Below are positions 1 to 64,000 of a stretch of 64,000 nt of DNA, in pieces. The position numbers and the translations under genes were made by a program. The first letter of the stretch is position 1. Every line of letters begins with the position of its first letter. The DNA is taken from positions 1 through 64,000 of IMG/VR virus record IMGVR_UViG_3300042484_002457. One strand, given 5' to 3'. The notes under the pieces were generated by a model that was given only the letters and a program-made list of their open reading frames with translations, did not search any database and had not been told where the DNA came from.

Positions 1-2
1 TC

Positions 3-971
3 ACAAGTACCCCTAACTCAGACGAAGACCAGTTTGCTTATATCTGGAAGGGTGCCAACAAGATTGAAGACGAATTTGGCAATCTGCGACCCAATGGCCT
101 TGGCATCAACGGTTTCAAAGCGTTTCGCGCTTTCTGGCGCGAGCATCCAGATCGTGATGATAAGTGGGCCGAAGAACAGCGTAGCCAACTGGGAGATGAA
201 CGTTTCCGTCGTGAAATGGACTGTGATTTTGTTATCAATGATGAAACATTGATTGCTCCTATCAAGCTGCTGGAAATAGAAGGGGTAGAACCCATACGTA
301 AAACAGGGCAAGTGCGTTGGTATCGCAATATAGAGCCTGACAAAATGTATATTGTTGCCCTTGACCCAAGCCTGGGCACAGGCGGAGATCCTGCAGCCAT
401 ACAGGTGTTTGAAGCAGACACCACACACCAAGTAGCAGAATGGCGCCACAATCGCAGTGATATCCCCACACAGATCAAGACCATGGTTGATATCATCAAA
501 GAGCTTCATTTGGTGACAAAGAACGAAAAACGCATTTACTTTTCAGTAGAGAACAATACCATTGGTGAAGCTGCACTGTTGAGTATTGCAGAATACGGGG
601 AAGAAAACATTCCTGGATACTTTTTGAGTGACAACAGTGTGGTAACTGGAACCAGCAGAAAGTTTCGCAAAGGGTTCAACACCACGCACAAGTCCAAGCT
701 CACAGCTTGCAACAAGTTTAAAATTCTAGTGGAATCTGGACGTATGAAAATATACTCCAAGCCCTTGGTTACTGAACTCAAAACATTTGTGGCTTCAGGC
801 ACTAGTTTTGCAGCAAAACCCGGAGAAACAGACGATCTTGTGATGTCAAGTTTGCTGGCAACTCGCATGCTGTTGCTGCTGCAAAGCTATCATACCGAGC
901 TTGACAGTCACCTCAAAGACCACACAGACAGCATAATTGAGCCTTATCCGTTCATAGCACTGCTTCGATAA
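3..971 (+). CDS. Terminase large subunit (T4 gp17-like), C-terminal part; 5' end lies outside the window
   Basis: Frame is open from nt 3 (TSTPNSDEDQF...WREHPDRDDKW...RFRREMDCDF). RNase H-like nuclease motifs VALDPSLGTGGD, VENNTIG, GFNTT and DDLVMS. Confidence 0.9.
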   Translation, partial: TSTPNSDEDQFAYIWKGANKIEDEFGNLRPNGLGINGFKAFRAFWREHPDRDDKWAEEQRSQLGDERFRREMDCDFVINDETLIAPIKLLEIEGVEPIRKTGQVRWYRNIEPDKMYIVALDPSLGTGGDPAAIQVFEADTTHQVAEWRHNRSDIPTQIKTMVDIIKELHLVTKNEKRIYFSVENNTIGEAALLSIAEYGEENIPGYFLSDNSVVTGTSRKFRKGFNTTHKSKLTACNKFKILVESGRMKIYSKPLVTELKTFVASGTSFAAKPGETDDLVMSSLLATRMLLLLQSYHTELDSHLKDHTDSIIEPYPFIALLR

Positions 972-981
972 ATACACAACC

Positions 982-3471
982 ATGGCTACACAAAACACTA
1001 TTGAACAACAATTACAAGACACTCTTGCCACCCGGAATTTTGAAACAGAAATGCTGGGCGCAGATGGTAAACCTACAAATCAAGTACAAGACGCAAAAAC
1101 TTTTACTTTTGATTATGTGTCAGGATCAGGTAAAAACTACGGAACCATGGTCATTGTGCTTGATACTGACAATGACATGAAAATCATGTACGGTGACAAT
1201 CTGGGACGTACCATGGAGCCACAAGACAAAGATGAATTCTTTGATTTTCTAGAGCACATGGGACTCTTGGCTCGTCGCAATCGTTGGACACGTACCACAC
1301 AAGATATAAACCAACTCAAGTACACCATGCAAGGTCTTGCAGCCATCAAAGAAGGCTTGTTTGAAGGTTACTATGGTAATCGAATTGTGAGCTACAGCGG
1401 CCAGCCCACTGAAGCCAGACTCATGATCCGACACAGTCAACAGCTAGGTGAGGATGATGCTAGATATCGTCACGTGGAAAGTATTTTTATTGAAACCACT
1501 GACGGTGAAAGATTCAAACTAGAGTCTCGTAGTTTGTCAGCAGCCCGTGCCATGCTGGAACATGTGCGTCAGGGTGGCAAGCCCTATGATGTACGTGGCA
1601 GTCATATTACAGAAATGATACGAGAAGTTGCAGTATTGAGCAGATTCAATCGTGCCAGCAGCCGTCGTGTAATGGAAGGTGTCACACAGCAAATTGTAGA
1701 ACAGGCCCAGCATTACTACAAACAACTGCGTGAAAACATCAAACATCTAGCAGCACCACGTGGATACAAATCTTATTTTGAAACATGGCATCCTGCAACA
1801 ATAACTGAGCAGGATGAGTTGGTTGAAGGTATCAAGAATTTATTCATTGAGCAACGTATTGATTCCAGAATTGAAGAAGCTTTACCGTTGCTGGCTAGAT
1901 TACAAAAACAAGGACAAGATATGAAAGAAATTAAAATGTTTGAATCTTGGGTAGAGACCCTGGGCGAAGGCACTTGGGCATTGCCCGACGACCCCGAAAC
2001 TCAGCAAAAGCTCAATGACCTAATGGCCAAAGAACTCATTGTTGGCCCCGACGCTACCAATGCTACTGAACAATTATATGATGTGGTTGGCGACGATGAA
2101 TTGTTTGACATACTACAAGACCTAGCACAGAGATCTGATGGTCGCGCCAACGTCTGGGACGATACTGATGTTCAACGTAGATTGAAAGAACTTGGAGTTC
2201 AATTGCCTACACCCAGTGCAGGTCTTGAGCAACCAGCACCTACTCCCCCAGCAGGCGGCGCACCTGGTGCAGCATCCCCTCCAATGATGGAAGCAATCTT
2301 GGACGAGAGTGGCGAAACACTGGACCATATTTTGAGTAGATTCAAAAATGAAGTCAAGCGATTTGAAACTGGCGACGACTTGGACAATGATTTGTACTAT
2401 GCACTGTTTGACTATTACTCAGACGCTGGCGAAATACCTTATGGTATTGCCAAAGGTCGCGACGGTGACCCGTATGAGTGGATTACTGATCGACTTGATC
2501 AGGAATTGGGCACTGGCAACTATGCACCACGATTGCCTGAAGCTGATAACATGGCCACTTTTGTTGAAGGCAACGGCTGTAACATGACCATGGAAGGCGA
2601 ATATTGTCCAGAACACGGTTTAATGGAATGTGGCATGATGGAAATGGGAACAGTAGCCGGCGGTGTAGCTACTGTAATGGGCGAACAAGACACAGCCGAA
2701 GGCATGTTGGGTAATCCAGGGCAAGAAGACAGCCCAGCTGCACAAGCAATCACACGTAGAATTTTGATGCAACGCACAGACTTGCTGGCCAAGTACGGTC
2801 CAGAAAAAGTTATGAGTGCTATTGACGAAGTTGCTGACTTTGTGGGCGATGTAGACGAGATTGGAAGTAGTGATGTTTCAGGTTGGGTTCGACAGGTAGA
2901 GCAAATGCTGGGCAACATGAAACAAGGCATGGCTGAAGGCTCAGGAACAAACAAAACACATTTAGCAATGGCATATCTAAAAGCAGTAGTCATGGCTCCT
3001 ATGGGAACCCCAGAAAAAAGAAGAATACTAAATTGGCAACAGATACTATCAAATCAATTTGATATCGAAATGGATCCTGCTACCCTTGCTCAAATGCTAC
3101 CACAACTTGACAGTCAGTTACAGTCAGGCAATCTGGATAAACTACAAAACCGAATGGCTAGTCGTGGCGAACTTGAAATAGGCGAGAGCGAGCAAGGTGT
3201 GGCGGAGGTTAGTGATGCTACGCTAACCAGTTATCTAACAAAATTAGATAAAGATAATCTTAAACACAGAATGGATCCCACAAAACGCAGTGACACAAAA
3301 CGCATGAAAAGTGGTCCTAATTTTGTTAAAGCGTTTACCAAATTGGATAATAGAAAGCAAGGTGTGGCGGAGGCTGATGATCCGATCAACTACAATGCAG
3401 CCATAACCGGCAGCTATTATGAATCTCAAGATCCATTGGCAAGAATAAAATCGCTAGCCCTGCGCAAGTGA
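982..3471 (+). CDS. Large acidic modular protein, probable virion head/internal protein
   Basis: 829-aa ORF; TAAATA 7 nt upstream; C-terminal modules delimited by QG[VM]AE motifs. Confidence 0.55.
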   Translation: MATQNTIEQQLQDTLATRNFETEMLGADGKPTNQVQDAKTFTFDYVSGSGKNYGTMVIVLDTDNDMKIMYGDNLGRTMEPQDKDEFFDFLEHMGLLARRNRWTRTTQDINQLKYTMQGLAAIKEGLFEGYYGNRIVSYSGQPTEARLMIRHSQQLGEDDARYRHVESIFIETTDGERFKLESRSLSAARAMLEHVRQGGKPYDVRGSHITEMIREVAVLSRFNRASSRRVMEGVTQQIVEQAQHYYKQLRENIKHLAAPRGYKSYFETWHPATITEQDELVEGIKNLFIEQRIDSRIEEALPLLARLQKQGQDMKEIKMFESWVETLGEGTWALPDDPETQQKLNDLMAKELIVGPDATNATEQLYDVVGDDELFDILQDLAQRSDGRANVWDDTDVQRRLKELGVQLPTPSAGLEQPAPTPPAGGAPGAASPPMMEAILDESGETLDHILSRFKNEVKRFETGDDLDNDLYYALFDYYSDAGEIPYGIAKGRDGDPYEWITDRLDQELGTGNYAPRLPEADNMATFVEGNGCNMTMEGEYCPEHGLMECGMMEMGTVAGGVATVMGEQDTAEGMLGNPGQEDSPAAQAITRRILMQRTDLLAKYGPEKVMSAIDEVADFVGDVDEIGSSDVSGWVRQVEQMLGNMKQGMAEGSGTNKTHLAMAYLKAVVMAPMGTPEKRRILNWQQILSNQFDIEMDPATLAQMLPQLDSQLQSGNLDKLQNRMASRGELEIGESEQGVAEVSDATLTSYLTKLDKDNLKHRMDPTKRSDTKRMKSGPNFVKAFTKLDNRKQGVAEADDPINYNAAITGSYYESQDPLARIKSLALRK
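2923..3373 (+). repeat. In-frame direct repeats encoding QG[VM]AE
   Basis: AGCAAGGTGTGGCGGAGG is identical at 3191-3208 and 3356-3373; degenerate CAAGGCATGGCTGAAGGC at 2923-2940. Confidence 0.85.
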
Positions 3472-3473
3472 CA

Positions 3474-3656
3474 TAAATAAACGCATAAAAGAAGGGCATG
3501 TAGTGGCATGCTCTTCCGTAAACAACTAGATAGGCAAAGTTCATTACCGTAAAGGTAGGAAGCACAGACAAGCTGTGTTAAAATAACTTGTAGGCAACAT
3601 TTAAGCAAGACTTAAATTTTTTAAATCATATTAACGCACATGAAAGGCAACACAAT
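3474..3656 (+). promoter_or_regulatory. TAAATA promoter plus multi-hairpin 5' leader of the ssDNA-binding protein gene
   Basis: TAAATA 3474-3479; hairpins 3491-3516, 3544-3558, 3561-3579 and 3599-3617. Confidence 0.55.
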
Positions 3657-4658
3657 ATGGCATCCTTAGCAGAAATTCGCGCACGTTTACAAGCATCCGA
3701 AAACAAAGGCTCTCAGAGCACAGGCGGTGGCGACAGGTCAATTTACCCGCACTGGAACATGGAAGAAGGACAAAGCGCAACGCTGCGATTCCTTCCCGAT
3801 GGAAACCCCAAAAACACATTCTTCTGGCAAGAGCGAGCCATGATCCGACTGCCCTTCAACGGCATCAAAGGTGAAATGGAAAGCAAGCAGGTCATGGTAC
3901 AAGTACCCTGCGTGGAAATGTGGGGCGATGCTTGCCCAATCTTGGCAGAAGTACGCACCTGGTTCAAGGACAAGAGTCTTGAAGACATGGGTCGCAAATA
4001 TTGGAAGAAGCGCAGCTACATCTTCCAAGGCTTTGTTCGTGAGAACCCCATCTCTGATGACACTACTCCGGACAATCCAATCCGTAAATTTATCATTGGT
4101 CCGCAATTGTTTACCTTGATCAAATCAGCTTTGATGGATCCTGAATTGGAAGAACTACCTACCGACTACATGCGTGGCCTTGACTTCCGTATCACCAAGA
4201 CTGCCAAGGGTGGATATGCTGATTACAACACTTCCAAGTGGGCACGTAAAGAGTCGGCACTAACTGAAGCAGAACAAGCAGCAGTTGACGCTCATGGCTT
4301 GTTTGACTTGAGCACATTCTTACCCAAGCGCCCAGGCGATGTCGAGTTGAAGGTGATTAAAGAGATGTTTGAAGCATCAGTTGACGGTCAACCATACGAT
4401 ACAGAACGTTGGGGTCAGTACTTCCGTCCAGCAGGTGTTAATGCACCAGGCGGCGCAAGTGGTGATGCAGAAACTCCAGCACCTGCCGCAGCACCTGCCC
4501 CGTCAGCTCGCCCAGCAGCACCTGCTCCAGTAGCAGAAACTCCTGCTTGGGAAGATGACGCAGCAGAAGCAGCAGCAGCACCGGTAGTTAAGCCAGCAGC
4601 TACTGGTCAAAATGCGCAAGACATTTTGGCTATGATTCGATCAAGACAAAAACAATAA
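3657..4658 (+). CDS. Single-stranded DNA-binding protein (T4 gp32-like)
   Basis: LRFLPDG, CPIL, YWKKRSY, G.DFRITK..KGGYADYNTSKW; Ala/Pro/acidic tail; next to UvsX and UvsY. Confidence 0.88.
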   Translation: MASLAEIRARLQASENKGSQSTGGGDRSIYPHWNMEEGQSATLRFLPDGNPKNTFFWQERAMIRLPFNGIKGEMESKQVMVQVPCVEMWGDACPILAEVRTWFKDKSLEDMGRKYWKKRSYIFQGFVRENPISDDTTPDNPIRKFIIGPQLFTLIKSALMDPELEELPTDYMRGLDFRITKTAKGGYADYNTSKWARKESALTEAEQAAVDAHGLFDLSTFLPKRPGDVELKVIKEMFEASVDGQPYDTERWGQYFRPAGVNAPGGASGDAETPAPAAAPAPSARPAAPAPVAETPAWEDDAAEAAAAPVVKPAATGQNAQDILAMIRSRQKQ

Positions 4659-4661
4659 TGC

Positions 4662-5573
4662 ATGGCGTACTGTATTGATTACAGAGCAGGAAGCATGGGT
4701 AATACTATATTAACCCATGCTTTGTTTGCTTGCAATCAGATTGATATAGACTTAACTAAATTTTTTAGCAAAAGCGGAAACGCCCATGCTCTAATTAATC
4801 GTACCAATTTAATTGAAGAACACTTGATTTAATACCCACACGACTCTACTCATTGTGTTTTAGAAGTTATGTCGGTTGATTGGTGGGAAGTTTTAAGACT
4901 GAAGATGGTATACCATAAGTTATATGGAACGTGTCCTACTATAGATAACATATCAACGTTCTATAATCATGTTATAAATTTGTCTGACCAAGAACAATCA
5001 CGGTTATGGCGGGAGTTTTATACAGTTTTCAAAGATCCGTCTTGGCCTGATTGTGCATCATACAATGATATTTTAATGTTGCCACAAGAGATACAAGAAG
5101 AAATTAGTAACGCATATATCAAACCGACTGTAACACTGGAATCAGAATTACAGTTTGTAGAATGGTTAACAACTGCATACTACGATGGATTTTGCAAACA
5201 TCCAGTAAAGAACTTTGAATCTGCTAATACAATGTTATTGGGCGACTACGTGCAAGGGAGATTTCAAGAATTAATTGATGTATGTACAAAAACATTACAT
5301 TGGACTTGGGATGTTGAACGCAGCCAGCAATTTTATAATAAAGTAACTGAAGTTAACTATCCATACTTATATTGGCTAGAACAAATAAAACAAGCAACTG
5401 ATGACGTTATGAACAAACGCATAATTACTACTAAATTTGATCTTTGGGAACAAGCGATTATAATTGCAAAAGTATGTGAATTCACACAACAGTCTCCATT
5501 GAATTTAAAATGGAACAATGCTGGTCGTGATACTAACAAAAATAATTTATACTTAGATATACTAAAGGATTAA
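4662..5573 (+). pseudogene. AT-rich hypothetical gene interrupted by one in-frame TAA (4830-4832)
   Basis: ATG 4662 (MAYCIDYRAGSMGNT...EEHLI*YPHDS...) is in frame with the 4869-5573 ORF. Confidence 0.65.
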
Positions 5574-5575
5574 CC

Positions 5576-6631
5576 ATGGCAAAACCATTTGACATTAGCA
5601 AGTTCCGCAAGGACATCACTAAGAGCATCGACGGCCTTAGTATCGGATTTAACGATCCTACTGATTGGATTAGTACTGGCAATTTTGCCTTGAATTATCT
5701 CATCTCAGGCGACTTTAACAAGGGAATTCCTTTAGGTAAAGTCACTGTGTTTGCTGGTGAATCAGGTGCTGGTAAAAGTTACATCTGTTCTGGAAATATT
5801 GTTAAGCATGCACAAGAACAAGGTATTTTTGTTATCTTAGTTGACTCAGAAAACGCACTTGACGAGAAGTGGTTGCATGCACTTGGAGTAGATACTGACG
5901 AAAGTAAGCTACTCAAACTTAATATGGCTATGATAGATGACGTAGCTAAAACAATTTCAACATTTATGATTGATTACAAAGCACTTCCAGATGGCGAACG
6001 CATGAAAGTACTATTTGTGATTGATTCGTTGGGTATGTTGTTGACACCAACTGACGTTAATCAGTTTGAAGCAGGTGATATGAAGGGTGACATGGGTCGT
6101 AAGCCTAAAGCACTAACAGCACTTGTTCGTAATTGTGTAAACATGTTTGGCTCGCATAACGTTGGTTTAGTAGCAACTAACCACACATACGCATCACAAG
6201 ATATGTTTGACCCAGATGATAAAATCTCTGGAGGTCAAGGTTTCATTTACGCATCGTCAATCGTTGTTGCGATGAAGAAAATGAAGTTAAAAGAAGACGA
6301 AGACGGTAACAAAGTTTCTGAAGTGAACGGTATCCGTGCTGGCTGCAAGATTATGAAAACACGTTATGCAAAACCTTTTGAGGGTGTGCAAGTGAAAATT
6401 CCGTATTCAACAGGCATGAGCCCATATAGCGGAATGGTAGACCTGGCCGAGAAAAAAGGTTTGCTCAAGCGTGAAGGCAATAGTTTGGTATTCACTACAA
6501 GTGATGGAGAAATTATTAAGAAGTTTCGTAAAGCATGGGAAAAGAACGATGACGGTTGTTTAGACAAAGTCATTCAAGATTTTGGCAATCAGAAGGAAGA
6601 GGTAAGTACCGTTGAAGGAGATGAAGAATGA
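5576..6631 (+). CDS. uvsX: RecA/UvsX recombinase
   Basis: Walker A GESGAGKS, DSENA, VIDSLGML, ISGGQGFIYASS, KTRYAKPF. Confidence 0.93.
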   Translation: MAKPFDISKFRKDITKSIDGLSIGFNDPTDWISTGNFALNYLISGDFNKGIPLGKVTVFAGESGAGKSYICSGNIVKHAQEQGIFVILVDSENALDEKWLHALGVDTDESKLLKLNMAMIDDVAKTISTFMIDYKALPDGERMKVLFVIDSLGMLLTPTDVNQFEAGDMKGDMGRKPKALTALVRNCVNMFGSHNVGLVATNHTYASQDMFDPDDKISGGQGFIYASSIVVAMKKMKLKEDEDGNKVSEVNGIRAGCKIMKTRYAKPFEGVQVKIPYSTGMSPYSGMVDLAEKKGLLKREGNSLVFTTSDGEIIKKFRKAWEKNDDGCLDKVIQDFGNQKEEVSTVEGDEE

Positions 6632-6873
6632 GCGAATCAATTGCAGCAGAAATTTGGGGTGAACTCAAAAGGTTTGTTAACACCGTAGACCGTGCAGAAG
6701 CAGCCGAGACCTTGGTAGCGGTACTAATTGATCATGACGAAAGTGCAGAAAGCATCCGCAATGCTTTCAAAGGAGACGCAGACGTCAAACGTGCTTTGGC
6801 AGTTTATTTAGATACCGACGCCGAATACGAAGACGAAGAGCCCGAAGACGACGACAACGATTGGGAAAACTAA
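6628..6873 (+). CDS. Hypothetical acidic protein
   Basis: 81-aa ORF coupled to uvsX and uvsY. Confidence 0.65.
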   Translation: MSESIAAEIWGELKRFVNTVDRAEAAETLVAVLIDHDESAESIRNAFKGDADVKRALAVYLDTDAEYEDEEPEDDDNDWEN

Positions 6874-7326
6874 ATGTGGTACAGCCGCGTGGTGGCTAGC
6901 TTGGATGCCTTGCCCGATTTTATTCAGCACTACGAGCGTGAGCTTGATGGTGCTAGGGCAGACTGCAAAGTTGGCGGTTTGATTGAACGCAACATCAAAG
7001 AACTGCCGGGCACCACAGAGTACAGATTCAACCAGCTGCAAGAAATTGAAGCTGTGTTGAACTATCTCAACATTCAGTTGCGCAAAATCCGTCGCAAACA
7101 CTTTCAGAAATATCTAGAAGGATATGCTAGAGCACTTACCAGCCGGGATGCTGAAAAGTATGTGGACGGTGAAGACGAAGTGATTGATTACGAAACCATT
7201 ATCAACGAAGTTGCATATTTGCGAAATCGTTGGTTGGGTATCATGAAAGGTCTTGACAGCAAACAGTGGATGTCGGGGCACATTGTAAAATTGCGGGCAG
7301 CCGGAATGGAAGATATATCTTTGTGA
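6874..7326 (+). CDS. uvsY: UvsY-like recombination mediator
   Basis: Helical 150 aa, KYLEGY..ALTSRDAEKYVDGE; located after uvsX. Confidence 0.75.
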   Translation: MWYSRVVASLDALPDFIQHYERELDGARADCKVGGLIERNIKELPGTTEYRFNQLQEIEAVLNYLNIQLRKIRRKHFQKYLEGYARALTSRDAEKYVDGEDEVIDYETIINEVAYLRNRWLGIMKGLDSKQWMSGHIVKLRAAGMEDISL

Positions 7327-7351
7327 CGGTTGCGTCACTGTAAATAATGCT

Positions 7352-8116
7352 ATGAAAATTGTACTTGTTACCGGCGGATTTGACCCTGTTCATTCCGGAC
7401 ACCTTGCCTACTTCAAAGCTGCCCGCACCCTAGGCGATCAGCTAATTGTGGGTCTTAATTCAGATGCTTGGCTAACCCGTAAAAAAGGTCGGCCATTCAT
7501 GCCCATGAGCGAACGGTTCGCACTCACAAGCAACCTTGTGATGGTAGACGAAGTTGTGACATTTGATGACTCAGATGGTTCTAGCTCAGACGCTATTAGA
7601 ATAGTCCGTGCTAGATATCCTGATGCTGATATTGTGTTTGCCAACGGTGGCGATAGAACCCAAGACAACATTCCTGAAATGAGTGTGCAAGATCCACACC
7701 TGGAATTTGCGTTTGGGGTCGGTGGTGAAGACAAAAAGAACAGTTCAAGTTGGATTCTTGAAGACTGGAAAAAACCCCGAACTGAACGTGCCTGGGGCCA
7801 TTATCGTGTGTTGCACGAAGTGGGCAATCATGTCAAACTCAAAGAACTTACAGTTACACCAAAAACATGCCTGAGCATGCAACGGCATGAAAATCGTGCG
7901 GAGTTTTGGTTTGTGGCCGAAGGTGAAGCCACAGTGTACACCGTGGACCCACACAGTACAGATTACGACTTGTTGGCCAGTCCAGCAAGGCACCAGCATA
8001 CTTGGATTCAACTCAACGAATGGCATCAGCTGTGCAACGAAACAGACCAACCTCTACGACTGATTGAAATCCAATACGGCGAAAACTGTGTGGAAGAAGA
8101 TATTGAACGCCGATGA
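7352..8116 (+). CDS. Cytidylyltransferase-family (RfaE/TagD-like) domain fused to a mannose-6-phosphate-isomerase-type cupin
   Basis: TGGFDPVHSGH (HxGH), GLNSD.WL.RKKG, FANGGDR, SSSWIL; then R.WG.Y.VL and LSMQRH..RAEFW. Confidence 0.85.
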   Translation: MKIVLVTGGFDPVHSGHLAYFKAARTLGDQLIVGLNSDAWLTRKKGRPFMPMSERFALTSNLVMVDEVVTFDDSDGSSSDAIRIVRARYPDADIVFANGGDRTQDNIPEMSVQDPHLEFAFGVGGEDKKNSSSWILEDWKKPRTERAWGHYRVLHEVGNHVKLKELTVTPKTCLSMQRHENRAEFWFVAEGEATVYTVDPHSTDYDLLASPARHQHTWIQLNEWHQLCNETDQPLRLIEIQYGENCVEEDIERR

Positions 8117-8796
8117 AACCAATTCCTGTATTTGTGGGATACGACCCACGTGAAGCTATTGCTTACCATACCTGTGCAAACTCAATCATACGCAACAGTT
8201 CACAGCCTGTGGCCATTGTGCCAGTGGCACTGAATCTGTTTCAAGACTATGCAGAAACCCACACAGACGGATCTAACCACTTTATCTACACACGCTTCCT
8301 GGTACCTTATCTTTGTGATTTTGCTGGTCATGCTATTTTCATTGATGGCGACATGATTGTGCGAGGCGATATTGCGGAACTATGGGCACTGCGTGACGCT
8401 AGCAAAGACGTACAAGTGGTCAAGCATGACTACAAGACTCGTATGCCAGTAAAATATCTAGGAGCAAAAAATGAAGACTATCCTCGAAAAAATTGGAGTA
8501 GTGTTATTCTGTGGAATTGTAATAGCTTTCCTAACAGGAAACTTACTCCCGAGTTCATCCAACAATCCACGGGCAGTGAGCTCCACCGCTTCTCGTGGCT
8601 AGAAGATGAACGTATTGACGAACTTCCGCCCGAATGGAACTGGTTGCCTGATGAATATGGGCCAAATGCCGACGCCAAGTTACTGCATTACACACTTGGC
8701 ACGCCATGCTTTCAGGAGTTTGCTGATACCCCACAAGGCAATGAGTGGCACCGTGAACGTATACTCACTGAATACTGCCAACAAAGAGATATTTAA
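8113..8796 (+). CDS. Glycosyltransferase (GT-A fold, GT8-like)
   Basis: FVGYDPRE, FIYTRFLVP, DxD (IDGDM), YPRKNWSS, WN.L, LHYTLGTP. Confidence 0.8.
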   Translation: MKPIPVFVGYDPREAIAYHTCANSIIRNSSQPVAIVPVALNLFQDYAETHTDGSNHFIYTRFLVPYLCDFAGHAIFIDGDMIVRGDIAELWALRDASKDVQVVKHDYKTRMPVKYLGAKNEDYPRKNWSSVILWNCNSFPNRKLTPEFIQQSTGSELHRFSWLEDERIDELPPEWNWLPDEYGPNADAKLLHYTLGTPCFQEFADTPQGNEWHRERILTEYCQQRDI

Positions 8797-9767
8797 TGGA
8801 ACAAGAACAACTAGCGCCGCCACCTCGACATATGTTTGACATGGTGCCTGATAACATACGTGCTGTTTTTGACGCTGTATTACAGTATCGTGTAGACCCA
8901 GCTGGCGAATATTATGGAGTGACTGCAAACAGTTTGATGCAACAAATCAACCAACTGTCTAGTGCAGGTGTAGTGGCGATTGACGTTGAGCCTGGCGAAA
9001 CAAAATACAAGGAAAAAGGAAAAATGTTTGATCCAGTTTTACAAAGTTTTGTGCAGGGCTGCGGTGGTCAAATCGGCACCTGGAGCAAGCACGAACAAAG
9101 CATGGCGCCAGCGGTGTTTCGTGGCGTAACCAAACGCAAAGAAATGAAAATTTGCAAAGACACCGGTAGAGATTTCTACTACATTGACACTGGCTATTTT
9201 GGTAATGGTAAAAAGAAAATCTATCATCGTATTACCAAAAACGATGTACAAAATTTTGGTCCTATTATTGATCGCCCAAGTGATCGCGTGGACAGATGCA
9301 ATATTCAGTTGGCCAAGTTTCGCAAACAAGGCAGCAAGGTATTGATTGCTCCACCTAGTCAGAAACTGTTAAATCTCTATAACATCAATCTTGAAGATTG
9401 GTTAACTGAAACACAACAAGAAATAAAAAAACACACTGATCGTCCCATAGACATACGATTGAAAAAAGGACGAACTGAACGTGTAAACACTGACACCATG
9501 GAAATGGCTCTAGCTGACGATGTATACTGCTTGGTTACATTTAGCAGCATTGCAGCAGGAGAAGCTCTGTTACTAGGTAAACCGGCTATTACTCTAGGGC
9601 CAAATGCAGCCGCTGCACTGTGCAGTAACAGCATTAGCGAAATTGAAAACATCAAGATACCCACACTAGATGAAGTTGCTGCGTGGTGTAGACATATTTC
9701 CTATTGTCAATTTACCGAAGCAGAAATGCGTGATGGAACAGCCTGGCGGATTCTCAACGGTGGTTGA
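8796..9767 (+). CDS. Capsule-polysaccharide-synthesis-like (GT-B-like) protein, paralog 1
   Basis: YIDTGYFG, VTFSSIAAGEALLLGKP, W..HISYCQFT..EM.DG.AW. Confidence 0.55.
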   Translation: MEQEQLAPPPRHMFDMVPDNIRAVFDAVLQYRVDPAGEYYGVTANSLMQQINQLSSAGVVAIDVEPGETKYKEKGKMFDPVLQSFVQGCGGQIGTWSKHEQSMAPAVFRGVTKRKEMKICKDTGRDFYYIDTGYFGNGKKKIYHRITKNDVQNFGPIIDRPSDRVDRCNIQLAKFRKQGSKVLIAPPSQKLLNLYNINLEDWLTETQQEIKKHTDRPIDIRLKKGRTERVNTDTMEMALADDVYCLVTFSSIAAGEALLLGKPAITLGPNAAAALCSNSISEIENIKIPTLDEVAAWCRHISYCQFTEAEMRDGTAWRILNGG

Positions 9768-10683
9768 TTGTGTTGTTTATGTAAGTTCAGTAGCAAACCC
9801 CAACAAGCACTCACGCAAGATTGCTTGTCTTGAGAACTTTGCTGCTGGTGTTCGCGCCACTGGTCACACAGTTGCAGTAGAGTGGGACTATCGATATCAG
9901 CCTTCAAAACTGGCAGTAATTCTGGGCTGGGCTACCACAAACACTGGTGGCCGAAACATCACACTACGCAAACAAATCATTGCTGAACAAAATAGACATG
10001 GATTTAAAACCATGTGCATTGATGCCAGTTGTTTCAAATACCTGGATGACACTGGAACATACTTGCGCTACAGCCTAGGCGGCCCGTTTTATGATCGCGC
10101 TGAATATGCAAATGCCAATAGTGATAGCACCAAATGGTTAGAAATACAACAACGTCTTGGTATTGTGTTAAAACCTCATCGTACCAATTTGCAAGGTTAT
10201 ATCTTGATTGGCATGCAACGAGATGGCGGCTTTGCAATGAAAACGCTAAGTCCCATGACATGGCTTCAGCAAAAAATTGTTGACATTAGAAAACATACTC
10301 GTCGCCCTATTGTGATTCGACCACATCCGGGACAATACAATATGCAAGACTTTGCTGCTTATTCTGGCAAGGATGCCTCAAGAAACAATGTTAGAGTTAT
10401 TGACCCCAAAGACTCCAAACTGATTGATGATCTACAACAAGCTCACGCTGCGGTATTTTTTAATAGTAGTGCCAGTGTTGCATCAGTACTAGAAGGTATT
10501 CCCACATATGTAGATGATGCATCAGCAGTGACTTGGCAGGTAGCACATCATGATGTTGCTGCGATTGAATCTCCACAACAGTTTGCAAGAGATCAATGGA
10601 TATACAATCTAGCTGCGGCCCACTGGAGCGACAATGATGGACTCGCAGGCCACATATATCAAAAATTTATTCCTTATCTATAA
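9760..10683 (+). CDS. Capsule-polysaccharide-synthesis-like (GT-B-like) protein, paralog 2
   Basis: GTG start coupled to the upstream stop; IRPHP, FFNSSASVASVLEGIP. Confidence 0.55.
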   Translation: MVDCVVYVSSVANPNKHSRKIACLENFAAGVRATGHTVAVEWDYRYQPSKLAVILGWATTNTGGRNITLRKQIIAEQNRHGFKTMCIDASCFKYLDDTGTYLRYSLGGPFYDRAEYANANSDSTKWLEIQQRLGIVLKPHRTNLQGYILIGMQRDGGFAMKTLSPMTWLQQKIVDIRKHTRRPIVIRPHPGQYNMQDFAAYSGKDASRNNVRVIDPKDSKLIDDLQQAHAAVFFNSSASVASVLEGIPTYVDDASAVTWQVAHHDVAAIESPQQFARDQWIYNLAAAHWSDNDGLAGHIYQKFIPYL

Positions 10684-11379
10684 CAGTTCAGGATTACCAG
10701 TAAGAGATAGTTCACCTATTCTTTGAAAATAATCTGGATGTAATCGTACAATGGTGGGTGTGGTAACTTGTATGTCCACGATTGCATCGCCTATTTGTTG
10801 GTCAGCTGGCACAAACCCATTGACAGCAATCCAGTTGATTAGTTTTTTAGCAGCGCCAGGTTTGATGATATATCCGTATGCTCCCCTCATGTAGTTACCA
10901 GTTTGAATCTTTGCATGCCATTTTGATTGTGGATCAAGCGTTTTTGCTTGATTGTTGTGATATTTTTGTACCGTAATATCAAGATTTTGTTGCTGAGTCA
11001 ACAGGGTGTTGTACTGCTTTGAGAACGGATCTAATCCATCCAATTTTAATATATCTGTAAACGTATTCAACACATCAGCTGGTAGTGGCTGAACAAAGTA
11101 ACCGTCGTGTTCTAAAATCAACAGCGGCTGACTAGATTCAACACATTTTTTCCAAAGGTAGTAATGACTCAAGAAACATCCAAACACCCCGGCACGACCT
11201 TTTTTGAATTTGTATCTTGGTTCAATGCCTAATCGTGCCACATGCTGTTGATATTCCAGTCCGTTGATGCCGTCAAAATACTCAACATCTATGCCAAATT
11301 TGCGTGCCTGGGCAACACCAAGGTCTGCGTATTTCTCAGACATGGCGTTGTTTTTCAGTCGAATTATGTATGCTTTCAT
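10678..11379 (-). CDS. Glycosyltransferase family 25-like
   Basis: AYIIRL, FDGING, GCFLSHY.LW, ILEHD, GAYGYIIKP.AAKKLI, PADQ. Confidence 0.85.
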   Translation of the reverse strand: MKAYIIRLKNNAMSEKYADLGVAQARKFGIDVEYFDGINGLEYQQHVARLGIEPRYKFKKGRAGVFGCFLSHYYLWKKCVESSQPLLILEHDGYFVQPLPADVLNTFTDILKLDGLDPFSKQYNTLLTQQQNLDITVQKYHNNQAKTLDPQSKWHAKIQTGNYMRGAYGYIIKPGAAKKLINWIAVNGFVPADQQIGDAIVDIQVTTPTIVRLHPDYFQRIGELSLTGNPELL

Positions 11380-11906
11380 AGCTCTAATAGATATACTCCG
11401 ATGATGTTACCAGTCCATGATCGTTTAATTTGAGGGAAAGTTTCTAACATTTCTGTGTGTGACCAATCGTCCTTTACATGTGCTTCGTAAGGATTTCCTT
11501 CCTCCTCGCCTTGTGGAAAATGCACAATAGGAATACTAACGATAATTCTTTTAGCAACCTTTAATAGATCGTCAACTACTTTAATTGCTTCTTCTTTGGT
11601 TATATGTTCCAATACATCACCGGCAAACACTAGATCTATTGGACTCAAGGTGTTGAAATCTACTGTTCTAATATCTGCGTTGATAATCTTATTATATCTT
11701 GTTAACAAATCAAATTCACGAATATAGGGCTCCCATGCTTCGACACCAATCCAGTATGCTTCTTTAAGAGCTGGCGACTTCCTGGTATACAGCCTATGAT
11801 AAGTTCCGTTCCCGACTCCAAGATCTAGTACAGTTTTTACGTCAGGACCAAATTCTGTAACCCATTCTCTTATTACTGACTTACCTTCTTTATTACTTGA
11901 TGGCAT
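11376..11906 (-). CDS. Class I SAM-dependent methyltransferase
   Basis: VLDLGVGNG motif I, GDVLEH; AT-rich relative to neighbours. Confidence 0.8.
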   Translation of the reverse strand: MPSSNKEGKSVIREWVTEFGPDVKTVLDLGVGNGTYHRLYTRKSPALKEAYWIGVEAWEPYIREFDLLTRYNKIINADIRTVDFNTLSPIDLVFAGDVLEHITKEEAIKVVDDLLKVAKRIIVSIPIVHFPQGEEEGNPYEAHVKDDWSHTEMLETFPQIKRSWTGNIIGVYLLEL

Positions 11907-11933
11907 GCTATTTCCTATTTTATAATCTTATTA

Positions 11934-12584
11934 TCAGTTCCAACCCATGATCCAGTCATCCTTGACTTGGTCTAGCCGGGTCATGCCCCAGGACTGTAGC
12001 AGTGCAATAGCAGCATGTTGACTGTATTCTTTGGAATACATGTCATGTGGTTTTTGTTCTAGCACAATTAGAGGCCTGCAACGCCGTATGGTTTGTTCAG
12101 CGCCACGAATTACTTTGTATTCATAACCTTCACAATCAATCTTGATGTAATCAACGTTTTCCATATTCAAGTTGTCCAGGCGCACAACCTGCACATTGCC
12201 TTGGTTCACCTTGTTGGGATCAATATGACTGTGCCCAGTGTTGCCCTCTGTAATCACCATAGTGGCTTGCATGTCTGTGTCGCCCAGGGCCATGGGGCTG
12301 GCCCATAATCGATCGCTAGTAACGTTCTTGGCCAAACACTCGCGAAACATGTCCACGGGCTCAAACGCAATGACTTTTTCAAAGTGTTGACAAAGATCCC
12401 GACTCCACAGCCCCACATTAGCTCCAACGTCTAGAGCTACTCGCTTGTTCTTTACATAGCTCAGGCTACGCAATCTAACTGGCTGCTGATATTCAGCGGG
12501 CCCGCCCTTGTCCACGCTTTTCTTCAGCATCTTTGGAAAGTGGCTTTCAATGTCAGGAAAGTGCCATCCCATGAATTCACGCAT
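11934..12584 (-). CDS. FkbM-family methyltransferase
   Basis: LDVGANVGLWS, AFEP, IKIDCEGYE..VI.GA. Confidence 0.9.
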   Translation of the reverse strand: MREFMGWHFPDIESHFPKMLKKSVDKGGPAEYQQPVRLRSLSYVKNKRVALDVGANVGLWSRDLCQHFEKVIAFEPVDMFRECLAKNVTSDRLWASPMALGDTDMQATMVITEGNTGHSHIDPNKVNQGNVQVVRLDNLNMENVDYIKIDCEGYEYKVIRGAEQTIRRCRPLIVLEQKPHDMYSKEYSQHAAIALLQSWGMTRLDQVKDDWIMGWN

Positions 12585-13389
12585 TTGATATCTCCTTGGT
12601 CTCGTTTAGTATACGAGCTGCTGTTCCATCAGCTAGCTCAGTGGTATGAAATTGTCCGTATGCAAGATGGCAAGCCCAGGCATGCACTTGATCTGATTCA
12701 GGAAACCAAGGATCTTCAATGCGACTTAAATCTATATTGGCCATGGGTCGTGCAGCATTGCAAGGTGCAGTTACAAACACTGGTACACCGGCCAACACAC
12801 TTTCAGTTGCAGCAACTGAATTGAATGTTACTAGAGCATGCACATCTGTGAGCCATTCTTCAGCAGATTGTGTTTTTCTTGCAGTACGGGCCACTGGTCG
12901 TTGTCTTATTTGTATAGGCCGGTCAGTGTGCTGTTTTATTGTAGCAATGGTTTGCTCTAGCCAGTCATGCAAAGTAATGCCATAGAATGCACAAGGCTTT
13001 TCGTCAGGGGCAGCAATCAGTATGGTCTTACTGTGTTGTTGATGCGGTCTCATTTGCAGTCCCAATCGTTCCCAACGATCAGCAGGCCTGGCAATAACTT
13101 GATCGTGTTGTAGGTTGTTGGGCACAATGCGATGATAAAATTTCCAACCATTGGGATTGCGTGGACCAGGTCTGTTGCCAAAATAACCAGTGTCCATGTA
13201 TCTAAATTGACGACCGTCCTGCCAGCAGCGTTTGATAATCTTGTGTTTCATGATGCCGCGTAGTACCAAGGGATCAGTGTTGCTGTCGTAGTCAAAAGAC
13301 TCCAGCGCAGTTATACCACTGCCTGAACCAGCAGCAAACATCTGCATGTATTCGTCAATGCCGTTTTTGCTGAGATAAGTCCAGTTCAT
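12577..13389 (-). CDS. Capsule-polysaccharide-synthesis-like (GT-B-like) protein, paralog 3
   Basis: YMDTGYFG, VTFNSVAATESVLAGVP, W..HLAYGQF...EL.DG.A. Confidence 0.55.
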   Translation of the reverse strand: MNWTYLSKNGIDEYMQMFAAGSGSGITALESFDYDSNTDPLVLRGIMKHKIIKRCWQDGRQFRYMDTGYFGNRPGPRNPNGWKFYHRIVPNNLQHDQVIARPADRWERLGLQMRPHQQHSKTILIAAPDEKPCAFYGITLHDWLEQTIATIKQHTDRPIQIRQRPVARTARKTQSAEEWLTDVHALVTFNSVAATESVLAGVPVFVTAPCNAARPMANIDLSRIEDPWFPESDQVHAWACHLAYGQFHTTELADGTAARILNETKEISNA

Positions 13390-14168
13390 TGCCAGTATTT
13401 CTCTTTGCGTTTGACCAGCAAATCGTCTTGTCCACTACGACCTTTTGTTTTGCGATTGCCTTTGAGATGGTCAATATACGCACCCCAGGCACAGTTGATT
13501 AGCGGGTGTCCCTCACCAGTGATGAGTCCTGCGCTCCAATTCAATTCTGCAACTGATACACGTGATCTAACAGCATCAAACACAAAGCTATCGTGCCACT
13601 CTTTCAGCGTAAAGATACCATTGTCAGCATCATCATACATGCGCTGAAATTCTGTTAGCCACTCACGTATCCTAGGCGATGTCAAGTTCATGCCGTATAA
13701 ACCACATTCGCTAAATTTGTTGGTACGCCCTGCAAAACACAAGTCGACTAAATCTGGGAAAAACTTACCAAGCTGTTGGTGATCAATAGTACTGTGGCAC
13801 ACCATGTCTCCATCCATCCAAATCAACCACTTGCTGTTGGCCGTTGCTGCTGCATGAAATATAGCGTACACTTTGTGGCTAAAACGCACCGCTTGCCATT
13901 TGAATGCTTTTTTCTCTGCTCCGGGGAATGGATGACCATTGGCCTTGGGCACATTGCGCCACTGGTTTTTGAATGCCACAAGTTCAGGACTGCTCACAGC
14001 TAGGTCTAGTACACGAACGTTTGGGGCTGGGGATTTGATAGCAAAGCCTTCTGTGTACACCAATAGTTCTACATCCTGGGGCCATGTTTTTACAAAAGTT
14101 TCAATCATGCGTTGACCATAAACATTGTAACCTTCTTGATTAAATGTGGTAACTACTGTATATTTCAT
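13386..14168 (-). CDS. Glycosyltransferase (GT-A, nucleotide-diphospho-sugar transferase-like)
   Basis: Start taken at MKYTVVTTF, 5 nt after a minus-strand TAAATA; AVRFSHKVYA, WMDGD, EWHDSFVFD, DHLKG.RK. Confidence 0.7.
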   Translation of the reverse strand: MKYTVVTTFNQEGYNVYGQRMIETFVKTWPQDVELLVYTEGFAIKSPAPNVRVLDLAVSSPELVAFKNQWRNVPKANGHPFPGAEKKAFKWQAVRFSHKVYAIFHAAATANSKWLIWMDGDMVCHSTIDHQQLGKFFPDLVDLCFAGRTNKFSECGLYGMNLTSPRIREWLTEFQRMYDDADNGIFTLKEWHDSFVFDAVRSRVSVAELNWSAGLITGEGHPLINCAWGAYIDHLKGNRKTKGRSGQDDLLVKRKEKYWQ

Positions 14169-14179
14169 AGGGATATTTA

Positions 14180-15034
14180 GTGATACGTTCAGCGGCGTAT
14201 TTTCCTTTGCAGTCAGCATTGAACTCAGCACCAATAATGGCTGCTGTGCTCGATAGCTTGAGCAGCTCAGGAATTGCAACTCAAGAAAACAGCATGGACT
14301 CAGATTGCGCAGTGATCTGGAGTGTGCTTTGGTCTGGCCGTATGGCACCAAATCGCACAGTGTACGAGCACTATCGTGCCCTAAACCGTCCAGTAATTGT
14401 AATTGAAGTAGGTGCACTGAAACGAGGTATTACCTGGAAAGTTGCTGTAAACAATGTTACAGCTCAGGGCTACTATGGACATCGTGACAATCTGGATTGG
14501 GACCGTCCAAAACATTTGGGTATCAACCCAACAACACCATCAAACACCAAGTCTGGAATTGTTATAGCACTGCAACATCAGCACAGCCTGCAAGTGGCCA
14601 ACATTGCCAACATGTCGCAGTGGGTTTACCACACTGTGCAACAGGTGCGTGAGCACACTGATCGTCCAGTTGTTGTTAGACCACACCCAAGATCCAGAAT
14701 TGCGTTGCCCCAATTGCCGCCTGATGTAAAATTTGAGCAGCCGCGTCGTCTGCACAACACCTATGATTCGTTTGACTTTGATCTTGGGTATCACGCAGTG
14801 ATAAATTATAACTCAGGACCAGGAATACAGGCAGCTATTGCAGGCACAAGGCCCTTGGTGGATCACACCAGCTTGGCTGCACCTGTGGGAATTGACTTGG
14901 CCAGTATTGAACGCCCGTACTTGATAGATCGAGCACAATGGCTGGTAGAAATATGTCACACTGAATACACACTAGAAGAATTGCAAAAAGGAACATGGCT
15001 AAAAAGAATCGCCCCAGCATTACAGGCACAATAG
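14180..15034 (+). CDS. Capsule-polysaccharide-synthesis-like (GT-B-like) protein, paralog 4
   Basis: VRPHP, INYNSGPGIQAAIAG, W...ICHTEYT.EEL..G. Confidence 0.55.
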   Translation: MIRSAAYFPLQSALNSAPIMAAVLDSLSSSGIATQENSMDSDCAVIWSVLWSGRMAPNRTVYEHYRALNRPVIVIEVGALKRGITWKVAVNNVTAQGYYGHRDNLDWDRPKHLGINPTTPSNTKSGIVIALQHQHSLQVANIANMSQWVYHTVQQVREHTDRPVVVRPHPRSRIALPQLPPDVKFEQPRRLHNTYDSFDFDLGYHAVINYNSGPGIQAAIAGTRPLVDHTSLAAPVGIDLASIERPYLIDRAQWLVEICHTEYTLEELQKGTWLKRIAPALQAQ

Positions 15035-15732
15035 ACTGTGCTTGTGTAATCCACGGCTCGGGCTATTCCTGGGAGTATGTGGAAAAGCTCTACAACATGT
15101 TGATGCGTGTGTTTGAAAACAACATACGATTTCATGTGTATACTGAACATGATCGTTCAGTGCCTCCTCACATGATCAAGCATATACTAGACGACTGGGG
15201 TATTTCGGGACCCAAAAAGTCCTGGTGGTACAAGCTACAGTTGTTTAATCCTCAGCACTATGATGGTAACATGTTGTATTTTGATCTTGACATGGTAGTA
15301 GTGCGTGAATTGGATTTTGTACGTGATCTTGATCCTGCTTATTTTTGGAGCATACGAGATTTTAAGTATCTGCAACGTCCAGTATTGCAAACAATAAACT
15401 CCAGTGTGATGTGGTTCAATGTGCCACAGTTTGCAGATGTTTGGCAGAAGTTCACAGCTCGCCCCTTGGATGTGACCACACAAGGGTATCCTGGAGATCA
15501 AGACTACATTGCTGCTGTGATAGATCACAATCGCAGGCGCTTTTTTCAAGATCAATATTTTGAAAGCTATCGTTGGCAATGCCTGGATGGCGGATATGAT
15601 TTTGCACGCCGACGATATCGACAACCCAGCAGTGGGGTAAACATAGCGCCCAACACCGCAGCAGTGGTATTTCACGGAATACCCAAACCACATCAAGTCA
15701 CTGCACCTGTGATTCAAGAATTATGGCGATAA
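14995..15732 (+). CDS. Glycosyltransferase (GT-A, GT8-like)
   Basis: Y..EYV.KL..M, WWYKLQLF, YFDLD, NSSVM, GDQDYI, VFHG.PKP. Confidence 0.78.
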   Translation: MAKKNRPSITGTIDCACVIHGSGYSWEYVEKLYNMLMRVFENNIRFHVYTEHDRSVPPHMIKHILDDWGISGPKKSWWYKLQLFNPQHYDGNMLYFDLDMVVVRELDFVRDLDPAYFWSIRDFKYLQRPVLQTINSSVMWFNVPQFADVWQKFTARPLDVTTQGYPGDQDYIAAVIDHNRRRFFQDQYFESYRWQCLDGGYDFARRRYRQPSSGVNIAPNTAAVVFHGIPKPHQVTAPVIQELWR

Positions 15733-15829
15733 AAACAACCTAGGACCATCTTTGCACGCCGGGGTCAGGCAAGAATTCTAGACTAGACCTACTACAATAT
15801 TCATGCAAATATGTATACTTTTGTAGTAC

Positions 15830-15858
15830 TTGACCAAAAATTCCCATTTTGCTATAAT
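15830..15858 (+). promoter_or_regulatory. sigma70-like early promoter
   Basis: TTGACC-N17-TATAAT with extended TG. Confidence 0.85.
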
Positions 15859-15886
15859 ACAAGAACAGTAGCAAAAAGGAGTCGCA

Positions 15887-16090
15887 ATGTCGTATGTTGT
15901 TTTTAAACACGCCAAAGAGTACGGTGCCCGCAAAGGCCTCGAAGGCCCGTTCCACTATCCCAACGGGCAGGTCTTGTACTACGATGTGAAAGAAGGAATG
16001 TACTACGATCCTACTACTGATTTTTACGTGGAACTGGACCAAGTCAACGAACTGCAAAATCAGATTTTTGACCTGTTGAAAAAGCAATAA
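15887..16090 (+). CDS. Small early hypothetical protein
   Basis: AAGGAG SD; GLEGPF.Y.NG.VLYYD.KEG.YYDP.TDFY. Confidence 0.75.
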   Translation: MSYVVFKHAKEYGARKGLEGPFHYPNGQVLYYDVKEGMYYDPTTDFYVELDQVNELQNQIFDLLKKQ

Positions 16091-16091
16091 A

Positions 16092-16292
16092 ATGTATACT
16101 TTGTTGTACATCACTACAATGGCGTTCATGGGCACTTATGCTGACCTGCCCAGTTGCGAAAACGCTGTTCGCGAAATTGTAACTGTGCAAATGAACCCGC
16201 CAGGGCAGCGTTTGCCTGCTGTAAACGAAAGCATTAATTTACGGATTGCCATGCAAAAATCGTTTGTATGTGTTCCGGTGAAAAAAGGTTGA
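16092..16292 (+). CDS. Small hypothetical protein
   Basis: 66-aa ORF directly downstream of the previous gene. Confidence 0.6.
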   Translation: MYTLLYITTMAFMGTYADLPSCENAVREIVTVQMNPPGQRLPAVNESINLRIAMQKSFVCVPVKKG

Positions 16293-16317
16293 CCAGAATT
16301 TCCCAATTTGCTATAAT
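16289..16317 (+). promoter_or_regulatory. sigma70-like early promoter
   Basis: TTGACC-N17-TATAAT with extended TG. Confidence 0.85.
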
Positions 16318-16349
16318 ATACACATAGCAAAGCAAAACAGGAGCCAGAA

Positions 16350-16526
16350 ATGAACTTTACCCAAGCACTTGAAGTGGTCCAGGATTATCAGCAAAATTGG
16401 GCCTTGCCCGGGCTGTTGGAAACTCTGGAACAGATGCAAGATTCCCTGGACCAGCTCACTGATCAGGAATGCCGTGCATTCCGTGTGGTGTTTCGCGAAA
16501 TGGGTAAACTGTTTGCCCCAGCCTAA
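16350..16526 (+). CDS. Small early hypothetical protein (58 aa, not in ORF track)
   Basis: AGGAG SD, then MNFTQALEVVQDYQQNWALPGLLETL...FAPA*. Confidence 0.7.
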   Translation: MNFTQALEVVQDYQQNWALPGLLETLEQMQDSLDQLTDQECRAFRVVFREMGKLFAPA

Positions 16527-16530
16527 GCGA

Positions 16531-16559
16531 TTGACCAATAAATCGCAATCTGCTATAAT
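16531..16559 (+). promoter_or_regulatory. sigma70-like early promoter
   Basis: TTGACC-N17-TATAAT with extended TG. Confidence 0.85.
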
Positions 16560-16589
16560 ATATTTTTAACGCACAAAAAGGAGCCAACT

Positions 16590-17612
16590 ATGAGTGCAAT
16601 TCGAGTCTTAAATGGTGTTTATCGTAACAAGCCTGTGAAAGATGTCACGTTCCAACTGGTCAAGGGTTTCCAGACTGGTGCCCGCGGCGGCTTTGTAACT
16701 GTGCAAAGCGATGGTTACTTTGGAGCAGAATTTGATGTGGTAAGAATCAAGGTTGACAACATCGCAGACATTGCATACACTAACGACATGACGCAAGATA
16801 ACCCCGTACACTTTGAGAAGTCTGTAGCTCCAGTCGAAACTGACGAGCAGGCCATGGATCGTATCCGTGAGCGTTTTGACATCCTGCACGAAATGACCAA
16901 GGCCACTGTGAGTGGTGACATCCGTGCCATGATTGTGAGCGGTCCCCCCGGCGTTGGCAAGAGCTTTGGTGTCGAGCAAGAAATTGACAAAGCCACTATG
17001 TTTGACAAACTGGCAGGCAAGCGCCTCCGTGCCGAAGTTGTCAAAGGCTCGGCTACTCCAATTGGCCTGTACCAAACCCTGTACAAATATTCAGATGAGA
17101 ACTGCGTGGTTGTGTTTGACGACTGTGACAGTATCTTGCTGGATGACGTTGCCTTGAACTTGCTCAAGGGCGCATTAGACTCTGGCAAAAAGCGCAAGAT
17201 CTCCTGGTTGAGTGAATCCAGCAGCCTGCGCCGTGAAGGTATTCCGGACAGTTTTGAGTTCAAAGGCAGTGCTATCTTTATCACTAACTTGAAATTTGAC
17301 AAGATGAAGTCGCAGAAGCTGCGGGACCACTTGGATGCACTGCAAAGCCGATGCCACTACTTGGACTTGACCTTGGACACCATGCGTGACAAGATCCTGC
17401 GTATCAAGCAGATTGCCAAAGACGGTGTGTTGTTTGCGGACTATGACTTTGAACCCTGTGTGCAAGATGAGATCATTGACTTCATGAATGATAATCAGAA
17501 TCGGTTGCGTGAAATGAGCCTGCGTATGGCAATCAAGATTGCAGACTTGCGCAAGAGCTTTCCTGGTAACTGGAAGCGCATGGCCGAAACAACTTGTATG
17601 AAAGCATCTTAA
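16590..17612 (+). CDS. AAA-family ATPase
   Basis: Walker A GPPGVGKS, Walker B VVVFDDCD, IFITN sensor, ALQSRC Arg finger. Confidence 0.85.
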   Translation: MSAIRVLNGVYRNKPVKDVTFQLVKGFQTGARGGFVTVQSDGYFGAEFDVVRIKVDNIADIAYTNDMTQDNPVHFEKSVAPVETDEQAMDRIRERFDILHEMTKATVSGDIRAMIVSGPPGVGKSFGVEQEIDKATMFDKLAGKRLRAEVVKGSATPIGLYQTLYKYSDENCVVVFDDCDSILLDDVALNLLKGALDSGKKRKISWLSESSSLRREGIPDSFEFKGSAIFITNLKFDKMKSQKLRDHLDALQSRCHYLDLTLDTMRDKILRIKQIAKDGVLFADYDFEPCVQDEIIDFMNDNQNRLREMSLRMAIKIADLRKSFPGNWKRMAETTCMKAS

Positions 17613-17622
17613 GGAGTAACTG

Positions 17623-17841
17623 ATGATCAAAAATGCTGTTGAAATGTTTGGTACTGTAGTTGGTGCTGTGGCAGTGATGGTGGGCATAAGCTTCCTACTG
17701 AGCTGGCCAGTTTACATGCTGTGGAACGGATGCTTGGTTGATGCGATCACCGGAGTTCGAGAAGTCACCTGGCTGCAGGCCTGGGGCTTGAATATTCTAG
17801 CTGGCTTCCTGTTCAAGACCACAGTCAGTACCAAGGCGTAA
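17623..17841 (+). CDS. Small membrane protein
   Basis: TAAGGAG SD; hydrophobic, LWN...TWLQAWGL. Confidence 0.7.
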   Translation: MIKNAVEMFGTVVGAVAVMVGISFLLSWPVYMLWNGCLVDAITGVREVTWLQAWGLNILAGFLFKTTVSTKA

Positions 17842-17844
17842 CAA

Positions 17845-17961
17845 ATGATAATGGGATGGCTCGCAGTATTGGTGCTGGTACTCACTGGCAATCTTGTGTG
17901 GAGTTTGGTACTGACTGCGGTGCAGTTGCTGTGTGAGAGATACGGTTTCCCTGGACAATAA
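17845..17961 (+). CDS. Putative 38-aa hydrophobic peptide
   Basis: MIMGWLAVLVLVLTGNLVWSLVLTAVQLLCERYGFPGQ* fills the gap before the terminator. Confidence 0.4.
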   Translation: MIMGWLAVLVLVLTGNLVWSLVLTAVQLLCERYGFPGQ

Positions 17962-17986
17962 ACGGTTGGCTCCGGTCCAGGTTTTG

Positions 17987-18018
17987 ACAGGTACCCCTAA
18001 AAAGGTACCTGTTTTTTT
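17987..18018 (+). terminator. Rho-independent terminator
   Basis: ACAGGTACC-loop-GGTACCTGT followed by a T run. Confidence 0.85.
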
Positions 18019-18045
18019 GACTTGTTGTTGCAGTAAGTATATAAT
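18017..18045 (+). promoter_or_regulatory. sigma70-like promoter, 5 nt upstream of ATG 18051
   Basis: TTGACT-N17-TATAAT. Confidence 0.7.
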
Positions 18046-18050
18046 GTTAT

Positions 18051-18914
18051 ATGTTTAAATTTTTGCGCATCAGTCTAGGGCATAACAAAGATCTTGATCT
18101 GCGATTTCGAATCATTCCTTCGCCGCTGGCTGAACGCTGGGTTGAGCGTATGCTACAACGCACAGCCTGGCCCATGGACAACCCTGACAGATTCTACGGA
18201 TTTGGCACTCCAGCACAAGAGCATGATCGCGCTGTGGCCATGATTCAGGATTGTGTGCATACCATCAACAGCCACCAACACATCATACATGGCAAGTTTG
18301 AATTATCGCAAGACTATCTCAATTATCTGCACCACATATTTGAAGTGCATCACGGCTTGCTAGATCAGCAAACATCAGACTTTTGGAAATCAGCACCCGA
18401 GTCTGTGCGCCAAGCTCTGGCCAATTTGAACTTGGCAGTGCATCGTTGTGAAAGTGTGGCGGCAGGAACTCACCCAAGATTTGTGTGCACTTGGTTTGGT
18501 ATGCCCAAGGCTCACAAACTAGATCCAGATCTGCAAGGTATGTACGGCACTTGGGACATACAATTTGGCACAGTTTATCTAAACTATTGCGAAATTGGCA
18601 AAACTGTAGAAGATCTTGCCAACGACAACGATAAGTACATAGGCCAAGATGCGTTCCGGCCATTCAGTCACTACAGTGCAGACTTCAATGTTGCATTTTA
18701 CGATCGTAACCTAAGTGACATTTATGGCCGTGTTCAAAACTACATTGATCAACATCAAGACTTTTTTGTTGCACACAACATCAAGAGTGTGTATAATATA
18801 AAAGCACAACCACTGCGCTTTCCTGTTGCCAAACTAGAGTTTGACGGCAATCGAGAAAAGTTGTTGTTTGAAATAGCCCAGCGCCAATGGGTGCAACAAG
18901 TAATACTAGAATGA
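18051..18914 (+). CDS. Hypothetical protein
   Basis: 287-aa ORF; LNYLHHIFE, LNLAVHRCE, VYLNYCEIGK. Confidence 0.7.
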   Translation: MFKFLRISLGHNKDLDLRFRIIPSPLAERWVERMLQRTAWPMDNPDRFYGFGTPAQEHDRAVAMIQDCVHTINSHQHIIHGKFELSQDYLNYLHHIFEVHHGLLDQQTSDFWKSAPESVRQALANLNLAVHRCESVAAGTHPRFVCTWFGMPKAHKLDPDLQGMYGTWDIQFGTVYLNYCEIGKTVEDLANDNDKYIGQDAFRPFSHYSADFNVAFYDRNLSDIYGRVQNYIDQHQDFFVAHNIKSVYNIKAQPLRFPVAKLEFDGNREKLLFEIAQRQWVQQVILE

Positions 18915-20380
18915 AACAAGCAACCATTGTTATCCGCGACGAAGTAAACATCAAAATTGAGGGCTTGGATCTTGACATGCGCAAGCGCCTGGTCACAGCA
19001 TTCAAATACGAAAACCCTGCCGCACGTTACATGCCAGCGGTGCGTCTAGGAAGATGGGACGGCAAGATAGCATACTTCCAGTTAGGAGGCAGTACCTACA
19101 CAAACTTGCTACCTGAAATCATTCCCATCCTTGAGAAGTTTGATTATGATATTGAACTGGATGACCAACGCGACTATTCAAACACTTTTAACTTTGAACA
19201 GGTACGTGAGGATTCATTTGCACATGTGAAGTGGCCCAAAGGACACCCTGCCACAGGTGAACCCATAATGATGCGGGACTACCAGGTTGAAATCGTAAAC
19301 AACTTTTTAGCCAATCCGCAATGCCTGCAAGAAGTAGCAACAGGTGCAGGTAAAACAATCATGACAGCGGCCCTGAGCAATGCAGTTGCACCTTATGGGC
19401 GAAGCATTGTGATTGTGCCCAACAAGAGTCTAGTAACACAAACAGAAAAAGATTACATCAACATGCAACAAGATGTTGGTGTTTATTTTGGCGATAGAAA
19501 AGAGTACGGCCGCACTCACACTATTTGCACCTGGCAGAGTTTGAATATCTTGTTAAAGAATACCAAGGCAGGGGTAGGCGACTGTACCATTGGTGAGTTC
19601 CTTGAAGGCGTTGTATGTGTTATTGTAGACGAAGTACACATGGCCAAGGCAGATGCACTGAAAACTCTGCTGACAGGTGTAATGGCTAGAGTGCCAATTC
19701 GCTGGGGTTTGACCGGAACTATTCCCAAAGAGAAGTTTGAGAGTCAAGCATTGTTAGTAGGACTTGGTCCTGTAGTTGGTCGCTTGAGTGCCAACGAACT
19801 GCAACAGCAAGGTGTTTTGGCCAACTGTCACGTGAATATTGTGCAACTGGTAGATCATGTGGAGTACAAAGAATATCAAAGCGAGCTTAAATACTTGCTG
19901 GAAGAGTCGGGTCGTTTAGACACCATGGCTGAACTTATACGCAAGGTAAACGAAACTGGAAATACGTTGGTGTTGGTTGACAGAGTTGCGGCGGGCCACG
20001 CATTATTAGAACGCCTAGGCGATTGTGCTGTGTTTGTATCGGGCGCAACAAAAGGAACAAAAAGACAAGAAGAATATGACAAAGTTGCGGACAGCGTTGA
20101 TAAGATTATTGTGGCTACCTATGGTGTTGCCGCTGTGGGCATTAACATCCCTAGGATTTTTAATCTGGTTCTTATTGAACCTGGAAAAAGTTTTGTCCGT
20201 GTTATCCAAAGCATTGGCCGCGGCATAAGAAAAGCAGAGGACAAGGATCATGTTCAAATTTGGGACATTACCAGTACCTGCAAGTTTGCCAAACGTCATT
20301 TGACCAAACGCAAGGCCTTCTATAAAGAAGCTAACTATCCTTTCTCTGTAGAAAAGCTGGAGTGGATGAAAATAGCATAA
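18911..20380 (+). CDS. uvsW: UvsW-like SF2 DNA helicase
   Basis: RDYQ, ATGAGKT, DEVH, GLTGT, VGINIP, QSIGRGIR. Confidence 0.92.
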   Translation: MKQATIVIRDEVNIKIEGLDLDMRKRLVTAFKYENPAARYMPAVRLGRWDGKIAYFQLGGSTYTNLLPEIIPILEKFDYDIELDDQRDYSNTFNFEQVREDSFAHVKWPKGHPATGEPIMMRDYQVEIVNNFLANPQCLQEVATGAGKTIMTAALSNAVAPYGRSIVIVPNKSLVTQTEKDYINMQQDVGVYFGDRKEYGRTHTICTWQSLNILLKNTKAGVGDCTIGEFLEGVVCVIVDEVHMAKADALKTLLTGVMARVPIRWGLTGTIPKEKFESQALLVGLGPVVGRLSANELQQQGVLANCHVNIVQLVDHVEYKEYQSELKYLLEESGRLDTMAELIRKVNETGNTLVLVDRVAAGHALLERLGDCAVFVSGATKGTKRQEEYDKVADSVDKIIVATYGVAAVGINIPRIFNLVLIEPGKSFVRVIQSIGRGIRKAEDKDHVQIWDITSTCKFAKRHLTKRKAFYKEANYPFSVEKLEWMKIA

Positions 20381-21191
20381 GTTTTTTGCAGTTATCACCA
20401 TGCCAGCGATTGTAATTTGACTGTCCCCCAACTATACTAACGCAATGCGGGCACTTAAATTTAGGCTTTGGTCCTTGTAGTTTAGCAACTGTTTCTGCGG
20501 AATGTGCAACTCCTCGGTTGTGCGCAGGCTTACCTACTAACCAAGTTGGCGTCTTCCCTTTTTTAGCGTCAGACATTTTTTGTCTCGATTCAACAGTGTG
20601 CGTGGTTGTTTTTCCTTTGTTACCAGCAGATATCTTTTGTTTTGTTTCTTCTGAATGTCGATAGTGCTTGCGTGATTCTAAAATTTTAGCAACTGTTTCG
20701 GGAGAAGTAATTTTACCTTTATGTGCTGCTGACAATTTTTGTTTTGCTTCGGCAGAATGTGTTTTTCCTTTAAAAGCTGACAGCCTGCCTGCGCAAGATT
20801 TAGACAGTTTTTCTCTTGTCTCTTTGGATACAGTTTTACCTTTGTGCAATTGTGATGAGTTTTTTGCCACTTCTATCTTGGCAAGATTGAAAGCACTTCC
20901 TTTGGATATTTTTCTTTGTTGGGCAACATTTTTTGTTCTTAACATCATCCACAGTGCATACCACATACTTTTTGTATGAGCAGGATCAATGGTCATCCGA
21001 GGTAATAAAATATGAACAAGGCGATGTTCTTTTGCAGTAAGTCTTATTAGATTATTTTGATCATTTGCCCCACCTAGACTTTTTGGGATAATGTGATGTT
21101 TTTCTGTATAAGTTTCTTTTGGCAAATCTCTTGACTTTGCACGATTAATGATGCTATAATAACATTTAGTATATTTGTTTTGTAAATACAT
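20331..21191 (-). mobile_element. Free-standing HNH homing endonuclease with NUMOD3 repeats and C-terminal Zn ribbon
   Basis: EKHHIIPKSLGG.N...NL..LT.KEH...H; repeated H(S/T)xE(T/A)+xK+S; CPHC...RWHGDNC; antisense to the operon. Confidence 0.85.
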
Positions 21192-21260
21192 GGCTGATAG
21201 TTCCTTGTAAACTGTTAGAGTCAATGGATCCTGCAAGATCGCGATTGACATTTTTATTTA
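21192..21260 (-). promoter_or_regulatory. Conserved two-hairpin endonuclease leader, copy A, with TAAATA promoter
   Basis: TAAATA-AAAAT-GTCAAT-CGC-GATC-ttgcag-GATC-C-ATTGAC-TCTAAC-AGTT-tacaagg-AACT-ATCAGC-C-ATG. Confidence 0.8.
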
Positions 21261-21775
21261 TGACGGAGAAAAAAATTCGGATCCTCACACTAGACAACAG
21301 TCACTACGACCTAGATCATCTGCCTGAAGAAATTGATGACATGCGTTTTGCTATCTTGGACAACAGCAATCCTGCAGATCCTGATTATCTTTTTATCCCG
21401 CTAATTTTTCTAGAGAGTTTTAACAGCCCTGCTTTGGTACTGCGCATTGGTACACAAACAATCAAGATGCCCATGGATTGGCAGGTACTAATTGGTGAAC
21501 CTGATGTAGGCGATCTAGAAGTGTTACCACTGACATCAATCAACGATCGCGGCTTTAAAGTATTTCAATTCAATCCCCTTACCAGCTATCGCCCCAGCTT
21601 TCCTGACATTGAAATTTTAGATGTGTATCATGATGTTTCATGGTACGCACCCAAACTCAAGAACGGACAAATGCTAGCAGTACCCATTAACGATGAACCT
21701 GAACCTGACTGTATCTATTTTGTAAAAGACGTCAGCCGCAACTGCGAAATTGTCAACTACAACAAGGCTTGGTGA
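21260..21775 (+). CDS. Conserved-looking phage hypothetical protein
   Basis: RILTLDN...MRFAILDNS...FIPLIFLESF; start taken at ATG 21260. Confidence 0.7.
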   Translation: MTEKKIRILTLDNSHYDLDHLPEEIDDMRFAILDNSNPADPDYLFIPLIFLESFNSPALVLRIGTQTIKMPMDWQVLIGEPDVGDLEVLPLTSINDRGFKVFQFNPLTSYRPSFPDIEILDVYHDVSWYAPKLKNGQMLAVPINDEPEPDCIYFVKDVSRNCEIVNYNKAW

Positions 21776-21779
21776 TAAC

Positions 21780-22037
21780 ATGGGCACACTGACACCTGGC
21801 GCAACTTACATTTACGAACGTGTTGGTGACGAAGTGTATGCTCGAGAAGCTGGCAGTCTTGAACGTAAATTGATAGGATACGACTCTCGCACCTCCGATG
21901 GCAGACCACTAAATGAACACATAAAAGAAGATCAGCTGTGGGGCAACATTAGACGAACAGCAAAGAAGAATCCTGCTTTACAAGAATGCCTGGACCGTGC
22001 TATAATGATCTATCAATTGAGTAAACCCAATGAGTGA
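21780..22037 (+). CDS. Hypothetical protein
   Basis: MGTLTPGATYIYER...; in operon. Confidence 0.65.
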   Translation: MGTLTPGATYIYERVGDEVYAREAGSLERKLIGYDSRTSDGRPLNEHIKEDQLWGNIRRTAKKNPALQECLDRAIMIYQLSKPNE

Positions 22038-22473
22038 TAAACTAAACATTGCCAATGAAATGCGGATGTTTGACCGCAAGGAGAGATCATTCTATGATGA
22101 TCTTACCCCAGAAGAACGCAAAAAATTCAGCAACTTCTTGATGATACGCTGGGGCAGTTGTGTAGAAGGCTCAAGAGAGCTACAGGAGTTTTATGTGATC
22201 AGCTGCAACGAGCGATTCAACAAACACTTTTACAGCATGAGTCGGCACCCCAAACTACAATGGCTCATGGCTACTACTGTGAGTCCAGATCTGGGGGCAC
22301 AACGACACAATTGGATTTCGCCCAAGAAGAAAGAAGCTGGTGCCAGTGCCAAACGCAAGGCCCTGCAGGAAATATTCCCGCACTACAAAAACGACGAGAT
22401 TGATGTCATGATGGCAATTACCACACAAAAAGAGATTGATCAGTATCGCAAACAGGCCGGGCAAGACAAGTGA
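22030..22473 (+). CDS. Possible clamp-loader small subunit (T4 gp62-like)
   Basis: Size and pattern KKFSNFLMIRWGS...N..FN...HP.LQW...H.WI, in a replication context. Confidence 0.45.
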   Translation: MSDKLNIANEMRMFDRKERSFYDDLTPEERKKFSNFLMIRWGSCVEGSRELQEFYVISCNERFNKHFYSMSRHPKLQWLMATTVSPDLGAQRHNWISPKKKEAGASAKRKALQEIFPHYKNDEIDVMMAITTQKEIDQYRKQAGQDK

Positions 22474-23180
22474 TTGAACAACTAGTAGTCAACGGATGCA
22501 GCTATAGCGAAAGCTATGCCATGGGCGGCGGGCATGAGTATCTTGCTGGTCAATTAGGAATTCCCCAAGCTCGCACCCTGGCTATAGGTGGTAGTGCCAA
22601 CACTCGCATACTGAGGACCACACTCAAGCACAGTTATAGTACCACGGTGCCCACGTTGTATGTGCTGGGCATGACTTTTGTGTCTAGGCTTGAGCTGCCT
22701 ATTTGTAACCCTGACAATGACTTTGAAGGACGTTGGTGCAATCCGCAAAATCAAGAGTTTTCACCGCGTTGGCAACATGAATGGACTCGCAAACAAACTG
22801 ATGAATTTGTTGCACTAAAACTTCGCAGCGAAGTTTACTCAATCTTGGACCGCACAGAAGATCTCATGTATCGCATGCTGGGCACCATTGCTGACTTACA
22901 GAGTCGCGGACATCGTGTTTTGATGTATCAACAAGCTGATAACTTGTACCAAGGTTACTTGACTGACGCCAGACTCCAGCAGTTTCGACGCCCAGAAATT
23001 ATAGGCGGATTTGAGTGGCGTGCTATTACCTGGCAACATGAGCAAGGTGTGCAACCAACAACATATACGGTTGGCTCGCCTAGTGTACCCCCAGACATGA
23101 CACACCCCAAACCAGGCCATCACAACTTGATCAACAACTATTTGACAAACTACATTCAAGAGCATAAACTGTTGACATGA
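22470..23180 (+). CDS. SGNH-hydrolase-like protein
   Basis: VVNGCSYS, LAIGGSAN.RI.R, C-terminal HP...HH. Confidence 0.55.
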   Translation: MIEQLVVNGCSYSESYAMGGGHEYLAGQLGIPQARTLAIGGSANTRILRTTLKHSYSTTVPTLYVLGMTFVSRLELPICNPDNDFEGRWCNPQNQEFSPRWQHEWTRKQTDEFVALKLRSEVYSILDRTEDLMYRMLGTIADLQSRGHRVLMYQQADNLYQGYLTDARLQQFRRPEIIGGFEWRAITWQHEQGVQPTTYTVGSPSVPPDMTHPKPGHHNLINNYLTNYIQEHKLLT

Positions 23181-23848
23181 GTTTTGTTTGTGAATACTGC
23201 CAAAAACATTTTGTTCGAGAAAACAGTATTTCCGTTCATGTGTGCGAATCCAAACGCAGGAGACTCATGCGTGATGAACCAGGTACTAGACTGGGCTTTC
23301 AAGCATTTGTACGCTTTTATGAGCTGCATCAAAAAGGTCGAGTCAAAACATATGATGACTTTTGTGACAGCAGCTACTTCAAGGCATTTGTGAAGTTTGG
23401 CAACTACTGTGTAAGCACTCGCGTGATCAATACTGCGCGATTCATGGAGTGGTTGTTGAAGCAACAAAAAAAGATTGATCAGTGGTGCAGTGACCGAGTA
23501 TACACAGAGTATTTGGTTTGGTACTTGCCCAATGAGAACGTGAGCGATGCGCTGAGTCGTGCAGTAGAACAAAGCATACAGTGGCAGGAACGCACTGGGC
23601 ATCCTGCACATGACATGTTGCGTTACGGCAATGCAAATGCATTGTGCTACGACATCACAAGCGGACGCTTGAGTCCCTGGGCGATTTACAATTCTGATTC
23701 AGGTATGAATTTTTTGAATCAGCTGAGTACAGAACAAATTGGCATGACATGGAGTTATATCAACAGCGATGTGTGGCAACGCAAGTTTCAAGACTATCCT
23801 GATGATCAGACCTATGCTCAAGACATACTAAAAAAGGCAGGTTGGTAA
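23177..23848 (+). CDS. Protein with N-terminal zinc finger
   Basis: FVCEYCQKHF.RE.S...H.C. Confidence 0.7.
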   Translation: MSFVCEYCQKHFVRENSISVHVCESKRRRLMRDEPGTRLGFQAFVRFYELHQKGRVKTYDDFCDSSYFKAFVKFGNYCVSTRVINTARFMEWLLKQQKKIDQWCSDRVYTEYLVWYLPNENVSDALSRAVEQSIQWQERTGHPAHDMLRYGNANALCYDITSGRLSPWAIYNSDSGMNFLNQLSTEQIGMTWSYINSDVWQRKFQDYPDDQTYAQDILKKAGW

Positions 23849-24201
23849 TGGAAACTGTGTTGATAATTCTTGTGCTGCTACAAATCAAACACTGGTGCAT
23901 GGACTTTGTGTATCAAACCAATGACGAGATTGCGCACAAAGGCACCTACTGGGACTGGCGCGGGATCACACACAGTCTCAAACACGGTGCAGCAACTGGC
24001 TTGATACTGATGTTCTTTGTGCCTTTTGAGTGGGCATACTTTTTGGCAGCAGTAGATTTTATGTTGCACTATCACATTGACTGGGCAAAATCAAACTATG
24101 GCAATCGTGATATTGGTACCAAGGCATTTTGGAATCACTTGGGCCTGGACCAGTTAGCACATCAACTAGTTTATATTTTTATTGTTTGGACACTATTATG
24201 A
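23848..24201 (+). CDS. DUF3307-like membrane protein
   Basis: KH...DF..Q, HS..HG, HYHIDWAK, FW..LGLDQLAH. Confidence 0.8.
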   Translation: METVLIILVLLQIKHWCMDFVYQTNDEIAHKGTYWDWRGITHSLKHGAATGLILMFFVPFEWAYFLAAVDFMLHYHIDWAKSNYGNRDIGTKAFWNHLGLDQLAHQLVYIFIVWTLL

Positions 24202-24545
24202 TTAGGAATATCACAGGCGGCCAGGGTATACACGTTTCGGGCAGTGTGTACAACGTTCCTTATATCGACACCACTAGAGCCAGTGCTGGCATAGTGCGAT
24301 ACGTCGGTGGCAACGTTGAAGTGTATGATGGCAGCTCATGGTTACCTTTACAATCCAGCTATCCGCAGATTGAACTTGACCACGAAACAATGGAAATTAT
24401 AAAGTGGGCGCAGAACCGAATGATTGAGGAAGAACGCATGACAGCACTGGCGGCCCAACATCCCACTGTGGCAGATGCACTGCTAGCCAGAGATCGTGCC
24501 CAAGATGCTTTGCGTATTGCAGTGGTCTTGTGTGATATAAAATGA
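24198..24545 (+). CDS. Hypothetical protein
   Basis: ORF coupled to both neighbours (ATGA overlaps). Confidence 0.65.
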   Translation: MIRNITGGQGIHVSGSVYNVPYIDTTRASAGIVRYVGGNVEVYDGSSWLPLQSSYPQIELDHETMEIIKWAQNRMIEEERMTALAAQHPTVADALLARDRAQDALRIAVVLCDIK

Positions 24546-25111
24546 GCGCAGATATTGACATTGACATGCCCGACAGGGACGCATTGCTGAAGCTGATTCA
24601 GCATGTTCCAGCACGTCAGAGCAATGGGCGCCGTCACAACTCTGGCGTTTATGTCACAGACATACCAGTTGATGCCGTGAACCGCTGTGCTGCCCTGGAT
24701 TATGAAACAGCAGAACAGCGAGGTTATTTCAAAATTGACTTGTTGAACATGAGTGTGTACAGCTTGGTAAAAAGTCCTGAGCACTACAAAGCCATGTTGA
24801 GCCAACAACCTCCATGGAGTCGACTGTGGACCGATGGAGCCTGGGCTTCTCAGCTGGTGCATGTGGGCAATTACACAGACTTACTGAAAATCATGCGGCC
24901 AGATTCAATACCCAGGATGGCTGCTTTTATTAGTATTATTCGTCCTGGTAAGGCGCACTTGCAGCGGAGACCTTGGGACGAAGTGTTTGCGTCAGTGTGG
25001 GATGGAGACGAAAGTCAGGGCTACACGTTCAAGCGTAGCCACTCAATTTCTTATGCCGCATTAGTTACACTGCACATGAATCTGATCAGTCAAGCCGTCG
25101 AACCAGTGTAA
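24542..25111 (+). CDS. Miniature DNA polymerase III alpha (DnaE)-like catalytic core
   Basis: DIDID, HNSGVY, FKIDLLN, IIRPG and YTFKRSHSISYA in DnaE order within 189 aa. Confidence 0.75.
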   Translation: MSADIDIDMPDRDALLKLIQHVPARQSNGRRHNSGVYVTDIPVDAVNRCAALDYETAEQRGYFKIDLLNMSVYSLVKSPEHYKAMLSQQPPWSRLWTDGAWASQLVHVGNYTDLLKIMRPDSIPRMAAFISIIRPGKAHLQRRPWDEVFASVWDGDESQGYTFKRSHSISYAALVTLHMNLISQAVEPV

Positions 25112-25463
25112 TACTCTTGCGTTTTGACTTTTTGCGAGCTATATCTAATAGGCTACAAGTTGGACCGTGTAGGATTTCCAAGTCCTTGTTGCTAAAAGTG
25201 CGCAGTGTGCCACGAAAAGGATCCCAGTCTCTGCGCAAGAATATGTTGATGGGAATACTGCGATTGCTTTCCCACCACCAAGTTGATGCTAGTTCTAGGA
25301 ATAGAATCTTATCTTCTTGATGTTTCACTGCTCCAAAGTCGTAGATGGTTGTGACAATGTCGTCTCTGTTCTGTACTACGCCTATATACTCTGCATTGGC
25401 ATACATGCACAATGTTATGAAAGGATATTTTTCTGTCAATTTATCAAAGATGTTGTTTCCCAT
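25086..25463 (-). CDS. Hypothetical protein
   Basis: 125 aa; TAAATA 6 nt upstream; WWWESNRSIPINIFL. Confidence 0.7.
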   Translation of the reverse strand: MGNNIFDKLTEKYPFITLCMYANAEYIGVVQNRDDIVTTIYDFGAVKHQEDKILFLELASTWWWESNRSIPINIFLRRDWDPFRGTLRTFSNKDLEILHGPTCSLLDIARKKSKRKSITLVRRLD

Positions 25464-25508
25464 TGCGGTTATTTATGGACGGCAAATTTTGGATAAACTA
25501 AATATAAC

Positions 25509-26579
25509 ATGTATTCCACTACCGCATATCTATACCAACAAATTACCAAAGTATTGTTAGTTGACACCAGCGGCGGCTATTTCACAATGAGGTATGACCC
25601 TGTGTACGCAAAAACTTTAACCATTAACAAAGGGGTCGACAACGTACTCCTATTTGAATTTATCAATCAAGATCAGAAGCCTGTAAACATTGCAGGCTCT
25701 ACCTTCTTGTTTCGTTTACTTAATCAAACTGGCGATGAGCTGTTTGTTCAGAAACAGTGCGAAGTCCTTAGTTCTGCACTGGGTCGCGTAAAGGTAGTTC
25801 TATCACCTGAAGATACCAATGATATTGTGGCCCAACCTGGCAGCTACAGTATTGAACGTGTGTCGGGCAATTACCACCAAGCAGTGTATGTAAACGCCAA
25901 CAGTCAGGCCCGAGCCAACTGTGACATTGTAAATAGTGTGTTCCCAGAATTTTTGCCTAGCCCGGTGCTCACAGTTCCCGACATGTACGGCAAGAATCAA
26001 TTGGTCAGTGCTGCACCTACCAACTGGCCAGACTGGGCACTTACTCCACAACCTCTTAACGGTATTCAATCAACTGAATTCTATTCAAGCTACATTCCCA
26101 CAAACGGGCAGAGCTTGACTACCATCAAGATGGACTTGGTGCATTACACTGGCACAGTCAAAATTCAAGGCGCTGAAAACTACGAATCTGTTTGGTACAA
26201 TGTAACTGAAAGTCGTAGCTATTATGACGCCACAGAAACTGTGTATTTCAATGCAGTGGGATTCCATCCCTTGTTGAGGGTGGCACTGAACAACTCAATT
26301 GGTTATGGCGCCACTGCCAATGCAACAGTCAGCAATGGAGTAGTCACTGGAATCAGCATTACCAATTCAGGAATTGGATACGTAGCCCCTCCTTATGTGC
26401 AAATACTAGGCAACGGTGCAGGCGCCGAAGCCTATTGTACCATTGGTGACAACAACCAAGTTGCTGCAATTGTGGTCACAAATGGTGGATCAGGTTATCT
26501 GCCGTTGCAATTCAACAACACTGTTTTTGCCACAGTGCTGCTCACTAACGGCAAAGTTGAAAATCTACAGTACCGATAA
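25509..26579 (+). CDS. Probable virion structural protein
   Basis: TAAATA upstream; beta-rich; C-terminal ITN.G.GY..PP.V.I.G.G.GA.A repeats typical of phage structural proteins. Confidence 0.6.
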   Translation: MYSTTAYLYQQITKVLLVDTSGGYFTMRYDPVYAKTLTINKGVDNVLLFEFINQDQKPVNIAGSTFLFRLLNQTGDELFVQKQCEVLSSALGRVKVVLSPEDTNDIVAQPGSYSIERVSGNYHQAVYVNANSQARANCDIVNSVFPEFLPSPVLTVPDMYGKNQLVSAAPTNWPDWALTPQPLNGIQSTEFYSSYIPTNGQSLTTIKMDLVHYTGTVKIQGAENYESVWYNVTESRSYYDATETVYFNAVGFHPLLRVALNNSIGYGATANATVSNGVVTGISITNSGIGYVAPPYVQILGNGAGAEAYCTIGDNNQVAAIVVTNGGSGYLPLQFNNTVFATVLLTNGKVENLQYR

Positions 26580-26617
26580 GCATTGCTTGATACCAAAAAA
26601 TCTGTTAAACTAAACAG

Positions 26618-27604
26618 ATGATTGATATTACGATTTACTTGCCCGCAAAACGCAAGCAAAGTCCCAGTGGTTGGGTCAGCTTCAATGCGGTATGCTGTAC
26701 TCATAATGGCAACAGTGCAGACAAGCGCCAGCGTGGCGGAATCAAAATAACTGAACAAGGCTGGAGCTATCACTGTTTCAATTGTTCATACACTGCTAGT
26801 TTTGTACTGGGACGCACTGTAAGTTTCAAAGCACGTAGATTACTGACTTGGTTGGGTGTTTCTGAAAATGAAATTGAACACTTGAATCTTGAAAGCCTGC
26901 GTCATCGCAGCATACACGGAATTATTCAAGATCGTCAGCGTGTGGCCAACATACTACAAGGCATTGACTTTGAAGAACGCGACGATTTCCCACCGTTCTC
27001 AGAAGTGATTACTCCTGAGTTTCCGTTGTATTGGGATTACATTCAAAGTCGATGCGTACCAAAAGATTACCCACTGATGACAGCCATCAAGACTGATGGC
27101 ATACATTGGGTAAGACCATTTGTGCTGGTACCGTTCACATACGAAAACAAAGTAGTAGGTTGGAGTGCTAGGTTTTTAGACAACAAACTCCCCAAGTACA
27201 TCAATCACTCACAGCCCGGTTATGTGTTTGGAACAGATCTACAGCAACCTGGTTGGCAGCATGTGTTGGTAATGGAAGGTTTGTTTGATGCACTGAGTAT
27301 TGGTGGCCTGGCGGTGATGCACAATACCATAAGTGATAGTCAAGCAAGATTGATTCGCAATCTTGGTCGAGAGATCACTGTGGTACCAGATCAAGATCAA
27401 GCTGGACTAGAACTTGTTGATCGTGCTGTTGAACTAGGATGGGCAGTAAGCATACCCAACTGGGAAGGCTGCAAAGATGTCAACGACGCTGTAAAGAAAT
27501 ATGGTAAATTGGGCGCACTGCTAACTATTATGCAGGCTCGAGAAACCAGCCGTATCAAAATAGAATTAAGAAAGAGACAACTTGTTAAAAGATTACTCAG
27601 TTGA
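26618..27604 (+). CDS. DNA primase (Zn finger plus TOPRIM)
   Basis: YHCFNC, KYIN, VMEGLFDA, PDQDQAG, KDVND. Confidence 0.88.
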   Translation: MIDITIYLPAKRKQSPSGWVSFNAVCCTHNGNSADKRQRGGIKITEQGWSYHCFNCSYTASFVLGRTVSFKARRLLTWLGVSENEIEHLNLESLRHRSIHGIIQDRQRVANILQGIDFEERDDFPPFSEVITPEFPLYWDYIQSRCVPKDYPLMTAIKTDGIHWVRPFVLVPFTYENKVVGWSARFLDNKLPKYINHSQPGYVFGTDLQQPGWQHVLVMEGLFDALSIGGLAVMHNTISDSQARLIRNLGREITVVPDQDQAGLELVDRAVELGWAVSIPNWEGCKDVNDAVKKYGKLGALLTIMQARETSRIKIELRKRQLVKRLLS

Positions 27605-29030
27605 TGTACAACGACTGTTTTTGGAAATGATGCTGGAGGATGCAAGTTCTTATGTACGAGTCCAAAACATCTACAACCCACAGAACTTTGACCGAAGTCT
27701 AAGAGCCGCGGCTGAATTCGTCAAGGAACATTCAGACAAGTACAAGACACTGCCAGATCGTACACAGATTTCTGCGGCTACTGGAGTTAAACTTAGTCCT
27801 GTGCCTGAACTAAACGAAGGACACTTTGATTGGTTCATGGCCGAGTTTGAAAGCTTTACCAAGCGCCAAGAACTTGAACGTGCAATTTTAAAAGCAGCAG
27901 ACTTGTTGGAAAAGGGCGAATACGATCCTGTTGAAAAATTAATCAAAGACGCTGTGCAAATTTCGTTAACCAAAGATCTAGGCATGGATTTTTGGCAGGA
28001 CCCTGAAGGCATGTTCACAAGATATTTTGATTCTGGTGGACAAGTTAGCACAGGTTGGCCACAACTGGATAGACTGTTGTATGGCGGATTCAGTCGTGGT
28101 GAATTAAACATCTTTGCAGGTGGATCAGGATCAGGTAAAAGCTTGGTCATGATGAACATTGCCTTGAACTGGGTACAACTGGGTCTGCATGGTGTTTATA
28201 TAACACTGGAACTCTCAGAAGAACTTACAGGTTTGAGAACAGCAGCCATGCTTACAGACATGAGCACCAAGGACATTCGCAAAGACAAAGGTACAGCAGC
28301 ACTAAAAATCAAGATGGTGGGCAAAAAGGCCGGTAGCTATCAGGTCAAGGCACTGCCAGCACAAAGCAACATCAATGACATTCGTGCATTCTTGAAAGAA
28401 TATCAGATCAAGACAGGACACCGTGTGGACTTTATCATGATTGACTACTTGGATTTGTTGATGCCCGTGAGTGCAAAAGTCAGCCCCAATGACTTGTTTG
28501 TGAAAGACAAATATGTGAGTGAGGAACTGCGCAACTTGGCCAAGGAGCTGGGTATACTAATGGTAACAGCTAGTCAGTTGAACCGATCAGCTGTGGAAGA
28601 AATTGAATTTGATCACTCGCACATTTCGGGTGGTATCAGCAAGATCAACACAGCAGACAACGTGTTTGGTATTTTTACAAGTCGGGCTATGAAAGAGCGT
28701 GGCAAGTATCAAATTCAGTGTATGAAGTCGCGTAGTAGTACAGGCGTGGGGCAAAAGATTGATCTAGAATACAACATCGAAACCATGCGTATCACTGATG
28801 AAGGCGGCGATAATCCTGACTCGTATCGTGGCGGCCCGTCGGCTAGTGTCATGGATTCAATCAAGGCCAAGAGCCAAGTCAAGGCAGCAGAAGCTGATGG
28901 CAATGCCACTGCACCTTGGGAACCGGCAGCTAGTACCAAAGGGCGTTACTCAGATGATACTGGCAAAGTCACAGCAGATGTTCAAAGTACCAAACTCAAA
29001 CAGCTACTGGGCAAAATCAAGTCATCATGA
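27582..29030 (+). CDS. Replicative DnaB/gp41-like helicase
   Basis: GGSGSGKS, TLELSE, IDYLDL, TASQLNR, KSR. Confidence 0.92.
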   Translation: MLKDYSVDVQRLFLEMMLEDASSYVRVQNIYNPQNFDRSLRAAAEFVKEHSDKYKTLPDRTQISAATGVKLSPVPELNEGHFDWFMAEFESFTKRQELERAILKAADLLEKGEYDPVEKLIKDAVQISLTKDLGMDFWQDPEGMFTRYFDSGGQVSTGWPQLDRLLYGGFSRGELNIFAGGSGSGKSLVMMNIALNWVQLGLHGVYITLELSEELTGLRTAAMLTDMSTKDIRKDKGTAALKIKMVGKKAGSYQVKALPAQSNINDIRAFLKEYQIKTGHRVDFIMIDYLDLLMPVSAKVSPNDLFVKDKYVSEELRNLAKELGILMVTASQLNRSAVEEIEFDHSHISGGISKINTADNVFGIFTSRAMKERGKYQIQCMKSRSSTGVGQKIDLEYNIETMRITDEGGDNPDSYRGGPSASVMDSIKAKSQVKAAEADGNATAPWEPAASTKGRYSDDTGKVTADVQSTKLKQLLGKIKSS

Positions 29031-30142
29031 ACAGCGACCTGTATTGCTCTCTAATACACGGCGGACTTGAACTAAACTTCAAAGGCGGTGAAGCCACTGC
29101 CCAACATTGTTGTTTGCGCCCAGGTAGATTTGACATAGATCCCAATACTGATTTTTGGAAGGATCCCAGGTTCATTCCTTTGAGAAAACTAAACGATCAA
29201 AATCGTTGGGCACCCGGCTGCGAAAACTGCCAATCAGTAGAGTCAATTGGGTTGCCAAGCTTTCGCACAGGTATGAACGCAGGACTCAGTGGCAGCAACA
29301 ACAATCTTTCAGGACCCACACGCATTGATCTCATGTTTGATATCAGTTGCAATATTGCATGCAGAACCTGTGGAACACATTCTAGTACCTTTTGGCAAAA
29401 GCATCTCAAACAGCACAACGAGTGGACAGCGCCAATCTCTGTTGGCCAAAATCACAGCACTGTGATTGCTGCACTAGAACAGCTTGACCTGAGTAATTTA
29501 CAAATGCTAGTGTTCAGCGGCGGAGAGACTTTGCTGGGCAACTCACACTGGGAAGTGGCCAAGTGGTTGGCTGATCATGTGCCCAACGCTCAACAACAAC
29601 TGACCGTGTGTTTTCAAACCAATGGAACTCAGTCAATCAATTCACGAAATTACGAACTAATACATAAGTTTCGATTGGTCAAACTGCATCTAAGTCTTGA
29701 TGGAGTTGGCGAACAATTTGAGTATTTGCGTTGGCCTGCTAGTTGGAATCAAGTGGTTGACAACATGCTGGAAATTCGTGATAGTGCACCCAGCAACATG
29801 ATGTTTCACATTGAAGAGACGGTGAGCATCTTTAATCTGTATTACACACAGCGACTGGAATCTTGGGCCCGGGAAAATTTTGCTGCCAATCGTGAAGGTG
29901 ATGTTGTCAATCACAACAAACATGTGGCACGTGGAACGTTTGCCCTGGCAAATTGCACTCAAGAATATGTAGATGCAATGCAACAAAGTGAATACAAAAA
30001 TCTAATTCCAAAAAACTGGAAAGAAAATCCATCACGCATTTCTGCAATGATGGATTCCATACGCAAGTTTGATACTTTCAGGTCTGAATCGTTTGAGCAC
30101 ACGTTCCCTGAAGTGGCAAAGTTGTATACAAGATATCTTTAA
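29027..30142 (+). CDS. Radical SAM protein
   Basis: CNIACRTC, SGGE, TNGT, SLDG...FEYLRWP. Confidence 0.85.
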   Translation: MNSDLYCSLIHGGLELNFKGGEATAQHCCLRPGRFDIDPNTDFWKDPRFIPLRKLNDQNRWAPGCENCQSVESIGLPSFRTGMNAGLSGSNNNLSGPTRIDLMFDISCNIACRTCGTHSSTFWQKHLKQHNEWTAPISVGQNHSTVIAALEQLDLSNLQMLVFSGGETLLGNSHWEVAKWLADHVPNAQQQLTVCFQTNGTQSINSRNYELIHKFRLVKLHLSLDGVGEQFEYLRWPASWNQVVDNMLEIRDSAPSNMMFHIEETVSIFNLYYTQRLESWARENFAANREGDVVNHNKHVARGTFALANCTQEYVDAMQQSEYKNLIPKNWKENPSRISAMMDSIRKFDTFRSESFEHTFPEVAKLYTRYL

Positions 30143-30144
30143 GG

Positions 30145-31071
30145 TTAGGTAATTGATCCCTTGATCACTGCATATCGCAGTACCAAGGCTTCACTTAACG
30201 GACCAGCAGTAACGTTGCGCACAGTGATCACAGCAGATCCTGTGGTACAGTTAGCGCCAAATGTGTAAGCTCCAGCGGTGCCGCCGCCAACTAAGTTGAT
30301 CGTTAATAGATCTCTAGGGCCAATGACACTATTGGTCAATGTAAAACTCACTGATGTAGCAGCACTTAATGCAGCGGCCTGCATGGTAATCTCACCTGAA
30401 GGTTTGTTTAGCACAACTGCTGTGGATTTGTCAGTGGCCTGTGTGACTGTGCCTCCGGCACCAGTGGTGTAGCCAAATGCATTGGTATACGCTGCAAGTG
30501 GGCGATTTAAATCATATACGGTTACAGCAATGCCACCATTGCTGGTACTAAATGCAAACTGGTATGTACCTGTTGCAGCAAAAGTAATTACTCCACCTGA
30601 GTAACCCTGGATTCCTGTAGTACCAAGTGTTACCTCTGCAGGCAAGGTCAATGTATGAGAAGTATTAGTTACATTAATTGCAATTTGCACTATGCCAGCA
30701 CCCAAGGTGCTTTCTGGCCAGTTTGTAAAGCTCAAACTAATTGGGCCTGTAGTAGAAATAAACTGATACTGGGCAGCACTATAATCAATAGGTATTGATC
30801 CAGCGGTGGCAGTTTGTTGCAAATAGGTATAACTAACGTCTTGCAGTTTCACAGCGTACAACAGATTGTTATTCATGTTGTTGTCCAGTGTGGTGCCAGT
30901 CAAGGCCTGTTTCAAAATTACCTTGCTTTGTAAGTCATTGATTTCAGTTTGAGCATACTCAAAGTTGGTTTTGGTATTGGTAAAGTTATCCCTGAAACCT
31001 TGAGTGTTGTTGGGCTGTCCAGCAACTGGATAGTTGCCGTCGATGTTGTTTGGATTGATAGAGCTTGTCAT
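30145..31071 (-). CDS. Probable virion structural (tail/fibre-associated) protein
   Basis: YPVAGQ.N.TQGFRDNF N-terminus; Thr/Gly/Ala-rich; minus-strand TAAATA at 31091-31096. Confidence 0.6.
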   Translation of the reverse strand: MTSSINPNNIDGNYPVAGQPNNTQGFRDNFTNTKTNFEYAQTEINDLQSKVILKQALTGTTLDNNMNNNLLYAVKLQDVSYTYLQQTATAGSIPIDYSAAQYQFISTTGPISLSFTNWPESTLGAGIVQIAINVTNTSHTLTLPAEVTLGTTGIQGYSGGVITFAATGTYQFAFSTSNGGIAVTVYDLNRPLAAYTNAFGYTTGAGGTVTQATDKSTAVVLNKPSGEITMQAAALSAATSVSFTLTNSVIGPRDLLTINLVGGGTAGAYTFGANCTTGSAVITVRNVTAGPLSEALVLRYAVIKGSIT

Positions 31072-31142
31072 GAGGTGTTCCTTGCTTCAATATTTATTTG
31101 ATGCTATAATACACTAAATAATACAAAGGTTTATGACCCCAA

Positions 31143-31391
31143 ATGCAAAAAAAGACCCGCAGTTTATTAGAAGAATTAGAGTCGCTGTACATTGAAAGAG
31201 ACCGCCGCCATCTAATAGAAAGCCGCGCCAGCAACATTATCACCAGTGCAATCAGACTGGTTGAACAGATTGAAGCAGAATTTCCCGCTGATCAAGCAGA
31301 AAATCTCACAAGAAAATTACTCAATGCCATACGTACCAAGGACGCTGGAAAATTCTCCAGGTCAGTAAGGAGAACCAATGCAGATTCATGA
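31143..31391 (+). CDS. Hypothetical protein
   Basis: 82 aa, after a TTGCTT-N17-TATAAT and a TAAATA. Confidence 0.7.
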   Translation: MQKKTRSLLEELESLYIERDRRHLIESRASNIITSAIRLVEQIEAEFPADQAENLTRKLLNAIRTKDAGKFSRSVRRTNADS

Positions 31392-32100
31392 AATTACAGC
31401 TCGTAAACTAAATGAAATATCCTTGGCCGGAGGATTTGCCGGTGCTCTTGCAAACAAGTTTGTTTCGTCAACTCTGGGTATTGATGCCAGAGATACTCCG
31501 TCTGACGATCCCTTGGCAAGATCCAAAGGTGCCATGGAGATCAATAAACAGCTCGCTGGAAAAATGGGGCAAGAGCTGAACAAGATGTGGGGTCAGGTGG
31601 TTCAAAATTTCATGGCCACCCATAAGGACACCAGCGGCTATCCATTGAACAATATAAAAAGTGCGGCGCCAGCAGATGCTGCCAAGTTGAGTCAGGAATT
31701 AGATAAAATCGTTGTAGATATGTCTCGCGTCGGCAAAGCCCTGGACCAATGGGCAGCAGGAATCAACACTGGTGATCCCAAGGATGCTGCTGAAGCCAGA
31801 GTAATGGTAGGACAACTCAAAGACATCAAAGATGCTATCTGGAAAGAAACACTAGATCCATCAGATACTAGTGGCCAGGCCCGAGCTCAAGCGTTTGCCA
31901 AGCTTGGTACAGCCATTGCACAAATACAAAACATCAATAGCTTTGTTGAACAATCTAAAAAATCAGGTGCTGCACCCGGAACACCAAGAGTAACAACAGA
32001 TCCAAGAACAAACGCTTTCATGGTTGATCGTCAACCATATGATCCAAAGAACCCCGTTCACGTAACAGCCGTGAAAGACTTTATAAACTCAAAAAAATGA
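31378..32100 (+). CDS. Hypothetical protein, probable head-internal protein
   Basis: AAGGAG SD; N-terminal MQIHEI...LNE. Confidence 0.55.
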   Translation: MQIHEITARKLNEISLAGGFAGALANKFVSSTLGIDARDTPSDDPLARSKGAMEINKQLAGKMGQELNKMWGQVVQNFMATHKDTSGYPLNNIKSAAPADAAKLSQELDKIVVDMSRVGKALDQWAAGINTGDPKDAAEARVMVGQLKDIKDAIWKETLDPSDTSGQARAQAFAKLGTAIAQIQNINSFVEQSKKSGAAPGTPRVTTDPRTNAFMVDRQPYDPKNPVHVTAVKDFINSKK

Positions 32101-34001
32101 ATCTTTTAAAAGAAGGCGGCAATGTTTTCAAAGACAAACAAGGCCAACCACTAACACAACGAATCAACCAAGCTGATGTGCCAGGCACTGTACAATGGCT
32201 GGAATCTGTGCTGGGCATGGATCTCAGCGGAGAAAAAGACCCTGCTACTGGATACCCCAGTCGTTGGCTGGGCAGCACAGGAAAAAAAGCCACGTCAGGT
32301 GACCTTGACATTGCCATAGACACAAACGAAATCAGCAAAGGTGAACTGGCCAACAAGCTCACAAATTTTATCGTCAAGCAGCAGTTAGATCCAAAAGAAT
32401 GGGTCAGGCAAGGCGGGGAAGTACACTTCCGCACTCCCATCAATGGTGACCCTGATCGGGGCTATGTGCAGACTGATTTTATGTTTTTCCCTAATCTTGA
32501 CTGGGGCCAATTCTTTTATGGCGGCGCAATAGACTCTGCTTACAAAGGCATGAACCGTAATGTGCTCATGAGCAGCATTGCCAAGAGCCTGGGACTCAAA
32601 GTGGGTGCCAACGGTGTATTCAGCAGAGCTAGCGAAAAGCTGGTAAGTCAAGATCCTGATCAATTAGCACAGTGGCTACTGGGATCCAACTTTGATCGTG
32701 GGCACTTAAAAAATGTTGAAAGCATTTATGCAGCACTCAGTAATGATCCTGCCATGGATGCCAAGCTTAAAGATTTTCGTGATTATCTAGCTCGAGAAGG
32801 TTTACAAGAACCACAGCAGGGCGTGGCCGAAAGTGAAGCAGGCTTTTTGGGACGACTGCGTGATCGTATTGTGAATCGTGGATATGTTGCTCTTGTAGAA
32901 GCAGAAGCAGCCGGAGTAGGCGGTAGAGCCAAGGGCATCGAACACCTGGAAGACTATGTGTTTCGCAAAGGCACAGCTGGCATACAACAGGCCTTGGAAA
33001 TTGTGCAGCAGGCCACAGCGGCTCCCAAGACTACCACAGCCAAATGGGATGGTAAGCCTGCTGTGATATTTGGACGCAAACCTGACACAGGCGAGTTTGT
33101 GCTCACAGACGGGTCAGGATTTGAAGCCAAGGGCTACGATGGCCTGGCCACAAGTCCCCAAATGATGGCTGACATTCAGAACCGTCGATCTGGTGATAGA
33201 ACTGAGTTGATTCAGATCTATGCCACATTGTTTCCTTTGCTAGAAGCATCACTGCCGCAAAACTTTCGAGGATATGTCAAGGGTGATTTGTTGTACATGA
33301 GCACCCCGCCCCTGCAAGCCGGCAATTATGTGTTCAAGCCCAACACTATTGAATACCGTATTCCAGCAAAGAGTGCCCTGGGCCAGCGCATCAGCAACAG
33401 TACCATTGGCATTGCTATTCACTCAATGTATGCTGATGTGGGCGAGCCACGTCAGCCACTGAGTGGAGTAGCATTTAATCCAGTACCTGGACTGATGCTG
33501 GAAAAACCAGCTACTCCCAAGGCTTTGCAGACTGAGACCAATGCTGAAAAACAACTCAGAGAGATAGTTCGCACACACGGCAAAGACATTGATACCTTGT
33601 TTAATCCAGTTGAACTGCGAGCACACAAGATTACTGACCTAGCCAAACTAGCAGTAGACTACATCAACTCCAAGGTTGGTGCACCGCTAAACAAGCAAAC
33701 CCTGTTGCCAGAATTTGGTGACTGGCTACAACAAAAAGTTACCCCACAAAAGTTCAACAACATCGTGGAATATCTACGTAGTCCAACATCCAACACCACT
33801 GCATTGGCCGCTGCATTCACAGCATTTGTTCTGTTACATGATCTAAAAATGTACCTTAAACAGCAGGCCGATACTGAGTACCCAGGGCAAGAAGGCTGGG
33901 TTATGGCTACCCCTGCTGGCTACGCCAAATTGGTCGGCAGATTTGATCCCAAAGCTTTTGCTGCTCAAAATCGCGCCCAAAACAACCCTCAACAGGCATA
34001 A
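32097..34001 (+). CDS. Pol-beta-type nucleotidyltransferase fused to an RNA-ligase-like (DUF6267-like) domain
   Basis: LGSTGKKATSGDLDI and VQTDFM; QQGVAE linker; then KWDG, KGDLLY, EGWV and AKLV. Confidence 0.6.
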   Translation: MNLLKEGGNVFKDKQGQPLTQRINQADVPGTVQWLESVLGMDLSGEKDPATGYPSRWLGSTGKKATSGDLDIAIDTNEISKGELANKLTNFIVKQQLDPKEWVRQGGEVHFRTPINGDPDRGYVQTDFMFFPNLDWGQFFYGGAIDSAYKGMNRNVLMSSIAKSLGLKVGANGVFSRASEKLVSQDPDQLAQWLLGSNFDRGHLKNVESIYAALSNDPAMDAKLKDFRDYLAREGLQEPQQGVAESEAGFLGRLRDRIVNRGYVALVEAEAAGVGGRAKGIEHLEDYVFRKGTAGIQQALEIVQQATAAPKTTTAKWDGKPAVIFGRKPDTGEFVLTDGSGFEAKGYDGLATSPQMMADIQNRRSGDRTELIQIYATLFPLLEASLPQNFRGYVKGDLLYMSTPPLQAGNYVFKPNTIEYRIPAKSALGQRISNSTIGIAIHSMYADVGEPRQPLSGVAFNPVPGLMLEKPATPKALQTETNAEKQLREIVRTHGKDIDTLFNPVELRAHKITDLAKLAVDYINSKVGAPLNKQTLLPEFGDWLQQKVTPQKFNNIVEYLRSPTSNTTALAAAFTAFVLLHDLKMYLKQQADTEYPGQEGWVMATPAGYAKLVGRFDPKAFAAQNRAQNNPQQA

Positions 34002-34064
34002 TTTTTACCAAAAGACTAAATAAGAGTAGGAACAACATGTTCCACTAACTTAAAGGAAATTATC

Positions 34065-34481
34065 ATGGCAGTATTAACAAAAGTAAACGGCACAACACAA
34101 CCAGTGTTTGCCATCGACGTACAAAACGGTACCATCGCTAACACAGCTAACATCGCGGCTGGCGGCCCAGTGCAAATGGCTGGTCCCAAGCTGGACTTCT
34201 TCAGCTTGACAGCCAACAGCGCTCTTAGTGCTAGTGGTGCTGCTAATGCTACTGGTTATATCAACAACGTGTTGCAAGCCGTTCAGCAAACAGCTACCAT
34301 TGCTATGTATCAAGTTACACCAACTGCACCAACTGTGTTGAACATTGCGTTGTACCCAACAGGTGCATACACAACAGCTACCCTGGTTACTGCTGCTCAA
34401 ACAGCCAACGCCACAGGTGGCTTGAACATTGGTATCCCAACTGCCAACGTTGCAGCGAGTGCTACTTTCACAAACGTCTAA
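34065..34481 (+). CDS. Probable abundant virion protein (decoration-like)
   Basis: TAAATA, AAGGA SD, Ala/Thr-rich, strong terminator downstream. Confidence 0.55.
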   Translation: MAVLTKVNGTTQPVFAIDVQNGTIANTANIAAGGPVQMAGPKLDFFSLTANSALSASGAANATGYINNVLQAVQQTATIAMYQVTPTAPTVLNIALYPTGAYTTATLVTAAQTANATGGLNIGIPTANVAASATFTNV

Positions 34482-34501
34482 TTCTAGACTCACCGTGAGA
34501 C

Positions 34502-34531
34502 AACCCCGGATTAATTCCGGGGTTTTCTTTT
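34502..34531 (+). terminator. Rho-independent terminator
   Basis: AACCCCGGA-ttaat-TCCGGGGTT followed by TTCTTTT. Confidence 0.88.
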
Positions 34532-34549
34532 GTCGTTAAATACTTCGAA

Positions 34550-34972
34550 ATGAAAGTATTGTGTCGCACACTGTTTGATTGTACTCGCACCGGGGTAACT
34601 GGTCGCTTCCGCGGCCCTGAATTGCCGTTTGTTGATGCTGCTGGACAATCAGTTGTGACACTTCAAGACTGGACCAGAAGTCGTAACCAACAGCGCAACT
34701 ATGAAACATTGTTGCAGATATTTGGATTGAGAACACAGCCACAAGAAATAAGTGAACCACAGTGCAATAACACACGGTGGTCATTTACATTTGAGAGTGA
34801 AAACGAAAAAGTGTTTTCCGTTGATGGCAACACTGATGAACTTGCTGCTCTAAAACAAGACTGTAATGGCATACCCATGATGTTGGCTCTAACAGAAGCT
34901 GCTGGCGTTGAGCCAGTGTTGGTGTGTCAAGATAGCAAACAGAACATTTGGTTTGAACTGGTAAATAACTAA
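34550..34972 (+). CDS. Hypothetical late protein
   Basis: TAAATA 7 nt upstream; TLFDCT.TGV, RNQQRNYETL.Q. Confidence 0.7.
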   Translation: MKVLCRTLFDCTRTGVTGRFRGPELPFVDAAGQSVVTLQDWTRSRNQQRNYETLLQIFGLRTQPQEISEPQCNNTRWSFTFESENEKVFSVDGNTDELAALKQDCNGIPMMLALTEAAGVEPVLVCQDSKQNIWFELVNN

Positions 34973-34974
34973 CT

Positions 34975-35238
34975 ATGGTTGACACTACCGATATTGAAAA
35001 AAAGAGCCTTGAAGCTCACGTGGAGCTCTGCGCTGAGAGATATCGCATGCTTGAACTCAAACTGGAAACAGTAGAGTCGACCGTGAGCGAAGTAAAAGAT
35101 ATCATGCACGAAACACACGATTTAGTGCATGCGCTGGCTGAAAAACGCAATAGTCAATTAATTGGCTGGAGCATAGGTATTATAGGATTTTTGATTGCAG
35201 CCCTGGGTTATGTGATCAAAGAATACATATTAAAATGA
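34975..35238 (+). CDS. Coiled-coil protein with a C-terminal TM helix (holin-like candidate)
   Basis: LEAHVELCAERY coiled coil; IGWSIGIIGFLIAALGYVI. Confidence 0.55.
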   Translation: MVDTTDIEKKSLEAHVELCAERYRMLELKLETVESTVSEVKDIMHETHDLVHALAEKRNSQLIGWSIGIIGFLIAALGYVIKEYILK

Positions 35239-35693
35239 ACCATCAACAAAAAGTAGAGCGTTGGGCTGAAAAAGAGATTCGCCGCAATTTTGATCACTTG
35301 ATAATTGACGATGGTAATCAGCTGATTGCTTTTGGGTTCTATTACCTAGAACAACGTGATCAGGGCTGGGTAGTAAGTGATCAAGATCGCGTTATCCATC
35401 AATTTCAAAACAAAAAAACAGCCATAAGTTGGTGTGTGGCTGACAAATACAAACGATACCAATTGGCCAATAACATAATAAATCTTGATCGCAAGAAACA
35501 AACAATTGCAGCAGACATATACTGTCGCAGAACACTGGGTGAGCGCAGTCGATCTGAATCTTTTTATGAAACTGTGACAGCAAAAATACAGCCCAAAATT
35601 ATGCAGTACAACGGGATAACATCCGAACTTGAAAAATGCATAAATCAGACTAAATATCTACAAATTAGAGGATTCTCAAATGAAACTAAATGA
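35235..35693 (+). CDS. Hypothetical protein
   Basis: 152 aa, coupled to neighbours. Confidence 0.65.
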   Translation: MNHQQKVERWAEKEIRRNFDHLIIDDGNQLIAFGFYYLEQRDQGWVVSDQDRVIHQFQNKKTAISWCVADKYKRYQLANNIINLDRKKQTIAADIYCRRTLGERSRSESFYETVTAKIQPKIMQYNGITSELEKCINQTKYLQIRGFSNETK

Positions 35694-36582
35694 ACTTGCG
35701 GCACCCAAGCCCAGTAAACAAATTGGCAAAGTATTCGAAAGTTACTTTGGTCGCACTATCAAATTTGATCAACTTGATCGTGGTCAAGCTCGACTCATGT
35801 TGAGAAAAGTGCAAGGGCTATTGAGCGAACAGCGTAACTCTGTAACTCGTCATCAAAGCGAGCGCAACCCTGCGTACTTGAAGCTGGTTATGATGGAGTC
35901 TGCCTTGGTAGCTCGTATCAAAGAAGAACAAATACCGGTGCCCCCAACAACCACTACACCCGCGCCAGGTGCAAAAATTGAAGTCAAGGACCCCAAGTTG
36001 GCCGCTGCACTGAAAAAGAGCACAGCTGGTCAGCAGTTGAATCCTGAAGAACAAAAGCTTGTGGCCGGAGCTGCCATGATGAAGGCCGAAAGTCGCCTAC
36101 GTCGAGCAATGACACGCCTGAACGAAAGCGAAGTTCAACAAGCACAAGTGGTTCTTGCTGCCCAAGACATGGTGGACCGCATGCAAGGCATGTTGGAAGA
36201 TGTTAGCGAACTACAATTCAAAGAACTACCTGCTCTAATAGACTCTATCAAGAATCAAGTCGGTATTGATCAAGCAACACAGTTCAACGCTGATGCTACC
36301 GCAGCCCTGGCAGGACTATTACAGAACATCCAAGGCGCCAAACAACAGCTTGACTCTGCATTGAATGTGGTAACTGGTGCAGCGCCTGCTGGTGGAGTTG
36401 ATGCTGCTGCCGATGCTGCTATGGCTGGTGCCGACATGGGAGCTGCTGCTGGTGCCGACATGGGCGCTGCTGGTGCCGAAATGGATGCTGCTGACATGGG
36501 CGCTGCTGATGATTTAGCTGCTGAGTTACCTGAACCTGGTGCAGAACCAACTGGTGCTGTACTTGGACGTGGCAAGAGATAA
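35680..36582 (+). CDS. Probable prohead core/scaffold-like protein
   Basis: MKLNEL; LNESEVQQAQVVLAAQDMVD; AGADMG repeats at about 36405-36510. Confidence 0.5.
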   Translation: MKLNELAAPKPSKQIGKVFESYFGRTIKFDQLDRGQARLMLRKVQGLLSEQRNSVTRHQSERNPAYLKLVMMESALVARIKEEQIPVPPTTTTPAPGAKIEVKDPKLAAALKKSTAGQQLNPEEQKLVAGAAMMKAESRLRRAMTRLNESEVQQAQVVLAAQDMVDRMQGMLEDVSELQFKELPALIDSIKNQVGIDQATQFNADATAALAGLLQNIQGAKQQLDSALNVVTGAAPAGGVDAAADAAMAGADMGAAAGADMGAAGAEMDAADMGAADDLAAELPEPGAEPTGAVLGRGKR

Positions 36583-36584
36583 AA

Positions 36585-36935
36585 ATGCGAATCAACGAAG
36601 TTGAATCTTCGCCAACGCCGGCCCCAAATCAACTAATGGGGTTGGCGGATTTTCTTGCGGGCCGGGCCAAAGACACAAATGGCCCTAAACAAATAGACAA
36701 GGCCACATTCACCGAATTGGCCAGCAGTATGGGAATCATACTAACAAACAATCAATTAGTAGATATTGTTTCTAAACCACCATTAAGCAACATGTTTGAA
36801 CCGGTGGATCCCAATTCTGACAAACTCATGTTCAAAGGTGCTGAACAGCTTGACGTAGGCATGCCAGTTAACAAAGCACAGGACGTTGTGGCTCAATCAG
36901 CCAAAAAGGCCATGAATCGAGACCGCGGCGTCTAA
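36585..36935 (+). CDS. Hypothetical protein, probable head protein
   Basis: MRINEV N-terminus. Confidence 0.55.
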   Translation: MRINEVESSPTPAPNQLMGLADFLAGRAKDTNGPKQIDKATFTELASSMGIILTNNQLVDIVSKPPLSNMFEPVDPNSDKLMFKGAEQLDVGMPVNKAQDVVAQSAKKAMNRDRGV

Positions 36936-36955
36936 CCAAATTGGATCAACAAAGG

Positions 36956-36984
36956 TTGACCTAAAACGTTAAATATAGTATAGT
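36956..36984 (+). promoter_or_regulatory. Hybrid promoter: sigma70-like with TAAATA in the spacer
   Basis: TTGACC-N17-TATAGT; TAAATA 36970-36975. Confidence 0.6.
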
Positions 36985-37014
36985 GTTGTTACTGTGTTTA
37001 TTTAGGAGTCTAAA

Positions 37015-37299
37015 ATGAAAAAAGCTGCAATTGTTGTTTTAATGAGTGCATTGGTTAGTACTAACGCCCTGGCCTGGGGCGATCGTGAACAAGGCATCCT
37101 AGCTGGCATGGCAGCATTGTGGGCCTTCCAGAAACTTAACCAAGCCGATGCTGCCCCACCGCAGCCTGTTTATGTTAGACCTCAACCAGTGTACGTCGAT
37201 CGCCCTGTGGTTGAATATCAGCGGCAACAGTGTAGTCCCTGGATCGAAACTCGTAACTGGGACGGTACTGTGACTAGATCTAGAACCTGTAACTACTAA
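37015..37299 (+). CDS. Exported hypothetical protein
   Basis: Signal peptide MKKAAIVVLMSALVSTNALA; Pro/Val/Tyr-rich. Confidence 0.7.
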   Translation: MKKAAIVVLMSALVSTNALAWGDREQGILAGMAALWAFQKLNQADAAPPQPVYVRPQPVYVDRPVVEYQRQQCSPWIETRNWDGTVTRSRTCNY

Positions 37300-37682
37300 T
37301 GGCATATTCAGAAAAAGTAATTGAGCATTACGAAAACCCACGCAACGTGGGTAGCTTTGCCAAGGATGACCCCGAAGTGGGTACTGGCATGGTTGGTGCA
37401 CCGGCCTGCGGTGATGTAATGAAACTACAAATCAAAGTGCAAGATGGCATCATCACAGACGCAAGATTCAAAACCTACGGTTGCGGTAGTGCGATCGCAA
37501 GTTCCTCTCTTGTTACCGAGTGGGTTAAAGGCAAGACGCTGGACCAAGCCGCAGCTCTTAAAAATTCAGAGATTGCTGAAGAACTTGCCCTGCCCCCAGT
37601 CAAAATCCATTGCAGCATCCTTGCTTCTGATGCCATCGCTGCTGCAATCAAAGACTATAAGGAAAAACACGATCAAACATAG
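37299..37682 (+). CDS. iscU: Fe-S cluster scaffold IscU
   Basis: MAYSEKVIEHYENPRNVG, APACGDVM, GCGSAIAS, LPPVKIHCS. Confidence 0.97.
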   Translation: MAYSEKVIEHYENPRNVGSFAKDDPEVGTGMVGAPACGDVMKLQIKVQDGIITDARFKTYGCGSAIASSSLVTEWVKGKTLDQAAALKNSEIAEELALPPVKIHCSILASDAIAAAIKDYKEKHDQT

Positions 37683-37708
37683 AGCAAATAACTTTGATAA
37701 ATAAAGTT

Positions 37709-38473
37709 ATGAAAAATCTATGTAACTGTGGTTGTGGTATTCCTCTAAGAAAAGATAACAAAACTGGATATCAAAAAGGTCACAAGCCTTGCCCTGTATG
37801 CGGAACTCTTGTTAAAGGGTCAGGAATAGAATGCTGTTCAAAATCTTGTGCAGCAAAGTTGCATTGGCAGCGAAATCCAGATATGAAAGAGTCACGAATA
37901 TGGAATGCTGATCGGTATGCGACTCGAGAAAAAAATAGAGACACCTGGACTAAAAAGTTGTCTGACTCTTGCAAAGGCAGAATACCTTGGAATAAAAATA
38001 CACAAGGATTACAAACAGCCTGGAACAAAAACTTACCAGCCAATCAGCAACCGTTTTACGGCAAAACTCATAGTGCAGAATATTATCAAAAACGGGACAA
38101 AACTGTTTTTGAAAAATACGGCGTTGCCTGTGCCCTTGAATTAGCAAAAACATCTCCGAGAAGCAAAAAAGAAAAACTCTTAGAAAATGTGTTAGTTGGA
38201 TATCAATCAAATAAGCGAGTGGGTAGATACAAACCTGATTACGTAAATGAAACCACAAAACACATAGTTGAAGTTTATGGTGATTATTGGCATTGTAATC
38301 CAACTGTATTCAAAGAAGATTTTTATCATCCTCAGTTAAAGAAAACTGCCAAAGAAAAATGGCAATTGGATTTTGAAAGACAGACCAGCCTGGAATCAAT
38401 GGGATATAATGTTACTATTGTTTGGGAGAGTAAGTTGGAAGAATTTATAAAACAATATGATAACGTTCACTGA
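37709..38473 (+). mobile_element. Inserted Vsr/DUF559-like PD-(D/E)XK endonuclease with N-terminal Zn fingers (putative homing endonuclease)
   Basis: AT-rich; CNCGCG, CPVC, CCSKSC; PDY...IVEVYGDYWH...D..R...L...GYNV.IVWE; separates iscU from iscA. Confidence 0.75.
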
Positions 38474-38780
38474 CACAGCCCGAAAAAAAATCGCCAAACT
38501 AGTTGCAGTCAAGGGCTATGCAGGAATTCGGCTGGGCGTTAAAACTACAGGTTGCTCAGGACTTGCTTATGTGTTAGAATACGTAAACACCTACCAACCC
38601 CAATCGGGCTGTATCAACTATGCTCAACCTGAGTTTATTGTGTTGGTAGATCAAAAACACGATGTGTACTTGCAAAACACCGAAGTTGATTATGTTCGAC
38701 AAGGCCTTAACGAAGGCTTTGAATTTGTCAACCCCAACGAACGCGATCGCTGCGGATGTGGCGAAAGTTTTAGAGTTTGA
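38457..38780 (+). CDS. iscA: Fe-S cluster A-type carrier IscA/HesB
   Basis: GVKTTGCSGLAY, NPN...RCGCGESF. Confidence 0.93.
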   Translation: MITFTDTARKKIAKLVAVKGYAGIRLGVKTTGCSGLAYVLEYVNTYQPQSGCINYAQPEFIVLVDQKHDVYLQNTEVDYVRQGLNEGFEFVNPNERDRCGCGESFRV

Positions 38781-39205
38781 AACAAAAATACATTGATTTA
38801 TACATGGACTGGGCTCGCCGTGCTGCTGAACTCAGTCATGCTCGTCGCCTGCACGTGGGTGCTGTGATAGTCAAGGACGACACAGTGATCAGTTACGGCT
38901 ACAACGGCATGCCAGCTGATTGGGACAACAACTGTGAAGATGAAGTATATCAGCAAGATGGTACAATAGGGCTAAAAACCAAACCTGAGGTGTTGCATGC
39001 AGAAAGCAATGCTATTTCTAAATTGGCAAAGGGCCATAATAGTGGTGCTGGCGCTGACATCTTTATTACTCATGCGCCCTGCATTGAATGTGCAAAATTA
39101 ATCTATCAATCAGGAATTCGTCAAGTGTATTATAGTCAAGCATACCGAGATAACTCTGGCATTGAATTCTTAGAAAAATCCAACATTGAAGTAAACAAAA
39201 TATGA
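38777..39205 (+). CDS. dCMP deaminase
   Basis: VGAVIV, GYNG, HAESNAI, PCIECAK. Confidence 0.92.
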   Translation: MKQKYIDLYMDWARRAAELSHARRLHVGAVIVKDDTVISYGYNGMPADWDNNCEDEVYQQDGTIGLKTKPEVLHAESNAISKLAKGHNSGAGADIFITHAPCIECAKLIYQSGIRQVYYSQAYRDNSGIEFLEKSNIEVNKI

Positions 39206-39912
39206 TCGCTCAACGTTACAATTACACACCCTTGGATCGTACCACCATTGACGGCAAACGCCATTACTGTTTGCCTGATGGCAGCAAGGTTCCCAGCGTT
39301 ACAACTATCTTGGACAAAACCAAATCCCAAGAGTCACGGGAAGCTCTGGCCAATTGGAAAAAGCGTGTGGGCGAAGCCAAGGCACAAGAAATTACAACAG
39401 AAGCTGCTAATCGTGGCACACGTATGCATGCCTATTTAGAGCACTATGTTTTAAGTGAGGACATGAAACCCTTGCCAGGTAATCCTTATGCACACCCTTC
39501 GTGGTTTATGGCAGCAGAAGTCATACTCAAGGGTCTGAGCAATGTTGACGAATTTTGGGGTGTAGAAGTTCCATTGTATTATTCAGGCCTGTATGCAGGT
39601 ACCACAGACTGTGTGGGTGTATGGAAGGGCCGGCCTGCAATCCTAGACTTTAAACAGTCAAATCGTCCCAAAAAGCGTGAGTGGATTGAAGACTACTTTT
39701 TGCAGTTGGCAGCATATGCAGCAGCACACAACGAAATGCATGGTACAGAGATTGATACTGGTGTTATTTTAATGGCTGTGCAGCCCAAGTTACAAGCAGA
39801 CGACACATATTCTACCCCAGAATATCTAGAATTTGTTGTGGAAAAACAGGAGTTTGCACACTGGTCCAACGAGTGGATGAAACGAGTGGAGCTATACTAT
39901 TTGACACGCTAA
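39202..39912 (+). CDS. PD-(D/E)XK exonuclease
   Basis: PSVTTIL, RGT.MH, YAGTTD, ILDFK, QLAAY. Confidence 0.85.
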   Translation: MIAQRYNYTPLDRTTIDGKRHYCLPDGSKVPSVTTILDKTKSQESREALANWKKRVGEAKAQEITTEAANRGTRMHAYLEHYVLSEDMKPLPGNPYAHPSWFMAAEVILKGLSNVDEFWGVEVPLYYSGLYAGTTDCVGVWKGRPAILDFKQSNRPKKREWIEDYFLQLAAYAAAHNEMHGTEIDTGVILMAVQPKLQADDTYSTPEYLEFVVEKQEFAHWSNEWMKRVELYYLTR

Positions 39913-39939
39913 ATATGTGATATCGCAAGGACTATCACT

Positions 39940-41718
39940 GTGGCAATAGTACAAATTTCAAGAGTCACCCAACGCAAGGGTTTAGCATCAGATTTACCTC
40001 AACCCTTGGCCAGCGCCGAACTTGGCTGGGCCACTGACGAACGTAGACTGTTTATTGGTAACGGTACGCTGGAGGACGGCGCCCCAGTTATTGGTAACAC
40101 CGAAGTCCTTACTGAATTTTCAGACATTCTGGGCTTTGCTACATCCTACATTTATCGAGGCGAAGCAGCAGGATACACTGTACAAACTGGCCCCACACTG
40201 GGCAGTCCTGCGACGCAGAGTATTCAAACTAGACTTGACAGCTATGCAGTAATCACAGATTTTGGTCCCACAGGTGATGGCATTACTGATGTCACAGCAG
40301 ATATCAATCGTGCACTGTATCAAATTTATTGCAGAGAAGTAAACCCTGCTATTCGACGCAGTTTGTTTTTCCCCGCAGGTGTGTATGTGATCACAGACAC
40401 CTTGGACATTCCTCCCTATGCCAAGTTGTATGGCGAAGGCGCTGAAAGCACCATAATTTATTTCAACGTGCAAAACTGGACCAGTGCAATTTCCTATGCA
40501 TCGGGCGTGTTGGTTTACAACGTATCAACTGGTTTTTATTATCGTTCCAACTATGTTGTGCCAGTTGGCAAAAACATAGGCGACAACAATCCTGACGGCG
40601 ATCCTTACTGGACACAGGAAACACTGCCTGGTTATATTTTTAGAACAGCTGACAGTCTGCAACAGATTGATGCCAACATTGAAACCAACGGTGCTTTGCC
40701 ACCGGGCAATGTTGAAGTATCTGGCATGAAGTTTGTAACCAATCGCACAAACAGTGCAGCACTGATTCAAAACGCTTCTTCGTGCTTGTTTGATGCTGTG
40801 AATTTTGAAGGATCATTGAGCTCTGCAGAGCTAGTATCGTCTGCAGCAGGCAGCATGGCTGTTGATTGGGCCAGTACCAGTAGCTCGGTGTCCAGCAATG
40901 CCACATTCAACAACTGCAAATTCTCCAAGTTCACATATGCCACAAACACTGACCAACAGATCAAGGGTGTTACATTCAGCAACTCTGAATTCACAACCCT
41001 GTATCAAGGTGTGGTACTGGGTGGATCAACACCGGTCAACGGTGGTGCCACTGGTGTTAGAATTACACAAAACACATTTGATGATGTGTACAAAGAAGGT
41101 ATTGTGATTGAGAATGTTGGGTTGAATTGCTCGGCCTACAACACCTTTTATGATGTGGGCAATCACTTCCAAGGAGTCGGTACTCCTGAAACTGCTATTA
41201 TCAACATAGATGGCGACAACAACGTGTCTGTTGGAGACATGTTTGAGCGTACCACAGCAAACTCTGGCGACCTGCATCCAAGAATTGCACTAAACAATCG
41301 CAACAACATGGCCATGAGCATGAATGCTCGCAGCCTAACGTTCTATCAAGCTGGCTCGGCAGTTGACACATTCAGCAACACACTAGACCTTGGCACTTAT
41401 CAACGCACAGCCGGTATTGAAGATACCTTGGTCAACAACAGCACAAACGATCTTGTGGTGATATCACAAACTGGCTTGGCCCCAATTTACGCATTTAAAA
41501 TTGACTATACCATTATCCGCGGAACCGCATACCGTACTGGAACTATCAGTGCCAGCAGCGGCACTGGCTTTTCCTATACAGATGATTTTACTGAAAACTC
41601 TACCACTGGCGTAACACTGTCACTAGTGGATAATTCAGGTGATGTCACGGTGTCATACACAACAACTTCAACCGGTACCAACGGCAGCATTAAATACAGC
41701 ATTACAAATCTCAGTTAA
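39940..41718 (+). CDS. Tail/baseplate-associated protein with a pectate-lyase-like beta-helix
   Basis: MAIVQISR...R.G; DFG..GDG.TD.TA.INRA, LFFPAG.Y, LYGEG; TAAATA upstream. Confidence 0.65.
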   Translation: MAIVQISRVTQRKGLASDLPQPLASAELGWATDERRLFIGNGTLEDGAPVIGNTEVLTEFSDILGFATSYIYRGEAAGYTVQTGPTLGSPATQSIQTRLDSYAVITDFGPTGDGITDVTADINRALYQIYCREVNPAIRRSLFFPAGVYVITDTLDIPPYAKLYGEGAESTIIYFNVQNWTSAISYASGVLVYNVSTGFYYRSNYVVPVGKNIGDNNPDGDPYWTQETLPGYIFRTADSLQQIDANIETNGALPPGNVEVSGMKFVTNRTNSAALIQNASSCLFDAVNFEGSLSSAELVSSAAGSMAVDWASTSSSVSSNATFNNCKFSKFTYATNTDQQIKGVTFSNSEFTTLYQGVVLGGSTPVNGGATGVRITQNTFDDVYKEGIVIENVGLNCSAYNTFYDVGNHFQGVGTPETAIINIDGDNNVSVGDMFERTTANSGDLHPRIALNNRNNMAMSMNARSLTFYQAGSAVDTFSNTLDLGTYQRTAGIEDTLVNNSTNDLVVISQTGLAPIYAFKIDYTIIRGTAYRTGTISASSGTGFSYTDDFTENSTTGVTLSLVDNSGDVTVSYTTTSTGTNGSIKYSITNLS

Positions 41719-42143
41719 TGCTGCCCCGAACTTTTGCTGAAAGACTTGAGTCTTGGAAAGACCTAAGACTCAATGCTCAAAATCTTCCCTTACAACAATC
41801 GTTGGAATTGATTAACTCTTGGTGGTTTCAAACCCCATGGAGAGTTTACCATTTGCACTGGGATGATCGGCCCACATGGCCTGATCCTTGGCAACTCTTG
41901 GATGACAACATGTATTGTTCTCTTGCTCGAGGACTGGGAATAATGTATACTCTAGCTATTATAGAGCGTGATGATACGCAGGATGCCGCGTTGGTCGAAG
42001 TTGGCGGCGACAATTTAGTCCAGGTCTCAGGAAAGAAATATATACTGAATTGGGAAGCCAATGAGATTGTAAATATCAACCTAGAAGCAACAAAAATGTC
42101 ACGTTGTGTGACACTGGATCAGATACAACAAAAATTAAGGTAA
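41718..42143 (+). CDS. Hypothetical protein
   Basis: WPDPWQLL.DN.YC..ARGLG..YTL. Confidence 0.65.
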   Translation: MLPRTFAERLESWKDLRLNAQNLPLQQSLELINSWWFQTPWRVYHLHWDDRPTWPDPWQLLDDNMYCSLARGLGIMYTLAIIERDDTQDAALVEVGGDNLVQVSGKKYILNWEANEIVNINLEATKMSRCVTLDQIQQKLR

Positions 42144-42145
42144 CG

Positions 42146-44467
42146 ATGAAGCAAATTACTGTTTTAAAGCGGGATGGAACTCGCGAGCCCCTTGCCCTTG
42201 AAAAATGGCAGACACAAATTGCAAAAGTTTGTTCAGGAATAGCTGACGTGAGTCAGAGCATGGTAGAAATCAAAGCCCAATTACACTTTTACGATGGCAT
42301 CACTACCAAAGAAATTGATGGGATTACGCTGAGGGCCATAGTTGATCTAATTGATGTAGAATCAAACCCAGACGTGGGCCACACCAACTATCAATATGTA
42401 GCAGGTAAACAACGACTCAGCATGCTGCGCAAAGATGTGTATGGCAGTTATCAGCCACCTCGCTTGTATGATATTGTTAAAAAGAATGTGGCCACTGGCC
42501 TGTACACACCTGAGCTACTAGAGTGGTACACTCAAGAAGAGTGGGACAAGATGGAAGACATCATTGACCACGCCAAGGACGAACAATACGGCTATGCTGC
42601 TATTGAACAACTGATTGAAAAGTACCTGGTGCGCAATCGCAGCACAAAAGAAATTTACGAAACACCGCAGGTGCGTTACATGATTGCTGCTGCCACAGTG
42701 TTTCACAAAGAAGAGCCCAACAGTGCTCGGATGAAATACATCAAGGAATATTACAATGCTGCTAGTGATGGCCTATTCACTCTTGCTACTCCTGTGCTTG
42801 CTGGTCTTGGAACTCCTACTAAGCAATTCTCTAGCTGCGTTCTTATTCGCAGTGATGATGACCTGGACAGTATTTTTGCTAGTGGAGAAATGATGGCCAA
42901 GTATGCCAGCAAGCGAGCTGGCATTGGATTAGAAATTGGACGCTTACGTCCACTAGGCTCGCCCATTCGCGGCGGTGAAATCATGCACACTGGCATGATC
43001 CCGTTCTTGAAGAAATGGTTTGGTGATTTACGATCATGTTCACAAGGAGGTATTCGTAATGCAAGTGCTACTGTTTTTTATCCTATTTGGCATCATCAGT
43101 TTGATGATCTTATTGTGCTCAAGAACAACCAAGGAACAGAAGAAACCCGAGTCCGTCATATGGATTATGGGGTTGTGCTTAGTGCTTTCTTCTGGAGACG
43201 ATTCAAACACAAACAAGACATAACCTTCTTTGACCCCAACGAAGTACCTGATTTATACCAAGCCTTCTACTCTAATACAGAGTTGTTTGAAGAACTCTAC
43301 GTCAAGTATGAAAAGCGCAAAGACCTTCGTAAAAAGACCATGAGTGCTGAAGAAGTATTCAAGAGTGGTATCTTAAAGGAACGAACAGACACTGGTCGTA
43401 TCTATCTAGTGTTCATTGACAACGTGATGAAACAAGGACCATTTGATCCTGAATACCATACCATTTACCAGAGTAACCTTTGCTGTGAAATCCTATTACC
43501 TACTCGGTCTTTTAAACGTCTTGATGATGCTGATGGTCGCATTGCTTTATGCACACTGGGCAGTATCAACTGGGGAGCTTTCCGGAACCCAGAAGATATG
43601 CGTAGGGCTTGCCGTATACTTCACCGCAGTCTTAACAATATCCTTGATTACCAAGACTTCTTGAGCATCCAATCCAAGTTAAGCAATGACGAGATTCGTC
43701 CATTAGGCATAGGTATCACTAACCTTGCATACTGGCATGCCAAGCGTGGTCTTGAATACGGTGACAAAGATGCCTTGCACGAAGTCAAAACTTGGATGGA
43801 GCATCAGGCATTTTATCTCACTGAAATGAGTGTTGAACTGGCCAAAGAACGTGGAGCCTGTTTGGGCAGTGATCAAACACGTTACGGCAAAGGTGTGTTC
43901 CCGTGGGAACTGCGAGCCAAGGGTGTAAATGAACTTACTGACTTCAAACCAGAATTGAACTGGGATGGACTTCGTGCACAGATGCGAGCTTATGGTGTTC
44001 GTAATGCCACTAGCATGGCCATTGCTCCAGTTGAGTCTAGTAGTGTTGTAATCAACTCAACCAATGGTATTGAAATGCCCATGAGCCTGATCTCAGTAAA
44101 AGAATCCAAGGCCGGCAGTTTGACACAAGTGGTTCCTGAATATCACAAGTTGAAAAACAAGTACCAACTGATGTGGGCACAAAAAGACTGTGACGGTTAC
44201 CTAAAGACTGCGGCTGTGTTGGCAGCCTATGTTGATCAGTCAATCAGCACCAACACATTTTACAATCCAGCACACTTTCCAGATCGCAAAGTTCCTACAA
44301 CATTGATTGCCAAGAACTTGATGCAGGCGCATTACTGGGGACTCAAGACGTTCTACTACAGCTTGATCAACAAAGCAGGCAGCAAAATGGTCAAAGAAGA
44401 CGCATCTGTGCCCTTGCTTGAGATTGATTTTGATCTTGAAGAAGATTGCGAAGCTTGTAAGCTATGA
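42146..44467 (+). CDS. nrdA: Ribonucleotide reductase class Ia alpha subunit
   Basis: ATP cone, QFSSCVL, SNLCCEI, LCTL, TFYY, C-terminal CEACKL; uninterrupted. Confidence 0.97.
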   Translation: MKQITVLKRDGTREPLALEKWQTQIAKVCSGIADVSQSMVEIKAQLHFYDGITTKEIDGITLRAIVDLIDVESNPDVGHTNYQYVAGKQRLSMLRKDVYGSYQPPRLYDIVKKNVATGLYTPELLEWYTQEEWDKMEDIIDHAKDEQYGYAAIEQLIEKYLVRNRSTKEIYETPQVRYMIAAATVFHKEEPNSARMKYIKEYYNAASDGLFTLATPVLAGLGTPTKQFSSCVLIRSDDDLDSIFASGEMMAKYASKRAGIGLEIGRLRPLGSPIRGGEIMHTGMIPFLKKWFGDLRSCSQGGIRNASATVFYPIWHHQFDDLIVLKNNQGTEETRVRHMDYGVVLSAFFWRRFKHKQDITFFDPNEVPDLYQAFYSNTELFEELYVKYEKRKDLRKKTMSAEEVFKSGILKERTDTGRIYLVFIDNVMKQGPFDPEYHTIYQSNLCCEILLPTRSFKRLDDADGRIALCTLGSINWGAFRNPEDMRRACRILHRSLNNILDYQDFLSIQSKLSNDEIRPLGIGITNLAYWHAKRGLEYGDKDALHEVKTWMEHQAFYLTEMSVELAKERGACLGSDQTRYGKGVFPWELRAKGVNELTDFKPELNWDGLRAQMRAYGVRNATSMAIAPVESSSVVINSTNGIEMPMSLISVKESKAGSLTQVVPEYHKLKNKYQLMWAQKDCDGYLKTAAVLAAYVDQSISTNTFYNPAHFPDRKVPTTLIAKNLMQAHYWGLKTFYYSLINKAGSKMVKEDASVPLLEIDFDLEEDCEACKL

Positions 44468-44655
44468 ACAGCATTGAAAAAGTCTGGGCCCGGGCCACCG
44501 GGCACTTGATGGGCGAGAGTGATCATGACCGCCCAGATGTGCCAATCCTCACTTTGCGAGAAGCCCAAATAGCCTTGTTCTTTAAAACATTTTGGGTTAT
44601 AATACATGTTGTGACCTGTGGGTTCATCATAGCAAACACAATAAGACACTGGTAA
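44464..44655 (+). CDS. Small membrane protein
   Basis: 63 aa between nrdA and nrdB; C-terminal hydrophobic helix ending IANTIRHW. Confidence 0.6.
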   Translation: MNSIEKVWARATGHLMGESDHDRPDVPILTLREAQIALFFKTFWVIIHVVTCGFIIANTIRHW

Positions 44656-44659
44656 AATT

Positions 44660-45760
44660 ATGTCAAAACAACAATATGATTTAAAAACAAAAACAGACTA
44701 TCTCAATAGAAAGATGTTTCTAGACCCAGCAGGGCCAGTTACCATTCAACGATTTGAGGAGGTTAAATATCAGAAACTAGTCAAGTACGAACAAGAAGCA
44801 CGTGGCTTCTTCTGGGTACCAGAAGAGATCTCATTAACCAAAGACTCACAAGATTTCAAAGACGCTAGTGATACTGTCAAGCACATCTTTACATCAAACT
44901 TGTTACGCCAAACTGCCTTGGACAGTTTGCAAGGACGTGGTCCCAGCCAAATCTTTACACCTGTTGTTTCAATTCCTGAACTGGAAGCCTTGGTCTACAA
45001 CTGGACATTCTTTGAAACAAACATTCACTCACGCAGTTACAGTCACATTATACGTAACATCTACAACGTGCCCAAGGATGTGTTTAACACCATCCATGAC
45101 ACACAAGAAATTGTGGACATGGCCAGTTCAGTTGGCAACTACTACGAAGCATTGCACATGGTCAACTGTCGTAAGCAACTAGGCGAGTCTGTTACAGAGC
45201 ACGAACATATTCGAGCAATCTATATGGCTCTACATGCTAGCTATGCGCTAGAAGCATTCCGCTTCATGGTTAGCTTTGCCACAAGTCTTGCCATGGTAGA
45301 GAATCGCATCTTTATGGGCAATGGTAATATTATTGGGCTAATCTTACAAGACGAGATTCTGCACAAAGAATGGACAGCTTGGTTGATCAATCAAGTGGTC
45401 AAAGAAGATCCGCGCTTTGCCAAGGCCAAAGTAGAATGTGAAGCTGAAGTGTACCAGATGTACTTGGATGTGATCCGTGAAGAAAAAGCCTGGGCTGAAT
45501 ACTTGTTCAAGAAGGGTCCAGTTATTGGTCTTAATGCAAATATTCTTAAAGACTTTGTGGACTACACAGCAGTAGGTGCACTGAAAGAAATTGGCATCAA
45601 GTATCTTGAGCCTGCTCCGCGTAACACACCAATCCCGTGGTTTAACAAGCATGTGGACACAAGCAAGAAACAATCGGCCTTACAGGAAAACGAATCAACC
45701 AATTATGTAATTGGAGCGATGAGCGAGAATATTGATTACGACGAGTTACCAAATCTATGA
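44660..45760 (+). CDS. nrdB: Ribonucleotide reductase class Ia beta subunit
   Basis: FFWVPEE, LDSLQGR, ETNIHSRSY, LEAFRF..SF, DEILH, QE.E...Y. Confidence 0.96.
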   Translation: MSKQQYDLKTKTDYLNRKMFLDPAGPVTIQRFEEVKYQKLVKYEQEARGFFWVPEEISLTKDSQDFKDASDTVKHIFTSNLLRQTALDSLQGRGPSQIFTPVVSIPELEALVYNWTFFETNIHSRSYSHIIRNIYNVPKDVFNTIHDTQEIVDMASSVGNYYEALHMVNCRKQLGESVTEHEHIRAIYMALHASYALEAFRFMVSFATSLAMVENRIFMGNGNIIGLILQDEILHKEWTAWLINQVVKEDPRFAKAKVECEAEVYQMYLDVIREEKAWAEYLFKKGPVIGLNANILKDFVDYTAVGALKEIGIKYLEPAPRNTPIPWFNKHVDTSKKQSALQENESTNYVIGAMSENIDYDELPNL

Positions 45761-46053
45761 TATTGTCAAGACTGGAGTTTATAGATTACTTCAAAACTTT
45801 AGACTCCAGGATTGACGGCAACGATCCTGATTGTCCGCTGTGGATACCCGAGCATGATAGCAAACCATCTAGTTGGTTTGTGCGAGTAGTACCCATTAAG
45901 GCACATAGATTCAAGCGGAAATATTACGATTGGTGCAACAACACACTAGCAGATGTTGTTCGCTGTTATAGCAGTGATCCAGACCACCAACAAGAGTGGT
46001 GGGGATTTACCAATCAAAAGGATATTGTACCATGGTTGTTAAAGTGGTCTTAA
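45757..46053 (+). CDS. Hypothetical protein
   Basis: 98 aa, ATGA overlap with nrdB. Confidence 0.6.
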
Positions 46054-46689
46054 AATCCATCCTTTAACAACTTTGCGTTTTGCCTTAACTAAGTTGTTCA
46101 CGCCGCCACTGTCGAGCTTATATGTAGTTCGAAAGTCATACTGAGTCATACTAACTTCCTCGTTGGTGATGGTATTAAAGAAACAATATATAGTATGATC
46201 ATACCGTACACTGCCTGAACCAGTATATAATTTGCGATATAGATCTTTGTTTTTCTGACTGTGCCCCGGATTAGCAGGCCCGGACATACGTAAGCTAGCA
46301 GACAGATTAGTACGACCAAGCAAAGATGTGCTAGTATTTGGGCGTTTTTGTCCTGTTTGTTTTTTTATGTTTATAGCAACACGATGGGCGATTTGTTCTT
46401 TAGTTTGTTTCATCCCGCAAGATCCGTCGCCGCCGTTTGTTTTATTTCGAAGAATACCTGTGCCAATATCTTTGCGACCATACCAGCGTATCATCCTGCG
46501 TTCAATAGCTAACGCACCAACATCGGTTAGATTACTTTCAAGTATTATAATTCTTGAACGATCAACTGGAGGATGAACTTCGCCTTTTCCTTTGATCCAG
46601 GCTCGACGATCTTTGCCTTTTCCTATATAATAAGGAGTTCCGTCTTCTCGCAAATATGCATAGACGTAAAAATTGTTAGTTAAATACAT
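46039..46689 (-). mobile_element. Free-standing GIY-YIG homing endonuclease
   Basis: [34 protein letters not shown](D/E)G; antisense to the operon. Confidence 0.85.
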
Positions 46690-46756
46690 TGCTGATGTTC
46701 CTCCAGAACGTTAGAGTAGTTGGGAACGCCAATTCCGCGAACTACACCTATATTTA
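46690..46756 (-). promoter_or_regulatory. Conserved two-hairpin endonuclease leader, copy B, with TAAATA promoter
   Basis: TAAATA-TAGGT-GTAGTT-CGC-GGAA-ttggcg-TTCC-C-AACTAC-TCTAAC-GTTC-tggag-GAAC-ATCAGC-A-ATG. Confidence 0.8.
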
Positions 46757-46773
46757 TGAAAGAAAATAAAAAT

Positions 46774-46998
46774 ATGACAAAAGCTATAGTCTGGAGCAAG
46801 GACGGTTGTAGCCACTGCGTTCAAGCCAAGAGTCTATTAGAGAGCCGCGGTATTGAATATGAAGAACGCAATGTAAGCCAGGACTGGACCCGAGAACAAC
46901 TATTAGAAGCTGTACCAACAGCCCGAACACTTCCGCAAATCTTCTTGAATGAAGAACATGTGGGCGGATTTACAGAACTCAGAAAGAAACTAGCATAA
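46774..46998 (+). CDS. Glutaredoxin
   Basis: CSHC, TLPQIF, VGGF.EL. Confidence 0.92.
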   Translation: MTKAIVWSKDGCSHCVQAKSLLESRGIEYEERNVSQDWTREQLLEAVPTARTLPQIFLNEEHVGGFTELRKKLA

Positions 46999-47303
46999 TG
47001 CAAATAGCACTCGAACTAAATCAAGTATACACATTCAAAATGAACTCAGGCGAAGAAATGGTAGCCAAAGTCAAACAATCTGGCGGTGATTGGATCACTC
47101 TAGAAGAACCGGTAAGTATTGCTCCGGGTCCTCAAGGCATGGGTCTTGTGCCCAGTTTGTTTACTGCAGATCCCAAAGAAGAAATCAGGTTAAATACTAA
47201 CAGCGTTGCTTTGGTATCCAAAACTGATGACTCAGTCAAAATGAAATATCTAGAAGCAACAACTGGTATCAAGGTACCAGAAAAGAAACTTATACTAGGA
47301 TAA
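46998..47303 (+). CDS. T4-like conserved hypothetical protein (possibly Sm-like fold)
   Basis: FKMNSGEEMVAK...Y...TTGI.VP. Confidence 0.6.
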   Translation: MQIALELNQVYTFKMNSGEEMVAKVKQSGGDWITLEEPVSIAPGPQGMGLVPSLFTADPKEEIRLNTNSVALVSKTDDSVKMKYLEATTGIKVPEKKLILG

Positions 47304-47304
47304 T

Positions 47305-47595
47305 ATGCCAGCAGTGCAGCGAAATGGTGATTCAAACGCAGGGGGTGGCGTGGCCCAAGGAGGCGTGACGTCAGTGCGAATCAACGGACTTCCGGTAATG
47401 ATACCTGGCCAGAGTGTAACACCGCATCCTCCTTACCCAAAAGATGGCCGCAATGAACACAACAATGGTAGCCAGGCCACCGCTGGTGGGAACGGTTCAG
47501 TTCGTGCTGGCGGCCAACCAATTGTTGTAACTGGCAATACAGACACTTGCGGCCATCCTCGAGCCGGTGGTAGTCCGGATGTAAGGATTGGCTAA
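47305..47595 (+). CDS. PAAR spike-tip protein
   Basis: MPAVQR.GD, V.ING.P, H...H, TCGH...GS.DV.IG. Confidence 0.88.
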   Translation: MPAVQRNGDSNAGGGVAQGGVTSVRINGLPVMIPGQSVTPHPPYPKDGRNEHNNGSQATAGGNGSVRAGGQPIVVTGNTDTCGHPRAGGSPDVRIG

Positions 47596-49706
47596 TGGTA
47601 CAAAGTATTGTATCGCCTTTACAGCTTACCGCTGCTGCTAGCCTGTTGCAAAATCAAGGTCTGCGGTCCCTGCCCACAAGTTTGACCGCAGCAATCCATG
47701 CATACAATGCAACCACGCTGGCCATCAATATAAAGTCTGCACTGGATTGGTACAAAGCACAAGCATTTTACACTGAGTCTACTTTTGATGCTTTGCTAAG
47801 TTTGGGCAGCACAACATGCCCTGCACTGGGAAACTCTATTCCTGCTGGTGCCCTAGGCACTTTTGCGTACCTTGATCAAGAATATCTTACCAACAACCCT
47901 CCCGACGATGGCAGTACCTTTCAACCATCAGGATTTACAAATCTAATAGAACAAGTGGCCAGCGCATACCTGGGCAATGGCAGTGCAGCAAAGTTTGCTC
48001 AAGGATTCATGGGCGTAGTAGGATATACCAACACAGTAAATCAATTTATTACCAGCAGTGTCAATGCCAACGAATATCTTGGCCCAACATTTGCTGGCAT
48101 GGACGCACTGACCACTGCCAGCATCAGCGCAATTAATCCTGTGTTTGATCGTTTTGGCACTGACATTGCTCGCCAAGGCAACCTTGTAAATTTGGCCAAC
48201 CTTGACAATTACGGAACGCCCAGCGCATTGATACAGCAAATAAGCAAGCTGGCAAAACTGCAGGGAAGAACTTTGCCTGCAATTCAAAGTGCGCTGATTC
48301 GCGTGGGTGTTACCACAGACGAAATCAAAGACATTGTTGACAACAATCGAGCCAGTTTGCTCAACCCCAATGGCCTAACACAAAATCAGTGGGACCGACT
48401 ACAAAAGCGAGCATATCAAGGTTTCAGTCAACTCAAGGGCGCTGAACTACAGCAAGTGTTAGACATATTAGATGTTACCACCCCCAACATCACCAGCTTG
48501 GATCAGTTACTGGATCCAACAAAAACGTTTCCCTTGAGCTATCCCACCATGCAGACATTGTCTCCAGAAGGCTCAATTTTTATTTTTTCGCCTGACGGCA
48601 GTGTTAATTCCAGCATTACACCTGTTGTAGATTTGTATCTGCCCACAGCAACTGGTTGCGATGAACTGGGAAAAATTATTCCACAGGCCGACGCCACAGC
48701 AAACAAGGCCATACAAGTGGCTTTACAAAACGTTCCCAACATAACAGCCACAACTTGGCCTGATTTTGGCAATAGCATATCTGGCAACAACAATATTGTA
48801 ACTGGGTTTACAAATACAGAATGGACTCCAGACCAAGAGTATTTGCCAAATCAAATTGTGGCGGTAGCGTCTGGCGAACTCAATTTGTATTATCAAAGTC
48901 AACAAGATGTACCTGTGGGTGTTAACATAACCAACACCAGTTACTGGGAACCTATCAGCCTGGGTGGTCTTGTGACCATGGAAGGATTAGATCTAATTCA
49001 AGCACAGACCACAGCAGTGTATCCCAGTGTTACTGATTATTTTTCCACTGAAGTTGCAAACGGTTCAGGCGCCTACGGTACAATTACTATTCTTGATGTT
49101 CTTGGAGTGACCTTGGATAGTGGTGACTTTGCAACCAAGCTCAATTCAGTAACTGCCAAGATTGACGCATTACAAACTGCTGGCACATTAAACACACTAA
49201 ACACCATATTATCAACAACATTACAGGCACAAATCAATGATGCCGGAGTATTAACTCAAATCGCCGCAGCAAACGCAGCCATTAATGGTATTTCATCCAC
49301 TGACAAAGATTTATTAAACAGTTATTGGATACCAATGGCCACAGCATTGAATTTCTCAGCAAAGATTGTACAAGAAGCTGGTATAGATTACTTTGTGTTG
49401 ACTGGGGCAGAAAATGTTTCAGTATATTCATTTGTTCAGTCATTGTCAACCTATGCTGCTAATGATACTCCTGGTGGCACCTGGGATTATCTAAGTCAAA
49501 TAGCTGATACTGATACTCTTGGCGGACAAGCAATAGTGGGTTGTTTACGCGAAGCCAATAATAGAAATAGATTAGATCAAACTCAAATCAGGAGTCGACC
49601 ACCAACAGAAATACCAGTTGGTGCAGTACCTGGGGGTAATTTTGTTACTCCTGCCCCTGACAGCGAATTATACAGTACATACCCACAAAATATTAGTCAA
49701 ATCTAA
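47595..49706 (+). CDS. Large probable baseplate/tail protein
   Basis: 703 aa, coupled to PAAR, followed by a terminator. Confidence 0.55.
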   Translation: MVQSIVSPLQLTAAASLLQNQGLRSLPTSLTAAIHAYNATTLAINIKSALDWYKAQAFYTESTFDALLSLGSTTCPALGNSIPAGALGTFAYLDQEYLTNNPPDDGSTFQPSGFTNLIEQVASAYLGNGSAAKFAQGFMGVVGYTNTVNQFITSSVNANEYLGPTFAGMDALTTASISAINPVFDRFGTDIARQGNLVNLANLDNYGTPSALIQQISKLAKLQGRTLPAIQSALIRVGVTTDEIKDIVDNNRASLLNPNGLTQNQWDRLQKRAYQGFSQLKGAELQQVLDILDVTTPNITSLDQLLDPTKTFPLSYPTMQTLSPEGSIFIFSPDGSVNSSITPVVDLYLPTATGCDELGKIIPQADATANKAIQVALQNVPNITATTWPDFGNSISGNNNIVTGFTNTEWTPDQEYLPNQIVAVASGELNLYYQSQQDVPVGVNITNTSYWEPISLGGLVTMEGLDLIQAQTTAVYPSVTDYFSTEVANGSGAYGTITILDVLGVTLDSGDFATKLNSVTAKIDALQTAGTLNTLNTILSTTLQAQINDAGVLTQIAAANAAINGISSTDKDLLNSYWIPMATALNFSAKIVQEAGIDYFVLTGAENVSVYSFVQSLSTYAANDTPGGTWDYLSQIADTDTLGGQAIVGCLREANNRNRLDQTQIRSRPPTEIPVGAVPGGNFVTPAPDSELYSTYPQNISQI

Positions 49707-49726
49707 AAATAATACTCTAGTACTAC

Positions 49727-49758
49727 AAAGACCCTGCAAGCAGCAGGGTCTTTCTTTT
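49727..49758 (+). terminator. Rho-independent terminator
   Basis: AAAGACCCTGC-aagca-GCAGGGTCTTT-CTTTT. Confidence 0.88.
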
Positions 49759-49760
49759 GG

Positions 49761-49789
49761 TTGACCCAAATTTTCCAATTTGCTATAAT
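49761..49789 (+). promoter_or_regulatory. sigma70-like early promoter
   Basis: TTGACC-N17-TATAAT; spacer nearly identical to the one at 16289. Confidence 0.85.
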
Positions 49790-49819
49790 AGTGGCATACA
49801 AAGCAAAAAGGAGACCAAA

Positions 49820-49963
49820 ATGACCATAGCAGATTTGATAGCACTATTGCAACAATTGCCACAAGATGCAGACGTTTGGGTTTCGCAGAACGGTGGCGAG
49901 TATTTGGGAGACATGAGCGGTGACGTTGATGTCCAAGACGGTCGCGTGATATTTTTGGATTAA
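49820..49963 (+). CDS. Small early hypothetical protein
   Basis: AAGGAG SD; MTIADLIALLQQLPQDA. Confidence 0.7.
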   Translation: MTIADLIALLQQLPQDADVWVSQNGGEYLGDMSGDVDVQDGRVIFLD

Positions 49964-49973
49964 GGAGACTGAT

Positions 49974-50108
49974 ATGAGTTTACTCAGAGGCGGAAAGACA
50001 GGTGCTGATCCCGGACTTTTGCAGGACGATTCTAGGGCCCTGTTCCGCTGGTTTGCTTCGCGGTTGGACTCTCGCTGGACACTCCGCAGAGTCTTGACAG
50101 AATATTGA
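49974..50108 (+). CDS. Small hypothetical protein (44 aa, not in ORF track)
   Basis: TAAGGAG SD; MSLLRGGKTGADPGLLQDDSRALFRWFASR... Confidence 0.6.
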   Translation: MSLLRGGKTGADPGLLQDDSRALFRWFASRLDSRWTLRRVLTEY

Positions 50109-50122
50109 TTTGGTGTTATAAT
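50094..50122 (+). promoter_or_regulatory. sigma70-like early promoter
   Basis: TTGACA-N17-TATAAT with extended TG. Confidence 0.85.
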
Positions 50123-50151
50123 ACAAACTGTTCACTAACTAGGAGCTCTCA

Positions 50152-50433
50152 ATGTCCGATCTCACTATTCAACAAGTTAACTCTGCAATCATGTTTGGTA
50201 AATTTACCAACACTGAACTCACCAGCATCATCGACGCTGTGAAATATGCCCGGGCTCAACTCACACAGAAAACCAAACGTAGCCTGTTCCTGGGAGACAC
50301 TGTGAAATTTACCAGCACCAAGAACGGCTTGACATTTGTTGGCACAGTGAGCAAGATTGCTATCAAGTATGTAACAGTTCATACCCAGCAAGGCTTGTGG
50401 AAAGTGCCAGCCAACATGTTGGAGGCAGTATAA
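50152..50433 (+). CDS. Hypothetical protein (SH3-like C-terminus)
   Basis: AGGAG SD; GD.VKF...G.V.KI..K...V....W.V.A.ML. Confidence 0.7.
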   Translation: MSDLTIQQVNSAIMFGKFTNTELTSIIDAVKYARAQLTQKTKRSLFLGDTVKFTSTKNGLTFVGTVSKIAIKYVTVHTQQGLWKVPANMLEAV

Positions 50434-50786
50434 TGGGCCTGGATATGTATGCATATGTTGGCACCAAAGGCCAGCGCGATGATTACTATGACAACCGAGA
50501 AATTGCTTACTGGCGCAAGCACCCTAACCTGCATGGTTGGATGCAACGTCTTTGGGAAAGCCAAGGCAACTCGGGTGACTTCAATGGCGACGAACTTGAA
50601 CTGACTTGGGCAGATCTTGATGCGCTGGAACAGGCAGTAACACACGGGCAGTTGCCTGCCACAGGTGGATTCTTTTTTGGCAACAATGCTGACGAGCACT
50701 ATCGCAAAAGTGACTTGGAGTTCATCAAGCATGCTCGTGCTGAGTTGTTCTTGGGACTCCGAGTGTTCTACAATAGTTCGTGGTGA
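50433..50786 (+). CDS. Phage hypothetical protein
   Basis: MGLDMY...YWRKH..LH.WM...GFFFG...FY.SSW. Confidence 0.75.
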   Translation: MGLDMYAYVGTKGQRDDYYDNREIAYWRKHPNLHGWMQRLWESQGNSGDFNGDELELTWADLDALEQAVTHGQLPATGGFFFGNNADEHYRKSDLEFIKHARAELFLGLRVFYNSSW

Positions 50787-50796
50787 AAGCGTAAAT

Positions 50797-52173
50797 ATGA
50801 TTAATGAAATTGACTTTAGCAACAATCGGTTTGAGGGTGTAATGGCCGCAGGATGGATCCGCGATCTTGAATCCAGCGACAGTAGAATTCACAAAGAAAA
50901 AACAATTGAAAAAGCCTTGATGGCTGCAAAACTGGGCAGTACAGACGCACAGATTTTCTTGTTCAACTGCTATCAGGCCTACAATCCTTTCTACACATTC
51001 AATGTGCGGCAAGTGCCAGAAACGTCGGATCTAACTGGCCGCGACAATCCTTGGCCAGTGTTCTGGGCCTTGTTGGAAAATCTACGCACCCGTGGTATCA
51101 CAGGACACCGTGCTCGTGATCGTATTCAAGAAGTAGCTGAACAGTTTGACTCAGACGAGTGGAATAACTTGGCCCGCAGAGTGATCATCAAAGATCTGCG
51201 TTGCGGCATCAGTGAAAAAACCATCAACAAAGTTGTAGGCAACACAGAGTGGCGGATCCCGGTGTTTAGTGTGCAGTTGGCTCAGGACAGTGCTGGACAG
51301 CCCAAAAAGATGAAGGGTATCAAGCGCCTGGAGGTCAAACTAGACGGCGTTCGTGTGGTGGCTGTGGTACAGGGCGATGTTTGCACACTGTACAGCCGCA
51401 ATGGCAAGGTGTTTGAAAACTTCCCGCAGATTGCTGAAGCCATTGAAGCCAACCGCAAGGCGTTTCAATACGGTCGCGGCACCGGTGGCCAATTTGTACT
51501 GGACGGTGAAATTGTGGGCGAGAGCTTTCAAAAGCTCATGAAACAGGCACATCGCAAGAGTGATGCCGAAACTTCGGGTATGGTGTATCATATTTTTGAT
51601 GTGTTGCCCCTGGATGCACTCAAAGAAGGTCATTGGAATGTGAAACAACAAGCTCGCCTGGAATGGTTGGACAGTGCCAAATTGGCCTTAGAAGAGACTG
51701 ACAACCTGCGAATTATGCCGGGCATGGATGTAGACTTGGACACAGCAGAAGGACATGACATCATGCGCCGATTTGCTGAAGCATCAGTGAAACAGGGCTA
51801 CGAAGGCATCATGATCAAGAATCTGGATGCACCTTATCTCTGCAAGCGTAGCGATTCATGGATGAAATGGAAACCCACCATCACTGTGGACTTGACCATT
51901 GTGGGGTTTGAAGAAGGCACTGGTCGCAATGAGGGTCGGTTGGGTGCTATAATTTACGAAGGAGTTGACAATGAACGAAATATTCGGGTTAATGTTGGTA
52001 CTGGTTATAGTGATAGCGATCGTGATGAGTTTTGGGCTGCACGGCATCGGCTACTTGGTGTCATCGGTGAAGTTGAAGCTGATGCAGTTACGCAAAACCA
52101 AGACGGAACATACTCACTAAGATTCCCCCGTCACAAACGATTCCGTGGATTTGAACCTGGAGAAAAATTATGA
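50797..52173 (+). CDS. ATP-dependent DNA ligase
   Basis: KLDG, SRNG, LDGEI, IFD, EGIMIK, W.KWK, SLRFP. Confidence 0.93.
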   Translation: MINEIDFSNNRFEGVMAAGWIRDLESSDSRIHKEKTIEKALMAAKLGSTDAQIFLFNCYQAYNPFYTFNVRQVPETSDLTGRDNPWPVFWALLENLRTRGITGHRARDRIQEVAEQFDSDEWNNLARRVIIKDLRCGISEKTINKVVGNTEWRIPVFSVQLAQDSAGQPKKMKGIKRLEVKLDGVRVVAVVQGDVCTLYSRNGKVFENFPQIAEAIEANRKAFQYGRGTGGQFVLDGEIVGESFQKLMKQAHRKSDAETSGMVYHIFDVLPLDALKEGHWNVKQQARLEWLDSAKLALEETDNLRIMPGMDVDLDTAEGHDIMRRFAEASVKQGYEGIMIKNLDAPYLCKRSDSWMKWKPTITVDLTIVGFEEGTGRNEGRLGAIIYEGVDNERNIRVNVGTGYSDSDRDEFWAARHRLLGVIGEVEADAVTQNQDGTYSLRFPRHKRFRGFEPGEKL

Positions 52174-52400
52174 GCAAACGCATTGGACCTATTACATTGG
52201 ACGGCGACGCAGCTGATCGCATCACTGTGCTCACGCTGAAAGAACAACGATCCTACCTCAAGAAAGAACTTGCAGAGTGGAAGAAAAATCCACGTACAGA
52301 TACCAATCCTGAGGGTGTTTGGATGCACCCTGAAGACGTGGAACTCAACACTCGCATGATTGAATCGTTGAACACTGTGATCAAATACTTTGGCGGATAA
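52170..52400 (+). CDS. Hypothetical protein
   Basis: 76 aa, coupled to the ligase. Confidence 0.65.
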   Translation: MSKRIGPITLDGDAADRITVLTLKEQRSYLKKELAEWKKNPRTDTNPEGVWMHPEDVELNTRMIESLNTVIKYFGG

Positions 52401-53034
52401 ATGAACAACGATCAAAGTGCCAACGAGTCATAGCAGATATTCCTCCAGTTTTGCTGCAATGCGGGCAAGTGGCTAATGGTTTAGATTTTCCTCTATTGCT
52501 ATTACCAATTTTTTCTTTTGTTTCTTCAGAAATAACTTGCAACGATCTTGCCGCCTTAATTTTTTGTTTAGTTTCATTGGTATGAGCTCGGTGGTGTCCG
52601 GTCCCTTTTCCAGTTCTTCCTTTGCTAATTTTTATCCTATCACCAACTGATCGAGTCTTGCCTTTCCAGAAACCAACTGCACCCTTGTGTCCTTTGTTCG
52701 GAGGGGGTCGTCCAAGCCCTGCAATAGAAATCTTATTTCTTGATTCGGCGCTTAATTTTCCTCGGGCATCACCAGTTTCTTCTTTAAGATTAGCCCATTC
52801 ATTGCTTTCGACTATATTCCAAAGATTACTATAAAACAATCCCCAGTATGAAAATTCATCTTTAGTATGACACTCTTTTATAATTTCTGTGCGATAATCT
52901 TTTCCGTGTTTTTTTAAATGTGATTTCCAATAAGTGCCTGATCCAGGATACTTGTGAGGATCTTTTGACTCGGTCTTGCCAAGATATTTGAGACCAGTAA
53001 CATTGTGGGTTTTGACGTACAGGTAAATAGTCAT
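52381..53034 (-). mobile_element. Free-standing GIY-YIG (Seg-like) homing endonuclease with NUMOD3 and C-terminal Zn ribbon
   Basis: IYLYVKTH..TGLKYLGKT, Y.GSG.YW..HL.KHG, WANL.EE.G; CPHC...RWHFDRC; antisense to the operon. Confidence 0.85.
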
Positions 53035-53103
53035 GCTGATTGCTCCTTGTTAGCGTTAGAGTAGTTGGGGAGGTGAGATACCCGCGAACTACACTTCTAT
53101 TTA
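53035..53103 (-). promoter_or_regulatory. Conserved two-hairpin endonuclease leader, copy C, with TAAATA promoter
   Basis: TAAATA-GAAGT-GTAGTT-CGC-GGG-tatctcacct-CCC-C-AACTAC-TCTAAC-GCT-aacaagg-AGC-A-ATCAGC-ATG. Confidence 0.8.
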
Positions 53104-53107
53104 TCTC

Positions 53108-53136
53108 TTGACTTTAATCTACGTGTTGTGTATAAT
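53108..53136 (+). promoter_or_regulatory. sigma70-like early promoter
   Basis: TTGACT-N17-TATAAT. Confidence 0.8.
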
Positions 53137-53163
53137 GTAAGTTCAAACATTGAAAGGCATGTT

Positions 53164-53562
53164 ATGCGTATAGGATTGAGTCTTAGTCGTTGCGTTCGCG
53201 ATATTGTTGAGGGTCAAGTCAACATTGATGATGTGTTGATACTGATCACTCGCACTGACTTTGACCCTACAGTTCCGGAACAATGGGACAGCATTTGGGA
53301 TGGGTACACCTCAATGAATCCTGAGTGGTACGGCCTGGAGCATGACGCTGTGTACGCAGTTGTTATGAAGTTGTGGTCCACTGGTCGCATTCATCAACCC
53401 CGCAAGTTTGGATATAATCCACCTCGCCGGCGAGAGTTTTGGCTGGAAACTGTGTTGCCTGATTCAGAACTGGCGTCGCGTCCTGCTGTGAAAGAAGCTT
53501 GGGATCAGTTTCAAATGCTAGCCGGTCTTACCAACACCAAACTGGACAAGAACTATCAATGA
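53164..53562 (+). CDS. Hypothetical protein
   Basis: MRIGLSLSRCVRDIV...GRIHQPR.FG. Confidence 0.7.
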   Translation: MRIGLSLSRCVRDIVEGQVNIDDVLILITRTDFDPTVPEQWDSIWDGYTSMNPEWYGLEHDAVYAVVMKLWSTGRIHQPRKFGYNPPRRREFWLETVLPDSELASRPAVKEAWDQFQMLAGLTNTKLDKNYQ

Positions 53563-53861
53563 ACTACGAACATATCGGTTGGTGTCGTGAAGGTACCTCT
53601 GACAAAGTATGGGGAGCTATCTGTTTGAGTCACTCAGGGACATCCTATGGTGACAACAAGTATGTTACCTTTTGGGGTCGCCGTGGTAAAAAACTTCAAA
53701 CTAAAATTGTTGAAGGTAATAACTGGACAATCAATTTGATGTTTATTAAGAAACAAGACAAGGGATACGTTTCAGTTGATATCAAAAGACTCAACGAAGT
53801 GTATCCAGAGTTCCAACAAGATTTAGAAAAGACTGCCTTCTGGGCAACATTACGAGCATGA
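53559..53861 (+). CDS. WGR-domain-like protein
   Basis: SDKVW...FWGRRG...K..KGY. Confidence 0.65.
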   Translation: MNYEHIGWCREGTSDKVWGAICLSHSGTSYGDNKYVTFWGRRGKKLQTKIVEGNNWTINLMFIKKQDKGYVSVDIKRLNEVYPEFQQDLEKTAFWATLRA

Positions 53862-54325
53862 AAAAAGTCTACTATGTCAAAGAGGGTCGCAGGTACAAAC
53901 CAGTGGCCGAGTACGACAATGATCTTATGGATAGTTTTCACAAAGGTGCTCATCTTGTGATGGTATATCCAGGCGGCCAGTCTCGCCGTTTTAACATTGA
54001 CCCAAATTATGCTGCTATGATTGCAGCTGGCCGAGTGGCCGAGGATGCTATGTGCAAGGCCATGATGGAGTCTAGCGAATTAAGACCACAGCGAACTCCA
54101 TTGACCCCTGGTCAACTAAGGGCATGGAAAAAATTAGCCAAAGAGTTCGGGGAAGAACTCTGCACTCTACAAGGTTCAAGCACACGTGACATTGTAGAAG
54201 CCGGAGTGCAGGCCATGCAGGCCGAAGCTGATCTTCTGATGCAACACCCAGCGGTTCAAGATGCATATCAGCAGTTTCAACTGGTGTGTGAATTAGTAAA
54301 GCACAAAGATTGCCATACCGATTGA
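53858..54325 (+). CDS. Hypothetical protein
   Basis: 155 aa, ATGA overlap. Confidence 0.7.
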   Translation: MKKVYYVKEGRRYKPVAEYDNDLMDSFHKGAHLVMVYPGGQSRRFNIDPNYAAMIAAGRVAEDAMCKAMMESSELRPQRTPLTPGQLRAWKKLAKEFGEELCTLQGSSTRDIVEAGVQAMQAEADLLMQHPAVQDAYQQFQLVCELVKHKDCHTD

Positions 54326-54351
54326 CCTCAGTACCAATGCTGTTGTATAAT
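54322..54351 (+). promoter_or_regulatory. sigma70-like promoter
   Basis: TTGACC-N18-TATAAT. Confidence 0.7.
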
Positions 54352-54357
54352 TACTGT

Positions 54358-54540
54358 GCATAGCGTTGGACCTGGCCAGGATATTATGGTTGCCAAACGG
54401 AAGCAAGGATAGCTTTAAGTCGACCCTTGCTATTATCTGTGGCTCTTTGGTGTAAATCCATGAGGTGTGGCACTGTCCTAGACGCAAGTCAAAACCTGGC
54501 TGATACCCGGGAGTAAGCCCATTAGGATAAAACAGTGAAA
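54358..54540 (+). ncRNA. Candidate structured ncRNA or cis-regulatory leader (~180 nt)
   Basis: Six predicted helices, a T-loop-like TGGTGTAAATCCA, a GNRA loop (GAC-GCAA-GTC) and a 7-bp long-range pseudoknot, in an ORF-free gap after a promoter. Confidence 0.55.
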
Positions 54541-54547
54541 GGACTTT

Positions 54548-54871
54548 ATGTCTGTTAATATTGAAACCGCTGCCGGTAACGGTACGTTGCAGTCTCTTGA
54601 CCCGCTTAAAACAACGACCGATGCTATGCACCTATATCGCGTCGTGGTTGAATTGGAAAATACTGATGAATGGTATGCCATCATCCGCGAAGCACAACGA
54701 CTGTTTGGCCCTGGAAACTGGGACAGTCAACCCAGAGTAAAACGCAAGCTAGAACGCAATCGCTGGACCCAAGCCAAGGTTCGAGTTTGGTTTGATGTTC
54801 CTGAGGTCAGTTTTGGTACCTGGGTTGGTGTTAAACTAGCAGTTAGGGTGCTGAGTGTGGCCAATAAATAA
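54548..54871 (+). CDS. Hypothetical protein
   Basis: AAGGA SD; 107 aa. Confidence 0.65.
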   Translation: MSVNIETAAGNGTLQSLDPLKTTTDAMHLYRVVVELENTDEWYAIIREAQRLFGPGNWDSQPRVKRKLERNRWTQAKVRVWFDVPEVSFGTWVGVKLAVRVLSVANK

Positions 54872-54875
54872 TCTT

Positions 54876-56261
54876 ATGTTCCTCAGTTATATTACTTTGG
54901 CAGTTGCACTAAGCCTGTCAGTTATTGCCGCCTACTACTCCATTGCTGGCCTCACCGCAATCTTTGCCGCTGCTGTGATCCCTATTGTGATCATGGGTGG
55001 CATATTGGAAGTGGGCAAAGTTGTAGTTACCCTGTGGCTGCACGAGTACTGGCAACAGTGTCGTTTGCTGATGAAAATGTACCTGGTTCCAGCTGTGGCT
55101 GTGCTGATGCTGATCACCAGCATGGGCATTTTTGGTTTCTTGAGCAAGGCACACAGTGATCAAAGCATGGTATCAGGAGACGTGCAGGCCAAGATTGCAG
55201 TCTACGACGAAAAAATAAAAGTATCACAGGACAACATTGATGTTAATCGCAAAGCACTTAAACAGCTCGATGAGGCGGTGGATCAAAGCATGGCACGCTC
55301 GACAACAGAAACGGGTGCTGACAAAGCAGTGGCCATCCGTAAGTCGCAAGCAAAAGAAAGATCTAGACTACTGGCTGAAATTGCAGCCGAACAGAAAACA
55401 ATTAGTGCTCTTAGACAAGAACGAGCACCCATATCGGCCGAAGTACGAAAGGTTGAAGCCGAAGTTGGACCTATAAAATACATAGCCAAGTTGATCTACG
55501 GGGACAACCCCGATGCCAACCTGCTGGAAAAAGCAGTGACCTGGGTTATCATTGTGATTGTTGCGGTGTTTGATCCATTGGCTATCATGATGTTGTTGGC
55601 TGCAACAGAAAGTTTGAAGTGGGGGCGAGAAAAGCGATTGGCGCCGCAACCAACAGAATCCAACAGTGAACCAGAAGTAGAGGAACAGCCACCTGCAGAA
55701 CCAGAACCTGAAAAATCTATACTGGAACAACATCCGTACCTTACCCAAGGATTTGCGCACTTTACAGACTTGCAGCCCATAGTACACAAACCTGAGCCAA
55801 AAATTGATCCAGTGCCGGTTGAAGTTGCTCAGTCAGTAGAAGATGAAGAAGAGCGACCTGAGGTACAAGATGCAATTCGTCGATGGAAAGCAGAGAATCC
55901 CAACGACACATTGAAAAATCAGCGAGCACGCCTGGCACGTGGGGAAATTGACGAGCTGCCTTGGATGCAGTTGATCCAAGTATTGCCAGCTGCCACTAAC
56001 TCAGGGTATGGGAATCAGTTCCCGGGTAATGCCAACAAAGGCGACATATTTGTAAGAATTGACAAACTGCCCAATTTGGTCTATAAGTACAATGGTAATA
56101 ACTGGATTAAAATTGACAAAAATCTAACAGACAGTTACACTTATGATGTTGCCTACATTGATCACCTAATTGACAGAATCAGTTGTGGTGAGTACGACAC
56201 CGAGCTTTTGAGCGAAAGCGAAAAAGAACAAGTTAAACAACGTTTAGAAAATCGAGCATGA
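54876..56261 (+). CDS. Membrane-anchored coiled-coil protein
   Basis: N-terminal TM helices (AAYYSIAGL, TSMGIFGFLSKAH), coiled coil, EAEVGPIKYIA, TM VFDPLA; TAAATA 5 nt upstream. Confidence 0.75.
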   Translation: MFLSYITLAVALSLSVIAAYYSIAGLTAIFAAAVIPIVIMGGILEVGKVVVTLWLHEYWQQCRLLMKMYLVPAVAVLMLITSMGIFGFLSKAHSDQSMVSGDVQAKIAVYDEKIKVSQDNIDVNRKALKQLDEAVDQSMARSTTETGADKAVAIRKSQAKERSRLLAEIAAEQKTISALRQERAPISAEVRKVEAEVGPIKYIAKLIYGDNPDANLLEKAVTWVIIVIVAVFDPLAIMMLLAATESLKWGREKRLAPQPTESNSEPEVEEQPPAEPEPEKSILEQHPYLTQGFAHFTDLQPIVHKPEPKIDPVPVEVAQSVEDEEERPEVQDAIRRWKAENPNDTLKNQRARLARGEIDELPWMQLIQVLPAATNSGYGNQFPGNANKGDIFVRIDKLPNLVYKYNGNNWIKIDKNLTDSYTYDVAYIDHLIDRISCGEYDTELLSESEKEQVKQRLENRA

Positions 56262-57460
56262 AACAAACTGAAACCCAAGATACTTGCAACTTTTGCGGTA
56301 AACACAAAGATGCAGTGGCCAAGCTCATAGTAGGTGAAGATGTGGCCATCTGCAATGAGTGTGTGGAGTTGTGCCAAACGTTGTTGAAAGACGACACACC
56401 AGTCAAAGCTGCTGTTAATGCAATCCTAGATCCACTAAAAGTCAAACAACATCTAGACCAATACGTGATTGGACAAACACGAGCCAAGCAGTTGTTGAGC
56501 GTGGCTATTGTAAACCACTACAAGCGCATCAATAACCCCAATCCTGAAACTGAAATTGAAAAGACCAACATCCTCATGCTTGGCCCCACAGGCTCAGGAA
56601 AAACTTTGTTGGCTCGCAGTGTAGCACGTTATCTTGACGTGCCCTTTGTTATTGCTGATGCCACCAGTTTGACCGAAGCTGGTTATGTAGGCGATGATGT
56701 AGAAAGCTTGATCTCAAGACTTTTTGCTGCCGCTGAATACAGTGTTGAACGTTGCCAGCGTGGCATTGTGTTCATTGACGAAATTGACAAAATTAGTCGT
56801 CGCAGCGAAAGTGCCAGTATCACACGAGATGTCAGCGGCGAGGGTGTTCAGCAGGCCCTGCTCAAGCTGGTAGAAGGCACCAAGTGCCGCATCACTCCAC
56901 AGGGCGGGCGCAAGCACCCATCAGGTGAGACCGTGGAAATTGACACCACAAACATTTTGTTCATTGCTGGCGGAGCATTTGTGGGACTGGACAATCTTGT
57001 CAAGAGTCGTATCAAGGGCACCAGCATTGGGTTTAATGCACAGGTGGTCAAGGACTCCAAGCCCAGCTTGGATCATACCACACCTGAAGACCTTATCAAG
57101 TTTGGCATGATTCCTGAGTTTGTGGGGCGTTTCCCCAGTTGGGTGGCACTCAGTGAGCTTTCCAAGCAGGATCTTGTGCACATTCTGCAAGACGTCAAGC
57201 ACAGCTATGTGTCGCAGTATTCATGGTTGTTTGGTGTTGACGAAATTGAACTGGACTTTACACCTGAAAGCCTGGATCTCATTGCTGAACGCACTCTTGC
57301 TAACAAAACTGGAGCTCGTGGGCTGCACAGTGAACTAGAACGTGTGTTGCTGCCACACATGTTTTACCTTGCAGAGTATCGCAGACAAGGCATCAAGACC
57401 GTGACAATTGACGTTGAGCAAGTAAATACTCCAAAGGAGCTTCGAGTTGTAAATGGGTAA
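56258..57460 (+). CDS. clpX: ClpX ATPase
   Basis: C4 Zn-binding domain, [12 protein letters not shown] pore loop, [23 protein letters not shown] loop, GARGL. Confidence 0.96.
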
Positions 57461-57677
57461 ACTTTATGGTAGATCAGTGTTGGTACAAGACGGCCAAGTT
57501 GATCGAGCACTGCGTAAATTAAAAAAGAAGGTACAGGCATCAGGTTTGATGGAAGAGCTGCAACAACGAGCACACTACATCAAACCCACAACGGCCCGCA
57601 AAATCCAGGCAGGCGCTGCAAGATCGCGCTGGCGCAAAAAGCTTCGTGAGCAAGAACTGCCTAAAAAACTGTACTAA
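57453..57677 (+). CDS. rpsU: Ribosomal protein bS21
   Basis: V.V....VDRALRKLKKKV...G...EL..R.HY.KPT..R. Confidence 0.88.
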   Translation: MGKLYGRSVLVQDGQVDRALRKLKKKVQASGLMEELQQRAHYIKPTTARKIQAGAARSRWRKKLREQELPKKLY

Positions 57678-57940
57678 TGTACATTGAGTTCAGTCTGGTT
57701 GGGTGGTCAATTCGAGCAAGCTACGAGATTGACCACGCTCTACAGGAGTGGAGCAACAAATACAATATCCCTTATAACGTAAAAAACGTCAAGGAGTTCA
57801 AACGCACAACGTTTGATCAGGACGAGTATTATTCATTGTTTGCTATGACATGGAATCCTGATCAAAAACATCCTGCTTTGGGCAGGTGGCGCATTGTGTC
57901 TGACCTAAATAACAAAATAGAATTCAGTTCTAGTGTATAA
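57677..57940 (+). CDS. Hypothetical protein
   Basis: 87 aa, coupled to rpsU. Confidence 0.6.
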   Translation: MYIEFSLVGWSIRASYEIDHALQEWSNKYNIPYNVKNVKEFKRTTFDQDEYYSLFAMTWNPDQKHPALGRWRIVSDLNNKIEFSSSV

Positions 57941-58010
57941 TAAATACTCTTGTAAAGTGCTGATAAGCAGGCTTTACAAAGTCATAAATCGCTTAATAAA
58001 GGAGAATAAC

Positions 58011-58463
58011 ATGACAAAAACTTTAACTCTTCGTTCTTTCGACATTCCCGCAATCACCAAATTTGGTATCGGCTTTGATAACATGTTTGATGAACTCATG
58101 CGGGTAAGCGCCCAACAAGGCTCAACAAATTATCCACCCTACAACATTGTACAAATCAACGAAGATGAGTACATGATTAGTCTTGCTGTGGCTGGTTTTG
58201 GGCTTGATAATCTCTCAGTTACCAAGGACAAAAATTTCTTGATCATTGAAGGCAAAGAATATCAGTCTGACAGCGAAAAGATTGTGCCAAACTACCTGCA
58301 CAAAGGTATTAGCAATAGAGATTTCCGTCGTGAATTCCAACTTGCAGATCATGTGGAAATCAACAATGCGCACCTTGAACTTGGTATCTTGAATGTGCGT
58401 TTAAAGCGCGAAGTTCCTGAGGAAGCCAGGCCTAAAACTATTGCTATCACTTACAAAACTTGA
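58011..58463 (+). CDS. Small heat-shock protein (Hsp20/IbpA-like)
   Basis: IGFD, NYPPYNI, LAVAGF, YLHKGIS.R.F.R.F.LA, GIL. Confidence 0.93.
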   Translation: MTKTLTLRSFDIPAITKFGIGFDNMFDELMRVSAQQGSTNYPPYNIVQINEDEYMISLAVAGFGLDNLSVTKDKNFLIIEGKEYQSDSEKIVPNYLHKGISNRDFRREFQLADHVEINNAHLELGILNVRLKREVPEEARPKTIAITYKT

Positions 58464-58519
58464 TATAATAGTGTAAATACAGTGGCGGCGCAGTGCTGCC
58501 ACTGGCAACAAGGAACAAA

Positions 58520-58834
58520 ATGTCACAATCAGAAACACGTACAAAAATCAAACCCTTGGAATCTATCATTGAGCCTCCAATGTTTCGAGTAATTTATCTT
58601 AACGATAATACCACTACCTATGACTTTGTTGTTGAAACCTTGGTTGACTATTTTAACTACACTGAAGAAACTGCTGATCAGATCACTGTGGATATTCATG
58701 AATCAGGATCGGCTATTGTGGCTGTGCTGCCCTATGAAATTGCCGAACAAAAAGGCGTTGAAGTCACAATGTTGGCTCGTGCACAAAGCTATCCTTTGCA
58801 GATCAAGCTTGAGCCTGAATCAGTAACTCAGTAA
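58520..58834 (+). CDS. clpS: ClpS adaptor protein
   Basis: PPMFRVIYLNDNTT..DFVV, IH..G.A.V, EIAEQK, YPL. Confidence 0.9.
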   Translation: MSQSETRTKIKPLESIIEPPMFRVIYLNDNTTTYDFVVETLVDYFNYTEETADQITVDIHESGSAIVAVLPYEIAEQKGVEVTMLARAQSYPLQIKLEPESVTQ

Positions 58835-59616
58835 TCAATTACAATTCTTTGCGGGTAATACACATATTTTGAATACTGTGTATTGGCCCTGCCCCGACAG
58901 TTGTTGACAAATCGTATACCCGAGCGCACCTGATCTACACTGCCGTGATAGTGTCCAAAGCACCAGGTATGGATTTTGTTTTCAGTGTCAGCAGCGGCAG
59001 CCTGCATCATGTAACGATTGCCCATGACATTGAATCTCATGCTACCTTCAAGGTCAATATCATGCATGATCAAGGCAGGATCTGGCACAGTGTGAGTTAC
59101 CATCACAATCTTTTTGACATCTTGATGTGTTTGTAAACGTTTCACACTGTTGATCATGTACTGTGCGTCAGTAACTGCCATTTTACTAATGCTTTTTGCA
59201 GCCTGCGGGGAAATCATGTATTTTTCTTGTGCCCACATGCTGACTTGGTCCGGACTGATTGAAAAATCAAAATCGTATCCCCACCAGCCGTTGGTGCCAA
59301 GTATGGCAACACCATCTACTACAACCACGTTGTCTTGTAGATACACAACATTGGGGATTTTTTCAATTTGTTTGGCCAAAGGCACATAACTGGCGCTTAG
59401 GTTTTCAATGTAGTCAATATGCTCGTCATTGCCGTCAACATAGAACACTGCCTGATACACATTGCCCAGGTGTCGTAGTGTTTTTAGCAACAACTGACGA
59501 TCACGGGCAACATCACCAGCCACAACACAAATAGTGCTGGTGGGTTGGTGGTCCCAATTAAAATTGCCCCAGGTATCAACGTGCAAATCAGAAATTAAAT
59601 CAAATGCGAATCTCAT
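58828..59616 (-). CDS. Calcineurin-like metallophosphoesterase
   Basis: SDLH, AGD, GNDE, VTHTVP, FGHYH. Confidence 0.88.
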   Translation of the reverse strand: MRFAFDLISDLHVDTWGNFNWDHQPTSTICVVAGDVARDRQLLLKTLRHLGNVYQAVFYVDGNDEHIDYIENLSASYVPLAKQIEKIPNVVYLQDNVVVVDGVAILGTNGWWGYDFDFSISPDQVSMWAQEKYMISPQAAKSISKMAVTDAQYMINSVKRLQTHQDVKKIVMVTHTVPDPALIMHDIDLEGSMRFNVMGNRYMMQAAAADTENKIHTWCFGHYHGSVDQVRSGIRFVNNCRGRANTQYSKYVYYPQRIVIDY

Positions 59617-59642
59617 GATACATATTTAAAAGGAAATACACT

Positions 59643-59996
59643 ATGAACATTATATTTGGCGATGCAGTAAAAGAGATACCCGATAGCTACACAATTCTAG
59701 AACTTGACACATTTCGACTACCAAATGCTCCGGATCCTGTGCCGTTTTATTGCTTGATTGAAAAGATTCCCATGGGAGACTTTGCAACCCTGGAGCACTG
59801 GAAAAAGATACATGCTGATTTGATCACACTGTATCGACAACAGCAGTGGAACTATTGCGAAAAAGCCCTGGAAAGCTTGTTGGGCAAATGGAACGGAGAA
59901 GTTGACACATTCTATCAAAGCTTGCTAGAGCGCATCAAAGACCACAAAGAAAACCCACCGCCCAAGGGCTGGGACGGCATACTAGACAAAAAATAA
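59643..59996 (+). CDS. Stand-alone domain resembling the C-terminal tail of CHASE2 class III adenylate cyclases
   Basis: LELD..., Y..QQW..C...L...W.G....FY....ER......PP..WDG; no cyclase catalytic core. Confidence 0.5.
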   Translation: MNIIFGDAVKEIPDSYTILELDTFRLPNAPDPVPFYCLIEKIPMGDFATLEHWKKIHADLITLYRQQQWNYCEKALESLLGKWNGEVDTFYQSLLERIKDHKENPPPKGWDGILDKK

Positions 59997-60017
59997 AGCA
60001 CTGTTTTATAAAATTAC

Positions 60018-60047
60018 AAACCCCGCGTAAATACTATGCGGGGTTTT
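60018..60047 (+). terminator. Terminator-like hairpin with an embedded TAAATA late promoter
   Basis: AAACCCCGCGTA-aatac-TATGCGGGGTTTT; TAAATA 60028-60033. Confidence 0.75.
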
Positions 60048-60049
60048 CC

Positions 60050-60487
60050 ATGAAAAACATAATAATAATAGCCTTGCTTGCTGTTTCAACACGGGCCGGA
60101 GCCACGGAGCTAGTACATCAATTCAATTCGCCTGCCTTTTCAGGAATGGGCTACAGTAGTCACGTGCTTACAATTGAGCAACTGGAAGCTACCCGTCGTC
60201 AAAAACTACGAGAAGAAGAAGCCAGCAGGCTGGCCCGGGCCGAGCTTGCGGCCAAACAAACCAACATAGCTAAATTCCTAGTCAACGTAGAAAGTCGCAT
60301 CTATGCTCAGTTGAGCAAGCAGTTGGCAGACTCGTTATTCAGCGGTGGCGGCACCACTGGCAGTTTGGATTTTCAAGGCACCAACATCAGCTGGGTCAAG
60401 ACTTCTACTGATGTCACCATGACCATTCTAGAAAGCAATGGTAATCGCACAGAGATCACTGTGCCACTAGCGAGTTTTGCATTTTGA
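60050..60487 (+). CDS. csgF: Curli assembly protein CsgF-like
   Basis: Signal peptide, then ELVHQFNSPAFSG (compare CsgF FQFRNPNFGG); adjacent to csgG. Confidence 0.75.
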   Translation: MKNIIIIALLAVSTRAGATELVHQFNSPAFSGMGYSSHVLTIEQLEATRRQKLREEEASRLARAELAAKQTNIAKFLVNVESRIYAQLSKQLADSLFSGGGTTGSLDFQGTNISWVKTSTDVTMTILESNGNRTEITVPLASFAF

Positions 60488-61311
60488 TGAAAGCACTATT
60501 TTTATCATTGTTGTTGGCCTTGACTGGGTGTGCCAGTCTGGACCAAACTCAGTTTGATTCGCAGCCACCTCAGTTGGTGCCGCGACAAAACTTGTTGGCC
60601 ATGTTACCCGAACTGGATGGTCCACGAATACCTATTGCTGTATATGGTTTCACAGACAAGACTGGTCAGAAAAAAAGCAGTGAGAAGTTGGCGCTGTTTT
60701 CTACAGCAGTAACACAAGGTGCCGAAGTGTTCTTGATCAAGGCCTTACAAGATACTCCCAACTGGTTCACAGTGGTAGAACGTGTGAGTCTAGACAATCT
60801 GATCAAAGAGCGCCAGCTGATTAGAAATCAGCGCGAAGTATACGAAGGCAAAGAAGCCAAGCCGCTCAAGCCATTGCTGGTAGCCGGCCTTATGATTGAA
60901 GGTGGCATCATAGGTTATGACACCAACATCACGTCAGGCGGCAGTGGTGCTAGAATACTAGGCATTGGGGCCAGTACACAATATCGTGTGGATGAAATTG
61001 TTATTTCCATGCGAGTAGTTTCAGTTAACACTGGGGAAGTGTTGCTGAATACGGCTGTGAGTAAAACTGTTTTTAGCACAGCTCACAACCAAGGAGTTCT
61101 CAAATTTGTCGATGTTGGCACAATCAGCATTGAACTTGAGAATGGGGCTGCTATCAACGAGCCTACAACATACGCAGTTCGAATAGCCATTGAACAAGCG
61201 GTGTATGAAATGATCCAAGAAGGGGCAAAACGAAAACTTTGGTCATACAAAAAGGGTACACCCCCAAGGAGTGGCGTAGAGGATAGTAACTCACCCACAA
61301 AACAAAAATGA
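60487..61311 (+). CDS. csgG: Curli secretion channel CsgG lipoprotein
   Basis: Lipobox LTGC; AVYGF.DKTGQ.K, FSTAVTQGA, WF.VVER..LDNL.KERQLIR, EGGIIGYD.N..SGG.GAR.LGIG, NEP. Confidence 0.92.
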   Translation: MKALFLSLLLALTGCASLDQTQFDSQPPQLVPRQNLLAMLPELDGPRIPIAVYGFTDKTGQKKSSEKLALFSTAVTQGAEVFLIKALQDTPNWFTVVERVSLDNLIKERQLIRNQREVYEGKEAKPLKPLLVAGLMIEGGIIGYDTNITSGGSGARILGIGASTQYRVDEIVISMRVVSVNTGEVLLNTAVSKTVFSTAHNQGVLKFVDVGTISIELENGAAINEPTTYAVRIAIEQAVYEMIQEGAKRKLWSYKKGTPPRSGVEDSNSPTKQK

Positions 61312-61934
61312 AAATAACAAGATCTCTCAAAGGGACAATATTTGCATTGGGCATGATGGCGTTATCGCATGCACAGGCTGCAAATGAAATTTATATAGAG
61401 CAAGTTGGCGATAATGCCACTGTTACGTTGAAACAAGCTGGCAACAACAACACTATTGGTGATGCCCTGGCGCCAGCCTTTATTGGCGGTGGACAGAACA
61501 CAGTATACATTGAACAATCAGGCAGTGGCAATCAGCTGGCTATGTTGGTCAACGGTGCTGGCACCAATGTCACTTCCATAGTCACAGGCGACAGCAACCA
61601 ACAGACCATCACATGCGGAACCAGCATCAGCGCCAGCTGTAGCGGATCTGCAATCACGCATACCATAACAGGTGACAACAACGATGTGCAAAGTTTGCTG
61701 GGCACCACCGGAGGAGCACACACCAGCAATATCACAGTGCTAGGGGATTACAACCATGTCACACACAACAGTTCAGGATCAGGCGCCAACTCCGCCACAA
61801 TCAATGTTAGTGGGTCAGGTTCTGGTGCAACTCCCAACGCAATTACTGTGTCTCAAAGCGGTATGAATACTCAGAGTGCCACTGTCAATGCTTCAGGCAA
61901 TAACCTTAACATTAGCATTATTCAGTCTGACTAA
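61308..61934 (+). CDS. Curlin-repeat (CsgA/CsgB-like) secreted protein
   Basis: Signal peptide; repeats IEQVGDN, LKQAGNNN, IEQSGSGN, TGDSN, TGDNN, LGDYN. Confidence 0.72.
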   Translation: MKITRSLKGTIFALGMMALSHAQAANEIYIEQVGDNATVTLKQAGNNNTIGDALAPAFIGGGQNTVYIEQSGSGNQLAMLVNGAGTNVTSIVTGDSNQQTITCGTSISASCSGSAITHTITGDNNDVQSLLGTTGGAHTSNITVLGDYNHVTHNSSGSGANSATINVSGSGSGATPNAITVSQSGMNTQSATVNASGNNLNISIIQSD

Positions 61935-62964
61935 TGCCTGGGCCGGCGTAGGCAAGGTCACAGAAATGTCGGGGCCGACAGAAATAATACGGGCTCAAAA
62001 AAGCATATCCAGTGCTGTGAATACTGCGGTGGAAATGAATGACACCATTGTCACGGCTCGATCCCGAGCTGAACTGACTTTTGAAGATGCCACCAAAGTA
62101 AAAATTACCGAGCAGTCAAAGCTGATAATTGATGACTTCGTATACGACCCCAAGCAAGGAACAGGCAAGTTGGCCATGAAAGTGGCCTTGGGCACAGCTA
62201 GATATGCATCGGGCCAAATAGCCAAAAATAATCCTCAACAGGTATCAGTCAAAACCCCTACAGCGTCAATTACTGTCAGGGGCACAGACTTTTCAATGAC
62301 AGTGGACGAGTTAGGTCGTAGCCTTGTTATGCTACTGCCCAGCTGCGATGACAAAACGTGTGTGACTGGGGCTATTGAAGTCAGTAACGAGGCTGGCAGC
62401 ATTTTGATGACCCAGGCCTATCAAGCCACCTTGGTTTCATCAGCAGACACTCTGCCTACAAGACCAGTTGTGTTAACCATTGATCAAGCCAACATCAACA
62501 ACATGTTGATCATTAGCCGACCTCGGGAAATCAGCGAAGACAACCGAGACAACAAACGCGATGTTCGAACAGCCTTGGACGTGAATTTTCTTGATCAAGA
62601 CTTTTTAAAACCTGCAGACTTGGACAATCAGCTGGATGCGTTTAATCAACTGGATCGCAATGAACTAGAAGATGACCTGTTGCCCAACGCATTGGATGCT
62701 GTAAATGCTGCTTTGTCAGCCACGCAAGAAGCCATGTCAACTACACTCAGCATGCTACCGGGCTATGACGCAGGCTCAGGGTTGAAATGGCGCACAACCG
62801 ATTCAGAACAGCTGGTTTTGACTAGATACAGCACTCATATTTTTGAACTAACTGTGCCCCGAGAACAAGGGGCAATCTTGGATCTACAACAGGACGGTAT
62901 TCCTGTGTATCAAAAAATCAACACAGGTGGAACCACCACCATCACAGTTATCCAGAGTCAATAA
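61888..62964 (+). CDS. Secreted FecR-domain protein
   Basis: Signal peptide MLQAITLTLALFSLTNAWA; D.I.T...AELTFED.T.V.ITE.S.L.ID.FVYD, TPTASI.VRGTDF. Confidence 0.82.
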   Translation: MLQAITLTLALFSLTNAWAGVGKVTEMSGPTEIIRAQKSISSAVNTAVEMNDTIVTARSRAELTFEDATKVKITEQSKLIIDDFVYDPKQGTGKLAMKVALGTARYASGQIAKNNPQQVSVKTPTASITVRGTDFSMTVDELGRSLVMLLPSCDDKTCVTGAIEVSNEAGSILMTQAYQATLVSSADTLPTRPVVLTIDQANINNMLIISRPREISEDNRDNKRDVRTALDVNFLDQDFLKPADLDNQLDAFNQLDRNELEDDLLPNALDAVNAALSATQEAMSTTLSMLPGYDAGSGLKWRTTDSEQLVLTRYSTHIFELTVPREQGAILDLQQDGIPVYQKINTGGTTTITVIQSQ

Positions 62965-62991
62965 ATACTATTATAAAAACAAGGAGCCATT

Positions 62992-63273
62992 GTGGGTGAA
63001 TTTTTTAAATTGGTAGCCGAAGTAGGCTTCCCGATAGCAGCAGCTATAGGTGCAGGATATTTTGTATTCTTGACATTGAAATTTATTTTGGCTGGCGTAA
63101 CCAGCAGCGTAAATGGTATCAAAGGCATCATTGGAGCACTGGACAATCGAGTCAAAACCATGAATCACGACGTGATACGCATTGACACTATTGTGAGCAA
63201 TGCTCTTGGACTTAGGCCTGATGTGGACCGTATTGCACGAGCAGATGGCAAGAACGATGCTCGGAGAGACTGA
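62992..63273 (+). CDS. Single-TM coiled-coil protein (holin-like), paralog 1
   Basis: AAGGAG SD; GFPIAAA.G.GYFVF; LDNRVKTMNHDVIRID. Confidence 0.65.
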   Translation: MGEFFKLVAEVGFPIAAAIGAGYFVFLTLKFILAGVTSSVNGIKGIIGALDNRVKTMNHDVIRIDTIVSNALGLRPDVDRIARADGKNDARRD

Positions 63274-63455
63274 TGTTGTACTTTGATTATCATTGGGACC
63301 TAGACAAAGATGTTATGATTCCGGATCCTGAGTTGAATACTGACCAATTAGATTGGAAACCCGGGGACTTGTTTCAGGTTCAAGAATTCAATGGGAAGAA
63401 ATTTCTTTGCAGAGTTGACCCTTTGGTTAAATTTATACGAGATGGGGTAAAATAA
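63273..63455 (+). CDS. Small hypothetical protein
   Basis: 60 aa; L.WKPGDLF.V. Confidence 0.55.
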   Translation: MLYFDYHWDLDKDVMIPDPELNTDQLDWKPGDLFQVQEFNGKKFLCRVDPLVKFIRDGVK

Positions 63456-63778
63456 TGGACATAGCTGAACTCATAAACAAATATGGTTTCCCAATCGTGG
63501 CAGCTGGTGGCACCGGGTATATGATATACTATGTGTGGGAGTGGGCCACAAAAGAAATCAAGCCTGTGCTGAGCGAAGCCAACACTACTCTGATTGCCTT
63601 GATTGATCGCATTCGTATGCTGGACAATGACTTGATACGTTTGAATCAAAAAGTCAACACTGTGCTTCATTTGCGTGGCAAAATCATTGAAAGCGAACGT
63701 GTACTAGAAGCTCAAAAAGTAGACAATGAAGCTGAAAAGAAGTTTGAAGCTGCGGTCAAGACTGACACACAGAAATAA
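63455..63778 (+). CDS. Single-TM coiled-coil protein (holin-like), paralog 2
   Basis: GFPIVAAGG.GY.IYYVW; LIDRIRMLDNDLIRL. Confidence 0.65.
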   Translation: MDIAELINKYGFPIVAAGGTGYMIYYVWEWATKEIKPVLSEANTTLIALIDRIRMLDNDLIRLNQKVNTVLHLRGKIIESERVLEAQKVDNEAEKKFEAAVKTDTQK

Positions 63779-63781
63779 TCA

Positions 63782-64000
63782 ATGCTAGAAATCATCCTAA
63801 CTTTGGTAATGACCCACATTACCATTATATGTGTTACTCTGTATCTACATCGCGGACAAGCACATCGTGGCATTGAATTTGATCCTGTACTAGAGCATTT
63901 TATGCGTGCTTGGCTGTGGCTCACAACAGGCATGGTAACCAAACAGTGGGTGGCCATACATCGCAAACATCATAGATACTGTGAGCAATCCAACGATCCG
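63782..64000 (+). CDS. Fatty-acid (delta-9, DesA-like) desaturase, 3' end outside the window
   Basis: MLEIILTLVMTHITIICVTLYLHRGQAH...WLWLTTGMVTKQWVAIHRKHH...DP; His boxes HxxxxH and HxxHH. Confidence 0.88.
   Translation, partial: MLEIILTLVMTHITIICVTLYLHRGQAHRGIEFDPVLEHFMRAWLWLTTGMVTKQWVAIHRKHHRYCEQSNDP

What the first reader, a model, noticed from the sequence alone, without database searches (positions are those of the whole stretch)
60018..62964. Curli-like secretion operon (CsgF, CsgG, curlin-repeat protein, FecR) gated to late infection
Seen: four exported proteins with intact signal peptides or lipobox, including a curlin-repeat substrate candidate. Upstream, a terminator-like hairpin contains TAAATA, so read-through would stop and only late transcripts enter. 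Established: CsgG-CsgF form the outer-membrane curli channel, and csgF/csgG have been noted in some marine myoviruses with unresolved function. Inference: a late outer-membrane pore and amyloid-like module for lysis, cell aggregation, superinfection sensing or trans-envelope signalling via the FecR protein.
Basis: partly seen in the sequence, partly recalled or inferred. Interest (0 to 1): 0.65.

Follow-up and report, generated by a model that had tools for sequence, protein, structure and literature searches.

The report
Phage curli secretion module, late-gated
A lake-water giant T4-like phage carries the curli (type VIII) secretion gene set already described in marine SAR11 phages, and its first gene sits behind a conserved RNA hairpin with a late-type promoter in the loop, which probably keeps this outer-membrane pore from being made early in infection.

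Summary
Window 60050-62964 encodes CsgF, CsgG (lipobox LTGC), a curlin-repeat beta-solenoid and a periplasmic FecR-domain protein, all with export signals. They are preceded by a 12-bp hairpin (60018-46) whose loop region carries TAAATA.

The gene set is not new. The same module, with FecR, an adenylate cyclase and two small membrane proteins, is published for marine pelagiphages (PMC7029224, PMC9004378, PMC9599517). All those parts are here too: the small proteins at 62992-63778 and a CHASE2 cyclase just outside the window.

New here:
- The carrier is a freshwater T4-like jumbo phage; its complete relative is 364 kb.
- TAAATA is the most enriched motif upstream of genes. It precedes sheath, portal and baseplate genes in a relative that encodes a gp55-type late sigma factor.
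- In 33 distinct relatives the csgF leader folds into a hairpin that encloses TAAATA and pairs the ribosome-binding site, with covarying stems. This is the layout of the T4 lysozyme (e), soc, 49 and I-TevI leaders.

Late gating is therefore supported, but by hiding the ribosome-binding site rather than by termination; the U-run is short and not conserved. Function of the module remains inferred. Verdict: new member of a known kind, with a modest new regulatory finding.

The parts
59643..59996 (+). orf117: stand-alone paralogue of the C-terminal tail of the phage CHASE2 adenylate cyclase; last gene before the hairpin
   Evidence: BLASTP against the genome's own cyclase, residues 568-677: E 3e-13, 26% identity. 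Found upstream of csgF in several relatives.
60018..60046 (+). Leader hairpin: 5' arm 60018-60029, loop AAUAC 60030-60034, 3' arm 60035-60046. The 3' arm holds the only purine-rich SD-like run, GGGG (60040-60043).
   Evidence: MFE -18.7 kcal/mol, z -4.3. It is the strongest TAAATA-containing leader hairpin in this genome and in the complete relative. Conserved with covarying stems in relatives.
60028..60036 (+). TAAATACTA: T4-late-type promoter core (TAAATA 60028-60033), 16 nt before the csgF ATG. The start site is inferred at about 60039-60040, inside the 3' arm.
   Evidence: TAAATAC is the most enriched 7-mer upstream of ORFs: 19 of 25 copies, 14.5x. The same holds in the 364-kb relative, where TAAATA precedes sheath, portal, gp6- and gp8-like genes and a gp55-like sigma is encoded.
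60050..60487 (+). csgF: signal peptide, then the conserved mature N-terminus ELVHQFNSPAFSG (compare E. coli FQFRNPNFGG)
   Evidence: PF10614, E 8.5e-13, full length; phrog_35372, E 5e-44. N-termini aligned.
60487..61311 (+). csgG: outer-membrane lipoprotein channel (lipobox LTGC). The ATG at 60487 overlaps the csgF stop (TGATG); an in-frame TTG lies at 60484.
   Evidence: PF03783, E 7e-52. E 1e-47 over residues 4-256 to E. coli CsgG 3x2r/6l7a. Lipobox conserved in 22 of 22 sequences. Start context shown.
61308..61934 (+). Curlin-repeat (CsgA/B-like) beta-solenoid with a signal peptide. About 8 Q-x-G-x-x-N repeats and two invariant Cys. The ATGA overlaps the csgG stop. It is the only copy in the genome.
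   Evidence: Profile hit to 8C50 Pontibacter CsgA, E 1.9e-10. AF2 model pLDDT 85.5. VIA Z 16.7 to 8c50_A and Z 10.6 to E. coli CsgA 8enq. Single copy.
61876..62964 (+). Periplasmic FecR-domain protein. Signal peptide, N-terminal FecR beta-domain, LD-repeat helical linker, C-terminal beta-domain, two invariant Cys. The start (GTG 61876 or ATG 61888) lies inside the curlin gene.
   Evidence: PF04773, E 5e-11; phrog_37870, E 3.5e-98. Alignment A1 has 63% mean column identity. The AF2 model is only moderate, pLDDT 61.
62962..62970 (+). Second TAAATACTA promoter core. Its TAA is the fecR stop codon. It lies 24 nt (counted from the TAAATA core) before the p93 GTG, with AAGGAG between them.
   Evidence: 38 of 44 distinct p93-leading upstream regions in relatives carry TAAATA.
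62992..63273 (+). p93: small single-pass membrane protein with a conserved helix (NHDVIRID). Probably one of the 'HK' genes of the published viral module.
   Evidence: phrog_18771, E 1.5e-35. In 50,697 phage records, homologues occur only in the six that carry the curli cassette. Family alignment.
63273..63455 (+). p60: small ORF between the two paralogues, kept only in some relatives (about 20 of the 80 loci)
63455..63778 (+). p107: paralogue of p93 (conserved helix LDNDLIRLNQKV)
   Evidence: phrog_18771, E 1e-30. Co-occurs with the cassette in about 50 of 80 viral loci within 6 kb, and in HTVC008M and Melnitz.

Best explanation
This is a phage copy of the viral type VIII (curli) secretion module, made late in infection.

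Shown:
- csgF, csgG, one curlin-repeat gene and a periplasmic FecR-domain gene form a tightly overlapping unit.
- Two small membrane proteins lie downstream. A CHASE2 adenylate cyclase lies on the opposite strand at genome positions 65171-67222. A paralogue of the cyclase tail lies upstream.
- The whole set travels together in many phages.

Inferred mechanism:
- Transcripts reading through from upstream fold the leader into a hairpin that pairs the ribosome-binding site, and may partly terminate there, so no CsgF or CsgG is made early.
- When the phage's gp55-type late sigma factor takes over, transcription starts a few bases after the TAAATA in the hairpin loop. That mRNA lacks the 5' arm, the binding site is free, and the coupled genes are translated.
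- The Sec and Lol pathways then place CsgG in the outer membrane. CsgF docks in its barrel, and the curlin-repeat protein is the likely exported substrate.
- The FecR-domain protein most likely partners the periplasmic CHASE2 domain of the cyclase, as FecR-CHASE2 pairs do in bacteria. This would link the state of the envelope or cell surface to cAMP in the infected cell.
For: Gene identities.

Module linkage:
- The F-G-curlin-FecR order is kept wherever the contig reaches far enough, in 80 IMG/VR loci and in HTVC008M and Melnitz.
- The cyclase homologue is 40% identical over its full length and has CHASE2 plus cyclase domains.
- p93/p107 are found only in curli-bearing phage records.
- orf117 matches the cyclase tail.

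Promoter:
- TAAATA enrichment upstream of ORFs.
- A gp55-like sigma and a T4 gp23-type capsid in the complete relative.
- TAAATA ahead of sheath, portal and baseplate genes.
- 49 of 63 distinct csgF upstream regions carry TAAATA.

Hairpin:
- Window hairpin, z -4.3.
- 33 csgF leaders have mean dG -13.8 and median z -2.7. 57 other TAAATA leaders have mean dG -6.0 and median z 0.07. Mann-Whitney p about 1e-8.
- Covariation 0.286 against 0.184 for shuffles (0 of 500 reach it) and at most 0.194 when slid.

Precedents: T4 e, soc, 49 and I-TevI (PMC3014915). FecR-CHASE2 pairing in bacteria (PMC5192318) and in bacterial loci found here.
Against: - There are no expression data. 20 lake metagenomes hold the stretch, but no RNA run does.
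- TAAATA also precedes non-structural genes (ClpS, nrdA), so it may not be strictly late.
- The 33 leaders are related sequences, so the statistics overstate independence.
- The G-U versus A-C count does not separate an RNA structure from a DNA palindrome.
- About a fifth of relatives lack the hairpin, because csgF directly follows p107 there.
- The curlin has two invariant cysteines. If oxidised in the periplasm, these could hinder passage through CsgG.
- No CsgE and no separate nucleator gene are present.
- The FecR-CHASE2 contact has no direct support.
Confidence: 0.55

Rival explanations
1. Pore-only, lysis-timing device (the published Melnitz idea). CsgG/CsgF would act as a gated outer-membrane pore or pinholin-like element that helps time lysis. 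The curlin-like protein would not be a secreted fibre, and p93/p107 would act as holin/antiholin-like membrane proteins.
For: - Proposed for Melnitz (PMC9004378).
- T4 uses the same hairpin gating for its lysozyme gene, which is harmful if made early.
- p107 has a weak holin PHROG hit, E 9e-4.
- The CsgG constriction differs from E. coli: YPASNF is replaced by SEKLALF.
Against: - A conserved, signal-peptide-bearing curlin homologue sits in every cassette.
- The one cell-wall hydrolase homologue located (by BLAST with a Melnitz query) lies about 45 kb away, at about 106.7 kb.
- CsgG spans only the outer membrane, so it cannot depolarise the inner membrane.
- The holin hit is marginal and no PDB or Pfam support was found.
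Confidence: 0.15
2. The hairpin is simply the intrinsic terminator of orf117, and TAAATA in its loop is incidental. csgF would be transcribed from elsewhere, with no temporal gating.
For: GC-rich 12-bp stem flanked by AAA and UUUU.
Against: - The U-run is only 4 nt and is missing in most relatives, while the hairpin, the TAAATA and the SD pairing persist with different stem sequences.
- The ATG follows 3 nt after the stem, and no other SD-like run lies outside the stem.
- TAAATA is invariant in all 37 aligned leaders.
- The simple terminator scan does not call the site.
Confidence: 0.1
3. Uptake channel. An ungated CsgG pore (no CsgE) would let nutrients or cofactors into the infected cell, with FecR and the cyclase sensing them.
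For: Suggested in PMC7029224 and PMC9599517. CsgE is absent from this genome and from the complete relative.
Against: This does not explain the conserved curlin and CsgF. Late expression leaves little time for nutrient benefit. The FecR protein lacks every iron-signalling partner: no ECF sigma and no anti-sigma domain.
Confidence: 0.1

Closest known systems
Viral T8SS (curli) module of marine pelagiphages: HTVC008M, Melnitz, HTVC023P-type podophages (PMC7029224, PMC9004378, PMC9599517)
   Same: Same genes and core order: csgF-csgG-curlin-FecR, plus two small membrane proteins and a CHASE2 adenylate cyclase. Identities to HTVC008M/Melnitz are 38-61% depending on the protein: CsgG 48-52%, FecR 38-40%, p93 52-61%, cyclase 40%.
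   Different: - The carrier is a freshwater T4-like jumbo phage. Its complete relative is 364 kb, and that relative's capsid protein is 62-66% identical to those of the PA5oct and 121Q groups.
- The small proteins lie downstream rather than upstream.
- The cyclase is convergent and separated by a desaturase-like gene.
- There is no second curlin.
- An extra cyclase-tail paralogue is present.
- The leader hairpin has not, to my knowledge, been described.
Escherichia coli curli system (csgBAC / csgDEFG)
   Same: CsgG lipoprotein channel (E 1e-47), a CsgF with a related N-terminal motif, and a curlin-repeat beta-solenoid substrate.
   Different: No CsgE, CsgC, CsgD or separate CsgB. The constriction residues are altered. 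The curlin carries two conserved cysteines. The module is joined to FecR and CHASE2-cyclase genes that bacterial curli operons lack.
Phage T4 leaders of genes e (lysozyme), soc, 49 and I-TevI (PMC3014915)
   Same: A late promoter core sits within or next to the 5' strand of a hairpin that sequesters the SD/AUG. Only transcripts starting at that promoter are translatable.
   Different: The core here is TAAATA(C)TA rather than TATAAATA. It sits in the loop and upper stem. The gated gene is a secretion operon. None of this has been tested experimentally here.
Bacterial FecR-domain / CHASE2 sensor pairs (Burkholderia BiofilmReg operon, P. aeruginosa PA4035/36; PMC5192318)
   Same: A secreted FecR-domain protein is encoded beside a membrane sensor with a periplasmic CHASE2 domain. 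Bacterial loci found here also place FecR next to CHASE2 cyclases.
   Different: The output domain is a class III cyclase, not a histidine kinase. There is no LysM domain. The pair is joined to a CsgG/CsgF channel.

Membership tests
Type VIII secretion (curli) system | CsgG outer-membrane lipoprotein channel | tested here: met
   PF03783, E 7e-52. E 1e-47 to E. coli CsgG structures. Lipobox conserved.
Type VIII secretion (curli) system | CsgF accessory protein with an N-terminal CsgG-binding motif | tested here: met
   PF10614, E 8.5e-13 over the full model; conserved ELVHQFNSPAFSG. A profile search found no PDB CsgF chain, so the docking mode was not tested.
Type VIII secretion (curli) system | Sec-exported curlin-repeat subunit (CsgA/CsgB) | tested here: met
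   The single-sequence Pfam hit is below cut-off. The profile gives E 1.9e-10 to 8C50 CsgA, and the beta-solenoid model gives Z 16.7. Only one copy is present, so there is no distinct nucleator. Secretion and amyloid formation were not tested.
Type VIII secretion (curli) system | Periplasmic gate/chaperone CsgE (enterobacterial type) | tested here: not met
   PF10627 is absent from the 209-kb genome and from the complete 364-kb relative. CsgE is also absent from the published viral modules and from alphaproteobacterial curli systems, as stated in PMC9599517.
Viral T8SS module (pelagiphage type) | csgF-csgG-curlin followed by FecR, with an adenylate cyclase and small 'HK' membrane genes nearby | tested here: met
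   Order and orientation of the accessory genes differ.
T4 gene e-type translational gating | Late-type promoter core placed so that its transcript lacks the 5' arm of an SD-sequestering hairpin | tested here: met
   Geometry in the window. Conserved in relatives. The transcription start site is inferred, not mapped.
T4 gene e-type translational gating | Early read-through transcripts exist and are poorly translated | not testable with these tools
   No RNA runs hold the sequence.
Intrinsic (rho-independent) terminator | GC-rich stem followed by a U-tract of about 5-8 | tested here: inconclusive
   The stem is present. Only UUUU follows the GC core, and three of those U pair with upstream A's. 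The scan does not call it. The U-run is absent in most relatives.
FecR anti-sigma factor (FecI-FecR-FecA signalling) | N-terminal cytoplasmic anti-sigma domain with a TM segment, a partner ECF sigma, and a TonB-dependent transducer | tested here: not met
   Only the periplasmic FecR domain is present (residues 56-145), behind a cleavable signal peptide. No Sigma70_r2 family member in either genome.

The most novel reading that the evidence does not exclude
The module is an outside-in sensory device made by the phage late in infection. The CsgG/CsgF channel and surface curlin would report an envelope or surface event, such as a superinfecting phage or cell contact, through the periplasmic FecR-domain protein to the CHASE2 adenylate cyclase. 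The cyclase-tail paralogue and the two small membrane proteins would modulate it. The resulting cAMP would adjust late development or lysis timing, a cyclic-nucleotide counterpart of T4 lysis inhibition.
Probability: 0.12. Interest if true: 0.8.

Novelty: new member of a known kind. Interest (0 to 1): 0.4.

Why it matters
The function of viral curli modules is an open question in marine phage ecology; proposals include aggregation, a superinfection shield, lysis timing and uptake. This locus adds three things:
- The module is not confined to phages of streamlined marine hosts. It is also carried by a clade of freshwater T4-like jumbo phages.
- It is probably expressed late, and is actively kept untranslated on early transcripts. 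This argues against roles that need early expression, such as classical superinfection exclusion or nutrient uptake. It fits a product that is harmful if made early.
- It comes with a fixed partner set: FecR, a CHASE2 cyclase, a cyclase-tail paralogue and two small membrane proteins. That points to a signalling branch.

The leader hairpin gives a simple handle that can be tested with reporter fusions.

Tried and rejected
- **Complex prediction**, FecR domain (24-205) with the CHASE2 periplasmic domain (25-312): no verdict, score 0.00. This is evidence neither for nor against binding.
- **Foldseek 'pdb'** on the curlin model gave only generic beta-helix hits with E > 0.01. The wide VIA search was needed to recover CsgA.
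- **AF2 model of the FecR protein** was too weak (pLDDT 61, pTM 0.33) to justify a fold search.
- **CsgF profile against PDB sequences**: no CsgF chain found.
- **p93/p107**: no significant Pfam, PDB or PADLOC match. YvrJ hits are weak at best, and no HisKA signal supports the published 'HK' label. The atlas shows virus-only clusters.
- **Megablast** of the locus against cultured phages: no match.
- **TATAAATA** (the exact T4 late consensus) is rare, 2 on the + strand and 5 on the - strand, so the strict T4 motif was rejected in favour of NTAAATA.
- **G-U versus A-C counts**, meant to separate an RNA from a DNA structure, were not significant.
- **Rfam**: nothing between 45.5 and 64 kb.
- **PADLOC PycC hits** to the cyclase reflect general class III cyclase homology and were not taken as evidence for a defence system.
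- **The PA5oct transcriptome paper** defines only sigma70-like promoters, so it does not help date TAAATA.
- **RNA evidence**: no RNA-seq run holds the sequence.
Full report
**1. What is at the coordinates**

The window is the first 64 kb of a 209,543-bp IMG/VR viral contig that CheckV rates 58% complete. Between 60050 and 62964, four same-strand ORFs overlap or abut:
- csgF, 60050-60487.
- csgG, with its ATG at 60487 sharing a base with the csgF stop.
- A curlin-like gene, 61308-61934, with ATGA overlapping the csgG stop.
- A FecR-domain gene, 61876-62964, which starts inside the curlin gene.

Pfam gives CsgF at 8.5e-13, CsgG at 7e-52 and FecR at 5e-11. Curlin_rpt scores only 17 bits against a cut-off of 20.7. 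PHROG families already exist for three of the four proteins.

CsgG aligns over its whole length with the solved E. coli CsgG at E 1e-47. The constriction segment YPASNF is replaced by SEKLALF.

The weak curlin call was settled in three steps:
- A profile of 20 homologues hits the solved curli subunit of Pontibacter korlensis (8C50) at E 1.9e-10.
- The AlphaFold model (pLDDT 85.5) is a stack of short strands.
- An exhaustive structural search ranks 8c50_A first (Z 16.7) and also finds E. coli CsgA 8enq (Z 10.6).

Signal peptides and the lipobox L(S/T)GC are conserved in every relative aligned.

**2. The hairpin**

Positions 60018-60046 fold into a 12-bp stem with loop AAUAC, at -18.7 kcal/mol and z -4.3. 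TAAATA occupies 60028-60033. The csgF ATG begins 3 nt after the stem. The only purine-rich run that could serve as a Shine-Dalgarno sequence (GGGG, 60040-60043) lies in the 3' arm. Only UUUU follows the GC core, and the terminator scan does not call the site.

**3. The gene set is already known**

tblastn against 50,697 phage records finds CsgG, the curlin, FecR and the small protein p93 only in Pelagibacter phage HTVC008M and the four Methylophilales phage Melnitz isolates. The one exception is a 1.5-kb Salmonella phage fragment that matches CsgG alone. Their annotation shows the same order, csgF-csgG-curlin-FecR. It is followed there by a second curlin and an adenylate/guanylate cyclase, and preceded by two 93-aa hypothetical proteins.

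The literature covers this:
- Zaragoza-Solas et al. 2020 reported the cluster (PMC7029224).
- Buchholz et al. 2022 proposed a lysis-timing pore (PMC9004378).
- Wittmers et al. 2022 described the full viral T8SS, including CsgA/B, FecR, the adenylate cyclase and preceding 'HK' genes. They found it in podo- and myo-pelagiphages, widespread in the ocean and present in metatranscriptomes (PMC9599517).

**4. The full module here**

- Downstream of fecR lie p93 (62992-63273) and its paralogue p107 (63455-63778), both phrog_18771.
- A full-length homologue of the Melnitz cyclase (40% identity) sits just outside the window at genome positions 65171-67222 on the minus strand. It has a periplasmic CHASE2 domain and a class III cyclase domain.
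- The gene directly upstream of the hairpin, orf117 (59643-59996), is a paralogue of that cyclase's C-terminal tail, E 3e-13.
- There is no CsgE, no second curlin and no ECF sigma, either in this genome or in the complete relative.
- The FecR protein has only the periplasmic FecR domain behind a signal peptide. It is not a FecR anti-sigma factor.

**5. Distribution**

A scan of IMG/VR with CsgG returned 80 loci. Wherever the contig reaches far enough, csgF, csgG, the curlin and fecR are in the same order, and p93/p107 lie within 6 kb in about 50 of the loci. Several contigs are 343-364 kb.

One of them, G001, is 364,404 bp with terminal repeats, and its CsgG is 92% identical to the window's. 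It encodes:
- a gp55-type late sigma factor, E 6e-13 against Melnitz gp55;
- a T4 gp23-type capsid protein, E 7e-98;
- portal, sheath, TerL, prohead protease, and gp46/47, gp4 and gp15 homologues.

Its capsid protein is 62-66% identical to those of the PA5oct, Vibrio 2.275.O and 121Q-type jumbo phages. Twenty lake-water metagenomes hold the window's stretch.

In 185,579 prokaryote species genomes, the full-length FecR protein was found only on 11 MAG contigs of 5-83 kb. Their taxonomic labels are discordant, and nearly all carry the rest of the module, so they are most simply phage contigs binned by mistake. Genuine chromosomes match only the FecR domain. That domain sometimes lies beside a CHASE2 cyclase, but never beside CsgG or CsgF.

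Some relatives fuse an SH3_3 domain to the C-terminus of CsgG.

**6. Is TAAATA a promoter, and is it late?**

The exact T4 consensus TATAAATA is rare. However, TAAATAC is the most enriched 7-mer in the 80 nt upstream of ORFs: 19 of 25 copies, 14.5-fold. NTAAATA heads the same list in G001.

In G001 the motif precedes the sheath, portal, gp6-like and gp8-like genes. A sigma70-type extended -10 (TGCTATAAT) is enriched separately.

With a gp55 homologue present, TAAATA is best read as this lineage's late promoter core. The caveat is that it also precedes ClpS and nrdA, and no expression data exist.

The exact 9-mer TAAATACTA occurs five times in the genome, all on the + strand. Four of the five lie 12-24 nt before a start codon, counted from the TAAATA core, and these include csgF and p93.

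**7. The leader is conserved as a structure**

- Of 63 distinct csgF upstream regions, 49 carry TAAATA. Most of the rest are cases where csgF directly follows p107.
- 38 of 44 distinct upstream regions of the leading p93/p107 gene carry TAAATA.
- In 33 distinct leaders with TAAATA 12-35 nt from the ATG, the fold encloses the motif and pairs the SD (GGGAG, AGGA or GGGG) with sequence upstream of the motif.
- The stem sequences differ completely between subgroups.
- These 33 leaders have mean dG -13.8 kcal/mol and median z -2.7. For 57 other TAAATA leaders of the two genomes the figures are -6.0 and 0.07. Mann-Whitney p is about 1e-8.
- On an ungapped, unselected alignment of 37 leaders with one rigid 12-pair structure, 59.2% of cells pair against 51.3 +/- 1.8% in shuffles (0 of 500 reach it) and 36-50% when slid. 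The covariation score is 0.286 against 0.184.
- The csgF leader is the strongest such hairpin in both genomes.

Caveats: the sequences are related, and G-U versus A-C counts cannot separate RNA from DNA pairing.

This layout is that of the T4 leaders of e, soc, 49 and I-TevI. There, early read-through RNA hides the ribosome-binding site, and late transcripts that start inside the structure are translated (PMC3014915). The U-run that makes the window's hairpin look like a terminator is absent in most relatives.

**8. Mechanism and function**

Late, hairpin-gated expression of an outer-membrane channel with its own curlin substrate is the best-supported reading. The reasons are the conserved curlin homologue with a signal peptide, the translationally coupled genes, and the T4 precedent for gating products that are harmful early.

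The FecR/CHASE2-cyclase branch is inferred from gene linkage in phages and from FecR-CHASE2 pairs in bacteria (PMC5192318). What the module does for the phage is not decided by any result here. Candidates are surface fibres for aggregation or shielding, lysis timing, and envelope sensing through cAMP.

**9. Verdict**

This is a new member of a published kind of viral module, found in a new phage lineage and habitat. It adds one modest new regulatory finding, the conserved late-promoter-in-hairpin leader, and a few new accessory features. Interest is moderate.

Noticed in passing
window 58493-58834 (+) and 56258-57460 (+): The phage encodes a ClpS adaptor homologue (PF02617, E 7.6e-25). A 400-aa AAA+ ATPase gene lies two ORFs upstream, with its best hit to phrog_4339. 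Together these hint at phage manipulation of Clp/N-degron proteolysis. ClpS also lies upstream of the curli cassette in many relatives.
   Followed up: partly
whole genome; e.g. window 982, 7352, 25509, 34550, 34975: About a third of the TAAATA sites upstream of ORFs lie only 3-8 nt before the ATG (17 of 55). The portal gene of the relative is one example. If transcription starts 5-7 nt after the motif, these would be leaderless or nearly leaderless late mRNAs.
   Followed up: no
window 46711-46747 (-) and 53056-53094 (-); similar copies near genome 150.2 kb and 168.7 kb: A repeated intergenic element, GTGTAGTTCGCG-(variable)-CCAACTACTCTAA, lies just downstream of a TAAATA and ahead of minus-strand genes. 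There are 2 exact pattern matches in the window against 0 expected, and no Rfam family matches. It is possibly a shared leader or regulatory stem-loop.
   Followed up: partly
L018:6001-7128, L065:5959-7206 and other relatives: Several relatives carry CsgG with a C-terminal extension of about 110-150 aa. In the two tested it contains a bacterial SH3_3 domain (E 2.8e-10). I do not know of this fusion in bacterial CsgG. It may tether the channel to peptidoglycan.
   Followed up: partly
window 59643-59996: orf117 is a free-standing copy of the cyclase's C-terminal tail. The same similarity shows up against cyclases in bacterial and MAG loci. It could be a regulator or decoy of the cyclase.
   Followed up: partly
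window 63782-64000 onward: An ORF with histidine-box-like motifs (HRGQAH, HRKHH) looks like a fatty-acid desaturase. It separates the small membrane genes from the convergent cyclase. Its homologues are present in close relatives. It was not checked against Pfam.
   Followed up: no
L111-L121 (genome contigs): Eleven MAG contigs carry the phage module, nearly all of them the whole set. They are labelled Flavobacteriaceae, Pelagibacter, Polynucleobacter, Rhodobacteraceae, Caulobacteraceae, Legionellales, Pirellulales and Bacteroidetes. They are probably phage contigs binned into host or unrelated genomes, a caution for taxon-based counts of curli genes.
   Followed up: partly
window 58441-58469 and genome-wide: An extended -10 sigma70-type motif (TGCTATAAT) is separately enriched upstream of ORFs. 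These are likely early promoters. The copy ahead of ClpS faces toward the curli locus and could supply the early read-through transcripts that the hairpin would silence.
   Followed up: no
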